DNA from: a virus
Reading direction: 5' to 3' (one strand)
Virus record (IMG/VR): IMGVR_UViG_3300033148_006239
Span: 32,001 to 96,000 of that record
DNA length: 64,000 bases
A program made the position numbers and the translations under genes. Positions within the stretch are counted from its first letter, which is position 1, and each line of letters starts with the position of its first letter. This document shows positions 1 to 64,000 of the stretch, in pieces. The notes under the pieces were generated by a model. That model saw only the letters and a list, made by a program, of their open reading frames with translations. It made no database searches and was not told the DNA's origin.

Positions 1-359
1 TTACTTAAATCAATTCCACATTTTTCTGCCAATGCGTTATTCCAACTTCTTTCGCCATTAACGTGTAAAACTTTATAACCCTGTTTTTGAACATCAACAT
101 AGACCATCATTAATACTAATGTTTTAAAAGTCCCTTCTAATCCATAGATTTCTATAACTTTGCCTTTAGGCATTCCTACTTCAAAATTACCACTCATTTG
201 ATAGTTCATATATAAACTACCAAATGAATAAGCATTGCTAGAATCTATTTGTTTGTATTCTTCATTAGTATTAATTAATGAAATTTTACCTTTGTACTTT
301 TCAACTAATGAATCAATTGTAATTTTTTTCTTTGATTTCTTTTTTTTCTTGTCTGACAT
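1..359 (-). CDS. recA: RecA/UvsX-like recombinase, N-terminal part (runs off window start)
   Basis: Not in the ORF track. Manual translation from ATG at 359 gives MSDKKKKKSKKKITIDSLVEKYKG...GMPKGKVIEIYGLEGTFKT...VLHVNGERSWNNALAEKCGID, matching the RecA GxPxGxxxEIYG-Walker A layout. Next to SSB and UvsY-like genes. Confidence 0.9.
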   Translation of the reverse strand, partial: MSDKKKKKSKKKITIDSLVEKYKGKISLINTNEEYKQIDSSNAYSFGSLYMNYQMSGNFEVGMPKGKVIEIYGLEGTFKTLVLMMVYVDVQKQGYKVLHVNGERSWNNALAEKCGIDLS

Positions 360-367
360 ATATTATA

Positions 368-1393
368 TTACCTAATATCATCAAGATCGTCATCGTCATC
401 ATCGTCATCGTCTGAATCATCGTCATCAAGATCGTCATCATCTTCAAGATCTTCATCGTCTTCTAAATCGTCATCATCAAGATCTTCTTCATCATCTTCT
501 TCAATTTTTACTTTTTTACTAGATTCTTTTTTCTTGTCTTTCTTTTTCTTATCTTTCTTTGATTTACTTTCAGTATCGTCGTCTTCTATATCGATATCAT
601 TTTCTTCTTCATAATCTTTAATAATTTGTTCAACTTCTTTACTATCGAGTAAACCAAAATATTTTGCAAGATCTTTTTCTTTAAGTTTTAATTGTTCTAA
701 TTGATCTTTGCTTAATTCAAGATTAGCTTTTATCGAAGTAATTTTAGGTACAATTTTACCATATTGATTTTGTTTTGTTGCACCTTCTTTATAAAAGTTA
801 ATAATATATTTAACAAGATCTGATGCTTTTTTAATATGAGTAACTTCAGGATCTAATATAAATTGCTTCATACCTGCCCAATGTTTCTTAGAAATTCTTA
901 ATTTTTGTACAGGTAATGGAAATGTATTACCATCATCATCTGGTTCAGTAGTAAAAATAGCACTCTTCTTTTCAACATTTTTACCTTTTTTATTTTTCTT
1001 CATCTCTGTAATCTCTCTGCCCTTAACACCGAGAAATATATAAGCCAATGATGCTTTAATTTCACTTGCCTTATTTTTCCAAATTTTTTCCATATTTTTA
1101 TCAGAATCTTTAAATGTTGAAGCTATCTTATATATCTTATTAGCCAAAGCACATACTTTGCACTTTCGTGGTGCATATCCTTCACCTTCTATACCCGCTT
1201 CACATGGTATAAACGTTTTCATACCATTGGTTTCAATAAAATGTCCATATCCTTCTTCAAGTTTTTTTGAAGCTAATGCGACATAATTCCTACCCTTATC
1301 GATTTGAATAAAATCTGGTGAATACTCATCATCCTTACCAGCTCTTTCCCAACTCTCATCAACTTGTTTTTCATTACCTAAATCAATAGCCAT
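368..1393 (-). CDS. Single-stranded DNA-binding protein (phage gp32-like) with long acidic tail
   Basis: His/Cys Zn-ligand pattern (GHF...IPC...CKVC), Lys-rich linker and poly-Asp C-terminus. Sits between RecA and UvsY-like genes. Confidence 0.65.
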   Translation of the reverse strand: MAIDLGNEKQVDESWERAGKDDEYSPDFIQIDKGRNYVALASKKLEEGYGHFIETNGMKTFIPCEAGIEGEGYAPRKCKVCALANKIYKIASTFKDSDKNMEKIWKNKASEIKASLAYIFLGVKGREITEMKKNKKGKNVEKKSAIFTTEPDDDGNTFPLPVQKLRISKKHWAGMKQFILDPEVTHIKKASDLVKYIINFYKEGATKQNQYGKIVPKITSIKANLELSKDQLEQLKLKEKDLAKYFGLLDSKEVEQIIKDYEEENDIDIEDDDTESKSKKDKKKKDKKKESSKKVKIEEDDEEDLDDDDLEDDEDLEDDDDLDDDDSDDDDDDDDDLDDIR

Positions 1394-1403
1394 AATTTAC
1401 TCC

Positions 1404-1658
1404 TTAATTTATATCGTTCGAAAAATATAAAAAGACTTTTTTCTTTTTATGATAAAGATGAGCGGTTAACTCTTTATCATAATCTTCAAGTGATATTATT
1501 TCACCAATAATATCCCATAGTTTTTTATTAGACTCTTTGAGCCATCTTGAGGCTTTTCTATAGGCTACATCAGCATCATCACTAATATCGATTAAAGGCT
1601 TTATAATCTCGCATTCTTCATCAGTCAATTCTATGGTTTTAAAAAGTTTACCGTCCAT
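1404..1658 (-). CDS. Hypothetical protein
   Basis: ORF with GGAG RBS, packed in the operon. Confidence 0.7.
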   Translation of the reverse strand: MDGKLFKTIELTDEECEIIKPLIDISDDADVAYRKASRWLKESNKKLWDIIGEIISLEDYDKELTAHLYHKKKKVFLYFSNDIN

Positions 1659-1669
1659 ACTGTTTACTC

Positions 1670-2200
1670 CTAATTATCAAGATCATCTAAAGAATGTTCA
1701 TCTCCATCACTAAATTCTGGTATGTCTGGATTTGACATTTTCATTTCACTTCGTCTCATAGCTCCTATAGACTGTAGCATCTTAAATAACACTTCGAATG
1801 ATTTTATAACATTAGAAATTGTTTTTAATTTAAATTCTTCTTCTCTGATTTTATCTGTCTTTGTCTTATAGACAGATATTTCTTTACCTTTCTTCGACAT
1901 TTTCTTTTGTAACATTACACTTTCTTTTACACTTGTTTCTGTTACTGCTTTTCCTACAGATTGTCTTACCTCTCTTTTAGCATTTGAAAGCCAAATATCA
2001 AAACTATCTTTTAATTCAGAAACAATTCTATTTTGTTCATTCTGAATCATCAACCAATAACCATAGATAGCCGGAGTTTCACACATTTTTTTAGCTAAAT
2101 CGACTTTGTTGTAATTAACCTTTAAACTTTCTGAAAGTTTTTCATTAATTACAAAGTCTTTAACTTTCATATTAATTGTATCAAAATCTTCAAGACCCAT
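1670..2200 (-). CDS. UvsY-like recombination mediator
   Basis: All-helical 176-aa protein (PAIYGYW...KAVTETSVKESV...LQSIGAMRRSEM) beside SSB and RecA. Confidence 0.55.
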   Translation of the reverse strand: MGLEDFDTINMKVKDFVINEKLSESLKVNYNKVDLAKKMCETPAIYGYWLMIQNEQNRIVSELKDSFDIWLSNAKREVRQSVGKAVTETSVKESVMLQKKMSKKGKEISVYKTKTDKIREEEFKLKTISNVIKSFEVLFKMLQSIGAMRRSEMKMSNPDIPEFSDGDEHSLDDLDN

Positions 2201-2202
2201 AA

Positions 2203-2589
2203 TTATTGACCCTCAACTTCATCCCAATCATCATTTGTGATTGTTTCATTATTTTGTTTTTTTACTTTAGACTTTTTCTTTTTTCTAAATTGTGCCTGTT
2301 CGGGATTTCTTTCTTTTTCCTTTTTACTAATACTTACAATATATTTTTTAATTTGTTCAGTATCATATTCTTCAGGAAAATCAAGATCTTTTAAATACAA
2401 AGATACAAGCAATGATTTAACAACTATTTTATTGAAGCCACCAAATGACTTTTTTGACTTTAATTTACCACTGTTAATCCAGTTATTAACTGTAGGAACT
2501 GAAACACCCATTAATTTTGCAACCTTTGTTGTTGTTAAAAGTTCATTTAACCTTTCTTTAGTATTGCTCATTATGTTTCTCCTCATCAA
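2203..2589 (-). CDS. Excisionase/MerR-type HTH DNA-binding protein
   Basis: LLTTTKVAKLMGVSVPTVNNWINSGKLKSKKSFGG is a typical HTH_17 pattern. Confidence 0.8.
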   Translation of the reverse strand: MMRRNIMSNTKERLNELLTTTKVAKLMGVSVPTVNNWINSGKLKSKKSFGGFNKIVVKSLLVSLYLKDLDFPEEYDTEQIKKYIVSISKKEKERNPEQAQFRKKKKSKVKKQNNETITNDDWDEVEGQ

Positions 2590-2915
2590 TCATCATCTTC
2601 GTCATCGTCATCAAGATCTTCGTCGTCCGAATCAGCATCTGAATCATCGTCATCGTCATCTGAATCATCGTCATCGTCATCTGAATTATCGTCATCGTCA
2701 TCTGAATCATCGTCATCGTCATCTGAATCATCGTCATCGCCATCCCAATCATCATCGTCATCGTCATCATCGTCATCGTCATCATCGTCTGAATCATCGT
2801 CATCATCTGAATCATCGTCATCATCTGAATCATCGTCATCGTCTGAATCATCTGAATCATCGTCATCTACCGAATCAACAATTTCGTCATCATCAAGATC
2901 ATCATCGTCAAAATC
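2586..2915. repeat. Low-complexity tandem repeat (TCA/TCG triplets; 18-21 nt units such as TCTGAATCATCGTCATCGTCA) encoding poly-Asp/Ser
   Basis: Repeat units directly visible; 21-nt units at about 2638-2730. Confidence 0.95.
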
Positions 2916-3269
2916 TTCTAAGTCTGCTGTTAGTTTAGGATCGTCGTCTGAAATATCATTTTCAGGTTCTTTCTTCTTTTTAGATTCTTTTTTCTTTGTA
3001 GCTTTTGGCTTAGATATACTACTTTTTCTTTCTTTTTTAGCTTCAAACCCCTCATCTTTTGCAGTCACTTTGATATAATATTCATACCAAACTCTTTCTT
3101 TACCTTCTGCTACACCTTCAGGTGGAACTTTATCAATAACACTATCAATAATAGTATCAAGATTTGTTTCACCCTTTTTCATTAATTTCAAAGCTTCATC
3201 TTTTACATTAGCAATCACAGACGAAATCTTCTTTTTTACTGTTATTTCTTTTTTCTTTGCTTTGCTCAT
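2586..3269 (-). CDS. Basic N-domain protein with ~110-aa poly-Asp tail
   Basis: AAGGAG RBS and promoter-like motif upstream. Lys-rich N-half, then (S)DDDDDD repeats. Confidence 0.8.
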   Translation of the reverse strand: MSKAKKKEITVKKKISSVIANVKDEALKLMKKGETNLDTIIDSVIDKVPPEGVAEGKERVWYEYYIKVTAKDEGFEAKKERKSSISKPKATKKKESKKKKEPENDISDDDPKLTADLEDFDDDDLDDDEIVDSVDDDDSDDSDDDDDSDDDDDSDDDDDSDDDDDDDDDDDDDDWDGDDDDSDDDDDDSDDDDDNSDDDDDDSDDDDDDSDADSDDEDLDDDDEDDD

Positions 3270-3290
3270 AAATTTGCTCCTTTTAATTAA

Positions 3291-3317
3291 ATAACATTAA
3301 ATTAATAAATTTAACAT
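3291..3317 (-). promoter_or_regulatory. Candidate phage-sigma promoter ATGTTAAA-N13-TGTTAT (copy 1)
   Basis: Exact bipartite match shared with 18147-18173 and 21750-21776; all are intergenic and on the coding strand. Confidence 0.65.
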
Positions 3318-6300
3318 TATTTTTTTATTAGTCTTGTTTTATAATTATTATCTAATAAAAGAGAATAATTACCATTATATTCATTAACATTAACTCTTGA
3401 AATATAGAATCCATTTTTCTTGAAAATATCATCAAGTGCAGACCATAACGAAGAAAAAATTGTTAAATCATATTGATTACCATTAAACAATTCAATCTTT
3501 ACAAAAGCCATTTGATTTCCACGTTTATCATTTGTTTTTCTAATTTCAATAACTCTATATAAAACAATATATTTATCATCAGTTTCTTCTAATATTATTT
3601 CATCTGTTAAGTCATACTTTTTACTTATTTTATTATACTTATCTTCACCCAAAAACGCAATAAATGGATTACTAAAATTATAACCAAATAATCTACTTTC
3701 AGTCTCAATTAAATTATCTTGACCATAATGTTCAAAGATTTTTAATTTATGTCTTCTTTGCTCTGTTATAATTTTGTTATCAGGTAATCCCTCTTCGTTA
3801 TACTTATTAATATAATAATCAAAAACTTTTATATTTTCTTTTTGTTTTTTAGTTGCTTTACTTTTTCTCATTCCCCATAATAAATAAGCACCATATATCT
3901 CTTTATAAGTATAACCAAAAGAATCAAAAAGCCCTGCTTCGATCATTATTTCAATGATCTTAATAGTAACTCTTCTCCAACTAATTTTACTATCCATATT
4001 AAAAAAATCATTAATTGTATTATAAGGTCTATTTGTATTTAATTCAAAAGCAGCCTTATCACCTATACCTTTTACATTCTCAAAGCCAAATATAATTGAC
4101 TTATCAATAATAGAAAAATTAGAGTGAGATTTTGTTAGATCTGGTTTTGATATTGAAAACTTATTATTATATTTAAGAAACTCATTAATAATTGTTTTAA
4201 AGTCTTCAAATTTAGAATTAATTAAAACCGCACAATAAAATTCTAAAGTCTTATAACACTTTAACCATGCCGATTGAAAAGCTACCATAGCATAACTAAC
4301 AGAATGTGCTCTATTAAATCCATATAAAGAAAACTTTTGCATAAAGTCCCAAATTATTTTAGACTTCTTTTTATCAATATCATGTTCTTCAAAACCTTTA
4401 AAAACAACTTTCTTCATATTATCTAAGTTTTCAAAATGCTTACGATAATCATCAGGTTTTATTTGTTTCATCCTTGCCAAAGAACGTGCATCATATTTAC
4501 CTAATATTTTTCTTAATTTATCTGTTTCCTCAAGAGATAATCCACCTATTACATTGGCTATCTCCATAACTTGCTCTTGGTATATTAAAACACCAAATGT
4601 TTTTTCAAGAACAGGCTTTAATTTTTCATGTGGATATTCGATATCCTTAGGATTATTGTAATTATTTATAAAAGTATCAACAACACCACCATATATTGGG
4701 CCCGGTCTATATAAAGCATTTATTGCAGCAATATCTTCAAATTTATCAGGAAGCATTTGTTGAATTACTTTTCTAATTCCATGTCCTTCAAATTGAAATA
4801 CTGCAACCATAAAATCTTTCCAAAAGATTTTTTTATAAACTTTAATATCATTAATATCAACAATATCAGGATGTATTTTCAAATAATATTTTCTATAAAT
4901 CTTTTTATCACCATTTGAAATTAACTTTAAAACATCATCAATAATTCTTAAAGTCTTTAGTCCTAAAATATCGTATTTGACATGACCTATTGCCGTTAAT
5001 CCTCTTGCATATCCTCCCTCTTGAGGACTTAATTGTAATTGCATTAAATCACCACGGGGTGCGTATGTTGCACAAGTTTCATATATATTTGGATAAACAA
5101 TAATTCCAGACGCATGCTTACCTATATGTTTAATTTTACCTGTTAGCTTCTTCATTGTTATTGCTAATTCTTCATTTTCAGGTTTTTCAATAAACTCTCT
5201 AAACGAATCGCAACATTCAATCGCATCAGCAAAATAAATATTATGTTTATCATCTCTAGTATTTTCTTCTTTTTTAATCCAAACATCAAAAGCAGTTTTA
5301 ACATCTTTAGCAATACTATTTACAAGTCCAATATCTATATTATATATTCTACAAACATCTCTAAAAACACCTTTAAATTGAAATGTTCCATAATTAGATA
5401 CTAAAGCGACTGATGTATTTACAATTTCACCATCTTCATTTTTCTTATTAAAATATTCAAACATAAAATCTTTAACAAAATTATTATCACTGAAATCAAT
5501 ATCAATATCAGGTAATTCATTTCTACCAGGATTTAAAAATCTTTCAAAATATAACCCAAATCTTATTGGATCTATTTGAGTTATTCCCAAGCAATACGAA
5601 ACTAGACACCCTGCCGCACTGCCCCTCCCAACTCCAACAAGTATTCCACGTTTCTTAACTTGCTTAACTAAATCAAAAACAGATAAAAAATAATCATATA
5701 TTTTTTTATCTTTTATGACAATTAATTCATATTCTAATTGTTTTTTATATCTTTCTTCATCATAATCTTTAATCGATTTAGATCTTTTTTCAAGTCCAAT
5801 AAATGATTGTTTCTTTAAAAAATTAAATCTTTCATCTTCATCTTTGTCTTCAAATCCAACAGGAACAATTAATTTATTTGTACAATCATATTCGATATCT
5901 TTAATCTTTTCAAATATTTCAACTGTATTATCACATAATTCATTTAAAACATTATCACTATTATCAGAACCATATTGCTCACTTGAATTAAATACTTCAG
6001 ATCTTGATTTTATATAAAGTTGTTTAGCATCAAATTCCCATAATAATTCAGATGATTTTTTATCTTTATCTGATATATCACCAGTTGTTTTCTTAATACC
6101 TGATTGTAAATACAAAAGATTTCTGTGTGTTATATAATCTTCTTTATCAACATAATGTGAATCAACTGTAATAATTGGTTTTATATCAAATTTTTTAGCA
6201 AACTTTAATAATCTTTTATTAGATTTATTTTGATCAGCTATTTCATTAAATTGAAGTTCTATATAGAAATCATCACCGAATAACTTTTTATAACGTTTAA

Positions 6301-6775
6301 CAAATTTAATTGCATCTTCTTTATTATTGTTCAAACAATGTTGTTGTAATTCACCCGCAATACAAGCAGTTGAAACAATTACATTTCCTACAAGTTCATC
6401 TCTAAATGATTTTATTAATTCCCAATCTATTCTTGGTCTTGAATAAAAATACTTATGTGATTCATAAAGTAATTTAAACAACATTCTTAATCCATCGTAA
6501 TTCTTAGCAAGCATCAATAAATGATTTCTCTTTTCATTTTTAATTCTTGTGTTCTTGTCTTTAGTAACATAAAACTCAATACCATAAATAGGTCTTATAT
6601 CTTTATCTTTACAAAAAGAATGCATTTCAGACCATGCACACATATTACCGTGATCAGTTATAGCTATTCCTTTTTGTTTCAAATCGATAGCTTTTTGTAT
6701 TATTTGATCAGGGCTATTTAATCCATCTCTAAATGAAAAATGCGAATGTGTATGCAAATGAATAAAATCTTTCAT
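3317..6775 (-). CDS. dnaE: DNA polymerase III alpha subunit (family C)
   Basis: PHP motifs HLHTHS..DG, TDHG, DSHY; GRGSAAG; catalytic PDIDIDF; KHASG; FNRAHS; C-terminal OB fold. Confidence 0.98.
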   Translation of the reverse strand: MKDFIHLHTHSHFSFRDGLNSPDQIIQKAIDLKQKGIAITDHGNMCAWSEMHSFCKDKDIRPIYGIEFYVTKDKNTRIKNEKRNHLLMLAKNYDGLRMLFKLLYESHKYFYSRPRIDWELIKSFRDELVGNVIVSTACIAGELQQHCLNNNKEDAIKFVKRYKKLFGDDFYIELQFNEIADQNKSNKRLLKFAKKFDIKPIITVDSHYVDKEDYITHRNLLYLQSGIKKTTGDISDKDKKSSELLWEFDAKQLYIKSRSEVFNSSEQYGSDNSDNVLNELCDNTVEIFEKIKDIEYDCTNKLIVPVGFEDKDEDERFNFLKKQSFIGLEKRSKSIKDYDEERYKKQLEYELIVIKDKKIYDYFLSVFDLVKQVKKRGILVGVGRGSAAGCLVSYCLGITQIDPIRFGLYFERFLNPGRNELPDIDIDFSDNNFVKDFMFEYFNKKNEDGEIVNTSVALVSNYGTFQFKGVFRDVCRIYNIDIGLVNSIAKDVKTAFDVWIKKEENTRDDKHNIYFADAIECCDSFREFIEKPENEELAITMKKLTGKIKHIGKHASGIIVYPNIYETCATYAPRGDLMQLQLSPQEGGYARGLTAIGHVKYDILGLKTLRIIDDVLKLISNGDKKIYRKYYLKIHPDIVDINDIKVYKKIFWKDFMVAVFQFEGHGIRKVIQQMLPDKFEDIAAINALYRPGPIYGGVVDTFINNYNNPKDIEYPHEKLKPVLEKTFGVLIYQEQVMEIANVIGGLSLEETDKLRKILGKYDARSLARMKQIKPDDYRKHFENLDNMKKVVFKGFEEHDIDKKKSKIIWDFMQKFSLYGFNRAHSVSYAMVAFQSAWLKCYKTLEFYCAVLINSKFEDFKTIINEFLKYNNKFSISKPDLTKSHSNFSIIDKSIIFGFENVKGIGDKAAFELNTNRPYNTINDFFNMDSKISWRRVTIKIIEIMIEAGLFDSFGYTYKEIYGAYLLWGMRKSKATKKQKENIKVFDYYINKYNEEGLPDNKIITEQRRHKLKIFEHYGQDNLIETESRLFGYNFSNPFIAFLGEDKYNKISKKYDLTDEIILEETDDKYIVLYRVIEIRKTNDKRGNQMAFVKIELFNGNQYDLTIFSSLWSALDDIFKKNGFYISRVNVNEYNGNYSLLLDNNYKTRLIKK

Positions 6776-6776
6776 A

Positions 6777-7067
6777 TTAATTTAAATCTCTTGTTATAAC
6801 GTCTGCTTTAAACTCGTTTTGACTAATTGTATAATGAATATCAATTACAACACAATTCTTTAATCTATGCTCTTTGATAAATTTTTCATTTAAAAAATAA
6901 TCAAGAGATTTATTTAATTCCCAATTATAATTGGCATGAATTGTAACAATAAATTGTTTCTCTAGTTGATTATCTTTTATTCTAAATAAATTAGTTTTCA
7001 TATTAATTTCTTTCCCAGACACTAGGTCTATTATTCCAAAATCCTGTTTTAATAGGACTATATCCAT
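6777..7067 (-). CDS. Hypothetical protein (true start probably near 7003)
   Basis: Fills the gap between the methyltransferase and dnaE. Confidence 0.55.
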   Translation of the reverse strand: MDIVLLKQDFGIIDLVSGKEINMKTNLFRIKDNQLEKQFIVTIHANYNWELNKSLDYFLNEKFIKEHRLKNCVVIDIHYTISQNEFKADVITRDLN

Positions 7068-7794
7068 AATCTTTCAATATAAAACTAAATAACTTTGATA
7101 AAGATCTCCTTGAATATAATTTTCCTTCATATATTGTTTCATTAAAATGTCCTGTTTGTACAATATTAAATCCATTTGCAACTACAAATATTCTTGGATT
7201 ACATTGTACTATAATAGACTCTAAATGATCGATTGTATTTTCTATATGTTCAAAATATTCACTACAAAAAGCAATGTCACATTCAGATAATTTACTATAA
7301 TTATGTTCTATTTTTATATTGTCATTTTTTCTTGCAACAAATCTAGCTATTTTATATTGCTTTGATTGTTTTAAATTTGTACCAATAATATTTGCCTCTG
7401 AATAAGCTTCAGACAATGCACATGTTGTAAATCCTATACCACATCCAAAGTCTATAACTGTTTCTATATCCTCATAATTTAATGTTGCTAATCTTTTAAC
7501 ATAATTTTTAGAATCAAAAAGCCATCCATATAAAGCTATTGCTAAATAATATGATCCATCATATACTGAATAATCAGGTATTGCTAATTTCAAAGATCGA
7601 TACCAACGATTTATATATTTAAATCTTGACTCAAATGGATCAAAATTATTTCCTTCTTTAATTTCATCTATTGCAAGTTCTTCATTTTTATTAATTTCCT
7701 CTTCTGTAATATCATTAAATAATCCCATTATAATTTTTTTAAAATATTTTTTTGTAATTTTTTGATTTGAATTTAAAAAATTAATATCGTGCAT
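7003..7794 (-). CDS. Class I SAM-dependent methyltransferase
   Basis: VIDFGCGIG motif I; CSEYFEHI post-motif. Confidence 0.85.
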   Translation of the reverse strand: MHDINFLNSNQKITKKYFKKIIMGLFNDITEEEINKNEELAIDEIKEGNNFDPFESRFKYINRWYRSLKLAIPDYSVYDGSYYLAIALYGWLFDSKNYVKRLATLNYEDIETVIDFGCGIGFTTCALSEAYSEANIIGTNLKQSKQYKIARFVARKNDNIKIEHNYSKLSECDIAFCSEYFEHIENTIDHLESIIVQCNPRIFVVANGFNIVQTGHFNETIYEGKLYSRRSLSKLFSFILKDYGYSPIKTGFWNNRPSVWERN

Positions 7795-8808
7795 TTATTC
7801 ATCCATAAATAATGATTTTTCATAATCTGATAATCTATTAAAACTATCTCTATCTGAACTAAAATTGATCCAATCATTTGGGTCATTTATTGGTAATCCT
7901 AATTGATCTTCTAAAGTCTTTTTATCAGTACAGCTTTGATTAAAAGTTGAATAATCTGTACCTGAAGAATGTCTACCGCATGATGAAAATAAACATCCAA
8001 AAGCATTACTTAAATGATCATCTTTTGAATAAGTACATTTTTTTGATCTATCACATCCAGGTCTTAACGTATCTGCAATCAAACTTAATCCTAACTTTTC
8101 GATTTTATATCTAATCAACCAATGTAATCCAACAATAAATTCTTCTTCACAAAATTGCATTCTTCTATTACACTGACCCATCAATGCTAATAAATTTTGT
8201 GTAAAATGATAAGGATGATGATAACTCATAGGTAATACAGATCTAGCTGCTTGCCATGTACCTTGATCTTCTTTAACTATCATTTCATAAATATCTTTCA
8301 TTTGTTTAAAATGTTCGATAATAATATCTCTTAATTGTGCATCTTCTTCAAATAATTCTTTATAATATGTATATAAAATAATTGATGCATCTAATTTATT
8401 ATTGTCTCTACAACCGCTTGACCCAAACCCAGTTCCTATTCTTGCTCTTGCGTGTTGATCAAAACAATGTCGTGGTAAACCTGTAACTTTAAAAGTAAAC
8501 GTAACTGATTCTAAAGCTGTTGGTAATGTATTACCAGTCAAAGCAGATAATACAACAAAATATCTATTCAATGGATCTAATTCATTCCATTTATTAATAT
8601 AATCATCATTACCCCATGTTGCAGTAGCTATTGCAAAAATTGATTTATATGGATTTTCATTATAATCAATTATTTCAACATCAAGTTTTTCACACCCAAA
8701 ATATATATATGTCTCTTTTACAGGTCTTTCAGATGGCAATGTTCCCATTGCTTCTCTTAATTCATTAATTCTTTCATTTGTCATATTTACTCCTTCATAC
8801 TTTCCCAA
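7795..8808 (-). CDS. Divergent ThyX-like (flavin-dependent thymidylate synthase fold) protein
   Basis: ALESVTFTFKVTGLPRHCFDQHARAR...RD and QAARSVLP, plus a Cys-rich C-terminus. Canonical RHR...SxRY appears as RAR...GCRD. Likely start is MTNE (~8784). Confidence 0.85.
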   Translation of the reverse strand: MGKYEGVNMTNERINELREAMGTLPSERPVKETYIYFGCEKLDVEIIDYNENPYKSIFAIATATWGNDDYINKWNELDPLNRYFVVLSALTGNTLPTALESVTFTFKVTGLPRHCFDQHARARIGTGFGSSGCRDNNKLDASIILYTYYKELFEEDAQLRDIIIEHFKQMKDIYEMIVKEDQGTWQAARSVLPMSYHHPYHFTQNLLALMGQCNRRMQFCEEEFIVGLHWLIRYKIEKLGLSLIADTLRPGCDRSKKCTYSKDDHLSNAFGCLFSSCGRHSSGTDYSTFNQSCTDKKTLEDQLGLPINDPNDWINFSSDRDSFNRLSDYEKSLFMDE

Positions 8809-9761
8809 ATTTTATCTATTATATCTGCATAATTTTGATATTCTATAGAGTATTCATCATAAATTCCTTCAAACATTTCTTCTAGATAATCCATATCACA
8901 TATATGATCACCTAAATAATCTCCAGTATCATGTATATTAATACTATTATTCCAACCGTATGTACATTTTATATAATCAACTATATCTTCAAATTTAACA
9001 GGCACACCTTTGGCTAAATTAATACTTTTATGAATATACTTTTTTGTTATTAACAAATTTTTAGTATATTCATATTCAGTAAATGCATATATATCTAATA
9101 TAATTGACAATAACTTTGAAAAATCATCGATATAAAAATAATCTTTATATTTATTATATTCTAAATAGATATCAAGTTTCTCTTTTTTATGAAAACGAAT
9201 ATGTCTTAGTATTAAATTTATCATACTTGAATTATCGTAAGGATAATCACCACATACAAAAACAGGTCTAACATTAAACCAATCAATATCTTTATTTATA
9301 AATAAAATATCTTCAGCTGCTTTTTTAGTTATACCATATAACGAAGGATGATTTTCAAATGGTTTAGCGTTATTGCAAAATCCACCAATAGAAGTATCAA
9401 ATTCAAATGGATCAAATATAGTTGTGCTACTAAAATTGATTAAAGGTAAATCGAACTCTCTACATATTTTAATAATATTCTGTGTCCCTAAAACGTTTGT
9501 TAAAATAGTTTCTTCTTCATTGTTTATACATCTATGTGTTCCTACAACTGCGGCTATATGTATAATAGCATCAGGTTTCCAATCATTAATTGCATTTCTC
9601 ATTTGAGTATAATCTTTAACATTAAAATGAAATCTTTCTGTATCTAATCCGTCATTATAAGTTGGATAAATATCTGGCATAATATCATATTTATGACTTA
9701 ATTGTTTATCTAAGCCACGTGCAATCATTCCATTATGACCTGTTAAAAATAATTTATACAT
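8787..9761 (-). CDS. Extended SDR, NAD-dependent NDP-sugar epimerase/dehydratase/reductase
   Basis: TGHNGMIA Rossmann motif, IIHIAAVVG, TNVLGT, FSST and catalytic YGITK (YxxxK). Confidence 0.9.
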   Translation of the reverse strand: MYKLFLTGHNGMIARGLDKQLSHKYDIMPDIYPTYNDGLDTERFHFNVKDYTQMRNAINDWKPDAIIHIAAVVGTHRCINNEEETILTNVLGTQNIIKICREFDLPLINFSSTTIFDPFEFDTSIGGFCNNAKPFENHPSLYGITKKAAEDILFINKDIDWFNVRPVFVCGDYPYDNSSMINLILRHIRFHKKEKLDIYLEYNKYKDYFYIDDFSKLLSIILDIYAFTEYEYTKNLLITKKYIHKSINLAKGVPVKFEDIVDYIKCTYGWNNSINIHDTGDYLGDHICDMDYLEEMFEGIYDEYSIEYQNYADIIDKIWESMKE

Positions 9762-9771
9762 TTATTTTACC

Positions 9772-10278
9772 TCAATCATCGTCGGGATATGCACCTCTAG
9801 AATACCAAGAATCATCATCAAGATCATTATTGATAACATCATTCATATCATCGCAAATCTCCATAAAATTTTGTAATTTATTAACACAAGCGTCAATATT
9901 ATTTGCCGATGTATTTATTTCAATAAAATTCGCCTTTAGTTTATTGACAATATCAATGAAAATTGTTTGTTGATAAAATAGACTGCGTCTTGAAATAGTA
10001 TGACACTTCATTTCATCAGTAGATTCAATTCTCTCAAGAAAATCATTCGCATTTACTATACATAAAACTATTACAGAATGTTTACAAATATCTTTACTTA
10101 TTTTATATAAAATATCATTATCATGTTCTCTTTTATAAACTTTATTATATACTAATTGTGAAAGAATACTTCTGTCGTGACAAACATATTGATAATTATT
10201 TTGTAATTCAAAATTACGTCTCAATGTTGATTTACCTGACTTATCAATACCTTCAAAGAATATTAATTTACTCATCAA
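9772..10278 (-). CDS. Thymidylate-kinase-like dNMP kinase
   Basis: FFEGIDKSGKST P-loop and DRSILSQLVY motif. Confidence 0.88.
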   Translation of the reverse strand: MMSKLIFFEGIDKSGKSTLRRNFELQNNYQYVCHDRSILSQLVYNKVYKREHDNDILYKISKDICKHSVIVLCIVNANDFLERIESTDEMKCHTISRRSLFYQQTIFIDIVNKLKANFIEINTSANNIDACVNKLQNFMEICDDMNDVINNDLDDDSWYSRGAYPDDD

Positions 10279-10486
10279 TACCTGCTTTTGTTACTGTAAA
10301 ATCTAATTTAATTTTTTCAATTATTTTTTTTGGTTTAATATAAATATCAACATAATTATCATTATAATTATCGTTATCGTTTAAATCAAATTCAAAATCA
10401 TCAATAATATCTTCATCTTTTAAGTCTTGCAAAAGCAATAATATTTTAATTTGAAATATAAAAAAATCAATATTAAATTTACTCAT
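10268..10486 (-). CDS. Small protein resembling the tail-sheath C-terminal segment
   Basis: VDIYIKPKKIIEKIKLDFTVTKAG resembles the C-terminal strand motif of T4-type sheath proteins. Confidence 0.5.
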   Translation of the reverse strand: MSKFNIDFFIFQIKILLLLQDLKDEDIIDDFEFDLNDNDNYNDNYVDIYIKPKKIIEKIKLDFTVTKAGIDE

Positions 10487-11057
10487 TAGTGTATGCCTTA
10501 TAAAGAGTATCTAATATATGTTTATAATCATCTACACTCATTCCACCATAAGATAAAACATAATTAGGATGATTTATTGGAAAAACAATTGCTTCTCTAT
10601 CATTATATTCAAATATAGATTCTTTATATAATTCTGCATCAAAAAATTTAGCAACTTGTTTACCTAAAGGAACGATTACTTTTGGTTTTAAAATCTGTAT
10701 TTCTTTTAATAGAAATCTATTACCACATTTATTAATTAATCTTTCATCAATCTTATTATTTTTTGTACTGCATTTAACAATATTTGTTATTGTACATTCA
10801 TTTAAATAATTGATCATTCTTAAAAATTCTAATCCAAAACCTCCATCAAAAGCAAACGTACCATATATCCCTCTAACATTTGATGGATTCATACCAACAA
10901 ATAAGAAATTATTTCCTATATGTAATCCTTTTAATTTACCAAACCCATATCTTATATCTTCTGTATTAAATTCTTCATCGCATAAATTTTTACATCGTTT
11001 ACATGTGCATAATCCGTAATAAAGTTTGTGAATCTTACTTTTCATATTTACTTTCAT
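10479..11057 (-). CDS. Uracil-DNA glycosylase superfamily protein (family 4-like, Fe-S)
   Basis: CKRCKNLC, FVGMNP, TNIVKC, KPKVIVPLG and HPNY motifs. Confidence 0.88.
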   Translation of the reverse strand: MKVNMKSKIHKLYYGLCTCKRCKNLCDEEFNTEDIRYGFGKLKGLHIGNNFLFVGMNPSNVRGIYGTFAFDGGFGLEFLRMINYLNECTITNIVKCSTKNNKIDERLINKCGNRFLLKEIQILKPKVIVPLGKQVAKFFDAELYKESIFEYNDREAIVFPINHPNYVLSYGGMSVDDYKHILDTLYKAYTNE

Positions 11058-12064
11058 AAATTACTCATTATAGTATCAAAAGTAAAAAATGGAATAATAG
11101 TATCAATCTTTTTAATTCTTTCAATATACATATTGTTATAAGGTGTTATTTTCAAATAAACATCTACAGGCATTGATTTTGCAATCTTAATTGCATTATC
11201 TGCATCGTCTTCGACAACAAAAGATACATTTTTTAAATCTTTAATTATTCTATGCTCTTTCTTTTCATCCCAAAAAATCATATCAATAGGTAAATTATTA
11301 CTTGTTATCCATTTTAAAGTATCAGAATAGATTCTACTATATTTATGATATGGTCGTGCAGTTATTAATACAGTTATATAATCTTTTTTATATAAATATT
11401 GTAAAAATTCCTTTGCTCCAGGAACAAAATCCATTTCGGCTTTAACACCTGATTGTCTATATCTATCTTTTAATATTAATTGTACTTCTAAATCAAGATT
11501 TAAAAAATCATTAAAATCAATTATTTTTTCATTAATAGAAACATTATCTAACATACCATAATTAGACATAATATTCGAATATTCATTAATCCATTTAATA
11601 AAAAAATCAGGCCAATCAGCAATAACTCCATCAATGTCAATAACTGCAATCTTTTTATTTGAATCGATATTGTTTATAAATTTTTCTTGATTATACCTTG
11701 CTTCAACAACAGTTGTTTTATTTAAAAAATTCTTATAAAAATCTTCATCATTAATTCCCCACAAATTACACAACCCAACAAGAAACTTAAATATATCAAT
11801 CAATTCTTCAGAAATATTTGATCTAATTATATCGCCATCAAATTTTCTATGCATTTTAAATGGCATTTCATGTAATAATTCACCTATTTCAGAATAAAGA
11901 TGTAAACAAAATTCCTTAGACCAAAAAACTAACTCTTCTTCAGTTAAATTATTTATATCAAATCCTTTATCTTTAAAAACTTGATTATTAAAGTCAAGTT
12001 GTTTTTCCCAAATTTCTTTTAATTTATTCATTTCCCCACCCATAAGCCATAACGTGATCAACAA
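11054..12064 (-). CDS. MazG/dimeric dUTPase-like dNTP pyrophosphatase fused to a HAD nucleotidase
   Basis: N-domain has SEIGEL...EELIDIFKF (ExxE...ExxD). C-domain has DIDGVIAD, ITAR and VEDD HAD motifs. Probable start MNKLKE at ~12031. Confidence 0.88.
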   Translation of the reverse strand: MLITLWLMGGEMNKLKEIWEKQLDFNNQVFKDKGFDINNLTEEELVFWSKEFCLHLYSEIGELLHEMPFKMHRKFDGDIIRSNISEELIDIFKFLVGLCNLWGINDEDFYKNFLNKTTVVEARYNQEKFINNIDSNKKIAVIDIDGVIADWPDFFIKWINEYSNIMSNYGMLDNVSINEKIIDFNDFLNLDLEVQLILKDRYRQSGVKAEMDFVPGAKEFLQYLYKKDYITVLITARPYHKYSRIYSDTLKWITSNNLPIDMIFWDEKKEHRIIKDLKNVSFVVEDDADNAIKIAKSMPVDVYLKITPYNNMYIERIKKIDTIIPFFTFDTIMSNL

Positions 12065-12989
12065 AATCTTTTAACTTATCACACAATGTGTGAAACTGTA
12101 TAGAATGATCCCATGACGCATATCTACCAAAACATTTTATATCACCAATATGATCTAAACAATGATTCTCTAAAAAATAGCCATACTTTAACGTACCATA
12201 TTGTAATATACCACTAGACATAAAAATCTTTTTAAGTATACAGACATTATCTCGATCAATTGATTCATACGTAATTGTTTTATCTTTATTATCTGTAACT
12301 CTTATAAAAGGAATATCTTTATCAGCATAATATATATAATCATAATCGTTAAACATCAAACCATTTATTTTAACAAAATATTTGCTTTTATATTCATATT
12401 TAAAATAAGGATTTACATCAAATAATTTACAAAAATCAGGAGCAGGAATTGTATTAATAATATATTCATGACTAGTTCTAATTGAATAATTATTATCTAA
12501 ATGAATTGCAACGTGATTGTTATCATAATAGTCAACACGTTCAATTAAACTGTTATAATATGTAGTACCTTGAGACCACAAAAATCTACAAATTGTTTCA
12601 ATAAATTCTTTCTGTGAAAAATCAAAATATTCAAAATTATTACCTCCCGACGCGGTACTATCATAGTGTTTTCCATCTCGTGTAATTCTTGAATACTCTA
12701 ATAAAAATTCTTTTGTTGCATAATCTTTAATTTCATCATTGTAACAGAAACCAATGTTTGTCTTTTTAACATTTTGCTTGATATTAAATTGTCTTAAAAT
12801 CTTTTCTACTTCATCAGAAACATGTAAATATCTCGGACCAAAAGCGTTCTCATATTGACCATATAATTTTCCAATTATAGTTACATTACAATTGAGATAT
12901 TGTTTTAAATAATAAGCCGTTAATAGTGCTGCAGGACCAGCACCAATAATAATTATATCATTCATAATTAATTTCTTATCAATGGGCAT
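12024..12989 (-). CDS. FAD-dependent enzyme, UDP-galactopyranose-mutase-like
   Basis: IIGAGPAAL FAD motif. GPRYLH, NTIP, YYADKDIPFIRVT and FGRYASW correspond to Glf-type GPHIFH, PYTRI and GRLxxY motifs. Confidence 0.75.
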   Translation of the reverse strand: MPIDKKLIMNDIIIIGAGPAALLTAYYLKQYLNCNVTIIGKLYGQYENAFGPRYLHVSDEVEKILRQFNIKQNVKKTNIGFCYNDEIKDYATKEFLLEYSRITRDGKHYDSTASGGNNFEYFDFSQKEFIETICRFLWSQGTTYYNSLIERVDYYDNNHVAIHLDNNYSIRTSHEYIINTIPAPDFCKLFDVNPYFKYEYKSKYFVKINGLMFNDYDYIYYADKDIPFIRVTDNKDKTITYESIDRDNVCILKKIFMSSGILQYGTLKYGYFLENHCLDHIGDIKCFGRYASWDHSIQFHTLCDKLKDFVDHVMAYGWGNE

Positions 12990-13536
12990 AATTAATTTGC
13001 CTCATTACGTTATTAGTTTTTACAAATAAACAAGGTTGTACATCATCATAATCAATAAAATAATTTCTTATACATTTCCTAACGTTTTCAAATTCATTAG
13101 TAATTGATGAAATACATTTACTTTTAATATTTGCAATTTCAGTAGCGCTAAATCCCTTTAAATAAAGTTCAATAATTTCTTTTGCCTTTACTCTATCTAA
13201 ATTATTTAACATTCTTTCAAAATCAATTGTAACATCTGCATCAGGTTCATCATAAGCAATTTGATCTTGATAATTATCTAAATTGGCGTTCTTATATTTA
13301 TAATTTCTATAAGCGTTGTCCATAATTTTAAATGAACTAAAACTCAATGTTTGATTTATAAAACCAGATAAACTACCCTTTTCTTCATCAAAGTTATTGA
13401 TATACTTTAATAATAATATTGATAATTCCTGCTTCGCGTCGTCAAACTCAACTGGAGATTTATGTGAAACTTTATATGCATATTTACATATCAGTCTATC
13501 ATAATCTCTAAATACTTGGTTAATGTCAATAATCAT
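12979..13536 (-). CDS. Phage RNA polymerase sigma factor (sigma70/ECF-like)
   Basis: Region 2 FDDAKQE...FDEEKGSLSGF; region 4 HTH LKGFSATEIA. Confidence 0.85.
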   Translation of the reverse strand: MIIDINQVFRDYDRLICKYAYKVSHKSPVEFDDAKQELSILLLKYINNFDEEKGSLSGFINQTLSFSSFKIMDNAYRNYKYKNANLDNYQDQIAYDEPDADVTIDFERMLNNLDRVKAKEIIELYLKGFSATEIANIKSKCISSITNEFENVRKCIRNYFIDYDDVQPCLFVKTNNVMRQINYAH

Positions 13537-13607
13537 ACAATCTCCTAATAAAATAGTAATTAGATATTACTACTTTTTTTAAAGTTTGTAAAATCTTTTT
13601 AAAAAAA

Positions 13608-14744
13608 TTAAATATCAATACCAGTTTCAAGTTTCACAAATTCAACTTCTGATTTTTTTTCAAGTTTTTTATGATCTCTCTTAATTGAATTAACTAATTT
13701 AATCATTGCTTTACTCTTCTTTAATCCTGCACAAATCATATACCCAGTAATTTTATCGACATTACTAGAATAGAAATAACTAACATACGAATTTGGAGTT
13801 CGAGTCATCACTTCAATTCTTTTAGAAATTAATTCTGCTTTTGTATTCATTGTATGTTTATCACTTCCCTTAGGTAAGACAATTGCCAATATATAATTCG
13901 TTGTTGTATTTATATCAAATGATCCATAATACATTGATTCTGTATTTAATTTACGTATAAACTCATCATCAATACCTTCATCCAATTGAAAATATCTGAA
14001 ATCAACAAACCCAGAATTTTTATTATAAAGTACCCTTTTTAAATCAGACATATCTATATTCGCATTATTACCACTTAAAAAGTCATAATTTGATTTAAAT
14101 GTAAAATCATAAAACATTTTTAAAGGATTAATAATGTGATAATTAATTCTATCATAATGTGTTTTCTTCATTTTAAATCTATCATATAGTAATTGATTAT
14201 CCGCAAGAATAACATTGACATAATCAATATCTTTCAAAAAGATATTTTCAATAAACCAATTAATTAATTTTATTGTATTGTTTTTTCTCTTAATACCTTC
14301 ATTCTTTTTTGGAGTTGAAATAATTACTAATATTTTTTTATTTAATTCAACCAATAGCTCAACAATAACTCTTGTAATTCCATTTCCACTACCCCCACCA
14401 CCTGATGTATAAATAATTATATATTCATCATCATCAACAATTCTTGGACCGCATATTTCTCCATCGACATCTTCATATTTTTCAAATAAAAATTTATTTA
14501 TTTTATCAATCTTATTTCTAGCTATCATTTCACCTTTATCAGGATCATTTCCAGTTCCATCTACACCTAAAAGCATAACATCTTCAATACTAAATAATTT
14601 GATATTATCAACTGCAGTATTAGATACAACAGTTTTTGTATTTTTAAAAAATTTACTATGTTGCTTTGCAAGCATAGTCCCACATTGACCATTACCAAAT
14701 ATTTTATCACTTATGGTTAAATCTAAAAACTGTTCCATTTCCAT
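13608..14744 (-). CDS. Tubulin/FtsZ-family GTPase (TubZ/PhuZ-like)
   Basis: GNGQCG T1 loop, GTGNDPDKG, tubulin signature SGGGGSGNG, PKKNEG, DN and IDMSDLKRVL T7 loop. Confidence 0.9.
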   Translation of the reverse strand: MEMEQFLDLTISDKIFGNGQCGTMLAKQHSKFFKNTKTVVSNTAVDNIKLFSIEDVMLLGVDGTGNDPDKGEMIARNKIDKINKFLFEKYEDVDGEICGPRIVDDDEYIIIYTSGGGGSGNGITRVIVELLVELNKKILVIISTPKKNEGIKRKNNTIKLINWFIENIFLKDIDYVNVILADNQLLYDRFKMKKTHYDRINYHIINPLKMFYDFTFKSNYDFLSGNNANIDMSDLKRVLYNKNSGFVDFRYFQLDEGIDDEFIRKLNTESMYYGSFDINTTTNYILAIVLPKGSDKHTMNTKAELISKRIEVMTRTPNSYVSYFYSSNVDKITGYMICAGLKKSKAMIKLVNSIKRDHKKLEKKSEVEFVKLETGIDI

Positions 14745-14745
14745 A

Positions 14746-15051
14746 TCAATTACCCATTTTTTGAATTTCTTTTAGCGATTCAAAGACACTTTTAAATCTT
14801 TCATCGTTTTCAATTAAAAGCTCAAACATTTCATCTTCATATTGAGTCATCAAGTCGTTAACACTCTTATAGACTTCATTAAAAGTTTTAATTCTTGATA
14901 GATATCTAATATCTTGAGATTTCATTGGATCATTATTTTGACTAGGTTCAACATGACTTTTAAAATATAAAAAATCATTAATCATTGACAAATAATTAAC
15001 TATATTTATTTTCAATATCAAATTTTGAGTATCCATAGTATTATCCAACAT
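14746..15051 (-). CDS. Hypothetical helical protein upstream of tubulin (possible adaptor)
   Basis: Tightly coupled to the primase and tubulin genes. Confidence 0.6.
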   Translation of the reverse strand: MLDNTMDTQNLILKINIVNYLSMINDFLYFKSHVEPSQNNDPMKSQDIRYLSRIKTFNEVYKSVNDLMTQYEDEMFELLIENDERFKSVFESLKEIQKMGN

Positions 15052-15979
15052 CCTTTAGTTTAATTTGTAAATCTTCATAACTTAATTCATCTGGATCACA
15101 ATCTATTTTAATCTTCTTTACAAAGAAATAATTACTAAGTTTTGAATAAATTTGACACAAATTTTTATATTTAAACTCATCTTCATAAACATCACCATCA
15201 AACATTATATAAATATTATCAATATCTAATTTAGTCAATTTATCAAATTGAATAGAAGACATAATTATACCTAATAATGCGATTGCATTATAACCATATT
15301 GTTGTAAATAAATAGCATCAAATTCACCTTCAACAATAACAATATAATCTGTTATCTCTTCTATATTGTTTAATCCAAATAACGCATGTTTAGAATCACT
15401 ATCTTTTAATTTTATTGCTTTGGGTTTTCTACCGTAAATAGATCTAGCATCATATGATATTAATCTATTTTTTTCATCATAGATGGGAATAATTATTCTA
15501 TTTGATAAAACACCTTTATCACAACATTTAATATTAAAAATATCAATATACTCTTCGATTATTCCTCTATCGATTAAATAATCTTTATACTTATCATACG
15601 GTTCTTTAAATTTTTCTAAAATTAATTCATCGTAAATCTTAACATATTCATAATTATTAAACTTTTTATTATATAAATCAATAATATCATCTAGCTTAAT
15701 CTCATCAATATATTGAGATCTTAATTTATCAAGTACTGTATAAATACTGCATTCATCTAAATAAGATAATAATTTTATTAAATTACCATTTTCACCACAC
15801 GACCAGCATTGAAATAATCCTCTTTTATAAGAAAAATCAATTCTAATTCCAAATGAAGGATTTGATTCACCATGATATGGACAACAAATCATCAAATTCT
15901 GATTAGATACTTTTCCCTCATATCCTCGTTGTGAAAGTTCATTAATAATATCAATATTTCTTAAATCAATATTCATCAA
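15041..15979 (-). CDS. dnaG: DnaG-type DNA primase
   Basis: CPYHGESNPSF...CWSCG CHC2 zinc finger; Toprim VEGEFDA and FDGD. Confidence 0.93.
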   Translation of the reverse strand: MMNIDLRNIDIINELSQRGYEGKVSNQNLMICCPYHGESNPSFGIRIDFSYKRGLFQCWSCGENGNLIKLLSYLDECSIYTVLDKLRSQYIDEIKLDDIIDLYNKKFNNYEYVKIYDELILEKFKEPYDKYKDYLIDRGIIEEYIDIFNIKCCDKGVLSNRIIIPIYDEKNRLISYDARSIYGRKPKAIKLKDSDSKHALFGLNNIEEITDYIVIVEGEFDAIYLQQYGYNAIALLGIIMSSIQFDKLTKLDIDNIYIMFDGDVYEDEFKYKNLCQIYSKLSNYFFVKKIKIDCDPDELSYEDLQIKLKDVG

Positions 15980-15982
15980 TAA

Positions 15983-16174
15983 TTATTTTTTAACTAATTC
16001 ATTATTTATATTTTTTAAAATATTTGCTAAAAAGCCAGGATGAGATTGATCATATTCATGCAATATATTTAGTGTTCTATCAATTTCATAGCAACATTTA
16101 GCGCAAATATCTTTAGTTATATTAAACTGATGTTCAAACATATCACCACATCTTTTACATTTAATTTTATCCAT
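15983..16174 (-). CDS. Small Zn-finger protein
   Basis: CKRC...CAKC. Confidence 0.6.
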   Translation of the reverse strand: MDKIKCKRCGDMFEHQFNITKDICAKCCYEIDRTLNILHEYDQSHPGFLANILKNINNELVKK

Positions 16175-16211
16175 ATTACTTATCTATAATATATCCTAAT
16201 AATTATTCAAA

Positions 16212-16430
16212 CTAATCAATTGAACGATTATTCCATTGTTCAACTAACTCACTTTTAGCTTCTTTATGAGTAGTCGCATTAATTGGATTATAAATTAACG
16301 TCGCGTTACAATCCAAACACTCAATCCAATATTTATAATATAATTTATCACCACTATGCATCGCATTTCTTCTTATTTTTAAATTCATACTCTTACAAAG
16401 AATGTTTGGACATGGCTGTAATTCTTTCAT
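16212..16430 (-). CDS. Lar-like restriction-alleviation family Zn-ribbon protein
   Basis: LQPCPNILC...WIECLDC...QWNNR matches the Lar-family pattern; GAGGT RBS. Confidence 0.65.
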   Translation of the reverse strand: MKELQPCPNILCKSMNLKIRRNAMHSGDKLYYKYWIECLDCNATLIYNPINATTHKEAKSELVEQWNNRSID

Positions 16431-16458
16431 TCTATACCTCTATATAATTTTAATACCA

Positions 16459-16610
16459 TACACCCGCCAGGATTACATACCCAGACTACATCTCACGGTA
16501 AATGCAGACTGCCGCTCTTTTTTAAGCCTTATACCACTCCTCGGGGACCGTACCCCCATTGAAGAGACTGAAAACCGAAACTGCACATGCGTTACTTCCG
16601 CCACGGGTGC
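16459..16610 (-). ncRNA. tRNA-like structured RNA with extended anticodon arm
   Basis: GC-rich island. Acceptor stem GCACCCG/CGGGTGT, D-arm TGGCGGAAGTAACGC, T-like arm CTGGG-TATGTAAT-CCTGG, ~100-nt structured insert, no encoded CCA. Confidence 0.65.
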
Positions 16611-16616
16611 ATTAAA

Positions 16617-17051
16617 TTATTCTTCTTGTTCAGGTAACATAATAAATATCTCATCTATCTCATTGATAATATCACCTTCATATGACATCCAATCTGCTAC
16701 CTTTTTAACTAAAACACCTAATCTTTGAATATTTAATTCAAGATATTCTATTCTTGAATCAAGACCTTCAATCTGTTTATCTTGATCTTCAGCCGTAGTA
16801 AGTAAAAGTTCACTATCACCTAATAGTGAATCATATCTTTTTTTTACTTTACTTAATTCTTTTTCATTTATAGCAATTTCATCTTTTAAAGTATTAATTA
16901 GTTTATTAGCATCATTTAATTCAATGTTTAATTGTGCTAATTCTTCTTTACCAGAACATTGAGATGTAACACATATCAATACTCCTACAAAAAATAATAT
17001 TACTATTAATAGTGTCATATCTATAATTTTTTTTCTTGTCTTGTAATTCAT
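16617..17051 (-). CDS. Membrane-anchored coiled-coil protein
   Basis: N-terminal TM helix followed by a long heptad coiled coil. Confidence 0.7.
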   Translation of the reverse strand: MNYKTRKKIIDMTLLIVILFFVGVLICVTSQCSGKEELAQLNIELNDANKLINTLKDEIAINEKELSKVKKRYDSLLGDSELLLTTAEDQDKQIEGLDSRIEYLELNIQRLGVLVKKVADWMSYEGDIINEIDEIFIMLPEQEE

Positions 17052-18140
17052 TTATCCCTCCAAATGTTTGAAACTTCTAAGAAATTTTGTATATTGATCT
17101 TTTATTTTCTTTAATTCATAATAATCTAATAACTCGAATGATCTTTTAGAATTTACATTTCTTTTAGTAACATTTACATCGACATATCTCATTTTCACGA
17201 GTTTATAATTTTTAATAATATGTTGTTTATTCTTTTTAATAATATCATCTTTACAATTGCGTATTAAATCTTTTACATTTTTATATTCTTTTGCATAATT
17301 CATAGATATTTTTTTATCAAACCCGTTAACTTTTTCTATTACATCTCCTTTTTGACCCATCAAAGAATTATAAATTAACCAACTATAATCATGTGGCTTT
17401 CTTAAAAATACATTATTATTATTCCCTTTCGGATGCATAACATGTATTTGTTTATTTACAATTTGATCAAAATCATCATCGTTGCTAATAACTAAAATTA
17501 ATTCATCGTTACTTAATCTCTTAGACAATTTCTTTGCAGCACTATAACATAAATCATCTGATTCATACCCATCTAATGCTATTGAAGTAATTCCAAAATA
17601 ATTAAAATACTGATGAAGAGTTTCAATTTGAATAGACAATTGATCCTCATCAGTATATTTTGATCCATCTCTGTTAGATTTGTAATTCTTATCAATTTCC
17701 CTTCTGAAATTGAATCTAGAATCCCAACAAACAATTAAATGATCAACATTGTTTTTCATTGCTTGTGATAATATAGTATTTAAAGCTCCATGTATAATAC
17801 CAGTTTTTTCACCTTTTGTTGTTTTCCATTGATTAAACGGTGGTCTTTTATATCTGAAGACTAAATTATTACCATCAAATATTATAGCCTTATATGTTTT
17901 TAATTGTTCTATATTCATATTAAATTTCCTGCATATTTCTTTTCTAATTGATTTAACACTTTGACAACTTGTATGAGCTAAATAAATAATCTCATGTGTA
18001 ATTTTATTATGTATTGCAATTGAAGGATACTTATAATGTTTAACAATTGCAATAAAATATTTTGAATCAAAATCTTCACACTTTCTAATTATATTAATTA
18101 AGCTAATACATCTTTTTGTTAAAGACTTTTTTCTTTTCAT
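17052..18140 (-). CDS. 5'-3' exonuclease / flap endonuclease (Pol I N-domain, T4 RNase H-like)
   Basis: FDGNNL, WDS..FRR...YKSNR, GYESDD, ISNDDDFDQ. Confidence 0.92.
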   Translation of the reverse strand: MKRKKSLTKRCISLINIIRKCEDFDSKYFIAIVKHYKYPSIAIHNKITHEIIYLAHTSCQSVKSIRKEICRKFNMNIEQLKTYKAIIFDGNNLVFRYKRPPFNQWKTTKGEKTGIIHGALNTILSQAMKNNVDHLIVCWDSRFNFRREIDKNYKSNRDGSKYTDEDQLSIQIETLHQYFNYFGITSIALDGYESDDLCYSAAKKLSKRLSNDELILVISNDDDFDQIVNKQIHVMHPKGNNNNVFLRKPHDYSWLIYNSLMGQKGDVIEKVNGFDKKISMNYAKEYKNVKDLIRNCKDDIIKKNKQHIIKNYKLVKMRYVDVNVTKRNVNSKRSFELLDYYELKKIKDQYTKFLRSFKHLEG

Positions 18141-18146
18141 AAAATA

Positions 18147-18173
18147 ATAACAACTTAATTAATATTTTAACAT
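18147..18173 (-). promoter_or_regulatory. Candidate phage-sigma promoter ATGTTAAA-N13-TGTTAT (copy 2)
   Basis: Exact motif; TGTTAT lies 6 nt before the ATG at 18140. Confidence 0.65.
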
Positions 18174-18179
18174 TAAAAA

Positions 18180-19556
18180 TTATAAATCATCTAAACTTTC
18201 TATCTGAACTATTTCATCGTTAATTAACATAATATCAAATTGTGGCCTAAGTAAAATTGGTTTAAATCTTTCTCCATCTCTTGTTTTAATCAATTGTAAT
18301 TGCATTGTTCCTTCTAGTTTATTATCTTTTGTTTGTTTTAGTCCATAAACAATAGAAGAATTTTCAACTGTCCCTCTTGAATATTTTATATGTTGTGTAT
18401 CTAAAAACTCAACCTTTTTTGATTCATCGGTCAATTGACAAGGCGTTATTACAGGTATACCTTTCCCATTTAAATTACCAGATAACTTTCTTAATCCCCA
18501 TGATATATCAGCTTGAGCCAATGCATCTCTTGACGATGCTTTATTATCGTCACCTGCATACATTAAATTTAAATAGTCAACAATTATTTCGTCTGCTTCT
18601 TCGTTATATTCATCTTGTATTTCATAAATTAAATTTTCAATATTATCTACGGTACAATCATTTGTTAAATGAACAATTTCTAACCAATTCTTTTGAGTCT
18701 CTTTTAATAATTTAATTGACTTTTTCCATTTATCAAAATCATTTTGTATAAAATCCCCTAGTCTAAACTTTGTATATTGTATACCTGTTAATCTTGATTC
18801 AATTCTAAATTGAACTTGATGTTTTCTCATTTCTAATGAAAATAGAATTACATTTTTACCAGCAAGATAAGCATTTGCTGCTAAATTTTCAACAAAAATA
18901 CTTTTTCCTATATTTGTCTCACCTCCAATTAAAATTAATTCATCTGCCATAAATCCACCTGTAATATTGTCCAATTTAGTAATTCCAGATGGTATTCCAA
19001 TACAACCTTCACCGGATTCATATTTTTCTTTTCTTTCTTTTACAACTGCAACTCTTTCTTTATAGTCTTTTAAAAACTCACCCCTTGAATTGTCTCTAGA
19101 TTCTGATATATCAATTCTTGATGCTTCACTTAATATTTTTTTTGCATTATCATTATCAAAAGATCCATCTTCGTCTACTGAATTTATTACTAATTTAACT
19201 TTATTAAAAATTTCTCTTGATTCACATAATTTTTTAAGAACATTAAGTAATTCATTTATTGAATTATCATCATGTTTTTCTAAATCTACATTATAAACTT
19301 TTTCAACAAACTTAGAATAATTTTTAAATTTATTTCCTACTTTATTCTTAACTAAAATAGTAAATGATTCTTTATCATAATGAATATTTTTCTTTTGTAC
19401 TAAAGAGAGAAATGATCTAAAAGGTGATATTGTAAAATAATTCTTCTTTAAATGTTTCTTGAAAATATTATTTTTTCTCAAAACATAAGCGATTATTATT
19501 TTTTCAGCAGATATATTTCTAAAATGTGATTCTTCGGCTTTTTCTTCTATATTCAT
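18180..19556 (-). CDS. dnaB: Replicative DnaB-like helicase
   Basis: GIPSGITKLD...GETNIGKS, FSLEM, IVDYLNLM, KTRDG. Confidence 0.95.
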   Translation of the reverse strand: MNIEEKAEESHFRNISAEKIIIAYVLRKNNIFKKHLKKNYFTISPFRSFLSLVQKKNIHYDKESFTILVKNKVGNKFKNYSKFVEKVYNVDLEKHDDNSINELLNVLKKLCESREIFNKVKLVINSVDEDGSFDNDNAKKILSEASRIDISESRDNSRGEFLKDYKERVAVVKERKEKYESGEGCIGIPSGITKLDNITGGFMADELILIGGETNIGKSIFVENLAANAYLAGKNVILFSLEMRKHQVQFRIESRLTGIQYTKFRLGDFIQNDFDKWKKSIKLLKETQKNWLEIVHLTNDCTVDNIENLIYEIQDEYNEEADEIIVDYLNLMYAGDDNKASSRDALAQADISWGLRKLSGNLNGKGIPVITPCQLTDESKKVEFLDTQHIKYSRGTVENSSIVYGLKQTKDNKLEGTMQLQLIKTRDGERFKPILLRPQFDIMLINDEIVQIESLDDL

Positions 19557-19786
19557 TAAAAATTTCTTTCATAATATTTTTTAGATTCTTCATCGCCAGG
19601 ATAAAATTTTTCTTTAAAATATGAATCACTACAAAATTCTATAAAACCATCACTATGGATAACAATCCAATCACCTAGTTCTTTAATTGAATATGTACCA
19701 TCTTGCATAGTGCAAATAGTTGTAGGTTGTTTTATTATTTTAAAAGCATCGTAAATTTTTACATCTCTTTTTTTAAATTTAGCCAT
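19556..19786 (-). CDS. Conserved small phage protein (GDWIV...F...Y family)
   Basis: ELGDWIVIHSDGFIEFCSDSYFKEKFY pattern; AAGGAG RBS. Confidence 0.6.
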   Translation of the reverse strand: MAKFKKRDVKIYDAFKIIKQPTTICTMQDGTYSIKELGDWIVIHSDGFIEFCSDSYFKEKFYPGDEESKKYYERNF

Positions 19787-19806
19787 TGATTTCTCCTTAT
19801 AACAAA

Positions 19807-20016
19807 CTATATACTTTGATAATCAGATTTTTGTATAGTTTTTATAGAAATTTCATAATTAATATTTAATACTACACCACAATGTATACAACAACAATCA
19901 AACCAACCATAAGGATTTTTTGTTTTATATTCACGAAAAATTATATCATAGTCAAAAATTTCATCTGCTTCTTTTAAATCAAATTCTTTATTGCATTCAA
20001 AACATTTAATTTTCAT
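19807..20016 (-). CDS. Small Zn-ribbon protein
   Basis: CFEC...CIHC. Confidence 0.65.
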   Translation of the reverse strand: MKIKCFECNKEFDLKEADEIFDYDIIFREYKTKNPYGWFDCCCIHCGVVLNINYEISIKTIQKSDYQSI

Positions 20017-20027
20017 TATTTTATCCT

Positions 20028-20801
20028 TTACTCATATAATGTTTGATAATATTTATGATATATTGAAGCATATTTTATTATATGATTACTTTTCATATAA
20101 TCATCTATTTGAACTTCTTCATTCTTATGAGATAATGATTCATCACCATGATCAATCTCTTTCAAATTTCTATTCATAATAGATACAATTGAAAAATCAC
20201 CAAATATATCTTCACCTGTTTGCATATCACTATTAGAACATACAAATATAGGACAATTATTCATAAATTTATTTCTTAAAAATGTTTCAACTTCTCTTAA
20301 AACAAAATCACTACCTTTTTTAATATAAACTTTATCAAATTCATCTACTAATAATACGTCTGCATTTTTTATCATATATAAATACATAGCAGTACTATCA
20401 TCTGGTTCATTAGACATTTCATTGTATAATGCATTTACATAATTACTCAATAAAAAATAAACTACCTTTTTACCTCTCGTCATAAATCTTTTGCCTATTT
20501 CACACAATGTAGTTGTTTTACCTACCGAATAATCACCATAAATAAAAAATCCTCTGCCATTTATGTAATTCTCTTCAAAATTACTAAAATATTTCTTTAT
20601 TTCATCTTTTAAAACTAAATCATAATTTACATGCCAAAATTCTTTAGGTATCTTACTTTTATATAATTCTTTTAACCATCTAAACGCCTGCATACAATCA
20701 CAATCATCTTTCTTATAAAATCCTAATCCTTTACATTGTTTATGATTATCTACTATTTTTGTCTTTAAAAACTTTAAATAATCAAGATCTTTTTTTGTCA
20801 T
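20028..20801 (-). CDS. DnaC/IstB-like helicase loader ATPase
   Basis: N-terminal Zn motif, GDYSVGKT Walker A, LLVDEFDK Walker B, CSN sensor. Confidence 0.88.
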   Translation of the reverse strand: MTKKDLDYLKFLKTKIVDNHKQCKGLGFYKKDDCDCMQAFRWLKELYKSKIPKEFWHVNYDLVLKDEIKKYFSNFEENYINGRGFFIYGDYSVGKTTTLCEIGKRFMTRGKKVVYFLLSNYVNALYNEMSNEPDDSTAMYLYMIKNADVLLVDEFDKVYIKKGSDFVLREVETFLRNKFMNNCPIFVCSNSDMQTGEDIFGDFSIVSIMNRNLKEIDHGDESLSHKNEEVQIDDYMKSNHIIKYASIYHKYYQTLYE

Positions 20802-20991
20802 CTAATTTTGCCTTCATATTATCTATAATTTCTTTATCAAACATTGCAGCACAATTGACACATACATAACAGTTAAATATATTTTCTACTATTTCTTTGT
20901 GATACATATAAGGTCTTGTTATTGGTTTCTCTGTCAATTCCTTATATCCACAAATAGGACAAGGATAATTAAATTCATTTTCTTTTGTCAT
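20782..20991 (-). CDS. Small Zn-ribbon protein
   Basis: CPICG...CVNC. Confidence 0.65.
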   Translation of the reverse strand: MTKENEFNYPCPICGYKELTEKPITRPYMYHKEIVENIFNCYVCVNCAAMFDKEIIDNMKAKLDDKKRS

Positions 20992-21201
20992 TTAAAACTC
21001 ATTATCTACTATTTTCTGAATTTCATTATTAATACGATCCCACCATTCATCAAATGTTTCGTTTAGTTTATAACTTAAAAAATCAAATGAATCTTGAACT
21101 ATATCTTGTTCATTAAAAAACCAATTTATAAGCTGTTTATCTACCATTTTAGCTCTTTGATATCTAACTCTTCTTTCACTTGAGCTTTCTTCTGAAATCA
21201 T
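20992..21201 (-). CDS. Hypothetical protein
   Basis: ORF abutting its neighbours. Confidence 0.6.
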   Translation of the reverse strand: MISEESSSERRVRYQRAKMVDKQLINWFFNEQDIVQDSFDFLSYKLNETFDEWWDRINNEIQKIVDNEF

Positions 21202-21222
21202 TCGTCTAAACCTTGTTTTGCA

Positions 21223-21321
21223 TCAAATCAAAATTACTGTCGTATAAAATACTGACCAAATAATAATTAACAATATTATAAGTATTTTAACACATTTATT
21301 TTTAATTCCATTACCATTCAT
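21223..21321 (-). CDS. Small single-TM peptide (32 aa), not in track
   Basis: Manual translation MNGNGIKNKCVKILIILLIIIWSVFYTTVILI; ATG directly follows the upstream stop. Confidence 0.45.
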   Translation of the reverse strand: MNGNGIKNKCVKILIILLIIIWSVFYTTVILI

Positions 21322-21654
21322 TTACTTCTCCAATATATCTATTGCATAATCTAAATATTCTACAATAGATTTATCAACATTGATATCAATATCATATTTG
21401 AATGATTTCATGTGGCTTATACTAAGATGAAATTCTTTCAATTCATTTATTTTATAGATTAATTTTAATTTCTCTATATTAGAAATATTATCTACATTTA
21501 GTTTCTTAATCTCAAAAGTCCGTGCATGATTTTTAAAAATCTTTAAAGAGATTGCATCTGTATCTAAAGAAAGTTTAAGAATCTGCCAACTATTCTTTGT
21601 AATTCTTTTTGATTTGATACAATCTATTGTTTTAAGATAAAAATTTAGATTCAT
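21322..21654 (-). CDS. Hypothetical protein, first gene of replication arm
   Basis: Downstream of the promoter-motif-containing gap. Confidence 0.6.
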   Translation of the reverse strand: MNLNFYLKTIDCIKSKRITKNSWQILKLSLDTDAISLKIFKNHARTFEIKKLNVDNISNIEKLKLIYKINELKEFHLSISHMKSFKYDIDINVDKSIVEYLDYAIDILEK

Positions 21655-21749
21655 TTTATACCTTAGTTTCTCAATTTCTTTTCATTTAAAGACGTAGTGA
21701 AACGTAATATTATATATTGATAAGATTTTTTCTTGGACGGCTATTGAAT

Positions 21750-21776
21750 ATAACATCAAAGTTGACTTTTTAACAT
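21750..21776 (-). promoter_or_regulatory. Candidate phage-sigma promoter ATGTTAAA-N13-TGTTAT (copy 3)
   Basis: Exact motif in the gap between the lysis and replication genes. Confidence 0.65.
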
Positions 21777-21783
21777 GCGTGTT

Positions 21784-22314
21784 TTAAAAAAGTGATAAAT
21801 TTACTTTAATACCAAAAGAATATATTACAGAATTAAATAACGCATATCCTAAATTTCCAAAGACACCAACTTTTAACCTTTTATATTGTATAGGCATCCA
21901 GCTCAATCCTGCTGATCCAAAGTAATATTGATTGAACCCTATATGTGTAAATATATCAAAGTTCAAAAGTGGATTCTTCTTGCGACTTAAAACTTCAATT
22001 AAAACAATCATTGTTTCTATTTCATTAACTAAGTCATCTATTGTATTAACTTTTTCTTCTAGCAATAAGATACTTTTACTGAATTCTGTAGCCATTAATT
22101 CATGTTTACTATTAAGTAATTCAAAATCATTTAATAAAATAGAATATGTACCATTTAAATTATCATATTTCTGTGCTAAATCAATGTATTCATTATATAA
22201 CAGTGTATAACATTGTTTTAATTCTTCGTGATTTTCTAAATCAACTTCAGGGTACAGAAGGTCTGAAATCATTAATAACACTATTGATATAATCAATATT
22301 ATTACTTGTTTCAT
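21784..22314 (-). CDS. Spanin-like envelope protein with C-terminal beta-strand anchor
   Basis: N-terminal hydrophobic helix, coiled coil, four amphipathic strands ending in Phe. Overlaps the upstream TM/coiled-coil gene in the lysis cluster. Confidence 0.55.
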   Translation of the reverse strand: MKQVIILIISIVLLMISDLLYPEVDLENHEELKQCYTLLYNEYIDLAQKYDNLNGTYSILLNDFELLNSKHELMATEFSKSILLLEEKVNTIDDLVNEIETMIVLIEVLSRKKNPLLNFDIFTHIGFNQYYFGSAGLSWMPIQYKRLKVGVFGNLGYALFNSVIYSFGIKVNLSLF

Positions 22315-22633
22315 GTAAAATTTCCTTATAATTTTTAATCTTTTCTAAATTTTCATAAGCGAATTGCAATTCGTTATTAATATACTTAACTGTATTTGCT
22401 ATATATTCGATATCACATTTTTGTTTTTCTAAAATATTATTAATTTTTATATCAAGTCTATTTAGATTCGCATTGACATAATCATCGTTAGTAATATTTT
22501 TATCATCATATAAAGTAAAATTTCCTCTTATAAGCCATCCAATAAATAATAATACGATAATTCCTATTATAACTAATACAATTTTGAAATATTTTTTATT
22601 TGTTTTAAAATATGTTTCATCTAAATTGATCAT
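22247..22633 (-). CDS. i-spanin-like protein (N-terminal TM + coiled coil)
   Basis: TM helix IVLVIIGIIVLLFIGWLI; position in the lysis cluster. Confidence 0.55.
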   Translation of the reverse strand: MINLDETYFKTNKKYFKIVLVIIGIIVLLFIGWLIRGNFTLYDDKNITNDDYVNANLNRLDIKINNILEKQKCDIEYIANTVKYINNELQFAYENLEKIKNYKEILHETSNNIDYINSVINDFRPSVP

Positions 22634-23100
22634 TAACGTTCCTTTCTAATATCTTCTATTAAAAGCTCTATTAATTTATCAATTTTATCATCTTTATTAT
22701 TTGTTTCTGGCGTATAAAAGATAGTAAAAAATGATATTATAAATGCAATTAAAACGCCACCAATGACAGAAGCCCAAATTCCCATTCTCCATTTTTGTTT
22801 TTTTTCTATATCTGTATCTTTTTGTTCTATTATTTTAACTCTATTTACTAAATCGTTTGTTTTACTTGTGAGTTCTTTATAGCCTTCACATGTTTCATAA
22901 GGTTGCTGAAACGCACCCGCTGTTAATTCATCTTTTAAGCTTTGTATTAATTTTCTTATTTCTTGAAATTCACTTGTTGCACTTTCTTTATTCTGAAGAA
23001 GAAAGTTTACATTTTCTTCTAATGCTGTTAATTTTTTATCTAAATCATTGATCTTACTAAAAATCTTGCCAATTGTATGGGTTGTTTCAGCATCTGTCAT
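22633..23100 (-). CDS. Coiled-coil membrane protein (holin/antiholin-like)
   Basis: Coiled coil then a single C-proximal TM; lysis cluster. Confidence 0.5.
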   Translation of the reverse strand: MTDAETTHTIGKIFSKINDLDKKLTALEENVNFLLQNKESATSEFQEIRKLIQSLKDELTAGAFQQPYETCEGYKELTSKTNDLVNRVKIIEQKDTDIEKKQKWRMGIWASVIGGVLIAFIISFFTIFYTPETNNKDDKIDKLIELLIEDIRKER

Positions 23101-23507
23101 TATTTTTTCCCTATGAACTTTTGTAAGAGATCAGTAATCGCTTTAGTATCTATTTTTTCTGTACTTTTTAATGCTTTAAGTAAGCCAGTAAGACCTACAA
23201 ATGTACTTAGTGTCATCCACCACCATTGATATTTATCAATAAATATTCCAAGAGTCTCTATAGCTTTTTTAAAATGTTCAGCACCAGTAATTAAATACAA
23301 TATCATGCTTATTAAAAACACTATAAAAATTAACAAAAACGTTATAATAGAAGTGAATTTACCAACCTTTTTAATTCTCATTGTTAAAATTTCAGAATCT
23401 TTTTTTAATTTATCTAAATCTGTTTCATCTATATCAATATCAACTTTTTTTATTTCTTTGTCTTTATCGTCTTTAAATGTTATATTCATTTTAGCAAATT
23501 TTTCCAT
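23100..23507 (-). CDS. Holin candidate (2 TM)
   Basis: Two TM helices; directly downstream of the endolysin. Confidence 0.55.
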   Translation of the reverse strand: MEKFAKMNITFKDDKDKEIKKVDIDIDETDLDKLKKDSEILTMRIKKVGKFTSIITFLLIFIVFLISMILYLITGAEHFKKAIETLGIFIDKYQWWWMTLSTFVGLTGLLKALKSTEKIDTKAITDLLQKFIGKK

Positions 23508-24271
23508 GTGTTTTTACCTACAATACCATCAGAAGTTAAATCATTGTTCTCCTGAAATTTTTTGACAGCCTTTGAAGTGTTTTTACCAAAAACCCCATCA
23601 AAATCTAAACCTAATAGCATTTGAATATCCTTGACATTATTCTGGATCGTACCAAACCTTAATGTTGGGTTAAAATTACATTGATCATCTAAAAAATTTA
23701 AATAATCTTTGCCATGCCATACTGTAAATGGAAATTCATCTTCATAACTCATATCGGCATAATTCATTAAAGATTTCCAATAATTACCATTCCAGCCACC
23801 AAAGGGTCCTAAACATCCTGCACTATTTTTACCAATATTTTCTCCTATACCCATTGCATGGCAATTGACACCTGTATTTCTAGCATATTCAAAAATATCA
23901 CCATCATCTATTATATAGTTTCGATTATAGTCTCTAACGATCCATATTTTTTCATCTTTTGCACGTAGTGCTTTGTATTTTCTATGATGTAACCCTTTAA
24001 CAAATTTATGTTGTCCAAATGCTACATGTGCTGTACCTTTTGAATTTAATGGATTTTCTGAATAATATAATCCGGGATCAACTGTTCCGGGCATTATTTC
24101 TATTATATCGTCTTTTAAACATATAATTAAATCATTATATTTATCAATTTCATCATTATTAACAATAATTCTATCTCTATTACATGTAACACCTTTTAGA
24201 CATAAAATATTTAATTGATTTCTTTCGATATATTCAAAAGACAATGCTTTAATAAATTCTGCAAAAAACAT
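23486..24271 (-). CDS. Endolysin with His...SAGC catalytic domain and C-terminal peptidoglycan-binding domain
   Basis: DGVFGKNTSKAVKKFQ...DGIVGKNTW (PG_binding_1); GVNCHAMG...SAGC. Confidence 0.85.
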   Translation of the reverse strand: MFFAEFIKALSFEYIERNQLNILCLKGVTCNRDRIIVNNDEIDKYNDLIICLKDDIIEIMPGTVDPGLYYSENPLNSKGTAHVAFGQHKFVKGLHHRKYKALRAKDEKIWIVRDYNRNYIIDDGDIFEYARNTGVNCHAMGIGENIGKNSAGCLGPFGGWNGNYWKSLMNYADMSYEDEFPFTVWHGKDYLNFLDDQCNFNPTLRFGTIQNNVKDIQMLLGLDFDGVFGKNTSKAVKKFQENNDLTSDGIVGKNTWKNLLK

Positions 24272-24285
24272 TATTAGCTCCTAAA

Positions 24286-24525
24286 TTAAGCAGATTCTAA
24301 TTCTGTAATATAAGTACTAAGTTCAGTATTTGTTCGATATGCTCCCATTTTTTCCCATGCAACATCGGCAACACCCTGAACTGTAGCCAGCGCTGTTGCT
24401 TCATCAATTGCATCAACCATAATTGAAGCTACCATAGTCATACGTTTTTCTTCGATAATATCTACCATCCATTTATCGGTATATATATCGGTTCTTAATT
24501 GGTATAGTTTTAATGTGAAAGTCAT
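24286..24525 (-). CDS. Small protein after tail fibre (possible fibre chaperone)
   Basis: Coupled to the tail fibre stop. Confidence 0.5.
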   Translation of the reverse strand: MTFTLKLYQLRTDIYTDKWMVDIIEEKRMTMVASIMVDAIDEATALATVQGVADVAWEKMGAYRTNTELSTYITELESA

Positions 24526-27500
24526 TAATAATGGATCTCCTTTATAGTAAAGTTATAATTTGTCGTAGTTAATGGATTTAAATTGTTAAAAAATATACTA
24601 TAAAATTCTGTAAAAGAAGTATAATCTAACGGTGGATAATCTACTTTAACCCCTTCTAGTGATCCATTATCAACAACTTCAATAGCTGAAGATTTCCATT
24701 CTGCAGAACCCGTAGAATCCGCCTGAATGGGATAAACCCAATAAATTTCAGAACTACTATCACCCCTCATTTGTTTATGAAGAGAAACTATACCATTATT
24801 ATTGTTTATAGTATACCAAACACTACTTTGAGCATTAAATAATGTTTTCTTTGCAAAAAATCCTGAATATATAGGAAATAATAATTCATGTCTATTAACA
24901 GCAAAAGTAGTTCTTATAAAATTCCACTGTCCATGATTAAAAATAAAATTATTATCTTTAGATAAATCTGTAGTATAACCAGATCCAATTATTTTATTAC
25001 TTCCTGCAGAATTAATAAATGAAAACGGAAAACCAAAAAGAAAAACATAATTATCTGTAATATTTGTTTTACCTAAATCAGTATAAGTTCCAGGGATAAC
25101 TCCTCCAGGACGATGTGCTAGCAATATTTTACCTGTAGTATTAGTAAAATTTGTTCCTCCAAATGTGTTTCCTGATCCTGCTTCTGATAAAATATCTACA
25201 GTTATTGTTTGATCTGAAGAATGTGTCCCTCCAGAAATTGCTGTAATTTGTACAGTGTGCCAAATATTATTTTGATCGAAGGAAGACTCCGATTCAGCAT
25301 TTTCTTGTATAATAGCTATATCTCCAATTTTCCATTGATATTTATTACTTCTTGCATGTGAGTTTAAAGTTATTGTTTCACTAGTATCTCCACCTTGACC
25401 TGTTCCCGTTAAAGCTACAATAGATTCGGGACCACGATATACTCCCATACCTTTAAATTCATTTGTTGAAGAATCAAATAATGCGTAAACGGCCATATTA
25501 ATTTCAGATTGTGTATATCCAGTAATTGGCATATTATCTAATATTCCACCCGTATCAGTTAATAAATCAATAGTTGTTGTTTCAAAATCAAATGTCCATT
25601 TTGCTATATTAGTTATAAATACTAATTCTTTTTGTGTATTAAAAACAAAACCACTTGATCCATTACCAAAATGATTTTTTAATAAATAAAACTTTGATTC
25701 ATCTGCAAGATCATAATATCCACCTCCATGTACAACATTTTCTAACATACCATGAAATGGAAGATTTGTATTTGATATTTTACCATTTGCATCTAATTGT
25801 GGAATCCCGTTAGGTTGATTTATATCAGTTATTTTAGCCGGAGTAACTACGTTATCTTTAATATGTCTTGTTTCAACTTGATCACTTGCTAATTCTGATA
25901 ATCCTTCAAACCAATGAATATTTTTGGCAATCTTCATACTAGAAACGCCAACAACTAAACCATCATTTAAATTATCTTTTCTATATAAAATAATAGGTCT
26001 ATTATATGCAGTAGTAATCGCCGTTAATGTTGAATTTGTAGCTGTTATTATTCTAATATTTAATCCTGTAGTTACATATTCACTTACATCAATATCTGCA
26101 TAAAAGCAATCATTATTTTCTAATGTTACAGAATCACCATCTTTACTTACAAAATGTATTCTTATGAATCTTTCTGGATTATTTTTAATATGTATTGTAA
26201 TATATCCACCAACACCTTGTTGAAGATCAGTGTTGTTTATTGGACCTGCTTGATCATCTATTAAAAATAATCTTGTTTGTTTTATATTAAAAGGAAACGT
26301 TAAAGATTTTTCAAAACCAATAAATTGATAATGCTCAGTTGCACCAGATTTCCAAAAACTATTTGAAAATATCTCATAATTACCCGATGTTGTAATTAAT
26401 GTATCTGGGCCAGATACAGCACCTGTTGATATTTCTCTATAATGTAAATTACCTGTAGATTGATCATCAAAAACAATTGAAATATTATCAATTGTATCAT
26501 TCCAAACACCACCTAAGGTACCTAATACATTACTACCAGCATCAAACGACACTAACACTATCGCAGCGGCACTATTATCGGATATAACTCTTAATACATC
26601 GACTTGATTTGTTGACGTATTAAACCCTGTAATAAGACAATAATCAGTTCCTGTATTATTATTACAAAATACCAAATTAGCCATAACAAAATTTGATGTT
26701 GATAATGTCCGTTCTGTTCCTAATGCTAAAGCATCGTCAATTGTATTTGTTAAAAATGTAGTACTTGCATCACTATATGCTCCAAATAAAAACAATGACC
26801 CATTATAATCTATACTTACACCATCATCTGGAACAACTGATGTAGATATCGTAGTCAATGTTCCTAATGTATCTGTTGTATTAACAATGGCTCTAAAAGC
26901 GAGTGAAGAGCTTTGTGCCCATATAATACCAATTTTATCATTAGCAGTATCATAAGCTATATCATAGGCTTTTTTATATCCAGAATAATGAGGATTATCA
27001 TTTAGTGTCGCAATAACATCTTGAACTGGATATGTTCCAAATGCATTAATATTATCAATTGAATTAGTCAATGTCAGTGTTAAAACTCCACCTGAATCAT
27101 CTAAAGATAATTTTCTTGATCTTATTTCAATTTCTGCAGTTGATGACGTTTGATGCAAATAAAAAACTATATAATCTGTTCCAACAATAATTGTTTTAGG
27201 ACTATGAACAATGCCCTCGTCGACTATAAGTTCGTTACTATACGTATCTGTTGTTTTTTTATAGATTCTACAAATTATTTTATGATAATCAGGATCTATT
27301 TCACTTTGAATTGCGTAAAAATGATATGTACCATCTGTGTTAATTGATGAATCTATCGGATTTAATATTTCTTTATTTGCACTATATAATTTATCATTAT
27401 CTTTGTCAAAATATAAAGAAATATTTTCAGATCCAAAACTATAATATCTACCATATAATTCACTTAAATTTGTATCAAAAGCTTCTACAGTTTCTAATCT

Positions 27501-28208
27501 TTCACCTGCTTCTTCTAAGGCTTCGTCTACATTATCAACTGATGGTGCGTAAAATGCTCCAGTATTATTAAATCCAATATTGGCGGCGTTACCAGATGTT
27601 ATAGATTCTTTTCTATCTCTATAAATATCTGCTTCTGCTATCTGAGTCATTCCATAATATTTTAAAATATCACCTAAATAAATCCAATTTGGTTCAGTAA
27701 AAGGTTTATCTTGTCTATAAACTTTCTTTTGTTCAAGAGTTAAAGCTGCTGGATCAAACTCTGCTCCTTTAAGTACTTTTATTACAAAACTATCTTCAAC
27801 AATATGCCAAAATCTATCACCGCGTGCATCGATCTGTTGATCACTTAAATCAACATCATAAGCAATAAAAATAGTATTCCATGCTTCAAAATCTATAGTC
27901 GTAACATTTGTTGGATTTTCATCAACATCTTGACTTATATCAATATCATTAGTTGATTCAACATTTATACTTTTTCCATTTAATGCTCTTGATGTACCAG
28001 GAAGTAAATCAAGTGTCATATCTGGTGATGGACTATTTTCTATTAATGCTAATTCTCTTTGATTTTCAGGCAATGAAACTGTTTCTAATATTCCATTTAT
28101 TTGTGCATCAATAGCGATACTTTCAGCTGCTTTTTCAATTACATCAAATATTTGTTGTAAATCATCATTAGCAAATAAATATTTATATCCATATCGAAAC
28201 CTATCCAT
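24525..28208 (-). CDS. Tail fibre / receptor-binding protein
   Basis: Follows baseplate J and I. Beta-rich; carries the fibre motif NQPNGIPQLDANGKI. Confidence 0.8.
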   Translation of the reverse strand: MDRFRYGYKYLFANDDLQQIFDVIEKAAESIAIDAQINGILETVSLPENQRELALIENSPSPDMTLDLLPGTSRALNGKSINVESTNDIDISQDVDENPTNVTTIDFEAWNTIFIAYDVDLSDQQIDARGDRFWHIVEDSFVIKVLKGAEFDPAALTLEQKKVYRQDKPFTEPNWIYLGDILKYYGMTQIAEADIYRDRKESITSGNAANIGFNNTGAFYAPSVDNVDEALEEAGERLETVEAFDTNLSELYGRYYSFGSENISLYFDKDNDKLYSANKEILNPIDSSINTDGTYHFYAIQSEIDPDYHKIICRIYKKTTDTYSNELIVDEGIVHSPKTIIVGTDYIVFYLHQTSSTAEIEIRSRKLSLDDSGGVLTLTLTNSIDNINAFGTYPVQDVIATLNDNPHYSGYKKAYDIAYDTANDKIGIIWAQSSSLAFRAIVNTTDTLGTLTTISTSVVPDDGVSIDYNGSLFLFGAYSDASTTFLTNTIDDALALGTERTLSTSNFVMANLVFCNNNTGTDYCLITGFNTSTNQVDVLRVISDNSAAAIVLVSFDAGSNVLGTLGGVWNDTIDNISIVFDDQSTGNLHYREISTGAVSGPDTLITTSGNYEIFSNSFWKSGATEHYQFIGFEKSLTFPFNIKQTRLFLIDDQAGPINNTDLQQGVGGYITIHIKNNPERFIRIHFVSKDGDSVTLENNDCFYADIDVSEYVTTGLNIRIITATNSTLTAITTAYNRPIILYRKDNLNDGLVVGVSSMKIAKNIHWFEGLSELASDQVETRHIKDNVVTPAKITDINQPNGIPQLDANGKISNTNLPFHGMLENVVHGGGYYDLADESKFYLLKNHFGNGSSGFVFNTQKELVFITNIAKWTFDFETTTIDLLTDTGGILDNMPITGYTQSEINMAVYALFDSSTNEFKGMGVYRGPESIVALTGTGQGGDTSETITLNSHARSNKYQWKIGDIAIIQENAESESSFDQNNIWHTVQITAISGGTHSSDQTITVDILSEAGSGNTFGGTNFTNTTGKILLAHRPGGVIPGTYTDLGKTNITDNYVFLFGFPFSFINSAGSNKIIGSGYTTDLSKDNNFIFNHGQWNFIRTTFAVNRHELLFPIYSGFFAKKTLFNAQSSVWYTINNNNGIVSLHKQMRGDSSSEIYWVYPIQADSTGSAEWKSSAIEVVDNGSLEGVKVDYPPLDYTSFTEFYSIFFNNLNPLTTTNYNFTIKEIHY

Positions 28209-28218
28209 AATAAACTCC

Positions 28219-28830
28219 TCAATTTAATCTTGATGTTTCTTCTAATTCTGAAAAACCTAATTGAAATCTATCGTCAATATCAATAAGATCTGATAATTCC
28301 CAACTAAAAACATATTCATGTGTTATAGCTCTTAAATATGTAACAATTCTTTTAATATCTCTTTTTAATGCATCTGTTAAAACACCATCATATGATAACA
28401 ATGTTTTAGAGATAAAAGTATGAACATCTGATAGATATGTACTAAATCCTAATTCTGAAAAATCTAATAACCATAGTCCTTCTTCTTCTGCGGTTAATTC
28501 TTTAAATTCTAATTCAATATTATAAAGCAGTCTTACAACATTAATAATAACTTGAGTCGTTCCTCTTGTTTTATTTATAATAGGTAAAAACTGTAATAAT
28601 TTTCTTTTTTGTATTTCTGTTAAATCTAAATCTAATGTCCAACCTCTTTCTAAGATATAATTCCATAAATAAACTTCATCTCTTTCAAATAAATTTGATT
28701 GTTCTCTTAATCTTAAAAAATCAGTATATGCTTGACAAATAACTTCTTCTAAGATTTCTATATATAACTCAACATTAGTATCTGTTAAAAGAAATTCTGG
28801 AACATATTTTTTTAAATCAAATATCGCCAT
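28219..28830 (-). CDS. Baseplate wedge / P2 gpI-like tail protein
   Basis: LTEIQKRKLL...KTRGT motif, downstream of the J-like gene. Confidence 0.8.
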   Translation of the reverse strand: MAIFDLKKYVPEFLLTDTNVELYIEILEEVICQAYTDFLRLREQSNLFERDEVYLWNYILERGWTLDLDLTEIQKRKLLQFLPIINKTRGTTQVIINVVRLLYNIELEFKELTAEEEGLWLLDFSELGFSTYLSDVHTFISKTLLSYDGVLTDALKRDIKRIVTYLRAITHEYVFSWELSDLIDIDDRFQLGFSELEETSRLN

Positions 28831-30497
28831 TATAGTGCCAATTGAGTTCCATCTTTATTAAATGCAGTCAAAGTAATATTAATCAATCTTGGAATTGATA
28901 ATTGATCAATTGCTAAATCATCTACAGGACCATCAAGTAAAACTTTAGTTACACCATAACCTCTAAAATTTTCTATTAAAGCTATTATTCTACTTCTTGG
29001 TATTTCTTCAAGTTCTGTACCCCAATTTATTGAAAAACTTCCATCAATTTTTTTTGATGTAAAACCAAAAGATGTTTCAAGAGATCCTCTAATTAAGTTA
29101 ATTGTTGATAACCACGGAGAATTATTTTCAAAAAAAACTCTAGCGTCAATATCCCAATCTTGATAAATTGCTTCTGTTATAATTGTATTAGACGCGACAT
29201 TACCAAATGTTGGTCTTTTTGATGCATCCGTATAAATATCAATAATACTATTCTTTAAAGTATCATCTACTGCTATTCCTATTCCAGGAACAACATAAAT
29301 TAGAACTTGAAATTCATCTAAAGAGAGTGGAATATCTTTTTCTCTAGTATATGGATTGTCAATAACAAATGCTCTTTGTATATCTGCTAAAGCAACTGCG
29401 TTTATTTCAAATTCTTCTCTTGTAATACTTCTATTTGATGACGCATTCCAAACTGATATATTTTTTCTTCCACTTTCAATTGTTTCTCTATTTTCTCCAC
29501 CAGTCGGAGCAAATCTATTTGTTACAGTTAAATCATTTACTGATTGTGCTTCAGAATCAAATATTGTACTTGTAATCTTATTTATTTGTCCAGTTTGAAT
29601 ACTATTAGCACCAATACCACCACCAAACGCGTATCTAACTAAGATTTGTTCTTCAGGAATTTTTCCATAATCGTCATTATTGCCAAATACAACAAACATA
29701 TTTTCATCTTGAGTATATTCTAATGCATAAAATTCTTCACCTGGTGGAGCAAGCAATATTGATTCTATTAAGGTCCATAATTTATTACCAACTGTGACTA
29801 CGACTGTATCATTTATAACTCCTATATTATTTAAAGGATATCTTTGATCTTTAATTCCAATTTGACCATTAAATAAATTACTTGTACTAATATGATTTCT
29901 AGCATTAACAGTAATAGATCTTGATCCTGCTAAAATTACTGCATATTGTAATGTTTCAAATTTACGTAAACCATCAGCAGATGACACAACAGTTTTTTCT
30001 GGAATAACAACATCAAAACTATGTACTGTATCTAATTTAAATAACAAATTTACAATTGCAGACTTTCTTCCTTTTAAAGCATATAAATATTCTTGTGCTT
30101 TCCAAATTAAAGACTCATAATTATTTAGTGTAGGTAATGTATTATTAGTAAATATTTGATCACCTAAATAAAATAATTTATCTAATTGAGCAGACATTAT
30201 CTCTAAAATAAGTGTTCCGACTTCTCTTTTATTAAAATTAGTCCACTCAGGAAATCTTTTACTTGCGGCGTCTATAGATTCAAGCATAATACCATAAAAT
30301 TCTTTTTCAAAGAATGATGTTTTAATAGGTTCAATACTATCTAAACTCGTTGATAAATCTCTAACTGAACTAATAACATTAAATACTAATTGCTTATCGT
30401 CTTCTGTAACAATATCTTCAGGAGAATTAATATGATTAATATCATTAATTTTTAGAATTGATTCTAATGAATTTTTAACTATTTCACCTGGTTTCAT
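28830..30497 (-). CDS. Baseplate J / T4 gp6-like wedge protein
   Basis: PEWTNFN...G, FGN..YGKIP, YAFGGG..AN, TGGENRETIE, RSITREEF. Confidence 0.9.
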   Translation of the reverse strand: MKPGEIVKNSLESILKINDINHINSPEDIVTEDDKQLVFNVISSVRDLSTSLDSIEPIKTSFFEKEFYGIMLESIDAASKRFPEWTNFNKREVGTLILEIMSAQLDKLFYLGDQIFTNNTLPTLNNYESLIWKAQEYLYALKGRKSAIVNLLFKLDTVHSFDVVIPEKTVVSSADGLRKFETLQYAVILAGSRSITVNARNHISTSNLFNGQIGIKDQRYPLNNIGVINDTVVVTVGNKLWTLIESILLAPPGEEFYALEYTQDENMFVVFGNNDDYGKIPEEQILVRYAFGGGIGANSIQTGQINKITSTIFDSEAQSVNDLTVTNRFAPTGGENRETIESGRKNISVWNASSNRSITREEFEINAVALADIQRAFVIDNPYTREKDIPLSLDEFQVLIYVVPGIGIAVDDTLKNSIIDIYTDASKRPTFGNVASNTIITEAIYQDWDIDARVFFENNSPWLSTINLIRGSLETSFGFTSKKIDGSFSINWGTELEEIPRSRIIALIENFRGYGVTKVLLDGPVDDLAIDQLSIPRLINITLTAFNKDGTQLAL

Positions 30498-30898
30498 TAA
30501 GCTACCCTCTTTAGTTCAAATCCACCATCTGTTCTTGTAATCGTCAATGTATTTACAATTTCAGGATTTTGTATATCTTTCCATTTTATATCAACAAATA
30601 AATCTTCTTTTTGATAATCAGTTATTACGTCAATTAATTCAATTTCAGGAACAAATTCAAGTAAAGGTTCTTGAATCCATTGAAATAATAAATTATCCAT
30701 CAAAGCAGGATCAGAATTATGATAAGGTACTAAATGTAATTTGCTTCCAAATTCAGGAAACATTTCTCTACTTCCAATTGGTGTTAATAATGTTACAGCA
30801 ATAGCAGATTCTAATTCATCTAATCGTGTTATATCAGAAAAGCTACCACTATTGAAATTAAATGGATATGTAATTGTAACAGTAGCATTACCTGACAT
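30497..30898 (-). CDS. Baseplate gp25/GpW-like sheath initiator
   Basis: LLTPIGSREMFPEFGSKL. Confidence 0.92.
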   Translation of the reverse strand: MSGNATVTITYPFNFNSGSFSDITRLDELESAIAVTLLTPIGSREMFPEFGSKLHLVPYHNSDPALMDNLLFQWIQEPLLEFVPEIELIDVITDYQKEDLFVDIKWKDIQNPEIVNTLTITRTDGGFELKRVA

Positions 30899-30899
30899 A

Positions 30900-32669
30900 T
30901 TAACCCTTTACTATATCAACAAATTCTGAATCTAATCCATCTAAATCGAACGAATTTAAAGAATTAAGTACTTGAGTAACTTCTTTAAACTCTGAAATTG
31001 CTTGTTTTGTTTGCTCTTTATCTTCATCTTCTTTTATAAATAATTCAATAAAATTTATTAAAGAAGTTATATTTGCAGGATCTAAACCACCAGCAACTAA
31101 AAAAATTCCTCCAATATAATTAGAATCTCTTTTTTGTTTATTACTAATTCCATTTGTATTTGCGATATCACTAATAAATTTATTTATTCCACCAAGTTGT
31201 GGTTGAATTGTTTTTATAACTAAAAATTCGCCATTAATAGACAATGTTAATTTATCCAATAAAATTAATATTCTATTTCTTATTGAATCAACTACGTTTG
31301 TTACAGTTTCTATTTTTTCTGATAGTGAATTTGAAATTGCATCAAGAAGATTTTCTTTTCTACCTATTTGTTCATATAGACTATCAATAAAAAATTTTAT
31401 TTCATTTTTTAATGTTTCTATTTCAGGAATTAACCATTGTAAAGTTGTTCCAAACCAATCACCATCACCAAAATTTCCAAAAAATCTTTTCTTTAAGAAA
31501 TCGACACCATCAGTTCTTTGTAATGGAACAATTTGGCTTGTTTCATTTGTATTAATTATTTGTGTTGCATCAAAATTACCAAAAGTTGTTCTATCGATAT
31601 GTCTTCCGAGTAAATCAGTAAATACTAATGTTTCAATTAACGATAAAGATTCTCGCAATTTAGCTGCAACTTGTGGAGCTGTATAAAGTTCTATTGCTGC
31701 TGTATATTCATGACCATATAAAATAGGTATATCATCAATACGATTAATATCTAGTTCTTTTTCACCAATATTTTTATATATACCATCTTCGGGTAAATTA
31801 AGATCAACTAATATATCTGTAACTTTATTTGATTCAATATCTCTAGCTTTTATTGATGTAACTTTAATCCAATGTGGAAAACTCAATTTATCCCATTCTA
31901 ATGATAATGAATTTTTATTAAAAATACTTGTAAATCTGAATTTTAAATTCGCATCAATTTCTTTTTGTACTTGTATATTTGAAAATGTTATAAAATTTAT
32001 ATCAAATAATCTCAAAAATTCTTTTAATTGTGCAGTTACTTCATCGATACCTGGTGCCATTGCTAAAATAGCAATTCCACCAACATATTCATTAGAATTA
32101 AAACTAGGAATGTAATCTCTTTCAAATTCATTATCTGTATTAAATGATTCTCTAAATCTGTTCCAAAACGAATCAAATTTTGTAGAAGAATCAATTTCTT
32201 TATTATCGTCTGTCATAGCACGTGTAATTCTACCTGTTTCATCTCTTGAAACACTTATTGTATCTTCTGCTTGAATATTTATATCAATTGGTGATTTATA
32301 CATTATATGCATTCCACCAGAACCACCAATTTTATCAATAGTATTATTTATAATAGTTCTTGAAGTATCAATTAGTTTTTCTGCGGGATCAATTACTTTT
32401 CCACCAATAAATGTTTCTATTTTATTAATTATTTCAACACCAACTCTAGTTGGTTCGTATATTATTTCAATTAATCCTTTTGCTGCGTTAATAACTTCTT
32501 CTAATTCATTTAAAAAGCTCAAATCTGGTGCAATTATCTTTTTCCAATTTTTATCTTGATCTGCCTTTGAATTATTTTTATTATCTTCTAAAAATTTCTC
32601 AGCATTTTCATTTGTATATAGTTCTTGTTTAAAATTGACATGTGTTAAAGTTTCAAATTCTTTAAGCAT
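30900..32669 (-). CDS. Hypothetical baseplate-region protein
   Basis: 589-aa ORF within the baseplate operon; internal repeat YVGGIAILA / YIGGIFLVA. Confidence 0.7.
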   Translation of the reverse strand: MLKEFETLTHVNFKQELYTNENAEKFLEDNKNNSKADQDKNWKKIIAPDLSFLNELEEVINAAKGLIEIIYEPTRVGVEIINKIETFIGGKVIDPAEKLIDTSRTIINNTIDKIGGSGGMHIMYKSPIDINIQAEDTISVSRDETGRITRAMTDDNKEIDSSTKFDSFWNRFRESFNTDNEFERDYIPSFNSNEYVGGIAILAMAPGIDEVTAQLKEFLRLFDINFITFSNIQVQKEIDANLKFRFTSIFNKNSLSLEWDKLSFPHWIKVTSIKARDIESNKVTDILVDLNLPEDGIYKNIGEKELDINRIDDIPILYGHEYTAAIELYTAPQVAAKLRESLSLIETLVFTDLLGRHIDRTTFGNFDATQIINTNETSQIVPLQRTDGVDFLKKRFFGNFGDGDWFGTTLQWLIPEIETLKNEIKFFIDSLYEQIGRKENLLDAISNSLSEKIETVTNVVDSIRNRILILLDKLTLSINGEFLVIKTIQPQLGGINKFISDIANTNGISNKQKRDSNYIGGIFLVAGGLDPANITSLINFIELFIKEDEDKEQTKQAISEFKEVTQVLNSLNSFDLDGLDSEFVDIVKG

Positions 32670-34599
32670 AATCTAAAATTGTTTGTATATCATCAGAGAA
32701 ATTCTTTTCTAACGTAACAAACTCGTCATCATTATATGTAATCTCTTGTGATAATTGCCAAGAATTATCACCATTGTTATATTCATAATATAATACTCTA
32801 GTGATTAAATTGGATTCATTATTTTTATAAAAGTATTCATATTTATTTACTTGATTTTTATTTTCATATTCGATTAATGAAATTAACTTATAATTACTAT
32901 TAATAAATGAATAAATTTTTTCATTAATAATAGTTCTATTTGTATCATAAAAAATAATTTTTTCAATAATATTATTTGATAATATTATTTCTTTTGTTCC
33001 TATATGTAGATTACTTAAATAAACATCATAATTTATCATTTGATTAATTATAGTATCATAAAAAATAACATATTTTAAATCATCATTATCCCAAATATAA
33101 CATTCAATATAAACAACTTTACCATTTTCATAATGATCAATTTGTAATGGAGTTTCTTTATTATCATCTTTATATTTATATATCAATCCTTTAGAAACTC
33201 CATCGGTTATATGTGATGTAATTATATAATTAATTCTGCCATCACTTAAAGCGTTTGTTTCTGTTGTAACATCTCCACCTGTTTCATATAATATAAAACT
33301 TTCAAGTTTACCTTTGATTGTATAATATCTTTCTCTTGTACGAATATCATTTTGAAAATCTTCATCAAATTTATCAACACTTTTATTAGGATTAAAAAGT
33401 AAATCATATAATATACTAATATCATCTGATGATTCTTCATAGGCAGTCTCTGCGGTTTCGTCAAGAAAGAAAAATCTACCATCGTCTTTCATAGCCTCTA
33501 AAGAATTTTCAGGATTTTTGATTAAAATTTCAATATAAACATTAATTAATGCATTATCTATTACTTCATTGAAAAAATTTTGTAAATCTTCATTTTCAAA
33601 AAAGTTAAAAATATTATATGTTTCACCTTTATCATCGTTTAAAATTTGTTCTGGATCTAAATCCCAATATTCAACAAAATAATTAACATATTCAATTTCA
33701 TTATGTGGAATTGATACAAATTTCTTTGATCTGATTTTATATTTTTGTGACGGATGTCCTAGTGTTTTAGGTGCAAATAATTCTTCAATCGAAATACTAT
33801 TAGCTCTATTAAAAAATTCAACCGTATTGTTTGGAAAATTACCAATAACATTATTAATTTCACTAACTTCGTATTCAGTATACGAAATTATACGTTCATT
33901 AACTAATTCATTTGAATCGTCAAAAATTAATCGCCAATTTTCTTCTTTTTTAATAGTAAACTGTGTTTCATTACCCGATTCAATTTCATCATAAATGAAT
34001 TTTTTATAACCAAATAACTCATTACCTGCGTAATTATCTATTCTATATAATAAAAGATCTTCAACATCAACAACTTCATGTATATTTTTAACAAAATCAA
34101 CTGCAAATTCTACTTCGTCAAATAATATATTTCCTTCAGAATCTTCACCTGTAAAATTCCATAAATGAATTTCTTGTATTCCCATATAAAAATAATGAGA
34201 AGCATTTTGAATATTTCCTTCAGAATCAACAGCTATAAATGATTTACCAACATATTTTCCATTTTCATCAATATTTTTTACTATAATAAAATTTTCATCT
34301 GATAAATAATCAATTTCAAACTTTGGTCTACCTAATTCATCATATACTCTTTCGTTTGAAATTCTATATGAGATTTGTTGATTATCGTCATCTGCAACAA
34401 TTTCAAAAAATCTATCTGCTATTTTTATTCCATCATCATTAAATAATGTTTCTCTATTGTTTAATGAAATTATTTCATCTTCTGAAACAGGTTCTTCTTC
34501 AGAAAAAGTATAATTTTCAACTAAATACTCTTCTAATAGTTTAAAATCAGTAATTGTTTTAATTGTTTTTTTATTTAAAAAATCAACTTTCGTTGCCAT
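32662..34599 (-). CDS. Acidic beta-hairpin-repeat protein (YD/MORN-like) in baseplate operon
   Basis: Recurrent Y-x-Y-x-x-x-G/N turns and a very high E/D/N/Y content. Confidence 0.6.
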   Translation of the reverse strand: MATKVDFLNKKTIKTITDFKLLEEYLVENYTFSEEEPVSEDEIISLNNRETLFNDDGIKIADRFFEIVADDDNQQISYRISNERVYDELGRPKFEIDYLSDENFIIVKNIDENGKYVGKSFIAVDSEGNIQNASHYFYMGIQEIHLWNFTGEDSEGNILFDEVEFAVDFVKNIHEVVDVEDLLLYRIDNYAGNELFGYKKFIYDEIESGNETQFTIKKEENWRLIFDDSNELVNERIISYTEYEVSEINNVIGNFPNNTVEFFNRANSISIEELFAPKTLGHPSQKYKIRSKKFVSIPHNEIEYVNYFVEYWDLDPEQILNDDKGETYNIFNFFENEDLQNFFNEVIDNALINVYIEILIKNPENSLEAMKDDGRFFFLDETAETAYEESSDDISILYDLLFNPNKSVDKFDEDFQNDIRTRERYYTIKGKLESFILYETGGDVTTETNALSDGRINYIITSHITDGVSKGLIYKYKDDNKETPLQIDHYENGKVVYIECYIWDNDDLKYVIFYDTIINQMINYDVYLSNLHIGTKEIILSNNIIEKIIFYDTNRTIINEKIYSFINSNYKLISLIEYENKNQVNKYEYFYKNNESNLITRVLYYEYNNGDNSWQLSQEITYNDDEFVTLEKNFSDDIQTILDYA

Positions 34600-34720
34600 T
34601 GTCTAGCTTCTTTAAATTTTTTATTTTTTCAAATTTCTTTTTATTTTGTTCAAAATAAAATTTTTCAATTTTTGTTATTTCTATTAATATCTTTGTTAAT
34701 TCGTTTTGTATTTTTGTCAT
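34583..34720 (-). CDS. Small basic protein (45 aa), not in track
   Basis: MTKIQNELTKILIEITKIEKFYF...; ATGA overlap with the spike stop and fills the gap. Confidence 0.5.
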   Translation of the reverse strand: MTKIQNELTKILIEITKIEKFYFEQNKKKFEKIKNLKKLDNGNES

Positions 34721-35718
34721 TCTGTAAAATTCTTCTTTGATATTGTTGTTACTAAATCTGCTATTTTGCCAGGAGTTTGTGCGATTAATTCTACACTAGG
34801 AGTAGCAGGTCCTGCAGGTGTCGGATGCGTATGTGCTACTAACATTTGTAATATTCCTGTAAAAAAAGTAATAAATTCTGTTCCTAAAACAAGGGGTTGA
34901 ATACTTGTTTTACTACCTATTTTATTTATTCCATCTAAAACGTTAGTGATTGCTTCTATTGTATTTGTCGCTGAAGCTTTCATTTCATTATTTGCCGCTT
35001 CAATTAAATTTTTTATAGGATGCGTTAATTCATTAGACGTTGCATCAGATGCAAATCCACTTTCATCCGCTGGTGTTAAACCTCTCTTTATTTCAATTTC
35101 TTCAGAAACTCTTGCTTGAAATAATTCAGAAGCTTTCATTATAATTGATTCAATTGCTACAATTTCAGTAGTCTTACCTGATCCCATTGACACATTATTA
35201 GGAGAAACAAAATTATAATTACCTTTACAATTTATATTGATAGATTCTGCATTTAACGTTATAGTACCTTTTGAACTTACTGTTAGGTTTTTATTTGAAT
35301 TAATTTCAATTCCTGTATTTTCTTCAGGTGAAAGTCTAATAAATGATCTATTATCTTCATCTTTAAGTTCTAGAAAGCTATCATTCATAATAACTTTCAT
35401 ATTTTTCCATTTAATTAATTTTATTCCAGGATCATCGTTCGTCGGTGGATTTTGTTTTATTTCAACATCTTCTGCATCTTTTATAACCCAACCATGTTCC
35501 CAAACAGGAAGACCAGGCTTTCCATCTTGAAATGATACCCAAACAGGATCACCTAAATTTGGCATTTCCCAATTATTTTTCATTCCACCTTTGGGTAATG
35601 CCCATTTTTTAATACCCAATGCTGGTACATGAATAAATACTTTACCGGGTAAATCAGGTGTTTGTATATTTATTACAGTCCCTTTATAAGGACCAATAAC
35701 TTCTTTAGCGCAACCCAT
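34717..35718 (-). CDS. Baseplate central spike (gp5/gpV/VgrG-like)
   Basis: OB fold (PNLGDPVWVSFQDG), beta-helix repeats and tip HxH motif AHTHP. Confidence 0.9.
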   Translation of the reverse strand: MGCAKEVIGPYKGTVINIQTPDLPGKVFIHVPALGIKKWALPKGGMKNNWEMPNLGDPVWVSFQDGKPGLPVWEHGWVIKDAEDVEIKQNPPTNDDPGIKLIKWKNMKVIMNDSFLELKDEDNRSFIRLSPEENTGIEINSNKNLTVSSKGTITLNAESININCKGNYNFVSPNNVSMGSGKTTEIVAIESIIMKASELFQARVSEEIEIKRGLTPADESGFASDATSNELTHPIKNLIEAANNEMKASATNTIEAITNVLDGINKIGSKTSIQPLVLGTEFITFFTGILQMLVAHTHPTPAGPATPSVELIAQTPGKIADLVTTISKKNFTE

Positions 35719-38700
35719 TAATGAGATTCTCCTCCATCAACACTTCTAATTACAATGTCACGAATTCTATTTCCAGATAAGTTACCAGCAACAACATCTT
35801 CCGCTAATAAACGTTCATATTCAAGTGCAATATTTCTTTCGTTTCCTCTTTTTAGAACATTAACAAAAATTTTATCAAATGTTTCTTGATCACTTTGAAT
35901 TTTTATTACATCATCATTAGGAAAAAAATCAGTAAATTTAAAAGCTATTCCTTTATCAGCATTATAAACTTGTCTAAAATATTCTTTAGCAGCTCCAAAA
36001 TTCATAGATGCGGTAGTTTCACGTTGACTTTGTCCAAGTTGAGTAACACCAGTAGGAGCATTACCAGCAGATTGTCCACACGCAACAATATGTTGTGCAA
36101 AAAAATTAATACTTGAAAATGGACCACGTGTGAGAGAATCGGCTTTATTGTTGTGTTTACCTCTTGTTGCCAATACTAAGCCTGTTATATAACACGAAAC
36201 ATATCTTTTAATATCATTGTCTGTTAAATTATCAACACCTATTACTTCTAAATTTCTATCTTCTACTATTAAATGATTATGAACATGTGCTTCTAAAGTA
36301 TCTTTAAATATTTGAAAAAATGCATCTTGAGCATTTTGAGTAATACCGGCTCTACGAGTAATATGCGCAGTTCTATCTCTAGCTTCTGGCTCGAGCCATC
36401 CTATTCCGTTTGCTAATTCAGTCGCTGTAGGTGCTCCTCCGATCCATATTTGTCTATTCCAATCATATTGTCCTTTTATATAATCTTCTTGAGTAGCCTG
36501 AGCTAAAGATTCTTCAAATATTTTACCACAATCAAATTGATGATCTTCGACTTGAGATGATGCTTGAGTATCGCCTGGTTGCTTTACTACATGACTATAA
36601 GATGTTGTTCTAAAATCATTACAAAAAAGATCTTCATAAAAAATTTTTTTAATTGTAGCTACTGATGTGGTATTATATTCATAAAGTTCTTTATATGTTT
36701 CTACAGGAAAATCATTTGCTATTAAATTTAATTCTTCTTCAGTAAATTCACTTTCTACAGATGCACAAGGTAAAATTATCTTTAGATGATAACGTTCACC
36801 GCATTGTCTATTAAATCTTGCAATAATATCAAAATACTCTTGTCTTTTTTCCAAAAGTAATTCTTTTATTCTACGAAATTCTTGTGCTCCGGCAACTGAA
36901 AATTCAGCTTTATTTACTGTAGAAAGATGTTCAATATAAAGCCAAAGCCCTTCAGCTTTTTTAATAAATGATTCTCTAGCTGTTTTACAATCTGTCACTA
37001 TTTGATCTTCTACGTCAAATTCATCACTTACTTTTTTCCATTCTTTTATTTTTTTAATTAATCCCGCTGTAATTAATCCCGCTGGATGCGCTTCTGGTCT
37101 TAGATTTTTACCATCAAATAATGTTGAATTTGATATACATAAAATCTCTGTTTCATATCCATTATTGTCAATATTATGATTTGCTTCTATAATATACCAT
37201 TTTGTATCATAAGCACCAGTACCAATCAATTCACAAACTTGTCTAGATTTTATTTGAGGATTACCAACAACCGTAAATCTTAAAGACATTGTAGAACTTA
37301 ATTCTCTAAATCTTTTTCCAAAAAGTCTTCCCCACAATTCTTTACCATTATCTGTTATTATTCTATCACTTTTTTCAGATGTTTCAGTAAGAAAATCAAT
37401 ATGTGCACTTTTTTCTAAAAGATAAGCTTGTTGTCTAAAACTAGCAGCTTTTAATCTTAAACTTTTTTGAAAATCGCCTAAAAATTGCCACTCTTTATCA
37501 TAAACATCTTCATCTAAATCTGATATTTGAGCAATTAAATCTACTTGATGTGTTTTACCTATTGTATCAAGCTCACGCTCTGTTGGAAAACGTATCGAAC
37601 TAACAACTTGTACAAAAGCATCTGAAAATCTAAAAAGTTTATTTACTTCTTGTTGAGTTTTTTCATCTAATCTTCCAAGGGGTATTGAATTACCTTCATC
37701 TGATTTTCGTTCATAATAAACGAAATTTAAGTCAATAAATGCTTCTCCTAATGAACCTTTATTACCTGCCCCATGTATATCTTGTAAATGCCTTATCATA
37801 AACGATTCTTCACCAGTTTGTGTATAATACGGATCTGAATATCTGAATCTTGTTGTTACAACTTTGCCTGTTACAGGATCTATTTCTTCTGCTTTTGTAT
37901 AAATTAATTTATCTCTAGTATCACTAGAAGGAGCATCTGATTTTAATATAGGTCCACCATAAACAACATCTACACTTGATCCGTCTAATGCGGCAAACTT
38001 AGATCTTACTGCTTGTTCTGGATCAATATCTACTTCATAATTAAATTTCCATGTTGATTGACGTAAGAAATCTCTTGGCTTAAAATATAAAATATAATGC
38101 TGATTATCTGTTACACTTTCATCTTCTAACCAGACTTGATAACCATAATTATCAGCAAGATTCTGCAAAAAACATAAAACAGTCATTTGTGAATCATAAT
38201 CAAGAGTTATTGGTCTAACAGGTTGGCCATCTAATTCAACTAATTCTTCGATATCAATATGATCATCTAAAAAATCATCATTATAAGATCCATCATTTCT
38301 AGGTGAACTTATTCTAAAAATATGTCTTGCTACTTCTGTAACAATTTCTTTTAAAGACATAGAAGCAAATTCCGCTTGTCTTTCACTAAAAGAAACTGGC
38401 ATTCCAACTTTTACAAATTTTGATGGTGCTAATTCGTATGCATTTATTATAGCTTCTCTTAAACCATCAAAATTTAATACTTTAAAATGTTGCCAATTTG
38501 ATAATAAATCATCATACCCAATTTTAGCTCTAAAAACGGTTCCATGCATAACAATATCTTGAAAATCTTTAAAATCTGGAGCTTTAAACATTGCTAAATC
38601 TGAATTATCAAACATCAATGTTAATTTATCCATTTTTTCATTATCTGATAATTTAACAGATCTTAATCTTTCAAGTATATTATCAGGAAGAGATTTATAA

Positions 38701-38948
38701 GCAGACATTCTATATTGAGGTAAATTTTCTTTAAAGCTTCTTCGCATAATTTGAAGATCAGTTCCAAGCTCTCCTCTTAATGCTTCAAAGCTTACTTCAC
38801 TGGCTATGTTACCCCAAGCTTCTTCCCACTCTTTTATTCTTGCCGCTGCTTCAGGATCTAATTCAGGAATAGAATATTCAATTACATATCCACCCTTTGA
38901 ATCGTAATCGATAAATTCATAAATACTTTTAGGTTTAAATCGGCTCAT
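35718..38948 (-). CDS. Baseplate hub (gpD/gp27-like) with long C-terminal extension
   Basis: VVGNPQIK...WYIIEANHNIDNNGYETEI hub end motif at ~aa 560-605; sits between the LysM and spike genes. Confidence 0.75.
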   Translation of the reverse strand: MSRFKPKSIYEFIDYDSKGGYVIEYSIPELDPEAAARIKEWEEAWGNIASEVSFEALRGELGTDLQIMRRSFKENLPQYRMSAYKSLPDNILERLRSVKLSDNEKMDKLTLMFDNSDLAMFKAPDFKDFQDIVMHGTVFRAKIGYDDLLSNWQHFKVLNFDGLREAIINAYELAPSKFVKVGMPVSFSERQAEFASMSLKEIVTEVARHIFRISSPRNDGSYNDDFLDDHIDIEELVELDGQPVRPITLDYDSQMTVLCFLQNLADNYGYQVWLEDESVTDNQHYILYFKPRDFLRQSTWKFNYEVDIDPEQAVRSKFAALDGSSVDVVYGGPILKSDAPSSDTRDKLIYTKAEEIDPVTGKVVTTRFRYSDPYYTQTGEESFMIRHLQDIHGAGNKGSLGEAFIDLNFVYYERKSDEGNSIPLGRLDEKTQQEVNKLFRFSDAFVQVVSSIRFPTERELDTIGKTHQVDLIAQISDLDEDVYDKEWQFLGDFQKSLRLKAASFRQQAYLLEKSAHIDFLTETSEKSDRIITDNGKELWGRLFGKRFRELSSTMSLRFTVVGNPQIKSRQVCELIGTGAYDTKWYIIEANHNIDNNGYETEILCISNSTLFDGKNLRPEAHPAGLITAGLIKKIKEWKKVSDEFDVEDQIVTDCKTARESFIKKAEGLWLYIEHLSTVNKAEFSVAGAQEFRRIKELLLEKRQEYFDIIARFNRQCGERYHLKIILPCASVESEFTEEELNLIANDFPVETYKELYEYNTTSVATIKKIFYEDLFCNDFRTTSYSHVVKQPGDTQASSQVEDHQFDCGKIFEESLAQATQEDYIKGQYDWNRQIWIGGAPTATELANGIGWLEPEARDRTAHITRRAGITQNAQDAFFQIFKDTLEAHVHNHLIVEDRNLEVIGVDNLTDNDIKRYVSCYITGLVLATRGKHNNKADSLTRGPFSSINFFAQHIVACGQSAGNAPTGVTQLGQSQRETTASMNFGAAKEYFRQVYNADKGIAFKFTDFFPNDDVIKIQSDQETFDKIFVNVLKRGNERNIALEYERLLAEDVVAGNLSGNRIRDIVIRSVDGGESH

Positions 38949-39223
38949 TATTTGTTAATTTCATCTAAAATCGCTTTTTTAGGAATTGCTAATTTTTGAC
39001 CTACTTCTAGTTCTAAAAATGGATCTAATATTTGATTACATGCTAAAATAACCCAATATTTTGATGTATCATTAAGATATCTTTCAGATAATGCTTCAAT
39101 TTTATCACCCTGCTTACATACGTGTACTCTATAACCTGTTAATTTTAGTAATTCTATAAAATTATAATTTCTAAGTTGTGTGGCTTTTATAAATTTTACA
39201 TATCTTGAATTTTCTTGTATCAT
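38948..39223 (-). CDS. LysM/gpX-like baseplate protein
   Basis: HVCKQGDKIEALSERYL...WVILACNQILDP..LEVGQKLAIP. Confidence 0.9.
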   Translation of the reverse strand: MIQENSRYVKFIKATQLRNYNFIELLKLTGYRVHVCKQGDKIEALSERYLNDTSKYWVILACNQILDPFLELEVGQKLAIPKKAILDEINK

Positions 39224-39936
39224 CTATTGACATATTCTCCTTTAGGTATAAGCTTATCTTTTTCTCTACCTGTAGGTATGGGTGTTATCAAATCATTAGA
39301 ATTATAAGGAAATTGTGAAAATCTACGACTAAATTTAGGATTCCATCTAATCATTCTTAATGATATTTCAGCTAATTCTAATTGTAATTTTGGTGTAAAC
39401 CAACCTTTTGTTGCTCTAAACTCTAAAACTTGTCCTTTAAAAGTAGAATCACCAAATAAAAATGTTACATTTGGAGGACTTTTAAGAAATCCTTCTCTTT
39501 TTGCAGCTCTAGGTTGTGTTAATTTTCTTATTTGTTCTAAATATAATCCTGGACTATTTGGCATATAAATATTTAATTCATTTAAATCATCTTCTGACAA
39601 TGTAACACCTGCAAATGCACCAAACGATATTGAATTAACAATACTCGGTTGATCTAAAAGAATGTTGTCTTGTAATAATTCATCAATTCTGAATTTCTCT
39701 ACTATTATTGAAAAACTTAAATAAAAACCACTACCAGATATATATTGTACCCATGGATCAGCATATCCAGGAATAGGCTTTATTGAATAATTTGGATTAT
39801 CTTCTTCTTCTATTGTCAATGGATTAAATATAAATGGGATAAAAACAAATCCCCTCCCAGTCTCTCCTATTTCATCAATCAATAAACCACCCTTTGTTAA
39901 TTGATAATCACCTGAATATACATCTTGGAAACCCAT
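39220..39936 (-). CDS. Tail tube initiator (contractile-system tube-like protein)
   Basis: FNP...PWVQYISG...PPNVTFLFG; follows the tape measure. Confidence 0.75.
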   Translation of the reverse strand: MGFQDVYSGDYQLTKGGLLIDEIGETGRGFVFIPFIFNPLTIEEEDNPNYSIKPIPGYADPWVQYISGSGFYLSFSIIVEKFRIDELLQDNILLDQPSIVNSISFGAFAGVTLSEDDLNELNIYMPNSPGLYLEQIRKLTQPRAAKREGFLKSPPNVTFLFGDSTFKGQVLEFRATKGWFTPKLQLELAEISLRMIRWNPKFSRRFSQFPYNSNDLITPIPTGREKDKLIPKGEYVNR

Positions 39937-42900
39937 TATGATGTTCCTTGATCCATTGCATCAACTTCACAGTACCAATTTTGAAATTGTTTATCGACTA
40001 TTTTAGATCTTTGTATTCTTGTTCTTCTTTCTCCGCATTCTTCATCTTTTATACTTAAATTGAGATTAAATTGCTGTTTAGCTTGAGGTGCTTGGCGTTC
40101 TCTTCTTACTCTTTCTCTTGTGGCTCTTTCAATAGTTTCATCAACAGATTTCTTTTCTTTTTCATCTTCTACTTCTTTCTTTTCTGTTAATTGTGTTATT
40201 GAGCTTTCGTCTAATTTTACATCAGGTGTTTCTACTGCTGCCGTCGCTAAGACCTCTGCTAATCTTTCAGTACCAAGTACATTTGTTCTTGTAAATGCCT
40301 CAGGACTACCAAAAAATTTACTTAATCCACCAAAAATTCCACTTTCTGTTGTTTCTTCGACTGAACCTGGTACACCAAGTAATTTACCCATATTAAAGGC
40401 GCCTTCAGTCATACCTCGGTCACCTATAGGTAATCCATCAGGACCAAGTTTAGGTCCAGCAGGACCACCTATATTTTCAAGATCACTCATGAAATTTTCT
40501 AAACCTGATAAAAAATCACCTTGTACATCACTAGTACCTTCACCACGTACTTTACGCCGTTTGTCAAGATCAATAATTGTATCAGTAAGGATTTTTAAAG
40601 GCTCTGTACCACTAACTGCACCCGCAAGTGATCCTGCTTCTTTTGCTCCTTCTCTAGGATCTTTTCCTGGCATTATGTTAAAAAATGATGCAGCATCCAT
40701 TAATGGTTTTATTGCACCTTTAATAAATGCAAAAATTACTTTTACAACAGTTGTTGCAACCTTAAGGCCTTGTACAATCTTAAGAAAAACCCATTTTATT
40801 CCTTCTCCTATTTTTCCAATCATATCCATTGTACTCATACCTTTTCCACCAAGATCACCAAATATTTCCGACGCCAATTCGGCAAAAAAGTTAACAGTTT
40901 CAGTAATTATCGTAATAACAATTTTTACCATTTCTATAATTACTGATATAACTCCACTAACAATAGGAACAACAACTTTTATTATTCCTGATACAAATTT
41001 CATAATACCAGACAAAATAGGTTTTATCGTATTAAAAATTGATGCCGCAAACGATCCAATAGTTTGAATTAGTCCAAATATAACGGGAACTAACTCATAA
41101 ATTAAATTACCAACAACTGTAAAAATTTCTTTTAAAAAATTAAAAATATCTTCAAGAATAGGCCATAAAGTATCAATTAAAGTACCTATAATACCTGTAA
41201 TTATAGGTATTAACTTTTCAAACGTGGCAATTATTTTTTGAATAACAGGTACTATAATTTCCACTATCTTAGATATTATTGAAAATGAAAAAGCTAATAC
41301 TTTTAATATGGTACTTTTTATTCCTTCAGCTATACTTTTAACAACACTACCAATTTGAATAACCAATGGCCTAAGCTTAATAAAAACAGAATTTATAAGT
41401 TTAGTTATACCAAACACAATTGTTTCAAATATTTGAATAATTGGTTTAATTATATCATACAAACCTGCTATACCACCAGCAACACCAGCACCAAAAGCTT
41501 TACCTTGTGATATACCTGCTTCTACTGCTCCAGTATTTCCGGCTAATCCTGCAAAAGCTCCTGAAATTACTTCTACGATTCTTTGAAAACCACCAAATAT
41601 TAACTTAAAAAACCCTTTAATTCCTTCCCATGCTCGTTTTGCTTCGGGAGATTCAGTAAAACCTTTCCAAAAATCTACTACTAATGTTTTTATATCTCTT
41701 ATTTTAGTTTTTACTTTAGTAATAAAATTAAATAACGGAGCTTCATTTATTTGTGGTTGTATTGTTCGTAATGCTGCAACATCACCAGTTTTCATATAAT
41801 GTTGTTGCAATTTATATAATTCAACAGCGTCACGCATATTAGCAACAAAATTTCTTGTATAATCAATGCCATCTTTTGTTTCAGCTTTATATACTGCAAA
41901 TGCTCTTTCCCAATTACCTATTTCTTCTCCTTGATCGGCTAAACCTCTATGAAATTGCATTCTTTCTTCTTCTGGTATCTTTAAAAAATCTCTAAACTCA
42001 ACAGCGCTTTGCTCAACAGAATTACTCATAGCGCCCCAATAATCAACTTTAATAGGTTTAAATACTGACGCTAATCTATCTTGAAATCGATTTGCCTTTC
42101 CAATAACTTTGTCAGTAAATGAATCTGTCTCATCTATTACTTTTCCATATTGATCTTTGACTTCACCAAAAATAAATTTAAATGAATCACCAATTGTTTT
42201 TTTAATTGAAACGAATGCGTTTCCTAATGATAAGAATGCACTTAATACAGGCTTTAATGATTCAATCGTATTTACACCTAATATTTTTACATTTGTTTTA
42301 AATTGATTTAATTGAAAATCAAAACCTGTTCTCATTTTTTCAAATGCATCATTGGTAACTGTACCAATTTCAGATCCCATACCCATTATAGGATGATACA
42401 TTTGTTTAATCATTGAAGCAGCAGCAGTACCAACATCTTCAACACTTTCGGCCATTTCAGCGGTTGTACCTGACCACATTGATCTAATTTTTTCTTCAGA
42501 AACACCCCAATCTTGAACTAAATTATTTAATGTTTCTTCATTACCTTTTCCTACGTCTTTTAATGCATTATATACTTGACCCAAACCTCTTCTTGCGAAT
42601 TGATCAATTTCATCTTCACCAACTCCCATTTGTGTTCCAATATTTTTCATCCAAACATTAAATGCTTTATCTGACTCAAGTTTTTTAGCAAATTTATCTG
42701 AATCTAATCCCAATTGTCTAAAACCAGCTGAGAATGTACCAAATGCTCTCATAGCATTTTTCTGTTGAAAAATTTGTTCAGGTGATAAACCTTTCATTCT
42801 CATAGCTTTTTCAGCATTTAATAAAGAAGGTATTAATCCACCTTGTACTTCAAATGCAGTCATCCCTGTTGAAATACCAATTTCTTCCATTTTCTTTTTA

Positions 42901-44588
42901 TATGTAGATGCTGGTTTTATAAATGACATTAACATTGCATTAGCTTCCATAAAAGCCATTCTTGTCGAACGACCTTCAGACGTTAAACCAGCAACAGATC
43001 CCATCATTTCTTCCATTGATAGTCCTGCCATTTTTGCAGTAGGAGCTAATTTAAATACATTTTTCGATAATGCTTCAACAGAAGTAACACCAAAATTAAA
43101 TGTTGCAAATAAAGTATCAGATATTTTTTTCATTGCTTCAACATCTGTATACGCAACACCATAAGTATTGGCTAAAGTAATAATACCTTCAGCAGCTTTT
43201 TCTGTAGTAGTTCCACTAGCTGATGCTAATTTCGCAGCTAATCCAACAGTATCTTCTAATGCAGCAGCAGAAACACCAGCACCTAGCGCTTTTGTAAACG
43301 CATTGGCAGTTTGAACTAGTTCTTGACCATATTCAGAAGCAACATTTTGAATGCTTGCTTTTACTCCATCTAATCCACCCAATAACTCAGCTTTATGTTC
43401 ATTTAATAATGTCATTGCTTCTCTAGCGGCTTTATCAAATTCTCTATATGCTTCCATTGAACCTTGTAAACCTGCTATAAGTGCACCACCAACACCACCC
43501 ATAAGCATTGTAAGGCCACCAATTTGACCTCTAAAATAAGTAAAGAAACCTGAACTTTTCTTTCTCATTCTTGTAAAATCTGGCATAAATCCACCACGTC
43601 CACTACGAGCCGTTGATCGATTTACTTGGTCTAAAGAGCGTGATACTCCAGGACCTATTTTTTCAATTTTTTCAAAGTATTCTATTAACTTTTTAAGTTG
43701 ATCTAAAGAATGTTTCTTAATTTTAATTTTTGCTAATTTTTGTACTGCTTTTGCTATTTTACGTATTCCCTTCGGATCAATTTTTGCTTGAGTAAACTTA
43801 GTTATACTATTCATAAATCTAATGATAGATTTAATATTACCTATATGCTTTTTACTAACTCTTATTTTTGCTAAAGTTTTGACAGCTTTTTTTAATTTTT
43901 TGATATTGCTCATATCAGGAACTTTTATATTAGCTATTTTAACTATATTATGTATATAGAGTCCAATAGTTTCAAGGCTTTTAGCTCTTTTTTTCGATAC
44001 TTTTAATTTGATTAATTTTTTTAATGCTTTAATAATACCATCTATATCTGGCATTCTAAGAAGATGCATATACCTAAATTTTTCAAGTAAATGTATCGCA
44101 GATTGAAATTTTCTATGTAAATTACTTGGAATTTTTAATCTTGTCAATTCATTTAGTGAGTTTACAGCATTTTTTATCTGTATTGAAGTGTCTTTGACAC
44201 GAACACCAGATAATCTCATTAATGAATCAGCAAATGCCGTAATTCTAGGGGCGTGGGTTTTTGGAAATTCATTTTGTGATAATTTTTCAATTGCTTTTGA
44301 AAAATCTTGTAAATTTTTAATTGATTTAGACTTAAATTGAAATTGTTCATTTAAATGCGTTATAATTTTTCCAATATATTCAATTTTTCTATTAAGCCCA
44401 GATCCTTTAATTGTCAACGCAAATTTATTAAACGCATCACTTAAATAATATATATCTTTTGATAAATCTTTATCTAATTTAATACTAGAAAGTCTAGTCA
44501 AACTATTATTTATTTTATCAAGATCTTGTACTAATTTAGTCGCACCTTGGCTTTTGAAATCAAAGCCAAAGTTCATCATATTCAACAT
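39936..44588 (-). CDS. Tape measure protein
   Basis: 1550 aa, helical, TP901-type core (FDKAARE...ISDTLFATFNFGVTSVEAL) and amphipathic repeats. Confidence 0.95.
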   Translation of the reverse strand: MLNMMNFGFDFKSQGATKLVQDLDKINNSLTRLSSIKLDKDLSKDIYYLSDAFNKFALTIKGSGLNRKIEYIGKIITHLNEQFQFKSKSIKNLQDFSKAIEKLSQNEFPKTHAPRITAFADSLMRLSGVRVKDTSIQIKNAVNSLNELTRLKIPSNLHRKFQSAIHLLEKFRYMHLLRMPDIDGIIKALKKLIKLKVSKKRAKSLETIGLYIHNIVKIANIKVPDMSNIKKLKKAVKTLAKIRVSKKHIGNIKSIIRFMNSITKFTQAKIDPKGIRKIAKAVQKLAKIKIKKHSLDQLKKLIEYFEKIEKIGPGVSRSLDQVNRSTARSGRGGFMPDFTRMRKKSSGFFTYFRGQIGGLTMLMGGVGGALIAGLQGSMEAYREFDKAAREAMTLLNEHKAELLGGLDGVKASIQNVASEYGQELVQTANAFTKALGAGVSAAALEDTVGLAAKLASASGTTTEKAAEGIITLANTYGVAYTDVEAMKKISDTLFATFNFGVTSVEALSKNVFKLAPTAKMAGLSMEEMMGSVAGLTSEGRSTRMAFMEANAMLMSFIKPASTYKKKMEEIGISTGMTAFEVQGGLIPSLLNAEKAMRMKGLSPEQIFQQKNAMRAFGTFSAGFRQLGLDSDKFAKKLESDKAFNVWMKNIGTQMGVGEDEIDQFARRGLGQVYNALKDVGKGNEETLNNLVQDWGVSEEKIRSMWSGTTAEMAESVEDVGTAAASMIKQMYHPIMGMGSEIGTVTNDAFEKMRTGFDFQLNQFKTNVKILGVNTIESLKPVLSAFLSLGNAFVSIKKTIGDSFKFIFGEVKDQYGKVIDETDSFTDKVIGKANRFQDRLASVFKPIKVDYWGAMSNSVEQSAVEFRDFLKIPEEERMQFHRGLADQGEEIGNWERAFAVYKAETKDGIDYTRNFVANMRDAVELYKLQQHYMKTGDVAALRTIQPQINEAPLFNFITKVKTKIRDIKTLVVDFWKGFTESPEAKRAWEGIKGFFKLIFGGFQRIVEVISGAFAGLAGNTGAVEAGISQGKAFGAGVAGGIAGLYDIIKPIIQIFETIVFGITKLINSVFIKLRPLVIQIGSVVKSIAEGIKSTILKVLAFSFSIISKIVEIIVPVIQKIIATFEKLIPIITGIIGTLIDTLWPILEDIFNFLKEIFTVVGNLIYELVPVIFGLIQTIGSFAASIFNTIKPILSGIMKFVSGIIKVVVPIVSGVISVIIEMVKIVITIITETVNFFAELASEIFGDLGGKGMSTMDMIGKIGEGIKWVFLKIVQGLKVATTVVKVIFAFIKGAIKPLMDAASFFNIMPGKDPREGAKEAGSLAGAVSGTEPLKILTDTIIDLDKRRKVRGEGTSDVQGDFLSGLENFMSDLENIGGPAGPKLGPDGLPIGDRGMTEGAFNMGKLLGVPGSVEETTESGIFGGLSKFFGSPEAFTRTNVLGTERLAEVLATAAVETPDVKLDESSITQLTEKKEVEDEKEKKSVDETIERATRERVRRERQAPQAKQQFNLNLSIKDEECGERRTRIQRSKIVDKQFQNWYCEVDAMDQGTS

Positions 44589-44593
44589 ATCAA

Positions 44594-44764
44594 TTATCCT
44601 TTAGGATTGGAACTTTCAATTTCTCTGTTAATAGATTCAACATGTTTGTTATAGCAATCGCAATAAAATAAAAATAAATCTAAAGGCATGTTCAAAACTT
44701 TCTCCCAACTAAATCCATAACCAGAACTATTTCGTATAAAACATAAATGGTCCATATAATGCAT
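44594..44764 (-). CDS. Tail assembly chaperone second segment (gpT-like), not in track
   Basis: Open -1 frame MHYMDHLCFIRNSSGYGFSWEKVLNMPLDLF...KG*. Reachable by slippage at T TTT TTC or by TAATG coupling. Confidence 0.75.
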   Translation of the reverse strand: MHYMDHLCFIRNSSGYGFSWEKVLNMPLDLFLFYCDCYNKHVESINREIESSNPKG

Positions 44765-45669
44765 TATGTAGTCAGTCGAGAGCCCCGGGAGAAAAAAGAT
44801 TTACTCATGAATGGAATTGTTGTACTTTCAGTTTCTTTAGAAAACATTTTTGAATTACATAATGGACAATTTTCATCAATGTCTGTTTCAATTCCACCAT
44901 CTATATGCTGATGAATTTCTATAATATCTTGCATATCTGCAAACGACATTTTAATAAAAAATTCATCATCTGGTTTTTTATATTTTGCTTTTCTCCAATC
45001 TTTCACTTTATCTTTTTCTTTTCCAATAATACCTACTGTTCTTATTTTTATCATTTCTGATAATTTTTTATTTGCTTTTTCAGGATATTTTTGAACTTTT
45101 TGTAGTTCTTCTGAATCTGTTCCTCTTAGTAATCGTAATACGATAGTTTCTTTTTCGTCAAGTAAATCAACTATATATCTACCCGATGCTTTATCAACTG
45201 CAAATGCTTTCTTACCATCACATTTCAAACCTTTTTTTTCAAAAACTATCGTTTTTAATGCTTGAGGGTTTGGTATTGGATCACCATTTTCATTTTTGAT
45301 TGTGTTTTCACCTAAAATTACAGTATGAGATATTCCTTTCCCTAAAGGATTCTCTTCACTTCGTTTACCGTAATCACACTTTCTAGATGAGCATTCTTTT
45401 TCAAAATGAAATTGCTTTCCAAATGTAATAATTCGTTTGCTAACCATACTGGCAAAATTATCACAATCAAATTGTTTTCTCCACTTATACTCTAACTTAG
45501 AATCTTCACCTACTTTAAAATGAATACCAGAATTTAACATATTATATAGTTGTGTTTCTGGTGAATCTTCATCTGAAAATATTTCATTAGCATCACCAAC
45601 ATCCATACTTTCAACAATGACTTCGTCATCTGAAGGTAAAATAAAAGTTGAACTGTTTTTCTCAGCCAT
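44764..45669 (-). CDS. Tail assembly chaperone (T4 gp26-like Zn-binding)
   Basis: Between tube and tape measure; ILPS, C-x4-C and CPLC motifs; ends in FF. Confidence 0.75.
   Translation of the reverse strand: MAEKNSSTFILPSDDEVIVESMDVGDANEIFSDEDSPETQLYNMLNSGIHFKVGEDSKLEYKWRKQFDCDNFASMVSKRIITFGKQFHFEKECSSRKCDYGKRSEENPLGKGISHTVILGENTIKNENGDPIPNPQALKTIVFEKKGLKCDGKKAFAVDKASGRYIVDLLDEKETIVLRLLRGTDSEELQKVQKYPEKANKKLSEMIKIRTVGIIGKEKDKVKDWRKAKYKKPDDEFFIKMSFADMQDIIEIHQHIDGGIETDIDENCPLCNSKMFSKETESTTIPFMSKSFFSRGSRLTT
44791..44797 (-). other. Programmed -1 frameshift slippery site T TTT TTC
   Basis: X XXY YYZ heptamer in frame at ...KSFF, followed by GC-rich TCCCGGGGCTC; the -1 frame is open to 44594. 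Confidence 0.7.
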
Positions 45670-45703
45670 AATTTGCTCCTAAAATTTTTTATATTTTTAT
45701 AAT

Positions 45704-45732
45704 CCAAGAGTACCCATAATGGGTACTCTTGG
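45704..45732. terminator. Perfect 12-bp hairpin after the tail tube gene
   Basis: CCAAGAGTACCC-ATAAT-GGGTACTCTTGG; no clear U-tract. Confidence 0.55.
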
Positions 45733-45754
45733 TATTAATTAAAGACAAAATTAA

Positions 45755-46276
45755 TTAAACAACAGCAGCCGCTGCTTGAACTGGTACTGATTTATACCGT
45801 TCACATGCAAGTTCAAGTTCTTGAATTTGAATTTCACCTGCATCTGCTTTACCTTCCCAAGGTTTAAATCTAACAGGTGTAGCACCAGTAACTCGATAAG
45901 CTTTTAATGGATTTCTATCATCACCTGTTCCCTCTTGATCATTGAAAATATCAATCATTATATTGATCTTAGTTCCAGATTCATACCAATTTTCAAGACT
46001 ATCAAGAGTAGCTTGAGTACTAGGAGTATAAGCAAAACCACGTCTTAAAGTAATATTATTATATTTTCTTTTATCACCTCTAATATGTGGTTCAGACGAG
46101 CCAGATTCCCAATATTCAGTTACATCACGAGTAAATTCAATTCCTGTTAATTCACAGAATGTTATTCTTCCAATAAAATCATTAAAATTAATATCAACAG
46201 GATAAACAGTAAAATACTGCCCTGTTAAAAAAGCATAATTACCATTATTAATTGGTTTAGGTAATGTATAACTCAT
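45755..46276 (-). CDS. Tail tube protein (T4 gp19-like)
   Basis: EYWESG...KYNNITLRRG...W...ELELACE. Confidence 0.93.
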   Translation of the reverse strand: MSYTLPKPINNGNYAFLTGQYFTVYPVDINFNDFIGRITFCELTGIEFTRDVTEYWESGSSEPHIRGDKRKYNNITLRRGFAYTPSTQATLDSLENWYESGTKINIMIDIFNDQEGTGDDRNPLKAYRVTGATPVRFKPWEGKADAGEIQIQELELACERYKSVPVQAAAAVV

Positions 46277-46286
46277 CTTATCCTCC

Positions 46287-48083
46287 TTATTGACCTATAC
46301 TTTTTTGTACTCTGTAATGAGCTCTTAAAATTGGTGTTTGTACAGACAAATATATGTCAACAAACAATTCTTCGGGATCTTTAATAAATCCATCTTCAGT
46401 TCTTGGATTATTTGCAGGACCACATACGACATTTCTTCTTTGTGCTGGACTTTCACCAAATAACGCACCACCAGGTAGAGTATCAATAAATGTTTCAACA
46501 AGATCTCTTACTTGTCTTTCAATGGTATTATCATGATTTAACATATTAACCCATTGCAAAGAAAAATCTACAGATGCGCCAACATATTGAAATGTTCGTA
46601 TTTGATTTATATGTGGAAATTGGAGATTTCTTCCTTTGGCTCTTGTAAAAGCACTTTCAATAAGAAAAGCTCCATTCTTTTCATAAATTGAATTAATTTT
46701 TGCTATTTTCAATTTAGTACGAATATCTGGATTTTGAGTTAGAACTTTAAGTTCTCCATTTTTAAGAACAGGTTCAAGCGCAAAAACAGCAGGAAGAGTA
46801 CCATAAGTGACATTTGCACTGTTATTCCAAGGTCCTGAATCTGTTCCTTTATCAGTAATTCCCCACCGACCAATAACAAATAAAGAATTTTTCAAAGTCA
46901 GAAAAATACCTTCATTTTCAGGATCTTCAAGAATTAAATTAGGATATTGATAACTTGACCATTCAGAATTAACTTTAACAGTTAAATCAAGCCAATCAAT
47001 AATATCATCATCGTCAGATTCAAGTGAAAAATCACCAACAAAATTATGAATAATTTTATCTTCAGCATATGCTATAGCAGCAACCTGTACTGCACCATCA
47101 ATTAATTCAGGTACACAGATATTAACAGGAAGTTTTCCATGACCATAAAGATCTAAAGCAAAGAATCCTGTTTTTGCTGTAACATCACCGATATAATCAC
47201 CCGCAACAACAGCATCACCTTCTAATCCTCCTACTAAAGAACGGGTTCCATCTGTAGGGGTTCGAAGTTCAAGATCAGCAGCTCCTGTAGGTAGTGGTAA
47301 AACATTATACAAATGATTAGAATCTCTTGGTATAATATTAGCAATAAAATCAAAAATATTTTCAGGTTCTAAAGAAAGATTTTCATATTTTCGATCTTGT
47401 AAAGCATCTTGAAAGAAAACTTCTAAATCAAAATTAAGTGTTTTAACTACCTGTCCTATCGCAATAGGACCAGCAAATCCTGTAACAGCAGGTGTAAAAG
47501 TTAATGTATCTCCAATTTTTTTTGTCACTTTTGCATAATGATTTTCTGTAGTATCTGTCATGTGAATAATTTCACCCACATTGATTTGATCAGAAACTTC
47601 AACTGTTACAGTTGTAGCTGCATTATCAATAGCTGTAGTATTTGATGTTACAAGTTTATTTACTTTTGTCGTTTTATAAGAGATATCATTGCCTGGAGTA
47701 CCATGATATCTACCTTCTACAGTAAGTACATTAGTAGCCACACCATTATCAACAGTATGTGATGCTTTTTCAGATGTTATTGTTGCCTTATCGGTAGGAT
47801 CAGTATAGTGAATTACACGATTTACTACTACTTGTTCAAGCCCAAATCTTCTAAAAAGAATCAAAATTGATTTCCAAGCTTCTGTTCCACCTTTAAAAAT
47901 TTCTGCAAAATCTGATTCAGTTGTTACTTTTGTGGGTTCATTTACAGGACCCCAATCAAATTGTGCAAAACAACCTGGAACAGATAAATCTAATGCACCA
48001 ATAGAAAATATTTTATTTTTTATAAATTGTAATTCACTCCCAACATCTGTTGGATTAGTAAATTTTGATACTTCATTACCCAT
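46287..48083 (-). CDS. Contractile tail sheath protein
   Basis: WGPVNEPTKVT..F...F N-terminus; sheath C-domain; precedes the tube. Confidence 0.93.
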   Translation of the reverse strand: MGNEVSKFTNPTDVGSELQFIKNKIFSIGALDLSVPGCFAQFDWGPVNEPTKVTTESDFAEIFKGGTEAWKSILILFRRFGLEQVVVNRVIHYTDPTDKATITSEKASHTVDNGVATNVLTVEGRYHGTPGNDISYKTTKVNKLVTSNTTAIDNAATTVTVEVSDQINVGEIIHMTDTTENHYAKVTKKIGDTLTFTPAVTGFAGPIAIGQVVKTLNFDLEVFFQDALQDRKYENLSLEPENIFDFIANIIPRDSNHLYNVLPLPTGAADLELRTPTDGTRSLVGGLEGDAVVAGDYIGDVTAKTGFFALDLYGHGKLPVNICVPELIDGAVQVAAIAYAEDKIIHNFVGDFSLESDDDDIIDWLDLTVKVNSEWSSYQYPNLILEDPENEGIFLTLKNSLFVIGRWGITDKGTDSGPWNNSANVTYGTLPAVFALEPVLKNGELKVLTQNPDIRTKLKIAKINSIYEKNGAFLIESAFTRAKGRNLQFPHINQIRTFQYVGASVDFSLQWVNMLNHDNTIERQVRDLVETFIDTLPGGALFGESPAQRRNVVCGPANNPRTEDGFIKDPEELFVDIYLSVQTPILRAHYRVQKSIGQ

Positions 48084-48112
48084 TTTATCCTCCTATAAAG
48101 TTAATGAGTTCT

Positions 48113-48373
48113 TCATTGCTTTTTTGATTTCTTTTTTCCAGTATCTTCAGAGTTATCAGTATTGTTAGTATCACTGTCTTTGCTCTTTTTAGTTTTAACT
48201 ACTTCAATGATTTTTTTATTATTGATACATTTTTTAACTTTCTTATCATTTGTAATTGAATCTGGTAAATTATCAATAAAACCCAATGGTGTAAAATGTA
48301 AAATTGACATTCCATTAGCTTCTTTCTGAAGTGGAATGTCAATTTTCTTAGTTGTTTTATTAACTAATTTCAT
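48113..48373 (-). CDS. Small neck-region protein
   Basis: Coupled ORF before the sheath. Confidence 0.65.
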   Translation of the reverse strand: MKLVNKTTKKIDIPLQKEANGMSILHFTPLGFIDNLPDSITNDKKVKKCINNKKIIEVVKTKKSKDSDTNNTDNSEDTGKKKSKKQ

Positions 48374-48978
48374 TCTAATACTCCTTTCGTATGTGTTGTA
48401 GGATTAAAATTATAAATTCTTTTAGATTCAAATGACATATTATCATTTAATGTAAATACACGTTCAACAACAAATGAACCTCTTGCCGTTATCGTTTCTG
48501 AAAAATTTCTAATATTTTCAGGTGAAAGATCAGAGATTTTTTTAAGCCGAAACGTATGCTCAACGGGTTCAAAATATAATTGCTCGCTTTCTTTTAAAAA
48601 ATCAATATATTGTTTTTGAATTCTCAGTAAATCATAAAGATTTTCAGCAAGATAAACTAAATCATAAGTTAGATCAAATGATCCAATCTTATTATATGTT
48701 TTTGTTTTAATTTGACCTGCTTCATCGGCTCCTATATTAAAAGTTAAATGATCATAAGTACGCCAAGCTTCTGTAATATAAGGACCTAAAGCAATTATAT
48801 GACCCGAATGTATATCTTGACTTAACTCAATTGCATCAGCAGTTATATATGAAAATATTTGTGTATCAAATCTCGTAGCAATCTTTTGAAGTAAAAAATT
48901 GTGGATATTTACAAAAATATCATCAATAAACTCTTTGGTAATTTCCTTAGTAATGAGATCCGTATCTATATCAGACAT
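48370..48978 (-). CDS. Tail terminator-like protein
   Basis: Position; FDLTYDL strand pattern. Confidence 0.6.
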   Translation of the reverse strand: MSDIDTDLITKEITKEFIDDIFVNIHNFLLQKIATRFDTQIFSYITADAIELSQDIHSGHIIALGPYITEAWRTYDHLTFNIGADEAGQIKTKTYNKIGSFDLTYDLVYLAENLYDLLRIQKQYIDFLKESEQLYFEPVEHTFRLKKISDLSPENIRNFSETITARGSFVVERVFTLNDNMSFESKRIYNFNPTTHTKGVLE

Positions 48979-49459
48979 ATTTATTAAAAAGTGGCATCCT
49001 TTTTTTAATCATTTCTGCAATTGCTTCTTTAACTCTTATATCTATAGCAATATCAGTAAATAATCTACCTGCAGGAATCAAAACACCAAAATCACCTCTT
49101 GGTATAAAAGCTCCATGCTCTAAAATTTTAGCAATACTTGCTTTTTCACCTACGACTCCAACAAACCAATCTTCTTTTGTAAGATGTTCAACTTTAACAC
49201 TTCTTTGTAATTCACCAGTTTCGTAATAACGCTGATCAAATCCTTTATTTTTTATTGTACGATCTGCATTTGGTAAAAAAGTAACATTTATAAAATATTC
49301 ACCCCATGTTTCAATTCTTTGTTGAACTATCTTTTTCATGAAATTACATATCTCAAGCATGAACTCATGTTTTTTTAATTCTTCAACTGTTTCTCTGGAA
49401 TGTTTTAAAAATTCTTTCATTCCTGAAGATTGTCTTTTTATTGCAATTTCAAATTTCAT
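48971..49459 (-). CDS. Tail completion / virion morphogenesis protein (HK97 gp10-like)
   Basis: ETGELQRSV...ILEHGA...IPAGRLF. Confidence 0.75.
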   Translation of the reverse strand: MKFEIAIKRQSSGMKEFLKHSRETVEELKKHEFMLEICNFMKKIVQQRIETWGEYFINVTFLPNADRTIKNKGFDQRYYETGELQRSVKVEHLTKEDWFVGVVGEKASIAKILEHGAFIPRGDFGVLIPAGRLFTDIAIDIRVKEAIAEMIKKRMPLFNKYV

Positions 49460-49944
49460 GGGCTAAACGTTGGTACAGTGTTATTAACTCTTTTTGGTTT
49501 TGTCTTTAAAGATGAACCATCTTCGTCTTTTGGAACTGATGTTTCAGCATCATCCATTACTAATTTTGTCCAATAAGGAGAATTATATACTGCACATGGC
49601 TGTAATTGCTTTATATAAGCATTAATTGGAAAAGTATGATACTTACCAAGTAATTCTGAGATAAAATCTCCTATATTGACTAATCTATTACCTTCATCAT
49701 CATAAATATCACTAGTATAAACCATAAAATGTCCTGAAGTATCTTTAATAAAGTTCTGATTATACATAGCAATAGATTCAAATTTTTTACTTTTATATTG
49801 TGCTCTTAAAATAAGAGGTGCAATTTTATATACTTTTTTAACTAAAGCATGTGTTGTACCATGATATTTTGTTTTCTCAGTATCTATTACAAATATCTTA
49901 ACGTGTGTAGTAAATACTAATTTTGGTTTTCTTTTAGGACTCAT
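49456..49944 (-). CDS. Head-closure protein candidate
   Basis: Position after the adaptor. Confidence 0.55.
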   Translation of the reverse strand: MSPKRKPKLVFTTHVKIFVIDTEKTKYHGTTHALVKKVYKIAPLILRAQYKSKKFESIAMYNQNFIKDTSGHFMVYTSDIYDDEGNRLVNIGDFISELLGKYHTFPINAYIKQLQPCAVYNSPYWTKLVMDDAETSVPKDEDGSSLKTKPKRVNNTVPTFSP

Positions 49945-50561
49945 TATACTAACTCAACATCAAGTGATCTATTTGACATCCTTGAATATTGTCTAATAAT
50001 ATTATCAAGCTCAACGTCACCTAAAATGTCATCTCTAGAGCTAACAAGGTCGTACATTATTTGATGATCATCTGCTCTTTCCATTGTAACACCACGACCT
50101 ATATGCAATCCTGAATCATCAGGATCTAAATAATGGTGTGCTAATCTAGCAGTAAGATATTTTATAGGAGCAGGAGTCTCATCTTCAGAATCAAGATAAC
50201 CAGTTGTTCCTTCAAATAATATCTCATCAGATAATTTTGATATATCGCTTTTAAATTTAACAGCAAAACAATCAACAGAAGATACAGGAAATCTATTATC
50301 AATAATTATATAATCACTATTTAGTATTGTAGTTAAATCACTAACTACAATACTATTGACTGTGATTATGGGATTATTAAAATTATATTGTAATAATCCA
50401 CCTCTTTTAAATATTGAAAATAGTCTTGATTCAAAAACTCTTCCTGTTAATACTTCAACACTGTTTTGAGCTAAGGCGATTTTGCTTTGAATTAATTCAT
50501 CGTCAAAATCGCCTTGCTCAACCAAACCAGCGTCAATAATATCTTGTACTTCTATATACAT
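49944..50561 (-). CDS. Head-tail adaptor
   Basis: MYIEVQDI...VEVLTGRVF...GY...PAPIK. Confidence 0.8.
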   Translation of the reverse strand: MYIEVQDIIDAGLVEQGDFDDELIQSKIALAQNSVEVLTGRVFESRLFSIFKRGGLLQYNFNNPIITVNSIVVSDLTTILNSDYIIIDNRFPVSSVDCFAVKFKSDISKLSDEILFEGTTGYLDSEDETPAPIKYLTARLAHHYLDPDDSGLHIGRGVTMERADDHQIMYDLVSSRDDILGDVELDNIIRQYSRMSNRSLDVELV

Positions 50562-50938
50562 TAATTATCTTCTTTTTTCTTCTTTTTCTTCTTGTCAGAA
50601 GATTTATTCTCACTAGTAGATTTACTTCCACTAGAAGATTCTATTAATTGTTTAACACGTTTTTTATCATTAATATGTTCTATAAAAAAATCTTTTGCAG
50701 ATTTTTCATAAAACTTTTCTAATTCTTGTAAACTAACTTTTTGAGGTTTATTAAACAATGGCACATTTTTAGTTTTATAAAATTCACCAAAGTCTAATAT
50801 GTATTTAACTCCTCGATTAAATCTGCCTGCAGGAGCATTTGGATTTGTCAAAGAATTAACTCTCAAAGTAACTATTACAAATTTTTCAAATTTAGGCAGT
50901 TTATTACCTAATATAACTGGCATACATTTACCTAACAT
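50561..50938 (-). CDS. Hypothetical protein downstream of capsid
   Basis: ORF with GGAG RBS. Confidence 0.7.
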   Translation of the reverse strand: MLGKCMPVILGNKLPKFEKFVIVTLRVNSLTNPNAPAGRFNRGVKYILDFGEFYKTKNVPLFNKPQKVSLQELEKFYEKSAKDFFIEHINDKKRVKQLIESSSGSKSTSENKSSDKKKKKKKEDN

Positions 50939-50950
50939 GTTAACTCCTAA

Positions 50951-52276
50951 TTAACTTAAGTTATTGATCACAACTGCAAAGTCTTTTCTTTCAACTTCAC
51001 AATCAAATCTTGCACGAATATTATAGAATCTTCGGTTTGTTAATATAGCAGTTTTACCAACGTTGGTATTTCTGATTTGAATCTGCATCCAAAAACCAGC
51101 CATTAGATTCTGTGGTGCAGTCAACAAGATTTTATCTTCTGGAAATTTTGTTGACGTAAGAACTGAAATATTTTCAGGTTCCCACCAGAGTCCTTGTAGT
51201 ACATTATCAGCAAGAGGACCACCTGAAACTCTCGTTGCAATTCTTTGTTGCATATCGATAAATTTCTTTTCGTTCATGATCCATCTCAGTTGCGCTCGTG
51301 GAAATTGATCAAGATACTTATTAGGCATTTCTTTCAATGCGGCAAAGAAATGATCTTCGGAAATTGATCCACCATTAATAGTCGCACCATCAACAAAATT
51401 AGCACCAGGTTCAGAACCAGGATTTTCAATTTTGTAAAGCCAACCATCAATTCCACCAAACAAATGATGTTTGTACCAAGCAACAACTTCACCACCTGAA
51501 TATGTACTTCCAGTTCCAACTGGACTACCTGTTACACCTACAACGCCCGTATCTCTATTAATTGCATTTCGTGTAACACCAGTAAAAGCATTTACAGTTA
51601 ACGTTGTATATGTCATATATTCAACAACACCAGCACCCGTAGTGGCAGTCAAATAGCCTGGAAATGCAGCAGCTCCTGGATCTGAAAGTGCAGGAAAACC
51701 AGATGCATCAGCAACATCAACAGTTGTAACAGTTGTATTATGTGCTCCATCAAGAGTCGTTGCTAGTGGAGATCCAGGATTTCTATCAACAACGTTACCA
51801 TTAAGCATAACTGCTTCTGAATCTATACCATAAAGCTTTGCAAAATATTTAGCGATTGTCGAAGCAAAACCTTGACCTTCAATATTGTCTTGAAGCATAT
51901 TTTCAGACAACGCATAAGCCAAACTAAATTCTTTTGCATTCATTCCAATTTCATAAGAAGTGTGCCCTCTTAAAAAATTACCTTGATCTTCTTCATCTCT
52001 TTGACCTTGTGATAGTGTATTATTGATTCCAACAGCACGTGTTAATTCTTCAGCAACTATCAGACCTGGAAAAGTTTCAGATGGCGACTTCATTCTTTCA
52101 ATACGAACGGCGCTCAATAAAGGCGTCGATTCTTGAATAAATGAAATAAATCTATCGGCTTGTCTTGTTGACAACAGACCTCCGCCAGAAAGATTATCAA
52201 CATTGATTCCAGGATTTTTTGTAACTAAATCAAATGCTTCTTTAAGCGAACTTACTTTATTCAATAACTTAGACAT
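50951..52276 (-). CDS. Major capsid protein (HK97 fold) with inserted domain
   Basis: GGLLSTRQADRFI, LQDNIEG, ILLTAPQNL, R.D..VE; GGAGG RBS. Confidence 0.92.
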   Translation of the reverse strand: MSKLLNKVSSLKEAFDLVTKNPGINVDNLSGGGLLSTRQADRFISFIQESTPLLSAVRIERMKSPSETFPGLIVAEELTRAVGINNTLSQGQRDEEDQGNFLRGHTSYEIGMNAKEFSLAYALSENMLQDNIEGQGFASTIAKYFAKLYGIDSEAVMLNGNVVDRNPGSPLATTLDGAHNTTVTTVDVADASGFPALSDPGAAAFPGYLTATTGAGVVEYMTYTTLTVNAFTGVTRNAINRDTGVVGVTGSPVGTGSTYSGGEVVAWYKHHLFGGIDGWLYKIENPGSEPGANFVDGATINGGSISEDHFFAALKEMPNKYLDQFPRAQLRWIMNEKKFIDMQQRIATRVSGGPLADNVLQGLWWEPENISVLTSTKFPEDKILLTAPQNLMAGFWMQIQIRNTNVGKTAILTNRRFYNIRARFDCEVERKDFAVVINNLS

Positions 52277-52306
52277 TTAATTCCTCCTTAAATTCCTTTT
52301 TAGTTA

Positions 52307-53683
52307 TTAATTAAACGTGCCTTCAAAAAGTTCATCATCTTCTGGATTACTTTTTTGTGCAGGTTTACTATTTTGAGTGTTTGAATTACCATTTGGTGCA
52401 CTTGCAATTTTTTCAACAACATTGGCAAGTTCACTAATCTGTTCAGTTACTTTTTCAATTTCAGATTTTTCAGTTGGTTCACCACCTTCTGTAATATCTG
52501 ATTCTTCTTTGTAACCGACTAAAGAGTTAAATGCTAGTTTATATTCTGTTAAAGATTCGTCTACTTTAGTGACACTTTCTTTTAATTCGTCAATAGATTT
52601 AAGCTTTTCATTGACATCACCTAAGACAGTTACCTTTTCACTCAAAGCAGTGATTTCTTCTGAATTCGCCTTTAGGCTATCAATTGATTCAGTTAAACCT
52701 TCTAAATTTTTAGAAACTTCATCAAATGAATCAGCTTTTTGTGAAATAACATCGACAGATTCTTTGATTACTGTAAATTTTTGATCAACTTCTTCCTTAA
52801 CAGTTGCTAAAGAATTATCAATCATTTCTTGGATTTCTTTCTTATCCATTGTACAAACTCCTTTTTGATTAAAAATATTGTTAAAGTCTAAATTTAATGA
52901 ATCAAATGATTTACTAACACTTTTAGATTTCAATTCATCTTTAAAATTGTTTAATTTAAACTGTTCCCAATTACCTGATTTTGTTTTTATAAGTGGAAAT
53001 CTTGGTTCTAAATTAGCACCTTCATCAACAATTGAAACAGCTAATAATCTTACATTGATTAATTCATAAACAGTGAGTATCCATGCCATTTTATCAGTAT
53101 CAAAATGAACAAGCCATGGAAAATACTTTTCTAAATCTTCTTTGTCGATTTCTATTTCTAGAATCTTACCAATATCGACTCTTCCGGCAAAGCTAAACGC
53201 GTTCATTTCTTTTTTTAATATCTTTTTCCATAAGAAATCGTCTAACACTTTAACACCGATCGCCCAAGCACCGATATAATGTTCTTCTGAAAATAACTCA
53301 TCATCTTTTTGAATTATCCATGATTCAACAATTTCACCTGCACCAGGTATAAAATCATGTTGATTATCTATGAACGATTGATTTTTTTCATATAAACGCA
53401 TAAATCGTTTAGACATTTGTTCTATTTCAGCGACGTTCATAAAATCGCCATGAGCATCAATAGACTCAGGCTTATAAACTACGCCATAAACGATTCTTTT
53501 AGTTTGACTATCTTGTTTAAATCTTAATTCATGTCCACCAAAACCTTTAATATTTAAATCTTTTATTGAAGCTTTACTTTTTTCAGATTCTATCGGTTTA
53601 TGTAAATTTTTAACTAAAATATTTGCTACGTCTGTAAGTTTTTTTGTTATATCAAAAAGTGATGGAATAATAGGTACACTCAT
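52307..53683 (-). CDS. Prohead protease (XkdF-like) fused to scaffold
   Basis: RIVYGVVYKP..IDAHGD, FSFAG, SIVDEGAN; coiled-coil C-half. Confidence 0.9.
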   Translation of the reverse strand: MSVPIIPSLFDITKKLTDVANILVKNLHKPIESEKSKASIKDLNIKGFGGHELRFKQDSQTKRIVYGVVYKPESIDAHGDFMNVAEIEQMSKRFMRLYEKNQSFIDNQHDFIPGAGEIVESWIIQKDDELFSEEHYIGAWAIGVKVLDDFLWKKILKKEMNAFSFAGRVDIGKILEIEIDKEDLEKYFPWLVHFDTDKMAWILTVYELINVRLLAVSIVDEGANLEPRFPLIKTKSGNWEQFKLNNFKDELKSKSVSKSFDSLNLDFNNIFNQKGVCTMDKKEIQEMIDNSLATVKEEVDQKFTVIKESVDVISQKADSFDEVSKNLEGLTESIDSLKANSEEITALSEKVTVLGDVNEKLKSIDELKESVTKVDESLTEYKLAFNSLVGYKEESDITEGGEPTEKSEIEKVTEQISELANVVEKIASAPNGNSNTQNSKPAQKSNPEDDELFEGTFN

Positions 53684-53692
53684 ATAAAATCC

Positions 53693-54028
53693 TTAACTAT
53701 TCATTAATGCTTCAGCATCTGCTAATAAAGTAGCTATTTCATCTTCTAGATCTAATATTTGATCTTGTAAAGTACTTATTAAAGTTGAATTATAATCTGA
53801 GTTTAATCCATCAAATTCAGGTTCTTTTAAAACAATAAATGATACAATATCAGGATTTTCAGGATTTTCAGAATCAATAACTGTTCTTGTCAATTTTATT
53901 GAATCTAAATTTCCAGTACCTACTTGTAGAGCAGTAATCCATGTTTGTAAAGACTCAACATCGGATTGTTTTGATTTAGCTTCTTTAACTTTCTCATTGG
54001 CTAGTGCTAATTGTTCAGAAGTTGCCAT
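53693..54028 (-). CDS. Hypothetical coiled-coil protein
   Basis: GAGG RBS. Confidence 0.7.
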   Translation of the reverse strand: MATSEQLALANEKVKEAKSKQSDVESLQTWITALQVGTGNLDSIKLTRTVIDSENPENPDIVSFIVLKEPEFDGLNSDYNSTLISTLQDQILDLEDEIATLLADAEALMNS

Positions 54029-54038
54029 ATTTCACCTC

Positions 54039-54770
54039 TTATACGTATGCTAAAACATCTGTTAAAGCAGCATAAATCAATTCATAAGTATTCATACATT
54101 TCTCAGAATCTATGATCGACATAAAATTTTCTGCTTCATTTGTTCTAGTAGCATTAGTTAGATCAAATGTAATTGCATATTTTGTAGGTGAACCAGACGG
54201 AACTAAAGCATGTGTAATCCAGGTAACATAATCACCTTGTAATATATCTGTTCCAGTAATTAATTCAATACAACTACCAACAATATTTTTATGATCTGTT
54301 TCAGTAAGTGCACCAATCAAATCGAAATTCATAGTAAATTGTCCATCATTATCTTCAAATTTAGCACCTGAAGTTGCAAGAACTAATTTATCTGCAATTA
54401 TATCACGATTATCATGTAATGTTTCTAATAGTCGTGTATCATCAACATCACCATGAGCAATTAACTGAAACAATCTTAGTAAGGAAAGTATTTTTTCTTG
54501 TGAATTTAACTTAAAATATTGTGCTGTAAATTGTGATCCTGATTGATCATATACAAGAATAGGATACTCTGTCGTACCTATATTAAAAAATCCAGCAGCT
54601 AATGATAATTCATCTGTCAATATAGATTTATATCTATCTTTAACGGTAGTTTCACCTAACAAATAAATTTCATGTTTAAATTTTATCGAATCTAAAGTCT
54701 TTTCGACGCAATCACCAATGACAGGGGTCACTGGATCTGTTTTTAACGGTAAAATTCCACCAAAACCCAT
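54039..54770 (-). CDS. Hypothetical (probable virion) protein
   Basis: GAGG RBS; lies in the head region. Confidence 0.7.
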   Translation of the reverse strand: MGFGGILPLKTDPVTPVIGDCVEKTLDSIKFKHEIYLLGETTVKDRYKSILTDELSLAAGFFNIGTTEYPILVYDQSGSQFTAQYFKLNSQEKILSLLRLFQLIAHGDVDDTRLLETLHDNRDIIADKLVLATSGAKFEDNDGQFTMNFDLIGALTETDHKNIVGSCIELITGTDILQGDYVTWITHALVPSGSPTKYAITFDLTNATRTNEAENFMSIIDSEKCMNTYELIYAALTDVLAYV

Positions 54771-54830
54771 TTTTCTACCTCTCTAACGTTTCATTATAAA
54801 ATATAATATTGAATCATAAAAAATGAAAAA

Positions 54831-55370
54831 TTATTTAACTTTTTCTAAATATTTTACATAATCTTCTGTAGATACAGCAGCGGGATTTTCAATGTTCCCA
54901 AATTTAAAACCTTGTTTCATCACTGCTTCTGCAATTAATTCTGTACAGATTACACCATCATCAACATCTTTAAATTTTTTCCAAAAAAACTTTTCTAATT
55001 TTGGAAAAATTCTAATTATAATAGATAAAAGTATATTATAAGCAAATTGTAAATACCCATATCTAGTACCTAATTTAGACATACAATCTTTGACTAGTTG
55101 TTCTTTGTCTATTTTAAATCTTTCAGGAAATTTATAAACGAAATATCCTTTTTTTGGATATTTATGTATAGTTTGCATTATAACTTCGGGCATTGTTGAT
55201 TCAATAATTAAATCATTACCAATATATAATGCAACATGTGTTATATCTGATAAAATTATTTTCTCGATCACATCATAAAGTAAACTATCTCTAAAGACGC
55301 ATATTACGTCACCTTTTTTTATTGTCATGTTATCCTCCAACAAGTCCAAAAGTATATAATTCAAATTCAA
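54831..55370 (-). CDS. Permuted papain-like NlpC/P60 (YiiX/YebB) enzyme
   Basis: KKGDVI, THVALYIG, IES, LGTRYGY and ICTELIAEA (His before Cys). Likely start MTIKK at ~55328. Confidence 0.88.
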   Translation of the reverse strand: MNLNYILLDLLEDNMTIKKGDVICVFRDSLLYDVIEKIILSDITHVALYIGNDLIIESTMPEVIMQTIHKYPKKGYFVYKFPERFKIDKEQLVKDCMSKLGTRYGYLQFAYNILLSIIIRIFPKLEKFFWKKFKDVDDGVICTELIAEAVMKQGFKFGNIENPAAVSTEDYVKYLEKVK

Positions 55371-55824
55371 AACGTGTAGTTACACCAACTTGATGTGTCA
55401 ATGATAATAATATTTCTGTCGTTGATGGACTAGGTGATGTATATTTCATATCAAAAGGCATATCTTTGGGAACACTAAATAGACTAACTATATCATTATT
55501 ATTGCTCAATTTCTTATTAGAAACAACTTTAATCGATCCACCAACTTCTTCAGGAATATTAGGTAATAACATTGCAGCACAATTTATTTCAGATGCTGAA
55601 TCTTCAATACATTTTATCATCGCATGATGTATTTGAAAATTCTTTAAAGGATCAAAAGAGATTTCTGTTCTTATACAATCTGTATAATCTTCATCACTTA
55701 TTTCACCTACTGCATCATAATATTTTATTAAAAAATAATCATCTAATTGTTCGTCTTGTGCTGTACCTTTACTTGTTTTGAAATAAGAATGAAATATTCT
55801 TGGATAACCTTTTCTTAAACTCAT
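55330..55824 (-). CDS. Hypothetical beta-rich protein
   Basis: Coupled ORF. Confidence 0.7.
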   Translation of the reverse strand: MSLRKGYPRIFHSYFKTSKGTAQDEQLDDYFLIKYYDAVGEISDEDYTDCIRTEISFDPLKNFQIHHAMIKCIEDSASEINCAAMLLPNIPEEVGGSIKVVSNKKLSNNNDIVSLFSVPKDMPFDMKYTSPSPSTTEILLSLTHQVGVTTRFEFELYTFGLVGG

Positions 55825-56231
55825 TGTGATTCGTATCCTTTTAATTTGACATAAATTTTTCCATCGCCAGGACCATTTCTAATAACGCGTAATAATATTT
55901 TATTAGTATTATCTCCTTTTACAGAAGATTTCCAATTTAATTGTTGATCAATAGTATTACCATTAACCATTAATACATCAATTAATGTAATTTCTGTATT
56001 ATCTCCATTAGGAGCGTAATATATTTCAATCGTAGTTCCACCTGTTAAATTAGGAGCACCACTAACAAGCAATTGAAGAGTTAAATATTTATTTAATGCT
56101 ATAGGATAAAAATCGTTTTCTGAATTATTACCATCAACTTCATCATAATAAATATATTCCCAATTAGTTGTATTATCAGGTGTTACAATTTCATTAAAAA
56201 TATGCTTTCTACGTATATAAGACTTACTCAT
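55821..56231 (-). CDS. Hypothetical beta-sandwich protein
   Basis: Coupled ORF. Confidence 0.7.
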   Translation of the reverse strand: MSKSYIRRKHIFNEIVTPDNTTNWEYIYYDEVDGNNSENDFYPIALNKYLTLQLLVSGAPNLTGGTTIEIYYAPNGDNTEITLIDVLMVNGNTIDQQLNWKSSVKGDNTNKILLRVIRNGPGDGKIYVKLKGYESQ

Positions 56232-56240
56232 ATTAATTCC

Positions 56241-56447
56241 TTAAGGTTGAGCTACTTCTACCCAAGAAGATCCATTCCAACGATGCATCATAGTTTCTAA
56301 ATCATTTCCTCTAATTTTACCCGGAAAAGGTACATCAGTTCTTTGTGTCTCGTTTTCTGAATCGAAACTTCCATCATTTTCAAAATCACAATATCCGCAT
56401 CTTAATAAATCTCCTGTAGCATTTTCATATACACCGTTATGTGTCAT
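56241..56447 (-). CDS. Small fibre-chaperone-like protein
   Basis: C-terminal HRWNGSSWVE motif; follows a fibre-like gene. Confidence 0.5.
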   Translation of the reverse strand: MTHNGVYENATGDLLRCGYCDFENDGSFDSENETQRTDVPFPGKIRGNDLETMMHRWNGSSWVEVAQP

Positions 56448-57187
56448 AAAGAACTCCTATTTAAACTATACGCAGCTACATATATGCCTAAAGAAGGTGA
56501 AGCTCCAAACTTACTTATTAAGTAATATATATATCTTGATGAACCATTATTATCTATTCCTGCCATTAAAGACATAGTAGTCTGAGCATAAGTTGGAACC
56601 GCTACAGCTCTTTGACCCCATAATTCATGAGCGCTATCACCGCTTGCATTAATTCTAAACCAATCTCTTTGATTATCTGGAGCAAATGCTATAGTTAATA
56701 TAGCGCTATAAGAATCTACTGGAACGTGATTAACTACACCTACTGATGTAATTGTTGTTGCTGTTCCGCCACTCAAAACATTTTGAGCCGATAAAGTAGT
56801 TTGATAATATATCCAAAACCCATCATCAACAAATTCTTTAAAATCTGAAACAAGAGATTTTAAACAACATATTTTTCTTCTATGAGTATACCCAGCTGGA
56901 TAAGACGGTACAGAATCATCTATTGATGCTATAACCGAAGTTGTTTTATTTGGACCACCTATTAAATAAAAAAAATACCAAGTATTCCCTGCGAAACTTC
57001 CTGTGTCTAATCCTGTATCTCCACTTGAAGCTAAATCTACATTAGTATCGCTCGAAAGTATTAAGTTTACTTCATCTGCAATGTCTCGAGCTGCACACGA
57101 TTTAACTTTGATAACTTTTGTAGATACGTATTCTAAACGTGCTCCTGCTGAATAACCCTTTGGATATGGAAACCATTTACTAGACAT
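56444..57187 (-). CDS. Fibre-tip-like virion protein
   Basis: GLDTGSFAGNTWYFFYLI...PAGYTHRRKI pattern typical of phage fibre domains. Confidence 0.6.
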   Translation of the reverse strand: MSSKWFPYPKGYSAGARLEYVSTKVIKVKSCAARDIADEVNLILSSDTNVDLASSGDTGLDTGSFAGNTWYFFYLIGGPNKTTSVIASIDDSVPSYPAGYTHRRKICCLKSLVSDFKEFVDDGFWIYYQTTLSAQNVLSGGTATTITSVGVVNHVPVDSYSAILTIAFAPDNQRDWFRINASGDSAHELWGQRAVAVPTYAQTTMSLMAGIDNNGSSRYIYYLISKFGASPSLGIYVAAYSLNRSSL

Positions 57188-57197
57188 TCGATCCTCT

Positions 57198-57227
57198 TAT
57201 AGTGGGAAGTTTATACTTCCCACTATA
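57198..57227. terminator. Perfect 13-bp hairpin after the 542-aa fibre gene
   Basis: TATAGTGGGAAGT-TTAT-ACTTCCCACTATA, next to the following RBS; no U-tract. Confidence 0.55.
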
Positions 57228-57241
57228 TTAATGATTAGAAA

Positions 57242-58870
57242 TTATGTGTCATAACGAACTTTAAAATCATCTCCAGATTCAGCTATATCATCTATTCCTG
57301 TACTAGGAGGGGTAGCTTCAGTTCCATCTGTAGACGATACATCCCAAGTACCATCGTTTCCTGATACAGAATCAGTTGCTATAAGAATATAATATTTAGC
57401 TTCTGTTAATCCAGTAGACCCTGCTGCAGTTAAATATCCTACTGTATAATCAACTCCATGTTCTTGATCTGGTCCTTTTGGATCTATAGGTGTTAATTCT
57501 ACCTCGTCTCCTAATAACTCTGGAGTAGAAGCTAAAGGTCCTATTACTAAGTTTGTCACTTGAGCACCAGAATATGTTATAGTTTCTACTAATTTTGTTC
57601 CAGTAGCTATTGACCCTAAACCATTATCTATACCTAAAATAATAGCTGCTAAATCTTTTACATCAGCACCTAATCCACCTGTATCGGGTGTAATATTTGT
57701 TAAAGATTCATCAATACTAAGCAAGTCGGCATTAATACTTAAACCATTAGCATGGACTACAACTGCTGCACCATCTGCTACGTTAGTAGTAACATCTTTT
57801 TCAATATCAATATCTGAACCGTTACCACCTGTTAAACCATCACCTGCTACATCTGAACCGAGCTTAGCTGCCGTAACTGATGTGGCAGCTAATTCAGTAG
57901 CAGAAATTGCAGCAGCCGCAATAGAAAGTGTTGTTTGAACACCACCACCATCACCGTTATGATCAAAATGTGACGTATTTATTGATTGAAGTAAACTACC
58001 TGATGTAGTTACATCCATATTACTTACTTTACCAGAAGTCGTATCTGAAGAATCTGGATCTACATCAATATCATCTGCGTCTACATTAATACCATTACCA
58101 GCACCAATATTAAGTGTAACAGCACCACCAGTTCCACCACCTGTCAAACCACTTCCTGCTGTAACACTCGTAATATCACCTGCAACAATATCAATAAATG
58201 TTCCAGGAACATTTACAAACGAACTACTTGGTAAATTTGCAAATTGAAATATTTCAGCAAATTTTAAATCAATCGATGTCGCAGAAAAACCAGAATACGC
58301 AGTTTGCACTGCACTTACATCAGACCAAAACTGAATATAAAATTTTGAATCATCAGTATCATAATATAAAACACCATAAACTTCATTTCCTGCACCATCA
58401 TCAACTGGATCACTTGTACTAGCATCTCTAATAACAACTGTTCCGGGTTTACCCATTTGAGTAACCTGAGCAGGACTTGCAGGTAATGAACCACCACCAA
58501 CACCATAAGCACCACTTGCATCAACAAATATACCTTCATCTGTTGTAAAGTCTGTTTGTGCAACATCAGTAGTTGCTACTGCAGTAATTGCCGTATTGAT
58601 ATCATCATCTGCTCCTGACGCAGAAAAACTATCAATTTGAATCCAATCTGCCATAAGTTTATCAACATATAATTGATTAGATCCATTCTCTTTAACTGTG
58701 TCATTATCAATTTTAACAGCGACTCCATTACTTGATACATTAATAGCTTCGGCTAAATTAGCACCACCTGTAACATCTGCTTTGACATTCATTGCGGTTT
58801 TAACACCTGTTTTTTCTAATCCATTACCTGCCAAATTCGAATCAATCCAATTTTTATCCAATTGTCCCAT
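57242..58870 (-). CDS. Gly/Asp/Thr-rich fibre-like virion protein (head/neck appendage)
   Basis: Repeats AGNGL/AGSGLTGG/AGDGLTGG and SVTAAKL; strong GGAGG RBS. Confidence 0.7.
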   Translation of the reverse strand: MGQLDKNWIDSNLAGNGLEKTGVKTAMNVKADVTGGANLAEAINVSSNGVAVKIDNDTVKENGSNQLYVDKLMADWIQIDSFSASGADDDINTAITAVATTDVAQTDFTTDEGIFVDASGAYGVGGGSLPASPAQVTQMGKPGTVVIRDASTSDPVDDGAGNEVYGVLYYDTDDSKFYIQFWSDVSAVQTAYSGFSATSIDLKFAEIFQFANLPSSSFVNVPGTFIDIVAGDITSVTAGSGLTGGGTGGAVTLNIGAGNGINVDADDIDVDPDSSDTTSGKVSNMDVTTSGSLLQSINTSHFDHNGDGGGVQTTLSIAAAAISATELAATSVTAAKLGSDVAGDGLTGGNGSDIDIEKDVTTNVADGAAVVVHANGLSINADLLSIDESLTNITPDTGGLGADVKDLAAIILGIDNGLGSIATGTKLVETITYSGAQVTNLVIGPLASTPELLGDEVELTPIDPKGPDQEHGVDYTVGYLTAAGSTGLTEAKYYILIATDSVSGNDGTWDVSSTDGTEATPPSTGIDDIAESGDDFKVRYDT

Positions 58871-58872
58871 CT

Positions 58873-59169
58873 TTATACCTCCTTTTGATATATGACAGTA
58901 ACCTTGTTATCAATTTCTAAAATTCCATCAAGCCCTAAACTGGACCATGAAACTACATTATCTAAAACAATAAAATCGTCACCTAGAAACTGTCCAGGAG
59001 CACCTTTAATTTGTAAAGTTAGTAAATTATTGTTTATAACATTATTAGCTAAAACAATTTGTTTATTTGTTATATCGTCACTATCAAGAATGAATGTTTC
59101 AATAATCGTGTTATCATTTACAATACCACCTTCACCCGTACCTCTTCTGTGTATAAAACCAACACTCAT
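58873..59169 (-). CDS. Small beta-domain virion protein
   Basis: GQFLGDDFIV...LEIDNKVTVIY; resembles the C-terminal domain of 57242-58870. Confidence 0.6.
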   Translation of the reverse strand: MSVGFIHRRGTGEGGIVNDNTIIETFILDSDDITNKQIVLANNVINNNLLTLQIKGAPGQFLGDDFIVLDNVVSWSSLGLDGILEIDNKVTVIYQKEV

Positions 59170-59177
59170 AATATTAC

Positions 59178-59540
59178 CTATTGTGAAAAGAGCGTGATAT
59201 ATATATCACCTGCACCACCTAAATATACTCTTAAAGTATCATAATTACCAACTTCAAAAAAAGCACCATCGTTGGGTAATAATATTTGTACTTGATCAAC
59301 AGCAGAAGGAGATGCAACAATTTTATCACTCACAGAGAAATAACAATTAAATGTTGATACATTATTTATAAAAATACCATTAAAAAACTGATTAACGTCT
59401 AATATAGTAAGATCTTCAGGATGTATTGTTGTTAATTTATCATCACTTTCAGGTTCTTTTGTTTTAAAAATCTTTTCTCCTGCTCCCACAAAACTAAGTT
59501 TTTTAACAACTCTTGTAAAATATGTCTCAGAAACAGCCAT
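59178..59540 (-). CDS. Hypothetical beta-rich virion protein
   Basis: First gene after the portal. Confidence 0.65.
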   Translation of the reverse strand: MAVSETYFTRVVKKLSFVGAGEKIFKTKEPESDDKLTTIHPEDLTILDVNQFFNGIFINNVSTFNCYFSVSDKIVASPSAVDQVQILLPNDGAFFEVGNYDTLRVYLGGAGDIYITLFSQ

Positions 59541-59547
59541 AATTACC

Positions 59548-61371
59548 TCACAGATTTATTATGTTCATTATTTTCTCTTCTGCAGCATTTGAATCATTGT
59601 TTTCATCATCTTCCTCATCTTCATTGTCGCTATCGTCTTGATCTTGATCAGAATTAGAATTAGGATTTTGTCGATTTGCTGCTTCTTCTAATCCAGGAAA
59701 GATAAATGCACCTGCTTTAATTAAATCTTTAATAATTACTATTGGTACATCTAACCATTCAGAATCTTCCTTACCAAAAATTTGTTCTAAGTCTTCTAAT
59801 TCTATATTAAATACTCTTTCAATTAATGTTCTACCGTCTCTAATTGTTAATCCTGATTGTTGTAATTTAAATATAGCATCAGTCATTGTAACAATACTGT
59901 CTTTTGTAGAAGGTTTTGATTCATATACATGATATTTAAACCCTTTTAAAGCAAAAATTATATTATTTACAATGAAATCAAACAAATTTCTAGTTGGTTT
60001 AAAAACATTATCTTCAGTAACTTCTTGAGCAACTTCAGCGGTAGCTCTATTAAAGTCTTGATTTTTTCCAATATGTAAATCAGATATTCTAAAAGATGAT
60101 TGTACTGCTCTATCGTTCTTTTCACCATACTGTATAAAATTTGCTTCTCTTCTTTGACCAAGTTCTTGCAATGTAATTTTAGCTTGTTGTTCTTTAGTTA
60201 AACCTGGAATCCTTGTTTGTTGTTCGGGTATTAATACAAGAGCTTTTCTAGCATTTTCAAGTTTTGCACTCTGTGCAACATATTGCTTGAGATAGTCAAT
60301 TGAAGCTTTATCTAAAGGAGCATCTGACATGATCGCAAGATCAGCTTTGCTTCCATTACTGAACCACTTTAGATCACACTCTGATTTAAAAATTGAACCT
60401 AATATTGCATACAGTGCACCAATATACCTTGGTGCACCATACGGCGAACCGGGGAAGTAATATTTAAAATGTATAATTTCTGTCGCAGGTTTGAAATTCT
60501 TTTTTTCTTTTTTAGACATTTCTGCCCACATTTCTCTTGTAACTACTTCACCCCCCAAAGAATTTATTACTCTTGGATCACCAAATTCTTTAAAAAAAAC
60601 ACTATTTTCACCATTTGAAGAAGCACTATTACCTAATTCATCGTCTATTTGAACAAAAAACTTAAATCTTTTAATTGTTTTTCTCTTTATCCATTCGTTT
60701 TTATTTTTCTTAAAGATAAATCTATCATAAGGTATAAACTGCTTAGACATTGACGCAATTCTCATACTAACAGATTCAAGTAATTGAACTGCATATATTT
60801 CACCAAGATTGATACTATAATCATCATTTACTTTATATTTGTCTCTAACAATTTCCCAATAAGAATTACCTGTTACCTCAATATTCTTACCATGCTTCTT
60901 CTTAAACTCAACATGAGGATCACCATCAATATCTAAATATGTTAAAAAGTCATCAATTTCATCTTTTTCTTCTCTAATTAATTTATCAAGAGTCTCATCT
61001 TTCATTCTTTCGGACTTTGTAATTCTTGAAATTAATTTATAATCTTTAGTATAAACACCGTCAACCGTAGCATCGATATTTTGATTTAGAGTCTCAGAAA
61101 GAGGTAATAATTGCATTAATACATCTGGATCTATAACTGGGCTTATTACATCAACACCCCCTTTTTGTTCAATAAAATCATCGCCTGTCTCATCACCCTG
61201 TGGTTGTGTATCTTCAAGACCTTTTGTAAATCCTTTATTTCTAGTACTTACAATACCCTTAATATACCGATTAAGTCCTTTTTTAGAAATTTCATTCTCT
61301 TCAATATCTTCATTAATTTTGTTATTTACATTTTCTCTATTAATTTTATTGTTTAAATCTATCCAGTTCAT
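59548..61371 (-). CDS. Portal protein (PBSX-like)
   Basis: TGNSYWEIVR, FKEFGDPR, EIIHFKYY..SPYGAPR, NRATA; follows terminase. Confidence 0.93.
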   Translation of the reverse strand: MNWIDLNNKINRENVNNKINEDIEENEISKKGLNRYIKGIVSTRNKGFTKGLEDTQPQGDETGDDFIEQKGGVDVISPVIDPDVLMQLLPLSETLNQNIDATVDGVYTKDYKLISRITKSERMKDETLDKLIREEKDEIDDFLTYLDIDGDPHVEFKKKHGKNIEVTGNSYWEIVRDKYKVNDDYSINLGEIYAVQLLESVSMRIASMSKQFIPYDRFIFKKNKNEWIKRKTIKRFKFFVQIDDELGNSASSNGENSVFFKEFGDPRVINSLGGEVVTREMWAEMSKKEKKNFKPATEIIHFKYYFPGSPYGAPRYIGALYAILGSIFKSECDLKWFSNGSKADLAIMSDAPLDKASIDYLKQYVAQSAKLENARKALVLIPEQQTRIPGLTKEQQAKITLQELGQRREANFIQYGEKNDRAVQSSFRISDLHIGKNQDFNRATAEVAQEVTEDNVFKPTRNLFDFIVNNIIFALKGFKYHVYESKPSTKDSIVTMTDAIFKLQQSGLTIRDGRTLIERVFNIELEDLEQIFGKEDSEWLDVPIVIIKDLIKAGAFIFPGLEEAANRQNPNSNSDQDQDDSDNEDEEDDENNDSNAAEEKIMNIINL

Positions 61372-61372
61372 T

Positions 61373-61555
61373 TTATTCCTTTATAATAAATACACTATTT
61401 CCTTGTTTTCCTGATTTCATATGACTTTTTGATGGATCACCTGATTTAAATCTCTTCCTCTTCTTCAATAGTTCATCTCTTTCTTCGTCTTTAATCTCTT
61501 TCAATATTTTCATATTACCCTCCAATAAGCTGAACTGAACTTGTTTTACTTTCAT
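61373..61555 (-). CDS. Small basic protein
   Basis: Fills the terminase-portal gap; likely start MKILKE with a GGAGG RBS. Confidence 0.5.
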   Translation of the reverse strand: MKVKQVQFSLLEGNMKILKEIKDEERDELLKKRKRFKSGDPSKSHMKSGKQGNSVFIIKE

Positions 61556-63095
61556 TTTTTCTCATTTCATAAGCTCTTAATTCAGCACATATATATCTCA
61601 ATGAATCAACGGCGTGATCATCACATGAAGGATCAGGAAACTCTGAATTAGCAATAGAATTAGAACCTTCAAGATCTTGACATTCTCTAATTGTATTTGT
61701 GCAATGTTCTAAAACAATTAAATTTGGTATATCTAATCCAGGATTCATCTCTAAAAATTGTCTCACTGAATCATATCCAAATTCTCTATCGTTTATTGCA
61801 CCAACAAGATTTATAGAATCATCTCTGTCTTTTATTTCTTTCATATATGTAGGACCAGATGGATCACCAACAACAACATCAAATCTATCATTTCTCCAAT
61901 TATGCCTGTCTTCTTCTTGTAAATATTCAAATTTACCAAGGAACGATTTAGCGATATCTGATGCCTTTAAATATTTTCTATAAAATTCTCTATATATAAC
62001 CAATGTTCCTTGTGGAGATAATGCACCACCTAAAAATACAGCAGGATCTCTATATCCAAAGTCTAATCCACTAATCTTTAACCAATCACTTGGTATTAAT
62101 TCAGTCAAAAGATCGTTTAAAGGTTTATTTGCGTCATATAATATTCCATGAAACTCTGCAAATTTCTCTATTGACCATATATGACAATCTTTAAATTCTA
62201 AGAATTGACCCTCAGAGATAGGTGTCTTACATTCCCATTGATTATCCCATGTCTTCTGATCTAATATTGCAGCTTTTTCAATTAAATCATCGATGCTATA
62301 ATACCCATCACACCCTTTAGCTCTTCCTTGACATTTCTCAATCAATGGACATACTTCACATTTTCTACCAACACACTTTTCTAAGACTTCGAAAATTCCC
62401 CATTTATAAACTTTAATTCCAAGACGTTTTGCTTCTTTATAGACTGTGTTTACTACTCCATTACTTTTCTTTCGTGTAGATAGTAATCTATCTTGTGCTT
62501 TATATCTATTATCGGACTTTGTCATTGAAAAAGCTTCTTGAAGTAATTCCCAAGACATTAACTCAATCTCATCTGCATTGTTTTTATGAGGATGAGGACC
62601 ATTATATCCTTCAGGAGATGCAGTAATAATTCTAATAGATGCACCATTTTTCATTTTTACAAGATACGGAACTCTTCTTGAAAATTCTATTTGCTCATTT
62701 ATCAGTTTTATCTTTTTAAATTGTTCTAAATACTTGAACATTAAATTTGCTTGTTCAACAACTGCTCCGCTACTTGTTATTTCTATTTCAGGCTTAAAAA
62801 GTAAATCTAAAATATTAACAATTGACAAATTTCTTGTTTTACCACCATTTCTATTAGCAATTGCTAAGCACTTAGAATACCTTTGAAAGAATGAATCAGA
62901 AACAAAATCAAATGGTACATCGTGACCATCTATAATAACTTTATTTGGAACTTTAAAATTTAAAAAGATTCTTATAAAGTCAGCTAAGTCTTCATCAGTA
63001 GTTATACCATTAGTAATATAATACTGAAATAGATCTTTTCTATTATCTTCAAGTGAAGACAATACTGTATTTGCAGTTGTTTTATCAATTTCCAT
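61515..63095 (-). CDS. terL: Terminase large subunit
   Basis: NRNGGKT Walker A, ADEIE Walker B; nuclease GLDFG, GDPS and DDHAVDSLRY. Confidence 0.95.
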   Translation of the reverse strand: MEIDKTTANTVLSSLEDNRKDLFQYYITNGITTDEDLADFIRIFLNFKVPNKVIIDGHDVPFDFVSDSFFQRYSKCLAIANRNGGKTRNLSIVNILDLLFKPEIEITSSGAVVEQANLMFKYLEQFKKIKLINEQIEFSRRVPYLVKMKNGASIRIITASPEGYNGPHPHKNNADEIELMSWELLQEAFSMTKSDNRYKAQDRLLSTRKKSNGVVNTVYKEAKRLGIKVYKWGIFEVLEKCVGRKCEVCPLIEKCQGRAKGCDGYYSIDDLIEKAAILDQKTWDNQWECKTPISEGQFLEFKDCHIWSIEKFAEFHGILYDANKPLNDLLTELIPSDWLKISGLDFGYRDPAVFLGGALSPQGTLVIYREFYRKYLKASDIAKSFLGKFEYLQEEDRHNWRNDRFDVVVGDPSGPTYMKEIKDRDDSINLVGAINDREFGYDSVRQFLEMNPGLDIPNLIVLEHCTNTIRECQDLEGSNSIANSEFPDPSCDDHAVDSLRYICAELRAYEMRKNESKTSSVQLIGG

Positions 63096-63592
63096 TATTC
63101 TGTTTTAAAAGTTGATTCAAAGTTTCTAGCCATTGTGTGACCATCATTAAATTTAACTATACCATAAGATTCTGAACTCTTATCAATTAATAATATATAT
63201 TCATCGTCGGCAGTCAAATTTGAAAATGTAAATGTAAGTGTCTTATCATTATTTGACCAAGTCAATGCACCGCTAACTGCACCTGAACTAGTACCAGTTA
63301 ATGAAAAAGCAGCTTCTGTTGTAGTTGTATCCATTTTATGACTAAAACTGACATATACAAACGTAATCGCAGGATCAATTTTTGTTGCACTATCGTGAGG
63401 ATTGACATATACAACTTTAGGAATTTTCAATCCTCTTTTTAAAACTTCTTCTAATTGTTTTTTTCGACCGTATGCAAAATTCAAATCTAGTTTTTTTAAA
63501 TCTACATCTTCTTGTTTTCTTTCTTCTATAAGAGCATCAACTGCTTTGACTGATTTTGCACTCAATACTTTTAATTGAAAAGATAATGCCAT
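63095..63592 (-). CDS. Ig-like (Big_5/SbsA-type) domain protein
   Basis: VNP...ITFVYVSFSHKMD...VSGALTW..DKTLTFT...FKT. Confidence 0.8.
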   Translation of the reverse strand: MALSFQLKVLSAKSVKAVDALIEERKQEDVDLKKLDLNFAYGRKKQLEEVLKRGLKIPKVVYVNPHDSATKIDPAITFVYVSFSHKMDTTTTEAAFSLTGTSSGAVSGALTWSNNDKTLTFTFSNLTADDEYILLIDKSSESYGIVKFNDGHTMARNFESTFKTE

Positions 63593-63631
63593 TTTTAAGT
63601 TCCTTGTAACTATTTTATAGCTTATTAATCA

Positions 63632-64000
63632 CTATGCTGTTTTAAATGTTGATTCAAAGCTTCTAGCCATTGTATGACCACTTGATGATTCAGCAGTTTC
63701 TGCAATAATAAGTGTATATTCATCGTCGGCAGTCAAATTTGAAAATGTAAATGTAAGTGTTTTATCACTGTTTGACCACGTTAAAGCACCACTGACTGCA
63801 CCAGAGCTAGCTCCCGTTAATGAAAAAGCAGCTTCTGCCGTAGTCTGATCCATTATTTGATTAAAACTGACATATATAAATGTAATTGCTGGATCAATTT
63901 TTGTTTTATCATCATAAGGATCAACATATGCAACTTCAGGTATTAAAAACTTTTTTGTAATTAAATTTACTAATTCTTTTCTTTTATCAAATGCAACATT
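63632..64000 (-). CDS. Ig-like domain protein, tandem paralog (5' end outside window)
   Basis: Frame is open to the window edge (NVAFDKRKELVNL...); Ig domain near-identical to the neighbour's. Confidence 0.85.
   Translation of the reverse strand, partial: NVAFDKRKELVNLITKKFLIPEVAYVDPYDDKTKIDPAITFIYVSFNQIMDQTTAEAAFSLTGASSGAVSGALTWSNSDKTLTFTFSNLTADDEYTLIIAETAESSSGHTMARSFESTFKTA

Follow-up and report, generated by a model that had tools for sequence, protein, structure and literature searches.

A virus-restricted ThyX-like gene module as a candidate pathway for a modified pyrimidine deoxynucleotide

Why would an uncultured phage keep a ThyX-like gene in one string with a flavoprotein, nucleotide enzymes and an SDR, next to its replicative DNA polymerase? 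The original prediction was base replacement: the SDR and a UGM-like mutase make an activated sugar, a ThyX-fold enzyme places it, or another non-methyl group, on a pyrimidine dNMP, a kinase and DnaE bring the product into DNA, and a methyltransferase tailors it, all with no glycosyltransferase. We analyzed the window, by which we mean the whole stretch of 64,000 nucleotides (positions 32,001 to 96,000 of IMG/VR record IMGVR_UViG_3300033148_006239), together with the 105-kb genome it belongs to. Every gene that the prediction named between the sigma factor and dnaE was found in place on the minus strand:

12979..13536, minus strand, sigma-70 region 2-like factor, 185 aa (Pfam Sigma70_r2 2e-5, phrog_351, phrog_1740)
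12024..12989, minus strand, FLAV, FAD protein of the UGM/PPOX/amine-oxidase fold class, 321 aa
11054..12064, minus strand, MazG/dUTPase_2-NT5C fusion (Pfam dUTPase_2 3.5e-8, NT5C-type HAD 3e-5)
10479..11057, minus strand, UDG-like protein (Pfam UDG superfamily 7e-13)
10268..10486, minus strand, 72-aa ORF with no family above threshold
9772..10278, minus strand, thymidylate-kinase-like dNMP kinase, 168 aa (Pfam Thymidylate_kin 9e-8, phrog_761)
8787..9761, minus strand, extended SDR, 324 aa (Epimerase 3e-21)
7795..8808, minus strand, ThyX-like protein, 337 aa (Thy1 4e-12)
7003..7794, minus strand, class I SAM methyltransferase, 263 aa (weak Methyltransf_11/12/23/25 matches)
6777..7067, minus strand, 96-aa ORF with no family match
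3317..6775, minus strand, DnaE-type replicative polymerase, 1152 aa (NF004226 3.5e-215)

From the sigma factor through DnaE (3317-13536, minus strand) this is a single gene string without terminators: start and stop codons of neighboring module genes overlap or abut, and no terminator-like site was found on the minus strand between positions 3000 and 15500. The sigma factor is the upstream flank, its gene overlapping that of FLAV by 11 nt. It is context and not conserved with the module, being found by tblastn at none of the 74 related loci; neither the 72-aa nor the 96-aa ORF occurs at any of them.

The gene set itself is common to at least 74 other viral contigs in IMG/VR, where it lies co-directionally around the ThyX-like gene. 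Its co-directional recurrence in dozens of viral contigs that are unrelated puts the arrangement far beyond what chance would produce, and the co-occurrence in other genomes on which the original prediction had staked itself is borne out by these 74 loci. Among 75 loci, kinase/UDG/DnaE genes were found at 64, the NTPase-HAD fusion at 59, FLAV at 57, and the SDR at 36. The module is linked to DnaE, UDG, a dNMP-type kinase, a phosphatase, dCMP deaminase, and ribonucleotide reductase. DnaE, the presumed consumer of the pathway product, adjoins it in 52 of 74 loci, often with a UDG-like domain at its N terminus; dCMP deaminase lies near it in 26 loci, and none was found in the window's own genome.

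Other predicted members proved less constant. The methyltransferase has a small-molecule type profile, and its nearest Atlas clusters are viral methyltransferases; it was found at none of the 74 loci and is lineage-specific, outside the conserved module. The SDR has a strong match in about 20 of 30 records, and because about one-third of module-bearing genomes lack it, its place in the pathway is that of an accessory. As for the predicted lack of a glycosyltransferase, the window's genome agrees with it: 87 further ORFs of the 105-kb genome were scanned against Pfam, with none among the families listed (25 of 35 in one scan), and six-frame searches of the whole genome gave no match to PF00534 or PF00535. 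It does not describe the module overall, as 16 related loci have a GT4 glycosyltransferase no more than 10 kb away.

The ThyX-like protein is the module's core enzyme. Its Thy1 match exceeds the Pfam cut-off, an AF2 model confirms the ThyX fold (pLDDT 86.8), and a Foldseek search with this model puts ThyX on top (TM by target, 0.65-0.73). Its TIGR02170 score is 33.7, versus a cut-off of 87.9, and hhalign relates the family to a neighboring canonical ThyX with only 50% probability. The signature is rewritten family-wide, RAR...S.G.RDN replacing RHR...S.RY (alignment A1). Equivalents of T. maritima R78, R80, R90, R147, R174, and Q75 are kept, and the arginines that bind the dUMP phosphate or nucleotide are retained; new invariant residues have taken four positions (H53 to N, H79 to A, S88 to G, and Y91 to D). 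The pair D135/N136 stands where Tyr91 was, a residue that in the T. maritima enzyme contacts deoxyribose. At the C terminus, an extension of about 90 aa holds four invariant cysteines. One clade carries the gene as two tandem paralogues with complementary motif halves, a state to be expected only if both sets of motifs have a function. The family comprises 72 clusters at E ≤ 1e-30 and is virus-restricted, with 74 loci in IMG/VR versus a single locus in 185,579 species genomes.

Nine related loci also have a canonical ThyX, complete with the RHRxxSxxQxSxRY signature; in one of them, L003, the two genes are directly adjacent. Counted by record, it is present in 9 of 30, and one more record has a true ThyA (1.6e-80). 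Because a canonical enzyme thus coexists with it in 10 of 30 records, the ThyX-like protein does not look like the housekeeping enzyme; on the ThyX-like tree, canonical thymidylate synthase shows at least five gains or losses. Coexistence and the rewritten signature are comparative evidence for the altered ThyX of the original prediction, a ThyX-fold protein that is probably no ordinary thymidylate synthase. In the window's own genome, no other thymidylate synthase was found.

The obligatory partner of the ThyX-like gene is FLAV, which is virus-specific and was present in all 30 records checked, among them all 12 with a completeness of 90% or more. It lacks a GLF Pfam match, has a reduced helical domain, and scores almost as well against PPO. 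Because FLAV is universal and the SDR and GT4 are not, we tie it to the ThyX-like enzyme and not to the sugar genes.

The fusion joins an all-alpha NTP pyrophosphatase (dUTPase_2/MazG-like, N-terminal) to an NT5C-type HAD phosphatase resembling 5′(3′)-deoxyribonucleotidase (C-terminal); translation probably starts a few codons further in, at an internal ATG. Its invariants are D90/K93, DxDG (D143, D145, G146), and the cap motif K..YR..G.K (alignment A7). A true trimeric dUTPase (PF00692) adjoins it in nine loci, and the fusion therefore does not look like an ordinary dUTPase. The UDG-like protein derives from family 4 and has a probable Fe-S site; family 4 is its nearest NCBIfam model (TIGR00758, 3e-9, under its cut-off), and C19, C22, C96, P58, N92, and H163 are invariant, with C111 nearly so (alignment A4). 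Motif A is GMNPS, with a MUG/SMUG-like Asn, not GEAPG, and motif B is HPNY. Twelve loci have this domain fused to the N terminus of DnaE; in L038 its fusion partner is the kinase. The kinase has a P-loop, GIDKSGKST, and a DRS motif, matches TIGR00041 at 3e-10, under its cut-off, and has homologues of 140-160 aa in 19 loci (single-query tblastn). In the SDR, the catalytic set is intact, with motifs TGxxGxxA and YGITK and invariant T7, G8, G11, Y142, and K146 (alignment A6). Its nearest solved relatives in a PDB profile search act on dTDP-sugars (dTDP-glucose 4,6-dehydratase 6bi4, 5.7e-26; RmlD 3sc6, 1.7e-25).

The explanation that we favor, at about an even chance of being right, is a virus-specific nucleotide-pool pathway whose product, a C5-modified, non-canonical pyrimidine deoxynucleotide, most likely comes from dUMP, takes the place of thymidine wholly or partly, and is fed to the phage's own DnaE. 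From the folds, conserved catalytic motifs, co-occurrence, and coexistence with canonical enzymes that we observed, we infer the substrates, step order, and product as follows. By hydrolysis, the MazG/dUTPase_2 domain would yield the monophosphate from a pyrimidine dNTP (dUTP and/or dTTP), and the fused NT5C-type phosphatase would drain the unwanted canonical monophosphate. The ThyX-like enzyme and FLAV would modify the pyrimidine monophosphate at C5 by flavin chemistry, candidate reactions being hydroxymethylation, trapping of an exocyclic methylene by another nucleophile, and O2-dependent hydroxylation. The small TMK-like kinase would then phosphorylate the product, host NDP kinase would finish the triphosphate, DnaE would incorporate it, and the UDG-like protein would remove misincorporated dU. 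The SDR, the methyltransferase, and, in relatives, GT4 may be lineage-specific tailoring enzymes. What survives of the original prediction is the altered ThyX, the co-occurrence, and the architecture of pre-replicative pyrimidine replacement (NTP pyrophosphatase, dNMP modifier of ThyX and not ThyA fold, dNMP kinase, own polymerase); the methyltransferase, the SDR as a core member, and the module-wide absence of a glycosyltransferase do not. The UDG-polymerase fusions match a published hallmark of T-modified phage genomes, and dCMP deaminase near the module also counts for this explanation; that the window's own genome has neither this enzyme nor another thymidylate synthase counts against it. 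Module-bearing genomes were assembled from ordinary short-read metagenomes, which speaks against a very bulky, polymerase-blocking modification.

dUTPase, thymidylate synthase, thymidylate kinase, and UDG form the textbook set for dTTP supply and uracil exclusion, and the correspondence of all four core activities of the module to this set counts against the explanation we favor. Very divergent enzymes could be performing just these ordinary tasks: the ThyX-like protein would truly make dTMP, with FLAV and/or the SDR serving as its flavin or NAD(P)H reductase system, the fusion would be the phage dUTPase, the kinase would make dTDP, and the UDG would remove uracil. We consider this somewhat unlikely. 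The ThyX fold, the Thy1 match, and the kept phosphate-binding arginines agree with it; plain dTMP supply would make sense in the window's genome, which is 73% A+T and has no second thymidylate synthase, and an actinophage relative that keeps more of the ThyX signature is annotated as thymidylate synthase, which again counts against a modified nucleotide. Of the 10 records that have a canonical thymidylate synthase, 7 lack the SDR, versus 3 of the 20 that do not have one (naive Fisher p 0.005), a pattern that could mean that the ThyX-like protein and SDR together are the thymidylate synthase but that loses significance once relatedness is taken into account (5 independent pairs, sign test p ≥ 0.25). 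Ordinary supply is hard to reconcile with canonical ThyX or ThyA, sometimes adjacent, and with the trimeric dUTPases; such enzyme redundancy is unusual in phages. The ThyX-like protein also falls far under the ThyX equivalog cut-off, with H53, H79, S88, and Y91 all swapped for other invariant residues, and a deoxyribonucleotidase-dUTPase fusion would waste the dUMP that thymidylate synthase needs.

Alternatively, hypermodification might run in two stages. The ThyX-like enzyme would make a 5-hydroxymethyl or 5-hydroxy pyrimidine dNMP, which is incorporated; FLAV, acting as an NDP-sugar mutase, and the SDR, acting as an epimerase, dehydratase, or reductase of NDP-sugars, would turn a host NDP-sugar into an unusual donor, and an unrecognized glycosyltransferase would add the sugar to DNA after replication. 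The dTDP-sugar relatives of the SDR, GT4 in related loci, and a published analogue in Rhizobium phage RL38J1 (PMC13326640) point this way. We nevertheless find it unlikely. The window's complete genome has neither GT1/GT4 nor GT2, nor did we see a sugar-1-phosphate nucleotidyltransferase. All module-bearing genomes carry FLAV, which is not true of the SDR and GT4, and features of FLAV itself (no GLF match, a reduced helical domain, PPO nearly as good) also speak against this reading.

UGM catalysis runs via a flavin-N5 iminium adduct. So does that of ThyX (PMC8989533), and this counts for the chemistry of the original prediction, in which the ThyX fold attaches a sugar-derived group directly to C5 of a pyrimidine dNMP without a glycosyltransferase. 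A UGM-style flavin-N5 sugar iminium might, for example, be used like the flavin-N5 methylene iminium of ThyX; the side chain would then be a polyhydroxyalkyl one, as in SP-15 or YerA41. FLAV and the ThyX-like protein co-occur without exception, the family has lost the folate-stacking His53, no glycosyltransferase was found in the window's genome, and SP-15-like phages have C5-linked dihydroxypentyl chains. Still, the argument is one of mechanistic analogy, and we regard such chemistry as very unlikely. It needs a flavin adduct handed from one protein to another, for which we know of no precedent, and the SDR, required here for the sugar, is dispensable; moreover, the ThyX-like protein, FLAV, and a second ThyX-like family member gave no tblastn match in a deposited phage collection that should include SP-15 and YerA41. 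It is highly improbable, too, that the module acts off DNA precursors, on RNA or tRNA uridines or on a cofactor- or nucleoside-type small molecule: the neofunctionalized ThyX paralogue PolB does act on UMP in antibiotic synthesis (PMC5954106) and D135/N136 in place of Tyr91 could change sugar specificity, but tight linkage or fusion with DnaE, UDG, the dNMP-type kinase, the deoxyribonucleotidase-type phosphatase, dCMP deaminase, and ribonucleotide reductase, and restriction of the family to viruses, argue otherwise.

The favored explanation, a C5-modified pyrimidine deoxynucleotide made for DnaE, shares its logic with known phage systems. In T4 (hmC) and SPO1, phi-e, and SP8 (hmU), a pyrophosphatase removes the canonical dNTP, and the remaining work falls to a thymidylate-synthase-type dNMP modifier, a dedicated dNMP kinase, and a phage-encoded polymerase. 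The module would follow the same scheme, and many of its relatives have dCMP deaminase. Unlike in T4 and SPO1, the modifier has the ThyX (flavin) fold and not the ThyA fold, the pyrophosphatase is fused to a deoxyribonucleotidase-type phosphatase, and the polymerase is DnaE; the obligatory UGM/PPOX-like flavoprotein has no counterpart in either phage. SP15-like and SPO1-like T-modified phages carry UDG-PolA fusions, along with a deaminase, dUTPase, and thymidylate synthase homologue (PMC13697223). Common to these phages and to relatives of the window's phage are a UDG domain with conserved catalytic motifs at the N terminus of the replicative polymerase and, in the genomes, a deaminase, dUTP pyrophosphatase, thymidylate synthase homologue, and DNA ligase. 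The module polymerase, however, is of the C family (DnaE) and not PolA, UDG is a separate gene in the window, and motif A of the UDG-like proteins, whose activity is predicted from sequence, is G[MLQ]NPS versus GEAPG in family 4.

In RB69, DLP3, and RL38J1, a 5-hydroxy-dCMP synthase of the thymidylate synthase superfamily uses flavin for new C5 chemistry, and RL38J1 combines a thymidylate synthase homologue with a TMK-like kinase, UGM, and glycosyltransferases (PMC13326640). Flavin-using enzymes of this superfamily beside a TMK-like kinase and UGM are a precedent for the explanation we favor, although these enzymes have the ThyA fold, versus ThyX in the module, and their pathways include glycosyltransferases, which the window's genome lacks. 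A paralogue with a new substrate or role that coexists with a housekeeping ThyX is known from polyoxin biosynthesis in PolB (PMC5954106). The ThyX-like protein likewise coexists with a canonical ThyX in 9 of 30 records. PolB differs in being cellular (Streptomyces) and still a C5 methylase, and we liken the two by description; we know of no Cys-rich extension or flavoprotein partner in PolB.

A distant version of the module is found in cultured Gordonia and Mycobacterium phages (clusters D, DV, and EF), and the corresponding gene cluster occurs in actinobacteriophage clusters D, DG, DV, and EF. Gordonia phage Ranch encodes an oxidoreductase (gp69), a phosphatase (gp70), a methyltransferase (gp73), a FabG-like reductase (gp75), DnaE (gp80), MazG (gp81), and a "ThyX-like thymidylate synthase" (gp84). 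Phams of this gene set are co-distributed across clusters (PMC11385102); the literature that we found on it consists of genome announcements, in which function is putative too. Ranch differs from the module in several respects: gp84 has retained more of the ThyX signature (RQR...SxRF), MazG has its own gene instead of being part of a fusion, the reductase is a classical and not an extended SDR, and the stretch read showed no UDG or TMK. The match of gp69 to FLAV is limited to the first 51 residues (43% probability), and the methyltransferases show no significant similarity (E 0.04). As in the module, the oxidoreductase lies directly upstream of an NT5C-type phosphatase, and DnaE and MazG are present. 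By hhalign, gp84 matches the window's ThyX-like family, including the Cys-bearing C-terminal extension (97.7%, E 1.6e-12), and gp70 matches the HAD part of the fusion (99.5%, E 3e-23). With a distant version carried by cultured phages, the pathway is open to experiment.

The module lies on the - strand of a metagenome-only virus whose source record is complete, at 105,324 bp with direct terminal repeats. Matches to tail sheath, tube and baseplate indicate a myovirus type, the G+C content of the window is ~27%, and the - strand carries nearly all of the genes. Eleven ORFs between 13536 and 3317 overlap or abut at their ends, with no terminator-like sites on the - strand among them. Promoter-like sites numbered 92, fewer than the 115 +/- 10 found in shuffled sequence, so we make no promoter claim. 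Family assignments bore out every domain named in the original prediction. The interpretation it proposed, in which an altered ThyX is the core of a base-replacement pathway, is in our judgment the best explanation of the module, with about an even chance of being correct; the methyltransferase that it included falls outside the conserved system.

The eleven ORFs in order of transcription (window coordinates)
1, 12979-13536, - strand, sigma-70 region 2 protein
2, 12024-12989, - strand, 321-aa FAD protein (FLAV)
3, 11054-12064, - strand, dUTPase_2/MazG-like domain fused to an NT5C-type HAD phosphatase (NTPase-HAD)
4, 10479-11057, - strand, UDG-superfamily protein
5, between 4 and 6, - strand, 72-aa ORF
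6, 9772-10278, - strand, 168-aa thymidylate-kinase-like protein
7, 8787-9761, - strand, extended SDR
8, 7795-8808, - strand, 337-aa Thy1-domain protein (ThyX-like)
9, 7003-7794, - strand, class I SAM methyltransferase
10, between 9 and 11, - strand, 96-aa ORF
11, 3317-6775, - strand, DnaE

Several other genes of this genome deserve mention. It encodes an ATP-dependent ligase. Just upstream of the sigma factor, at 13608-14744 (-), is a 378-aa tubulin/FtsZ-like protein (TIGR00065, 2e-7; Pfam Tubulin, 1.7e-9), which could be a phage cytoskeleton protein of the PhuZ/TubZ type in a genome of a mere 105 kb. Outside the window are a 1499-aa ribonucleotide reductase of class II (B12-dependent) that contains an intein-splicing domain (G000:C1:20715-25214, -, the same gene as L077:715-5214), a PF05014 nucleoside 2-deoxyribosyltransferase/dNMP N-hydrolase-like protein (2e-8) in the early block of the + strand (G000:C1:7856-8149, +), and a GmrSD_C-type nuclease domain (3.6e-8) near the right genome end (G000:C1:97412-97693, -). 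Two Lar restriction-alleviation-like proteins are found among the ORFs of window 24-64 kb and the right genome end. The GmrSD_C/Lar group or the PF05014 protein could be relevant to discriminating modified from unmodified DNA, or to nucleotide pools.

The fold of the ThyX-like protein is that of ThyX. It matches Pfam Thy1 (PF02511) at 46.7 bits (cut-off, 24.8), and the top Foldseek matches of an AF2 model built from 24 homologues (pLDDT 86.8) are ThyX structures throughout (E 6e-9, TM by target 0.65-0.73, ~19% identity). The protein scores 33.7 bits with the ThyX equivalog TIGR02170, whose cut-off is 87.9, and the family profile reaches E 0.01 at best with ThyX sequences from the PDB. The canonical RHRx7-8SxR(Y) signature is absent. 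The window protein reads RARIGTGFGSSGCRD at this site, and the family signature is R-A-R...S-x-G-x-R-D-N, within the invariant pattern PRHxFDQxARxRxG..F.S.G.RDN.K.D. The signature His, the Ser before Arg and the Tyr have each been swapped for another invariant residue, and the full signature is retained by the canonical ThyX genes of neighboring loci. At the C terminus the family is extended by ~90 residues, among which four cysteines are invariant (C252, C258, C277 and C293).

We then aligned the family profile with solved ThyX and eight canonical viral ThyX proteins. Q75, R78, R80, R90, R147 and R174 of the Thermotoga maritima enzyme, which we take to be nucleotide-phosphate and uracil-binding residues, appear to correspond to invariant Q118, R121, R123, R134, R189 and R216. 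Because alignment identity is low (in hhalign, 14% at a probability of 50% against the eight canonical genes of related viral loci), we infer this mapping. Other positions are changed to different conserved residues: H53 (N), H79 (A), S88 (G), Y91 (D) and the R165/H178 region. His53 is presumably the residue that stacks on folate, judging by T. maritima folate complexes; in hhalign the canonical G-H-E faces G-N-T, and the His53 column holds N, K or Q across the family. A complex prediction for the ThyX-like protein with FLAV scored 0.00, which bears neither way.

In one large clade, two tandem overlapping partial paralogues stand in for the single ThyX-like gene, as at L063:9974-10789 and L063:10755-11498, with a like pattern in ~30 loci (L034-L073). 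The first ORF keeps S.G.RDN and has lost RAR; the second has lost RDN but still has RAR and the Cys-rich tail. This suggests an obligate hetero-oligomer, since such complementary loss would be expected if both motif sets were needed and were supplied by different subunits, as in ThyX tetramers. The gene at locus L051 had been a candidate for interruption by an intron; an Rfam scan found none, and the locus holds two tandem partial paralogues instead. A search for fused long forms of the ThyX-like protein turned up nothing but an intein-bearing form, and an intein is present in one homologue, P0127 (715 aa). Separately, L031:9728-11095 (genome G011) encodes a ThyX-like ORF of 455 aa, in an open frame of 496 aa, that is longer at its N terminus by ~120 residues; FLAV in this genome matches in two parts, both within one 346-aa frame.

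The family is well conserved, at 320-340 residues and 40-60% identity to the window protein. It comprises 288 representatives of 90%-identity clusters at E<=0.001 in a 5.8-billion-sequence collection; another search, of 1.84 billion representatives, gave 72 clusters at E<=1e-30. In IMG/VR, a degenerate-pattern scan followed by tblastn confirmation gave 74 loci, on contigs of 4 kb to 424 kb that include jumbo phages; these were found with the family alignment, the single window protein having given none. Among one genome for each of 185,579 prokaryote species there was one locus, on a 9.5-kb contig of an archaeal MAG; that scan used a single conserved peptide pattern and so could miss divergent members. 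The family is essentially virus-only. Neither blastn of the region nor tblastn of the ThyX-like protein, a second family member or FLAV matched any of 50,697 deposited phage records, and we found no functional study of the family in the searchable literature.

The neighborhood search proposed in the original prediction showed that the module co-occurs across the 74 related loci. For the census we combined tblastn of the window proteins against these loci with all-against-all ORF clustering, and counted co-directional partners within 10 kb. The counts are lower bounds, because contig ends cut many loci short.

Partners of the ThyX-like gene (loci of 75, window counted)
FLAV, 57/75
NTPase-HAD fusion, 59/75
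Kinase/UDG/DnaE (one cluster, since variously fused), 64/75
SDR, 36/75
dCMP deaminase, 26/75
GT4 glycosyltransferase, 16/75

Whole-record searches of 30 viral records with a ThyX-like gene found the FLAV profile in all 30, including 12/12 that are >=90% complete, and a strong SDR match in ~20. The module can do without the SDR. No counterpart of the methyltransferase, the sigma factor, the 72-aa ORF or the 96-aa ORF turned up in any related locus (0/74). We therefore dropped the methyltransferase and the two small ORFs as pathway members; any role of theirs would be lineage-specific. Many module-bearing phages carry other genes nearby, namely GroES (24 loci), GroEL (22 loci), RecA (12 loci) and a PD-(D/E)XK nuclease (15 loci), with L071:11498-11791 and L062:2371-3996 as examples; none of the four is present in the genome region of the window itself. 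Related loci also have RNR genes with inteins, and GIY-YIG homing endonucleases, close to the module.

FLAV matches FAD Rossmann families of Pfam, all below threshold, with no Pfam match to GLF (PF03275). Its family carries the motifs GxGxxG, GPR, STIP and GRYAQW, and its profile weakly matches the mid-region of eukaryote-type UGM chains (E 0.006-0.013). In the HMMER alignment, a comparison of sequence and not of pocket coordinates, invariant R230 is opposite the YR motif of Trypanosoma cruzi UGM. The closest Atlas clusters consist almost entirely of viral "hypothetical proteins." "UGM-like" thus seems a fair name for the fold, but a UGM function is unproven. Since FLAV accompanies the ThyX-like gene without exception and its gene is directly upstream of NTPase-HAD, we tie it more to nucleotide chemistry than to the sugar genes.

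The SDR has the TGxxGxxG-type motif and the catalytic triad (T7, G8, G11, T112/T113, Y142 and K146 are conserved), matches Epimerase at 76.4 bits, and has dTDP-glucose 4,6-dehydratase (6e-26) and dTDP-4-dehydrorhamnose reductase (RmlD, 2e-25) as its best PDB relatives. The NTPase domain (dUTPase_2, 34.4 bits; cut-off, 22.9) is predicted to be an all-alpha NTP pyrophosphatase; D90 and K93 are invariant, and the remaining acidic positions are E or D. The HAD domain has motifs I to IV (DIDGV with D143, D145 and G146 invariant, T/S-x-R-P as motif II, and an acidic motif IV), with a borderline NT5C score of 24.4 against a cut-off of 24.8. The UDG-like protein scores 49.3 bits with Pfam UDG (cut-off, 24.3) and 36.7 with TIGR00758 (cut-off, 125.3). 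Its four cysteines, C19, C22 and C96 (invariant) and C111 (nearly so), would bind a 4Fe-4S cluster. Motif A is G[MLQ]NPS, resembling MUG/SMUG and not the GE(A/G)PG of family 4, and the motif B His is retained as invariant H163. The kinase, at 168 aa (140-160 aa in relatives), has the P-loop GIDKSGKST and a DRS motif and scores 40 with TIGR00041 (cut-off, 83.25).

The main rival to base replacement is that the ThyX-like protein is a divergent, multi-component thymidylate synthase, which we consider unlikely, if well short of negligible. The window's own genome encodes neither another thymidylate synthase nor a dCMP deaminase, and being very A+T-rich it has a high need for dTTP, for which the textbook supply set consists of dUTPase, thymidylate synthase, kinase and UDG. 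Against this, a canonical synthase coexists with the ThyX-like gene in 10/30 records (ThyX in 9, a true ThyA, 1.6e-80, in 1 more), with at least 5 gains or losses on the ThyX-like tree. Canonical ThyX (199-234 aa, full RHRxxSxxQxSxRY) is encoded <=10 kb from the ThyX-like gene in 9 loci, and in L003, among the window's two closest relatives, the two are directly adjacent. Ordinary dTMP synthesis is therefore probably not the role of the ThyX-like protein. The SDR is missing in 7/10 records with a canonical synthase and in 3/20 without (naive Fisher p 0.005), as though the ThyX-like protein and SDR could jointly do ThyX's job. However, correction for kinship leaves 5 independent pairs and no significance (sign test p >= 0.25), so that functional substitution between SDR and canonical synthase is a lead, not a finding. 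Even as a plain thymidylate synthase, this would be an unusually divergent multi-component ThyX system.

Short ThyA-superfamily proteins (214-248 aa) adjoin the ThyX-like or FLAV gene at L023:9315-9971, L074:9249-9995 and L030:2708-3352. They match PF00303 at 1e-7 to 1e-11, over profile positions ~77-213 of 266 alone. These loci lack the SDR, and two of the genomes add a canonical ThyX, giving three thymidylate-synthase-type genes.

The NTPase-HAD fusion also bears on the choice between base replacement and dTMP supply. A trimeric dUTPase (PF00692) is encoded directly beside it in 9 loci, so the fusion cannot just be the dUTPase of the phage. If a phosphatase of the 5'(3')-deoxyribonucleotidase type were joined to a dUTPase supplying a thymidylate synthase, the product would be wasted; with a partner that removes a canonical dNTP, the arrangement would make sense. 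PBS2 and hmU phages induce dTMP- or dTTP-degrading activities.

A further part of the original prediction was that no glycosyltransferase takes part. This holds for the window's complete genome, where neither a sugar nucleotidyltransferase nor a glycosyltransferase of the GT1/GT4 or GT2 type is present, but not for the 16 related loci that have a GT4. Phage DNA glycosyltransferases are sometimes too divergent to recognize, so their absence is weak evidence. By mechanistic analogy, sugar chemistry without a glycosyltransferase is conceivable but very improbable. The same analogy offers a long shot: the ThyX-fold enzyme and UGM-like FLAV might form a two-flavoenzyme system in which C5 of dUMP receives a substituent that is carbon-carbon linked, or at any rate not a methyl group. 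The donor would not be methylene-tetrahydrofolate; a flavin-N5 iminium derived from a sugar is one candidate. A new DNA base would result, without a glycosyltransferase, in a large, mostly uncultured phage group.

A search with the HAD domain led to cultured Gordonia phages of cluster DV. This link comes from the HAD domain and profile comparison only.

Relevant genes of Gordonia phage Ranch
gp69, oxidoreductase, directly upstream of gp70
gp70, NT5C-type phosphatase
gp73, methyltransferase
gp75, FabG-like SDR
gp80, DnaE
gp81, MazG
gp84, 351-aa "ThyX-like thymidylate synthase"

Ranch gp84 matches the window's ThyX-like family with 97.7% probability (E 1.6e-12) over 256 columns that include the Cys-bearing extension, far better than canonical ThyX genes do. 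The profile match of gp70 to the HAD domain is at 99.5%; gp69 matches FLAV over the N-terminal 51 residues only, at 43%. The phams of these genes are co-distributed in clusters D, DG, DV and EF, according to a genome announcement (PMC11385102), and we found no functional study of the actinophage version in the literature. Because this distant version is carried by easily grown phages of Mycobacterium smegmatis and Gordonia, the question of a new DNA base is directly testable. Such a base, if real, would bear on escape from restriction and CRISPR, on sequencing bias in viromes, and on sources of nucleotide-modifying enzymes.

The gene string appears to hold the T4/SPO1-type set, with a pyrophosphatase, a thymidylate-synthase-type dNMP modifier, a dNMP kinase and the phage's own polymerase, conserved across 74 loci. 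To our knowledge, all characterized phage pathways that make a replacement pyrimidine at the nucleotide level use a ThyA-fold enzyme. If base replacement is correct, this module would be the first such pathway to use the flavin-dependent ThyX fold, and it would include a second, obligatory flavoprotein. Two precedents also speak against ordinary dTMP synthesis. A thymidylate-synthase-superfamily enzyme with flavin chemistry makes 5-hydroxy-dCMP, and one phage with this nucleotide also has a TMK-like kinase and UGM (PMC13326640). Fusion of UDG to the replicative polymerase is a hallmark of SPO1, SP-15 and YerA41, phages with T-modified genomes that also have a deaminase, dUTP pyrophosphatase, thymidylate synthase homologue and ligase (PMC13697223). 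In 12 loci the module's UDG-like domain is joined to the N terminus of DnaE, and in at least 1 to the kinase; these phages thus likewise fuse UDG to a polymerase, but to one of the C family.

Follow-up and report, generated by a model that had tools for sequence, protein, structure and literature searches.

Does a flavin-dependent thymidylate synthase whose active-site loop has been rewritten still make dTMP, or does it make another pyrimidine nucleotide? This question is raised by a ThyX-like gene found in a window of 64,000 nucleotides (the whole stretch of DNA that was analysed), which belongs to the complete, 105,324-bp genome of an uncultured phage with direct terminal repeats. To our knowledge, the known phage routes to non-canonical pyrimidines all begin with ThyA-type paralogues. 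Databases label the relatives of this protein 'FAD-dependent thymidylate synthase ThyX', and metabolic readings of viral metagenomes that count the family as dTMP synthases on the strength of such automatic labels may therefore be wrong. No description of the ThyX-like family was found in the full-text literature, and the term 'ThyX-like' in phage genome announcements is an annotation label only.

Here we report which fold this family adopts, which active-site residues it has kept and lost, how far it is confined to viruses, how often it occurs beside canonical ThyX and which genes accompany it. In our estimate, the protein has an even chance of being a neofunctionalised ThyX paralogue that makes a non-thymine, C5-modified pyrimidine nucleotide. 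If this is true, a ThyX-type paralogue would open a second, flavin-based branch of pyrimidine-modification chemistry, and perhaps lead to a new DNA base defeating restriction enzymes.

Gene, genome and comparative data

The window has a G+C content of ~27%, with nearly all genes carried by the minus strand. The open reading frame that an earlier note on this DNA had placed on the minus strand at 7795-8808 is present in the ORF list, and the motif on which that note had focused, QHARARIGTGFGSSGCRD, was located where expected, at residues 118-135 of the 337-aa reading (window 8404-8457). The start at TTG 8808 was corrected: since a ribosome site, AAGGAG, lies 6 bases upstream of ATG 8784 and the stop of the upstream gene directly precedes this codon, ATG 8784 is most likely the true start. 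Residue numbers nevertheless refer to the 337-aa reading, as in the alignments. Coordinates and conservation of the features are collected in Table 1.

Residues were compared with the canonical ThyX of related phages (hhalign, profile-profile) and with T. maritima ThyX (profile alignment), and counted over 216 non-identical family members. For the neighbourhood analysis, 54 loci were taken from IMG/VR, and every ORF lying no more than 10 kb from the ThyX-like gene was included in the clustering.

Table 1. Features of the ThyX-like gene, its protein and its neighbours (window positions; residue numbers of the 337-aa reading)
Feature	Window position	Strand	Basis, conservation or occurrence
ThyX-like gene	7795..8784	minus	ORF; ATG at 8784 gives 329 aa, TTG at 8808 gives 337 aa
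Family-specific N-terminal motif L-R-x-A-M-G-T-L-P, before the ThyX core	8734..8757	minus	alignment
G-N-T-L-P-x-A-L-E segment, in the place of canonical G-H-E...E-H	8509..8535	minus	hhalign, counts
Rewired active-site loop P-R-H-x-F-D-Q-x-A-R-x-R-x-G-x-x-F-x-S-x-G-x-R-D-N	8401..8472	minus	alignments, residue counts
R189 = T. maritima R147 (dUMP-phosphate Arg)	8242..8244	minus	alignment, counts; kept 216/216
R215-R216-x-x-x-C220-E221 segment	8146..8166	minus	alignment, counts
Cys-rich part of C-terminal extension, C252-x5-C258 ... C277 ... C293	7930..8055	minus	alignment, counts
Acidic C-terminal tail D-K-x-L-F-x-E-x	7798..7821	minus	alignment
Q118 = T. maritima Q75			kept 210/216
R121 = T. maritima R78			kept 213/216
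R123 = T. maritima R80			kept 215/216
R134 = T. maritima R90			kept 197/216
R216 = T. maritima R174 (uracil activation)			kept 215/216
His53 position (folate/flavin-stacking), residue 93			N97 K48 Q33 of 216, never His; alignment less certain here
His79 position			A/T/Q/M/V/S, never His (216 relatives)
Ser88 position, G132			Gly in 200/216
Tyr91 position, D135			Asp in 204/216
Intein sites in relatives			F116|D117, 129|S130, G132|133, N136|137, F219|C220
Class I SAM methyltransferase, directly downstream of the ThyX-like gene	7003..7794	minus	2/54 loci
Extended SDR (NAD epimerase/dehydratase type)	8787..9761	minus	27/54 loci
Short dTMP-kinase-like P-loop kinase (partner 3)	9772..10278	minus	Pfam Thymidylate_kin; 35/54 loci
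Dimeric-dUTPase/T4-gp56-like NTP pyrophosphatase fused to NT5C-type HAD 5'(3')-deoxyribonucleotidase (partner 2)	11054..12064	minus	50/54 loci; Pfam
FAD-binding protein of ~300 aa, renalase/amine-oxidase/UGM (GR2) fold (partner 1)	12024..12989	minus	43/54 loci

A ThyX fold of remote kinship

The reading of this protein as a ThyX homologue with a rewritten motif was confirmed. Pfam Thy1 matched it at 46.7 bits (cut-off 24.8; E 4.2e-12), and the AlphaFold2 model, built on 22 relatives (mean pLDDT 86), aligned with M. tuberculosis ThyX (3gwc; VIA Z 16.4, rmsd 3.0 Å over 209 residues) and T. maritima ThyX (1o26; Z 15.7, rmsd ~3 Å over ~205 residues), the ThyX core spanning model residues 38-255. 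The match to PolB (4p5a/4p5b), with Z 15.2, fell below both. As modelled, the protein is a ThyX by fold. Its kinship to canonical ThyX is remote, with 16-19% identity; the family profile matches T. maritima ThyX at E 0.015 only, phmmer with the single sequence against PDB sequences returned nothing relevant, and PHROGs holds no family for the protein. The ThyA fold and catalytic Cys of gp42-type enzymes are lacking, and no PF00303 (ThyA) match was found in this genome.

Canonical ThyX (T. maritima TM0449, M. tuberculosis, PBCV-1 A674R; PF02511, EC 2.1.1.148) is an FAD-bound homotetramer in which dUMP and CH2-THF give dTMP. The family has the fold in common with it (Z 15-16, rmsd ~3 Å), but its loop differs in length and carries an invariant G-x-R-D-N, and the protein is longer at both ends, by a conserved N-terminal peptide (~35 aa) and a Cys4 extension at the C terminus (~80 aa).

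Half of the active site is retained and half replaced

Two critical, strictly conserved residues of ThyX, Ser88 and Tyr91, are proposed to aid the departure of the carbinolamine hydroxyl, flavin oxidation being ~1000-fold slower upon mutation of Tyr91; His53 stacks on folate or reduced flavin and is hydrogen-bonded to Tyr91, and dUMP is activated by Arg174 (PMC11940539, PMC8316439). The nucleotide-binding and activating residues Q75, R90, R147 and R174 all have their counterparts in the family, while the equivalents of H53, H79, S88 and Y91 are absent throughout it. The R-x-R of the signature R-H-R-x7-8-S-x-R-Y is kept and the signature as a whole is missing, although it is carried in full by the canonical ThyX of the same phages. 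Taken together with the published roles of these residues, the kept and lost positions indicate that one half of the site, which binds and activates the nucleotide, is retained, and that the other half, devoted to folate and methylene transfer, is replaced.

The substitutions that had been read from this single sequence were all recovered in the profile alignments: the His of RHR is Ala in this protein, the Tyr of RY is Asp, and Gly stands two positions ahead of the conserved Arg, followed by a Cys that is T, S or C across the family. The Asp is itself followed by N136 (Asn in 199/216). The proviso that the canonical Ser might still align with a shifted gap applies to this protein only: the HMMER register pairs its S131 with S88, but most relatives have Ile there. 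What the family conserves is S130 (167/216), which lies one or two residues away from S88 and is aligned by hhalign with the E86/Q position. Asp135 could replace Tyr91 as a general acid, a point that speaks against a changed product.

This pattern is not due to chance, as it is conserved across the family at 30-60% identity. Inteins were detected in six relatives at five sites, all within family motifs and four of them inside the rewired loop. Such places are the usual positions of inteins in essential catalytic sites. Outside the core, the Cys-rich C-terminal extension mentioned in the earlier note contains five Cys here, four of which are near-invariant (C252, C258, C277 and C293, kept in 171-195 of 216) and probably form a metal site; model confidence is low at residues 260-290. 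R18, G22, T23 and P25 are invariant in the N-terminal motif. At the other end of the protein, D330 and F334 are kept in at least 90% of the family, and the acidic tail is a possible candidate for a protein-docking peptide.

A family essentially restricted to viruses

About 216 relatives carry the same altered motif. A word-indexed search recovered 288 relatives of ~320-390 aa with 40-60% identity, and a search through all of 1.84 billion cluster representatives only 142. The pattern scan of 185,579 cellular species genomes gave one match, located on a 9.5-kb MAG contig, and neither the ThyX-like protein nor its flavoprotein partner had a tblastn match among 50,697 cultured phage records. Given this single cellular match and the composition of the nearest ESM Atlas clusters (86-97% viral), the family is essentially a virus-only clade.

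Coexistence with canonical ThyX

The ThyX-like gene is the only Thy1-family gene of this genome, which has no ThyA, and thus its sole thymidylate-synthase-like gene. Two Thy1 genes occur in 12 of the 42 related phage records; among the ten records estimated to be at least 90% complete, both are present in four, and the ThyX-like gene is the sole thymidylate-synthase-like gene in six. In two-gene records, the canonical copy (~200-240 aa, 97-235 bits) bears the full HE/Q-x-V-RHR-x-AS-xx-Q-x-S-x-RY signature, and the long paralogue scores 29-62 bits. The two genes often lie 0.2-5 kb apart in one operon (e.g. record G006), and in record G004 an RNR, ThyX, a dCMP deaminase, a kinase, the ThyX-like gene and the flavoprotein follow each other in a row. 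Divergent ThyA-like genes flank the module in some relatives.

A phylogeny against bona fide ThyX, which the earlier note had proposed as a check, placed the canonical and ThyX-like sequences in separate clades parted by a very long branch (SH-aLRT 100). Two-gene genomes turn up here and there in the paralogue clade, in no fewer than five of its subclades, and the two nearest relatives of the window (L003 and L033) each also encode a canonical ThyX. A ThyX normally serves as the thymidylate synthase of its genome to the exclusion of a second one. Two together are an unusual redundancy for phages, and their long-term coexistence in compact genomes argues for different jobs of the two genes. The suspicion that the protein may not be a dTMP synthase is supported, indirectly, by the family-wide loss of H53, H79, S88 and Y91 and by the canonical ThyX beside it in part of the records, and is weakened by its being alone in this genome. 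On the other hand, a product that replaces thymine would make the co-encoded canonical ThyX hard to explain.

A module of linked genes

Three partners recur around the ThyX-like gene. The FAD-binding protein (model pLDDT 86) has PDB profile matches to UGM at 4e-7, and Foldseek returned L-amino-acid oxidase, renalase, UGM and nicotine oxidoreductase for it, with no clear nearest family. In the fusion protein, the PDB profiles nearest to the pyrophosphatase domain are dimeric dUTPases, and this domain also aligns with the T4 gp56 dCTPase/dUTPase (hhalign probability 83%, E 1e-5); the HAD domain is nearest to 5'(3')-deoxyribonucleotidase, an activity that would destroy dUMP or dTMP if either were the substrate of the ThyX-like enzyme, which counts against the proposed C5-modified product. 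The third partner is the short kinase. A dCMP deaminase lies within 10 kb in 24 of the 54 loci and RecA in 21. As the replicative polymerase beside the module varies by lineage (Pol III alpha, Pol A or Pol B), the module moves as a unit.

The genome studied here encodes a class II RNR with an intein, and neither a dCMP deaminase nor a trimeric dUTPase was found in it. The ThyX-like gene sits in an ordinary-looking dNTP operon (RNR, kinase and dUTPase-like gene), a setting that also fits a plain dTMP synthase. A search of the genome for GT1/GT2 glycosyltransferases was negative, including among the ten largest ORFs outside the window, and no other later hypermodification enzyme was found in it; both absences count against a modified base.

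Several neighbours were considered and set aside. The nearest solved relatives of the SDR act on dTDP-sugars, and sugar hypermodification by the SDR and the UGM-like protein was envisaged; it is unsupported, with no GT1/GT2 enzyme in the genome and a flavoprotein no nearer to UGM than to renalase and amine oxidases. The adjacent methyltransferase was rejected as a core partner given its rarity beside the ThyX-like gene (Table 1), and a role of the UDG-family gene in the pathway is doubtful, its domain often being fused to the replicative polymerase in relatives.

Comparison with known systems

PolB, the ThyX paralogue of polyoxin biosynthesis, exists beside a housekeeping ThyX and was recruited to secondary metabolism (PMC5954106). 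It provides a precedent, with the same fold, for a neofunctionalised ThyX paralogue that coexists with the housekeeping enzyme. PolB differs in being a UMP/dUMP C5-methylase, which still methylates, encoded in a Streptomyces antibiotic gene cluster, whereas the present family is viral, sits in replication and nucleotide-metabolism blocks rather than in a PolB-type cluster, and has another motif set.

The proposed logic of the system is that of the ThyA-family modifiers, namely the T4 gp42 dCMP hydroxymethylase, the SPO1-type dUMP hydroxymethylase and the 5-hydroxy-dCMP synthase RB69 gp48/DLP3 gp80. In each case, a thymidylate synthase paralogue with an altered active site, together with a cognate dNMP kinase and a dNTPase, yields a non-canonical pyrimidine for phage DNA. 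Such pathways have been described around the ThyA paralogues of T4, SPO1 and RB69 (PMC13326640, PMC8989533), and RB69 gp48 uses flavin (PMC13326640). The ThyA-family enzymes have an unrelated fold, and the resemblance would be one of system logic, not of family membership.

Proposed function and rival explanations

We infer the cofactor, substrate, product and partner roles of the system as follows. The ThyX-like enzyme would most likely still bind FAD, and with it a deoxynucleoside monophosphate of a pyrimidine. This nucleotide would most probably carry uracil, and its C5 would still be activated through the Arg174-type arginine. The enzyme would have lost the stacking of folate on the flavin (His53) and the acid assistance (Ser88, Tyr91) with which the methylene is passed on from the flavin carbinolamine, the invariant S-x-G-x-R-D-N loop and the Cys4 extension taking the place of this folate/methylene part. 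With that part lost and replaced, a C5-modified nucleotide other than plain dTMP is expected, and the ThyX-like protein may be the key modifying enzyme. The simplest candidate product would be 5-hydroxymethyl-dUMP, formed when water captures the exocyclic-methylene intermediate; alternatives would be hydroxylation by flavin and O2, or oxidation of dTMP by a reversal of the last step. In the reverse form, oxidised FAD would take a hydride from the methyl group of dTMP supplied by the co-encoded canonical ThyX or by the host, water or another nucleophile would trap the exocyclic methylene with no need for folate, and the second flavoprotein or the Cys4 site would re-oxidise the flavin. Phosphorylation of the product would fall to the linked short kinase, and removal of the competing normal nucleotide to the dUTPase/dCTPase-like and 5'-nucleotidase fusion, while the renalase/UGM-like flavoprotein would serve as a redox or one-carbon partner.

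A genuine but divergent dTMP synthase is a serious contender, though we hold it doubtful. Asp135, Asn136 and Ser130 would stand in for Tyr91 and Ser88, with another supply of electrons or one-carbon units: the flavoprotein and the Cys4 site could, for example, deliver electrons, or formaldehyde could be used instead of folate. ThyX can methylate dUMP with free formaldehyde via a flavin carbinolamine (PMC8316439), so that the loss of the folate-stacking His would be tolerable. The retention of every nucleotide- and flavin-phosphate-binding arginine favours this explanation, as do the lack of any other gene of the thymidylate synthase family in this complete genome and in six of the ten near-complete relatives, and a dNTP-synthesis context of class II RNR, dTMP-kinase-like kinase and dUTPase-like domain, with dCMP deaminase in relatives. 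It is challenged by the loss of four conserved ThyX residues whose importance mutagenesis has shown (PMC11940539), and by the long coexistence with canonical ThyX in the same operon and in many lineages. The tight linkage to a 5'-deoxynucleotidase would, in addition, give a futile cycle.

This coexistence is best accounted for by a dCMP-directed enzyme, which we nonetheless consider improbable. In T4, td is the thymidylate synthase and gp42 the dCMP hydroxymethylase; a flavin counterpart of this pair would have canonical ThyX making dTMP, the paralogue making a 5-modified dCMP, and the gp56-like domain supplying dCMP from dCTP. The presence of both enzymes exactly reproduces the T4 pattern, gp56 can be aligned with the N-terminal domain of the fusion partner, and the new invariant acidic residues in and around the substrate loop (D117, D135, D140 and E221) recall the Asn-to-Asp change by which ThyA-type enzymes are redirected to dCMP (PMC13326640). 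The explanation is weakened by the kept equivalents of Gln75 and Arg174 (the latter in 215/216), since this arginine stabilises the deprotonated N3/O4 of uracil and would suit uracil better than the amino group of cytosine; dUTPases as the best solved relatives of the pyrophosphatase domain, and the dCMP deaminase nearby in 24 loci, also run against it. A role outside DNA synthesis, be it in modifying RNA or DNA polymers, in producing a small molecule derived from a nucleotide, or as a regulator or a subunit without catalytic activity, appears more improbable still. The Cys4 extension and the acidic tail could dock nucleic acid or protein, and PolB is an example of a ThyX paralogue drawn into secondary metabolism (PMC5954106), but the invariant active-site arginines and the inteins targeting the motifs argue for catalysis, and the gene always lies in a replication and nucleotide-metabolism block beside a dNMP kinase and a dNTPase.

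Beyond the main reading of a C5-modifying ThyX paralogue, we advance only tentatively, with the balance leaning somewhat against it, that the trio of ThyX-like protein, renalase/UGM-like flavoprotein and dNTPase-nucleotidase fusion forms a widespread virus-only pathway, which would write a pyrimidine as yet undescribed from ThyX-type enzymes into phage DNA across hundreds of lineages; cultured actinobacteriophages carry a comparable set. The reversed ThyX reaction outlined above would be a chemically attractive form of this pathway.

An analogous gene set in cultured actinobacteriophages

Weak HAD-domain matches in Gordonia cluster DV phages led to a block of Gordonia phage Jalebi (OL455895) that encodes an 'oxidoreductase', an NT5C-type phosphatase, a methyltransferase, a FabG-type SDR, DnaE, MazG and a ThyX-like protein. 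The oxidoreductase aligns over its full length with the flavoprotein family, with which it has the motifs G-P/A-R/Q-Y-L-H and G-R-Y-x-x-W in common. The 398-aa gp82, annotated as 'ThyX-like thymidylate synthase', resembles the present family in its long form, its lack of His53 and His79 (RQR), the replacement of Tyr91 (by Phe, in STRF) and a Cys-rich C-terminal extension of the form [R/K]-P-x-C-x5-C (K-P-x-C-x5-C in gp82). It differs in keeping the S-x-R of the signature (SQESTRF), and it is nearer to canonical ThyX, with 109 bits in Pfam against 47 bits for the window protein, hhalign probabilities of 98.9% to canonical ThyX and 94% to the present family, and no match by tblastn with the window protein. 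On these sequence comparisons, gp82 stands between canonical ThyX and the family described here. According to a published gene table, the same gene families are co-distributed in actinobacteriophage clusters D, DG, DV and EF (PMC11385102). Related gene sets occur in phages of Gordonia, Mycobacterium smegmatis and Microbacterium that are simple to culture, which makes the question of function directly testable.

ThyA-like genes and possible kinase-synthase pairs in related phages

In some related phages, the block formed by the ThyX-like gene, the flavoprotein, the HAD protein and the kinase has a ThyA-like gene on each side. Both of these genes are divergent, scoring 32 and 18 bits against Pfam Thymidylat_synt. 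The pyrimidine-C5 enzyme paralogues in such a phage therefore number as many as three or four. In record G004, a relative encoding both ThyX types, dTMP-kinase-like genes likewise occur twice: a 211-aa version adjoins the canonical ThyX, and a 154-aa version lies within the ThyX-like module. This arrangement hints at two kinase-synthase pairs in parallel. A block analogous to the module also occurs in cultured cluster DV phages (Gordonia phage Jalebi, L069/L070, OL455895 48217-58649), predicted to encode an oxidoreductase, a HAD phosphatase, an MTase, an SDR, DnaE, MazG and a ThyX-like protein of a long, His-less form.

UDG-superfamily protein and other features

The motif of family-4 UDG enzymes is GE(A/G)PG. 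In the UDG-superfamily protein of this phage, its place is occupied by G-M-N-P-S, which therefore seems nearer to the Asn-type (MUG/SMUG-like) motif. In relatives, this domain is joined either to Pol III alpha, at the N-terminus, or to Pol A, at the C-terminus, suggesting a replisome-attached role.

In this phage, the class II ribonucleotide reductase contains an intein with an HNH endonuclease. The ThyX-like family has a conserved C-terminal tail that is similar to short docking peptides, e.g. clamp-binding or SSB-type tails. At locus L053 of a related phage, clamp-loader and clamp genes are followed by the ThyX-like module.

Coordinates of the features in this phage (window; G000) and in related phages (other L-numbered loci)
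Feature	Location	Strand	Remark
UDG-superfamily protein	window 10479-11057	-	G-M-N-P-S motif
ThyX-like family C-terminal tail	window 7798-7821	-	D-K-x-L-F-x-E, conserved
Sigma-70 region-2 protein	window 12979-13536	-	immediately upstream of nucleotide block
Tubulin/FtsZ-family GTPase	window 13608-14744	-	immediately upstream of nucleotide block
Class II ribonucleotide reductase	L066:1715-6214 = G000 20715-25214		with intein
Divergent ThyA-like genes	L053:9249-9995 and L053:13034-13681		Pfam Thymidylat_synt
ThyA-like gene region	L024 about 9300-9990		Pfam Thymidylat_synt
dTMP-kinase-like genes, G004	L057:3324-3959 and L017:17079-17543
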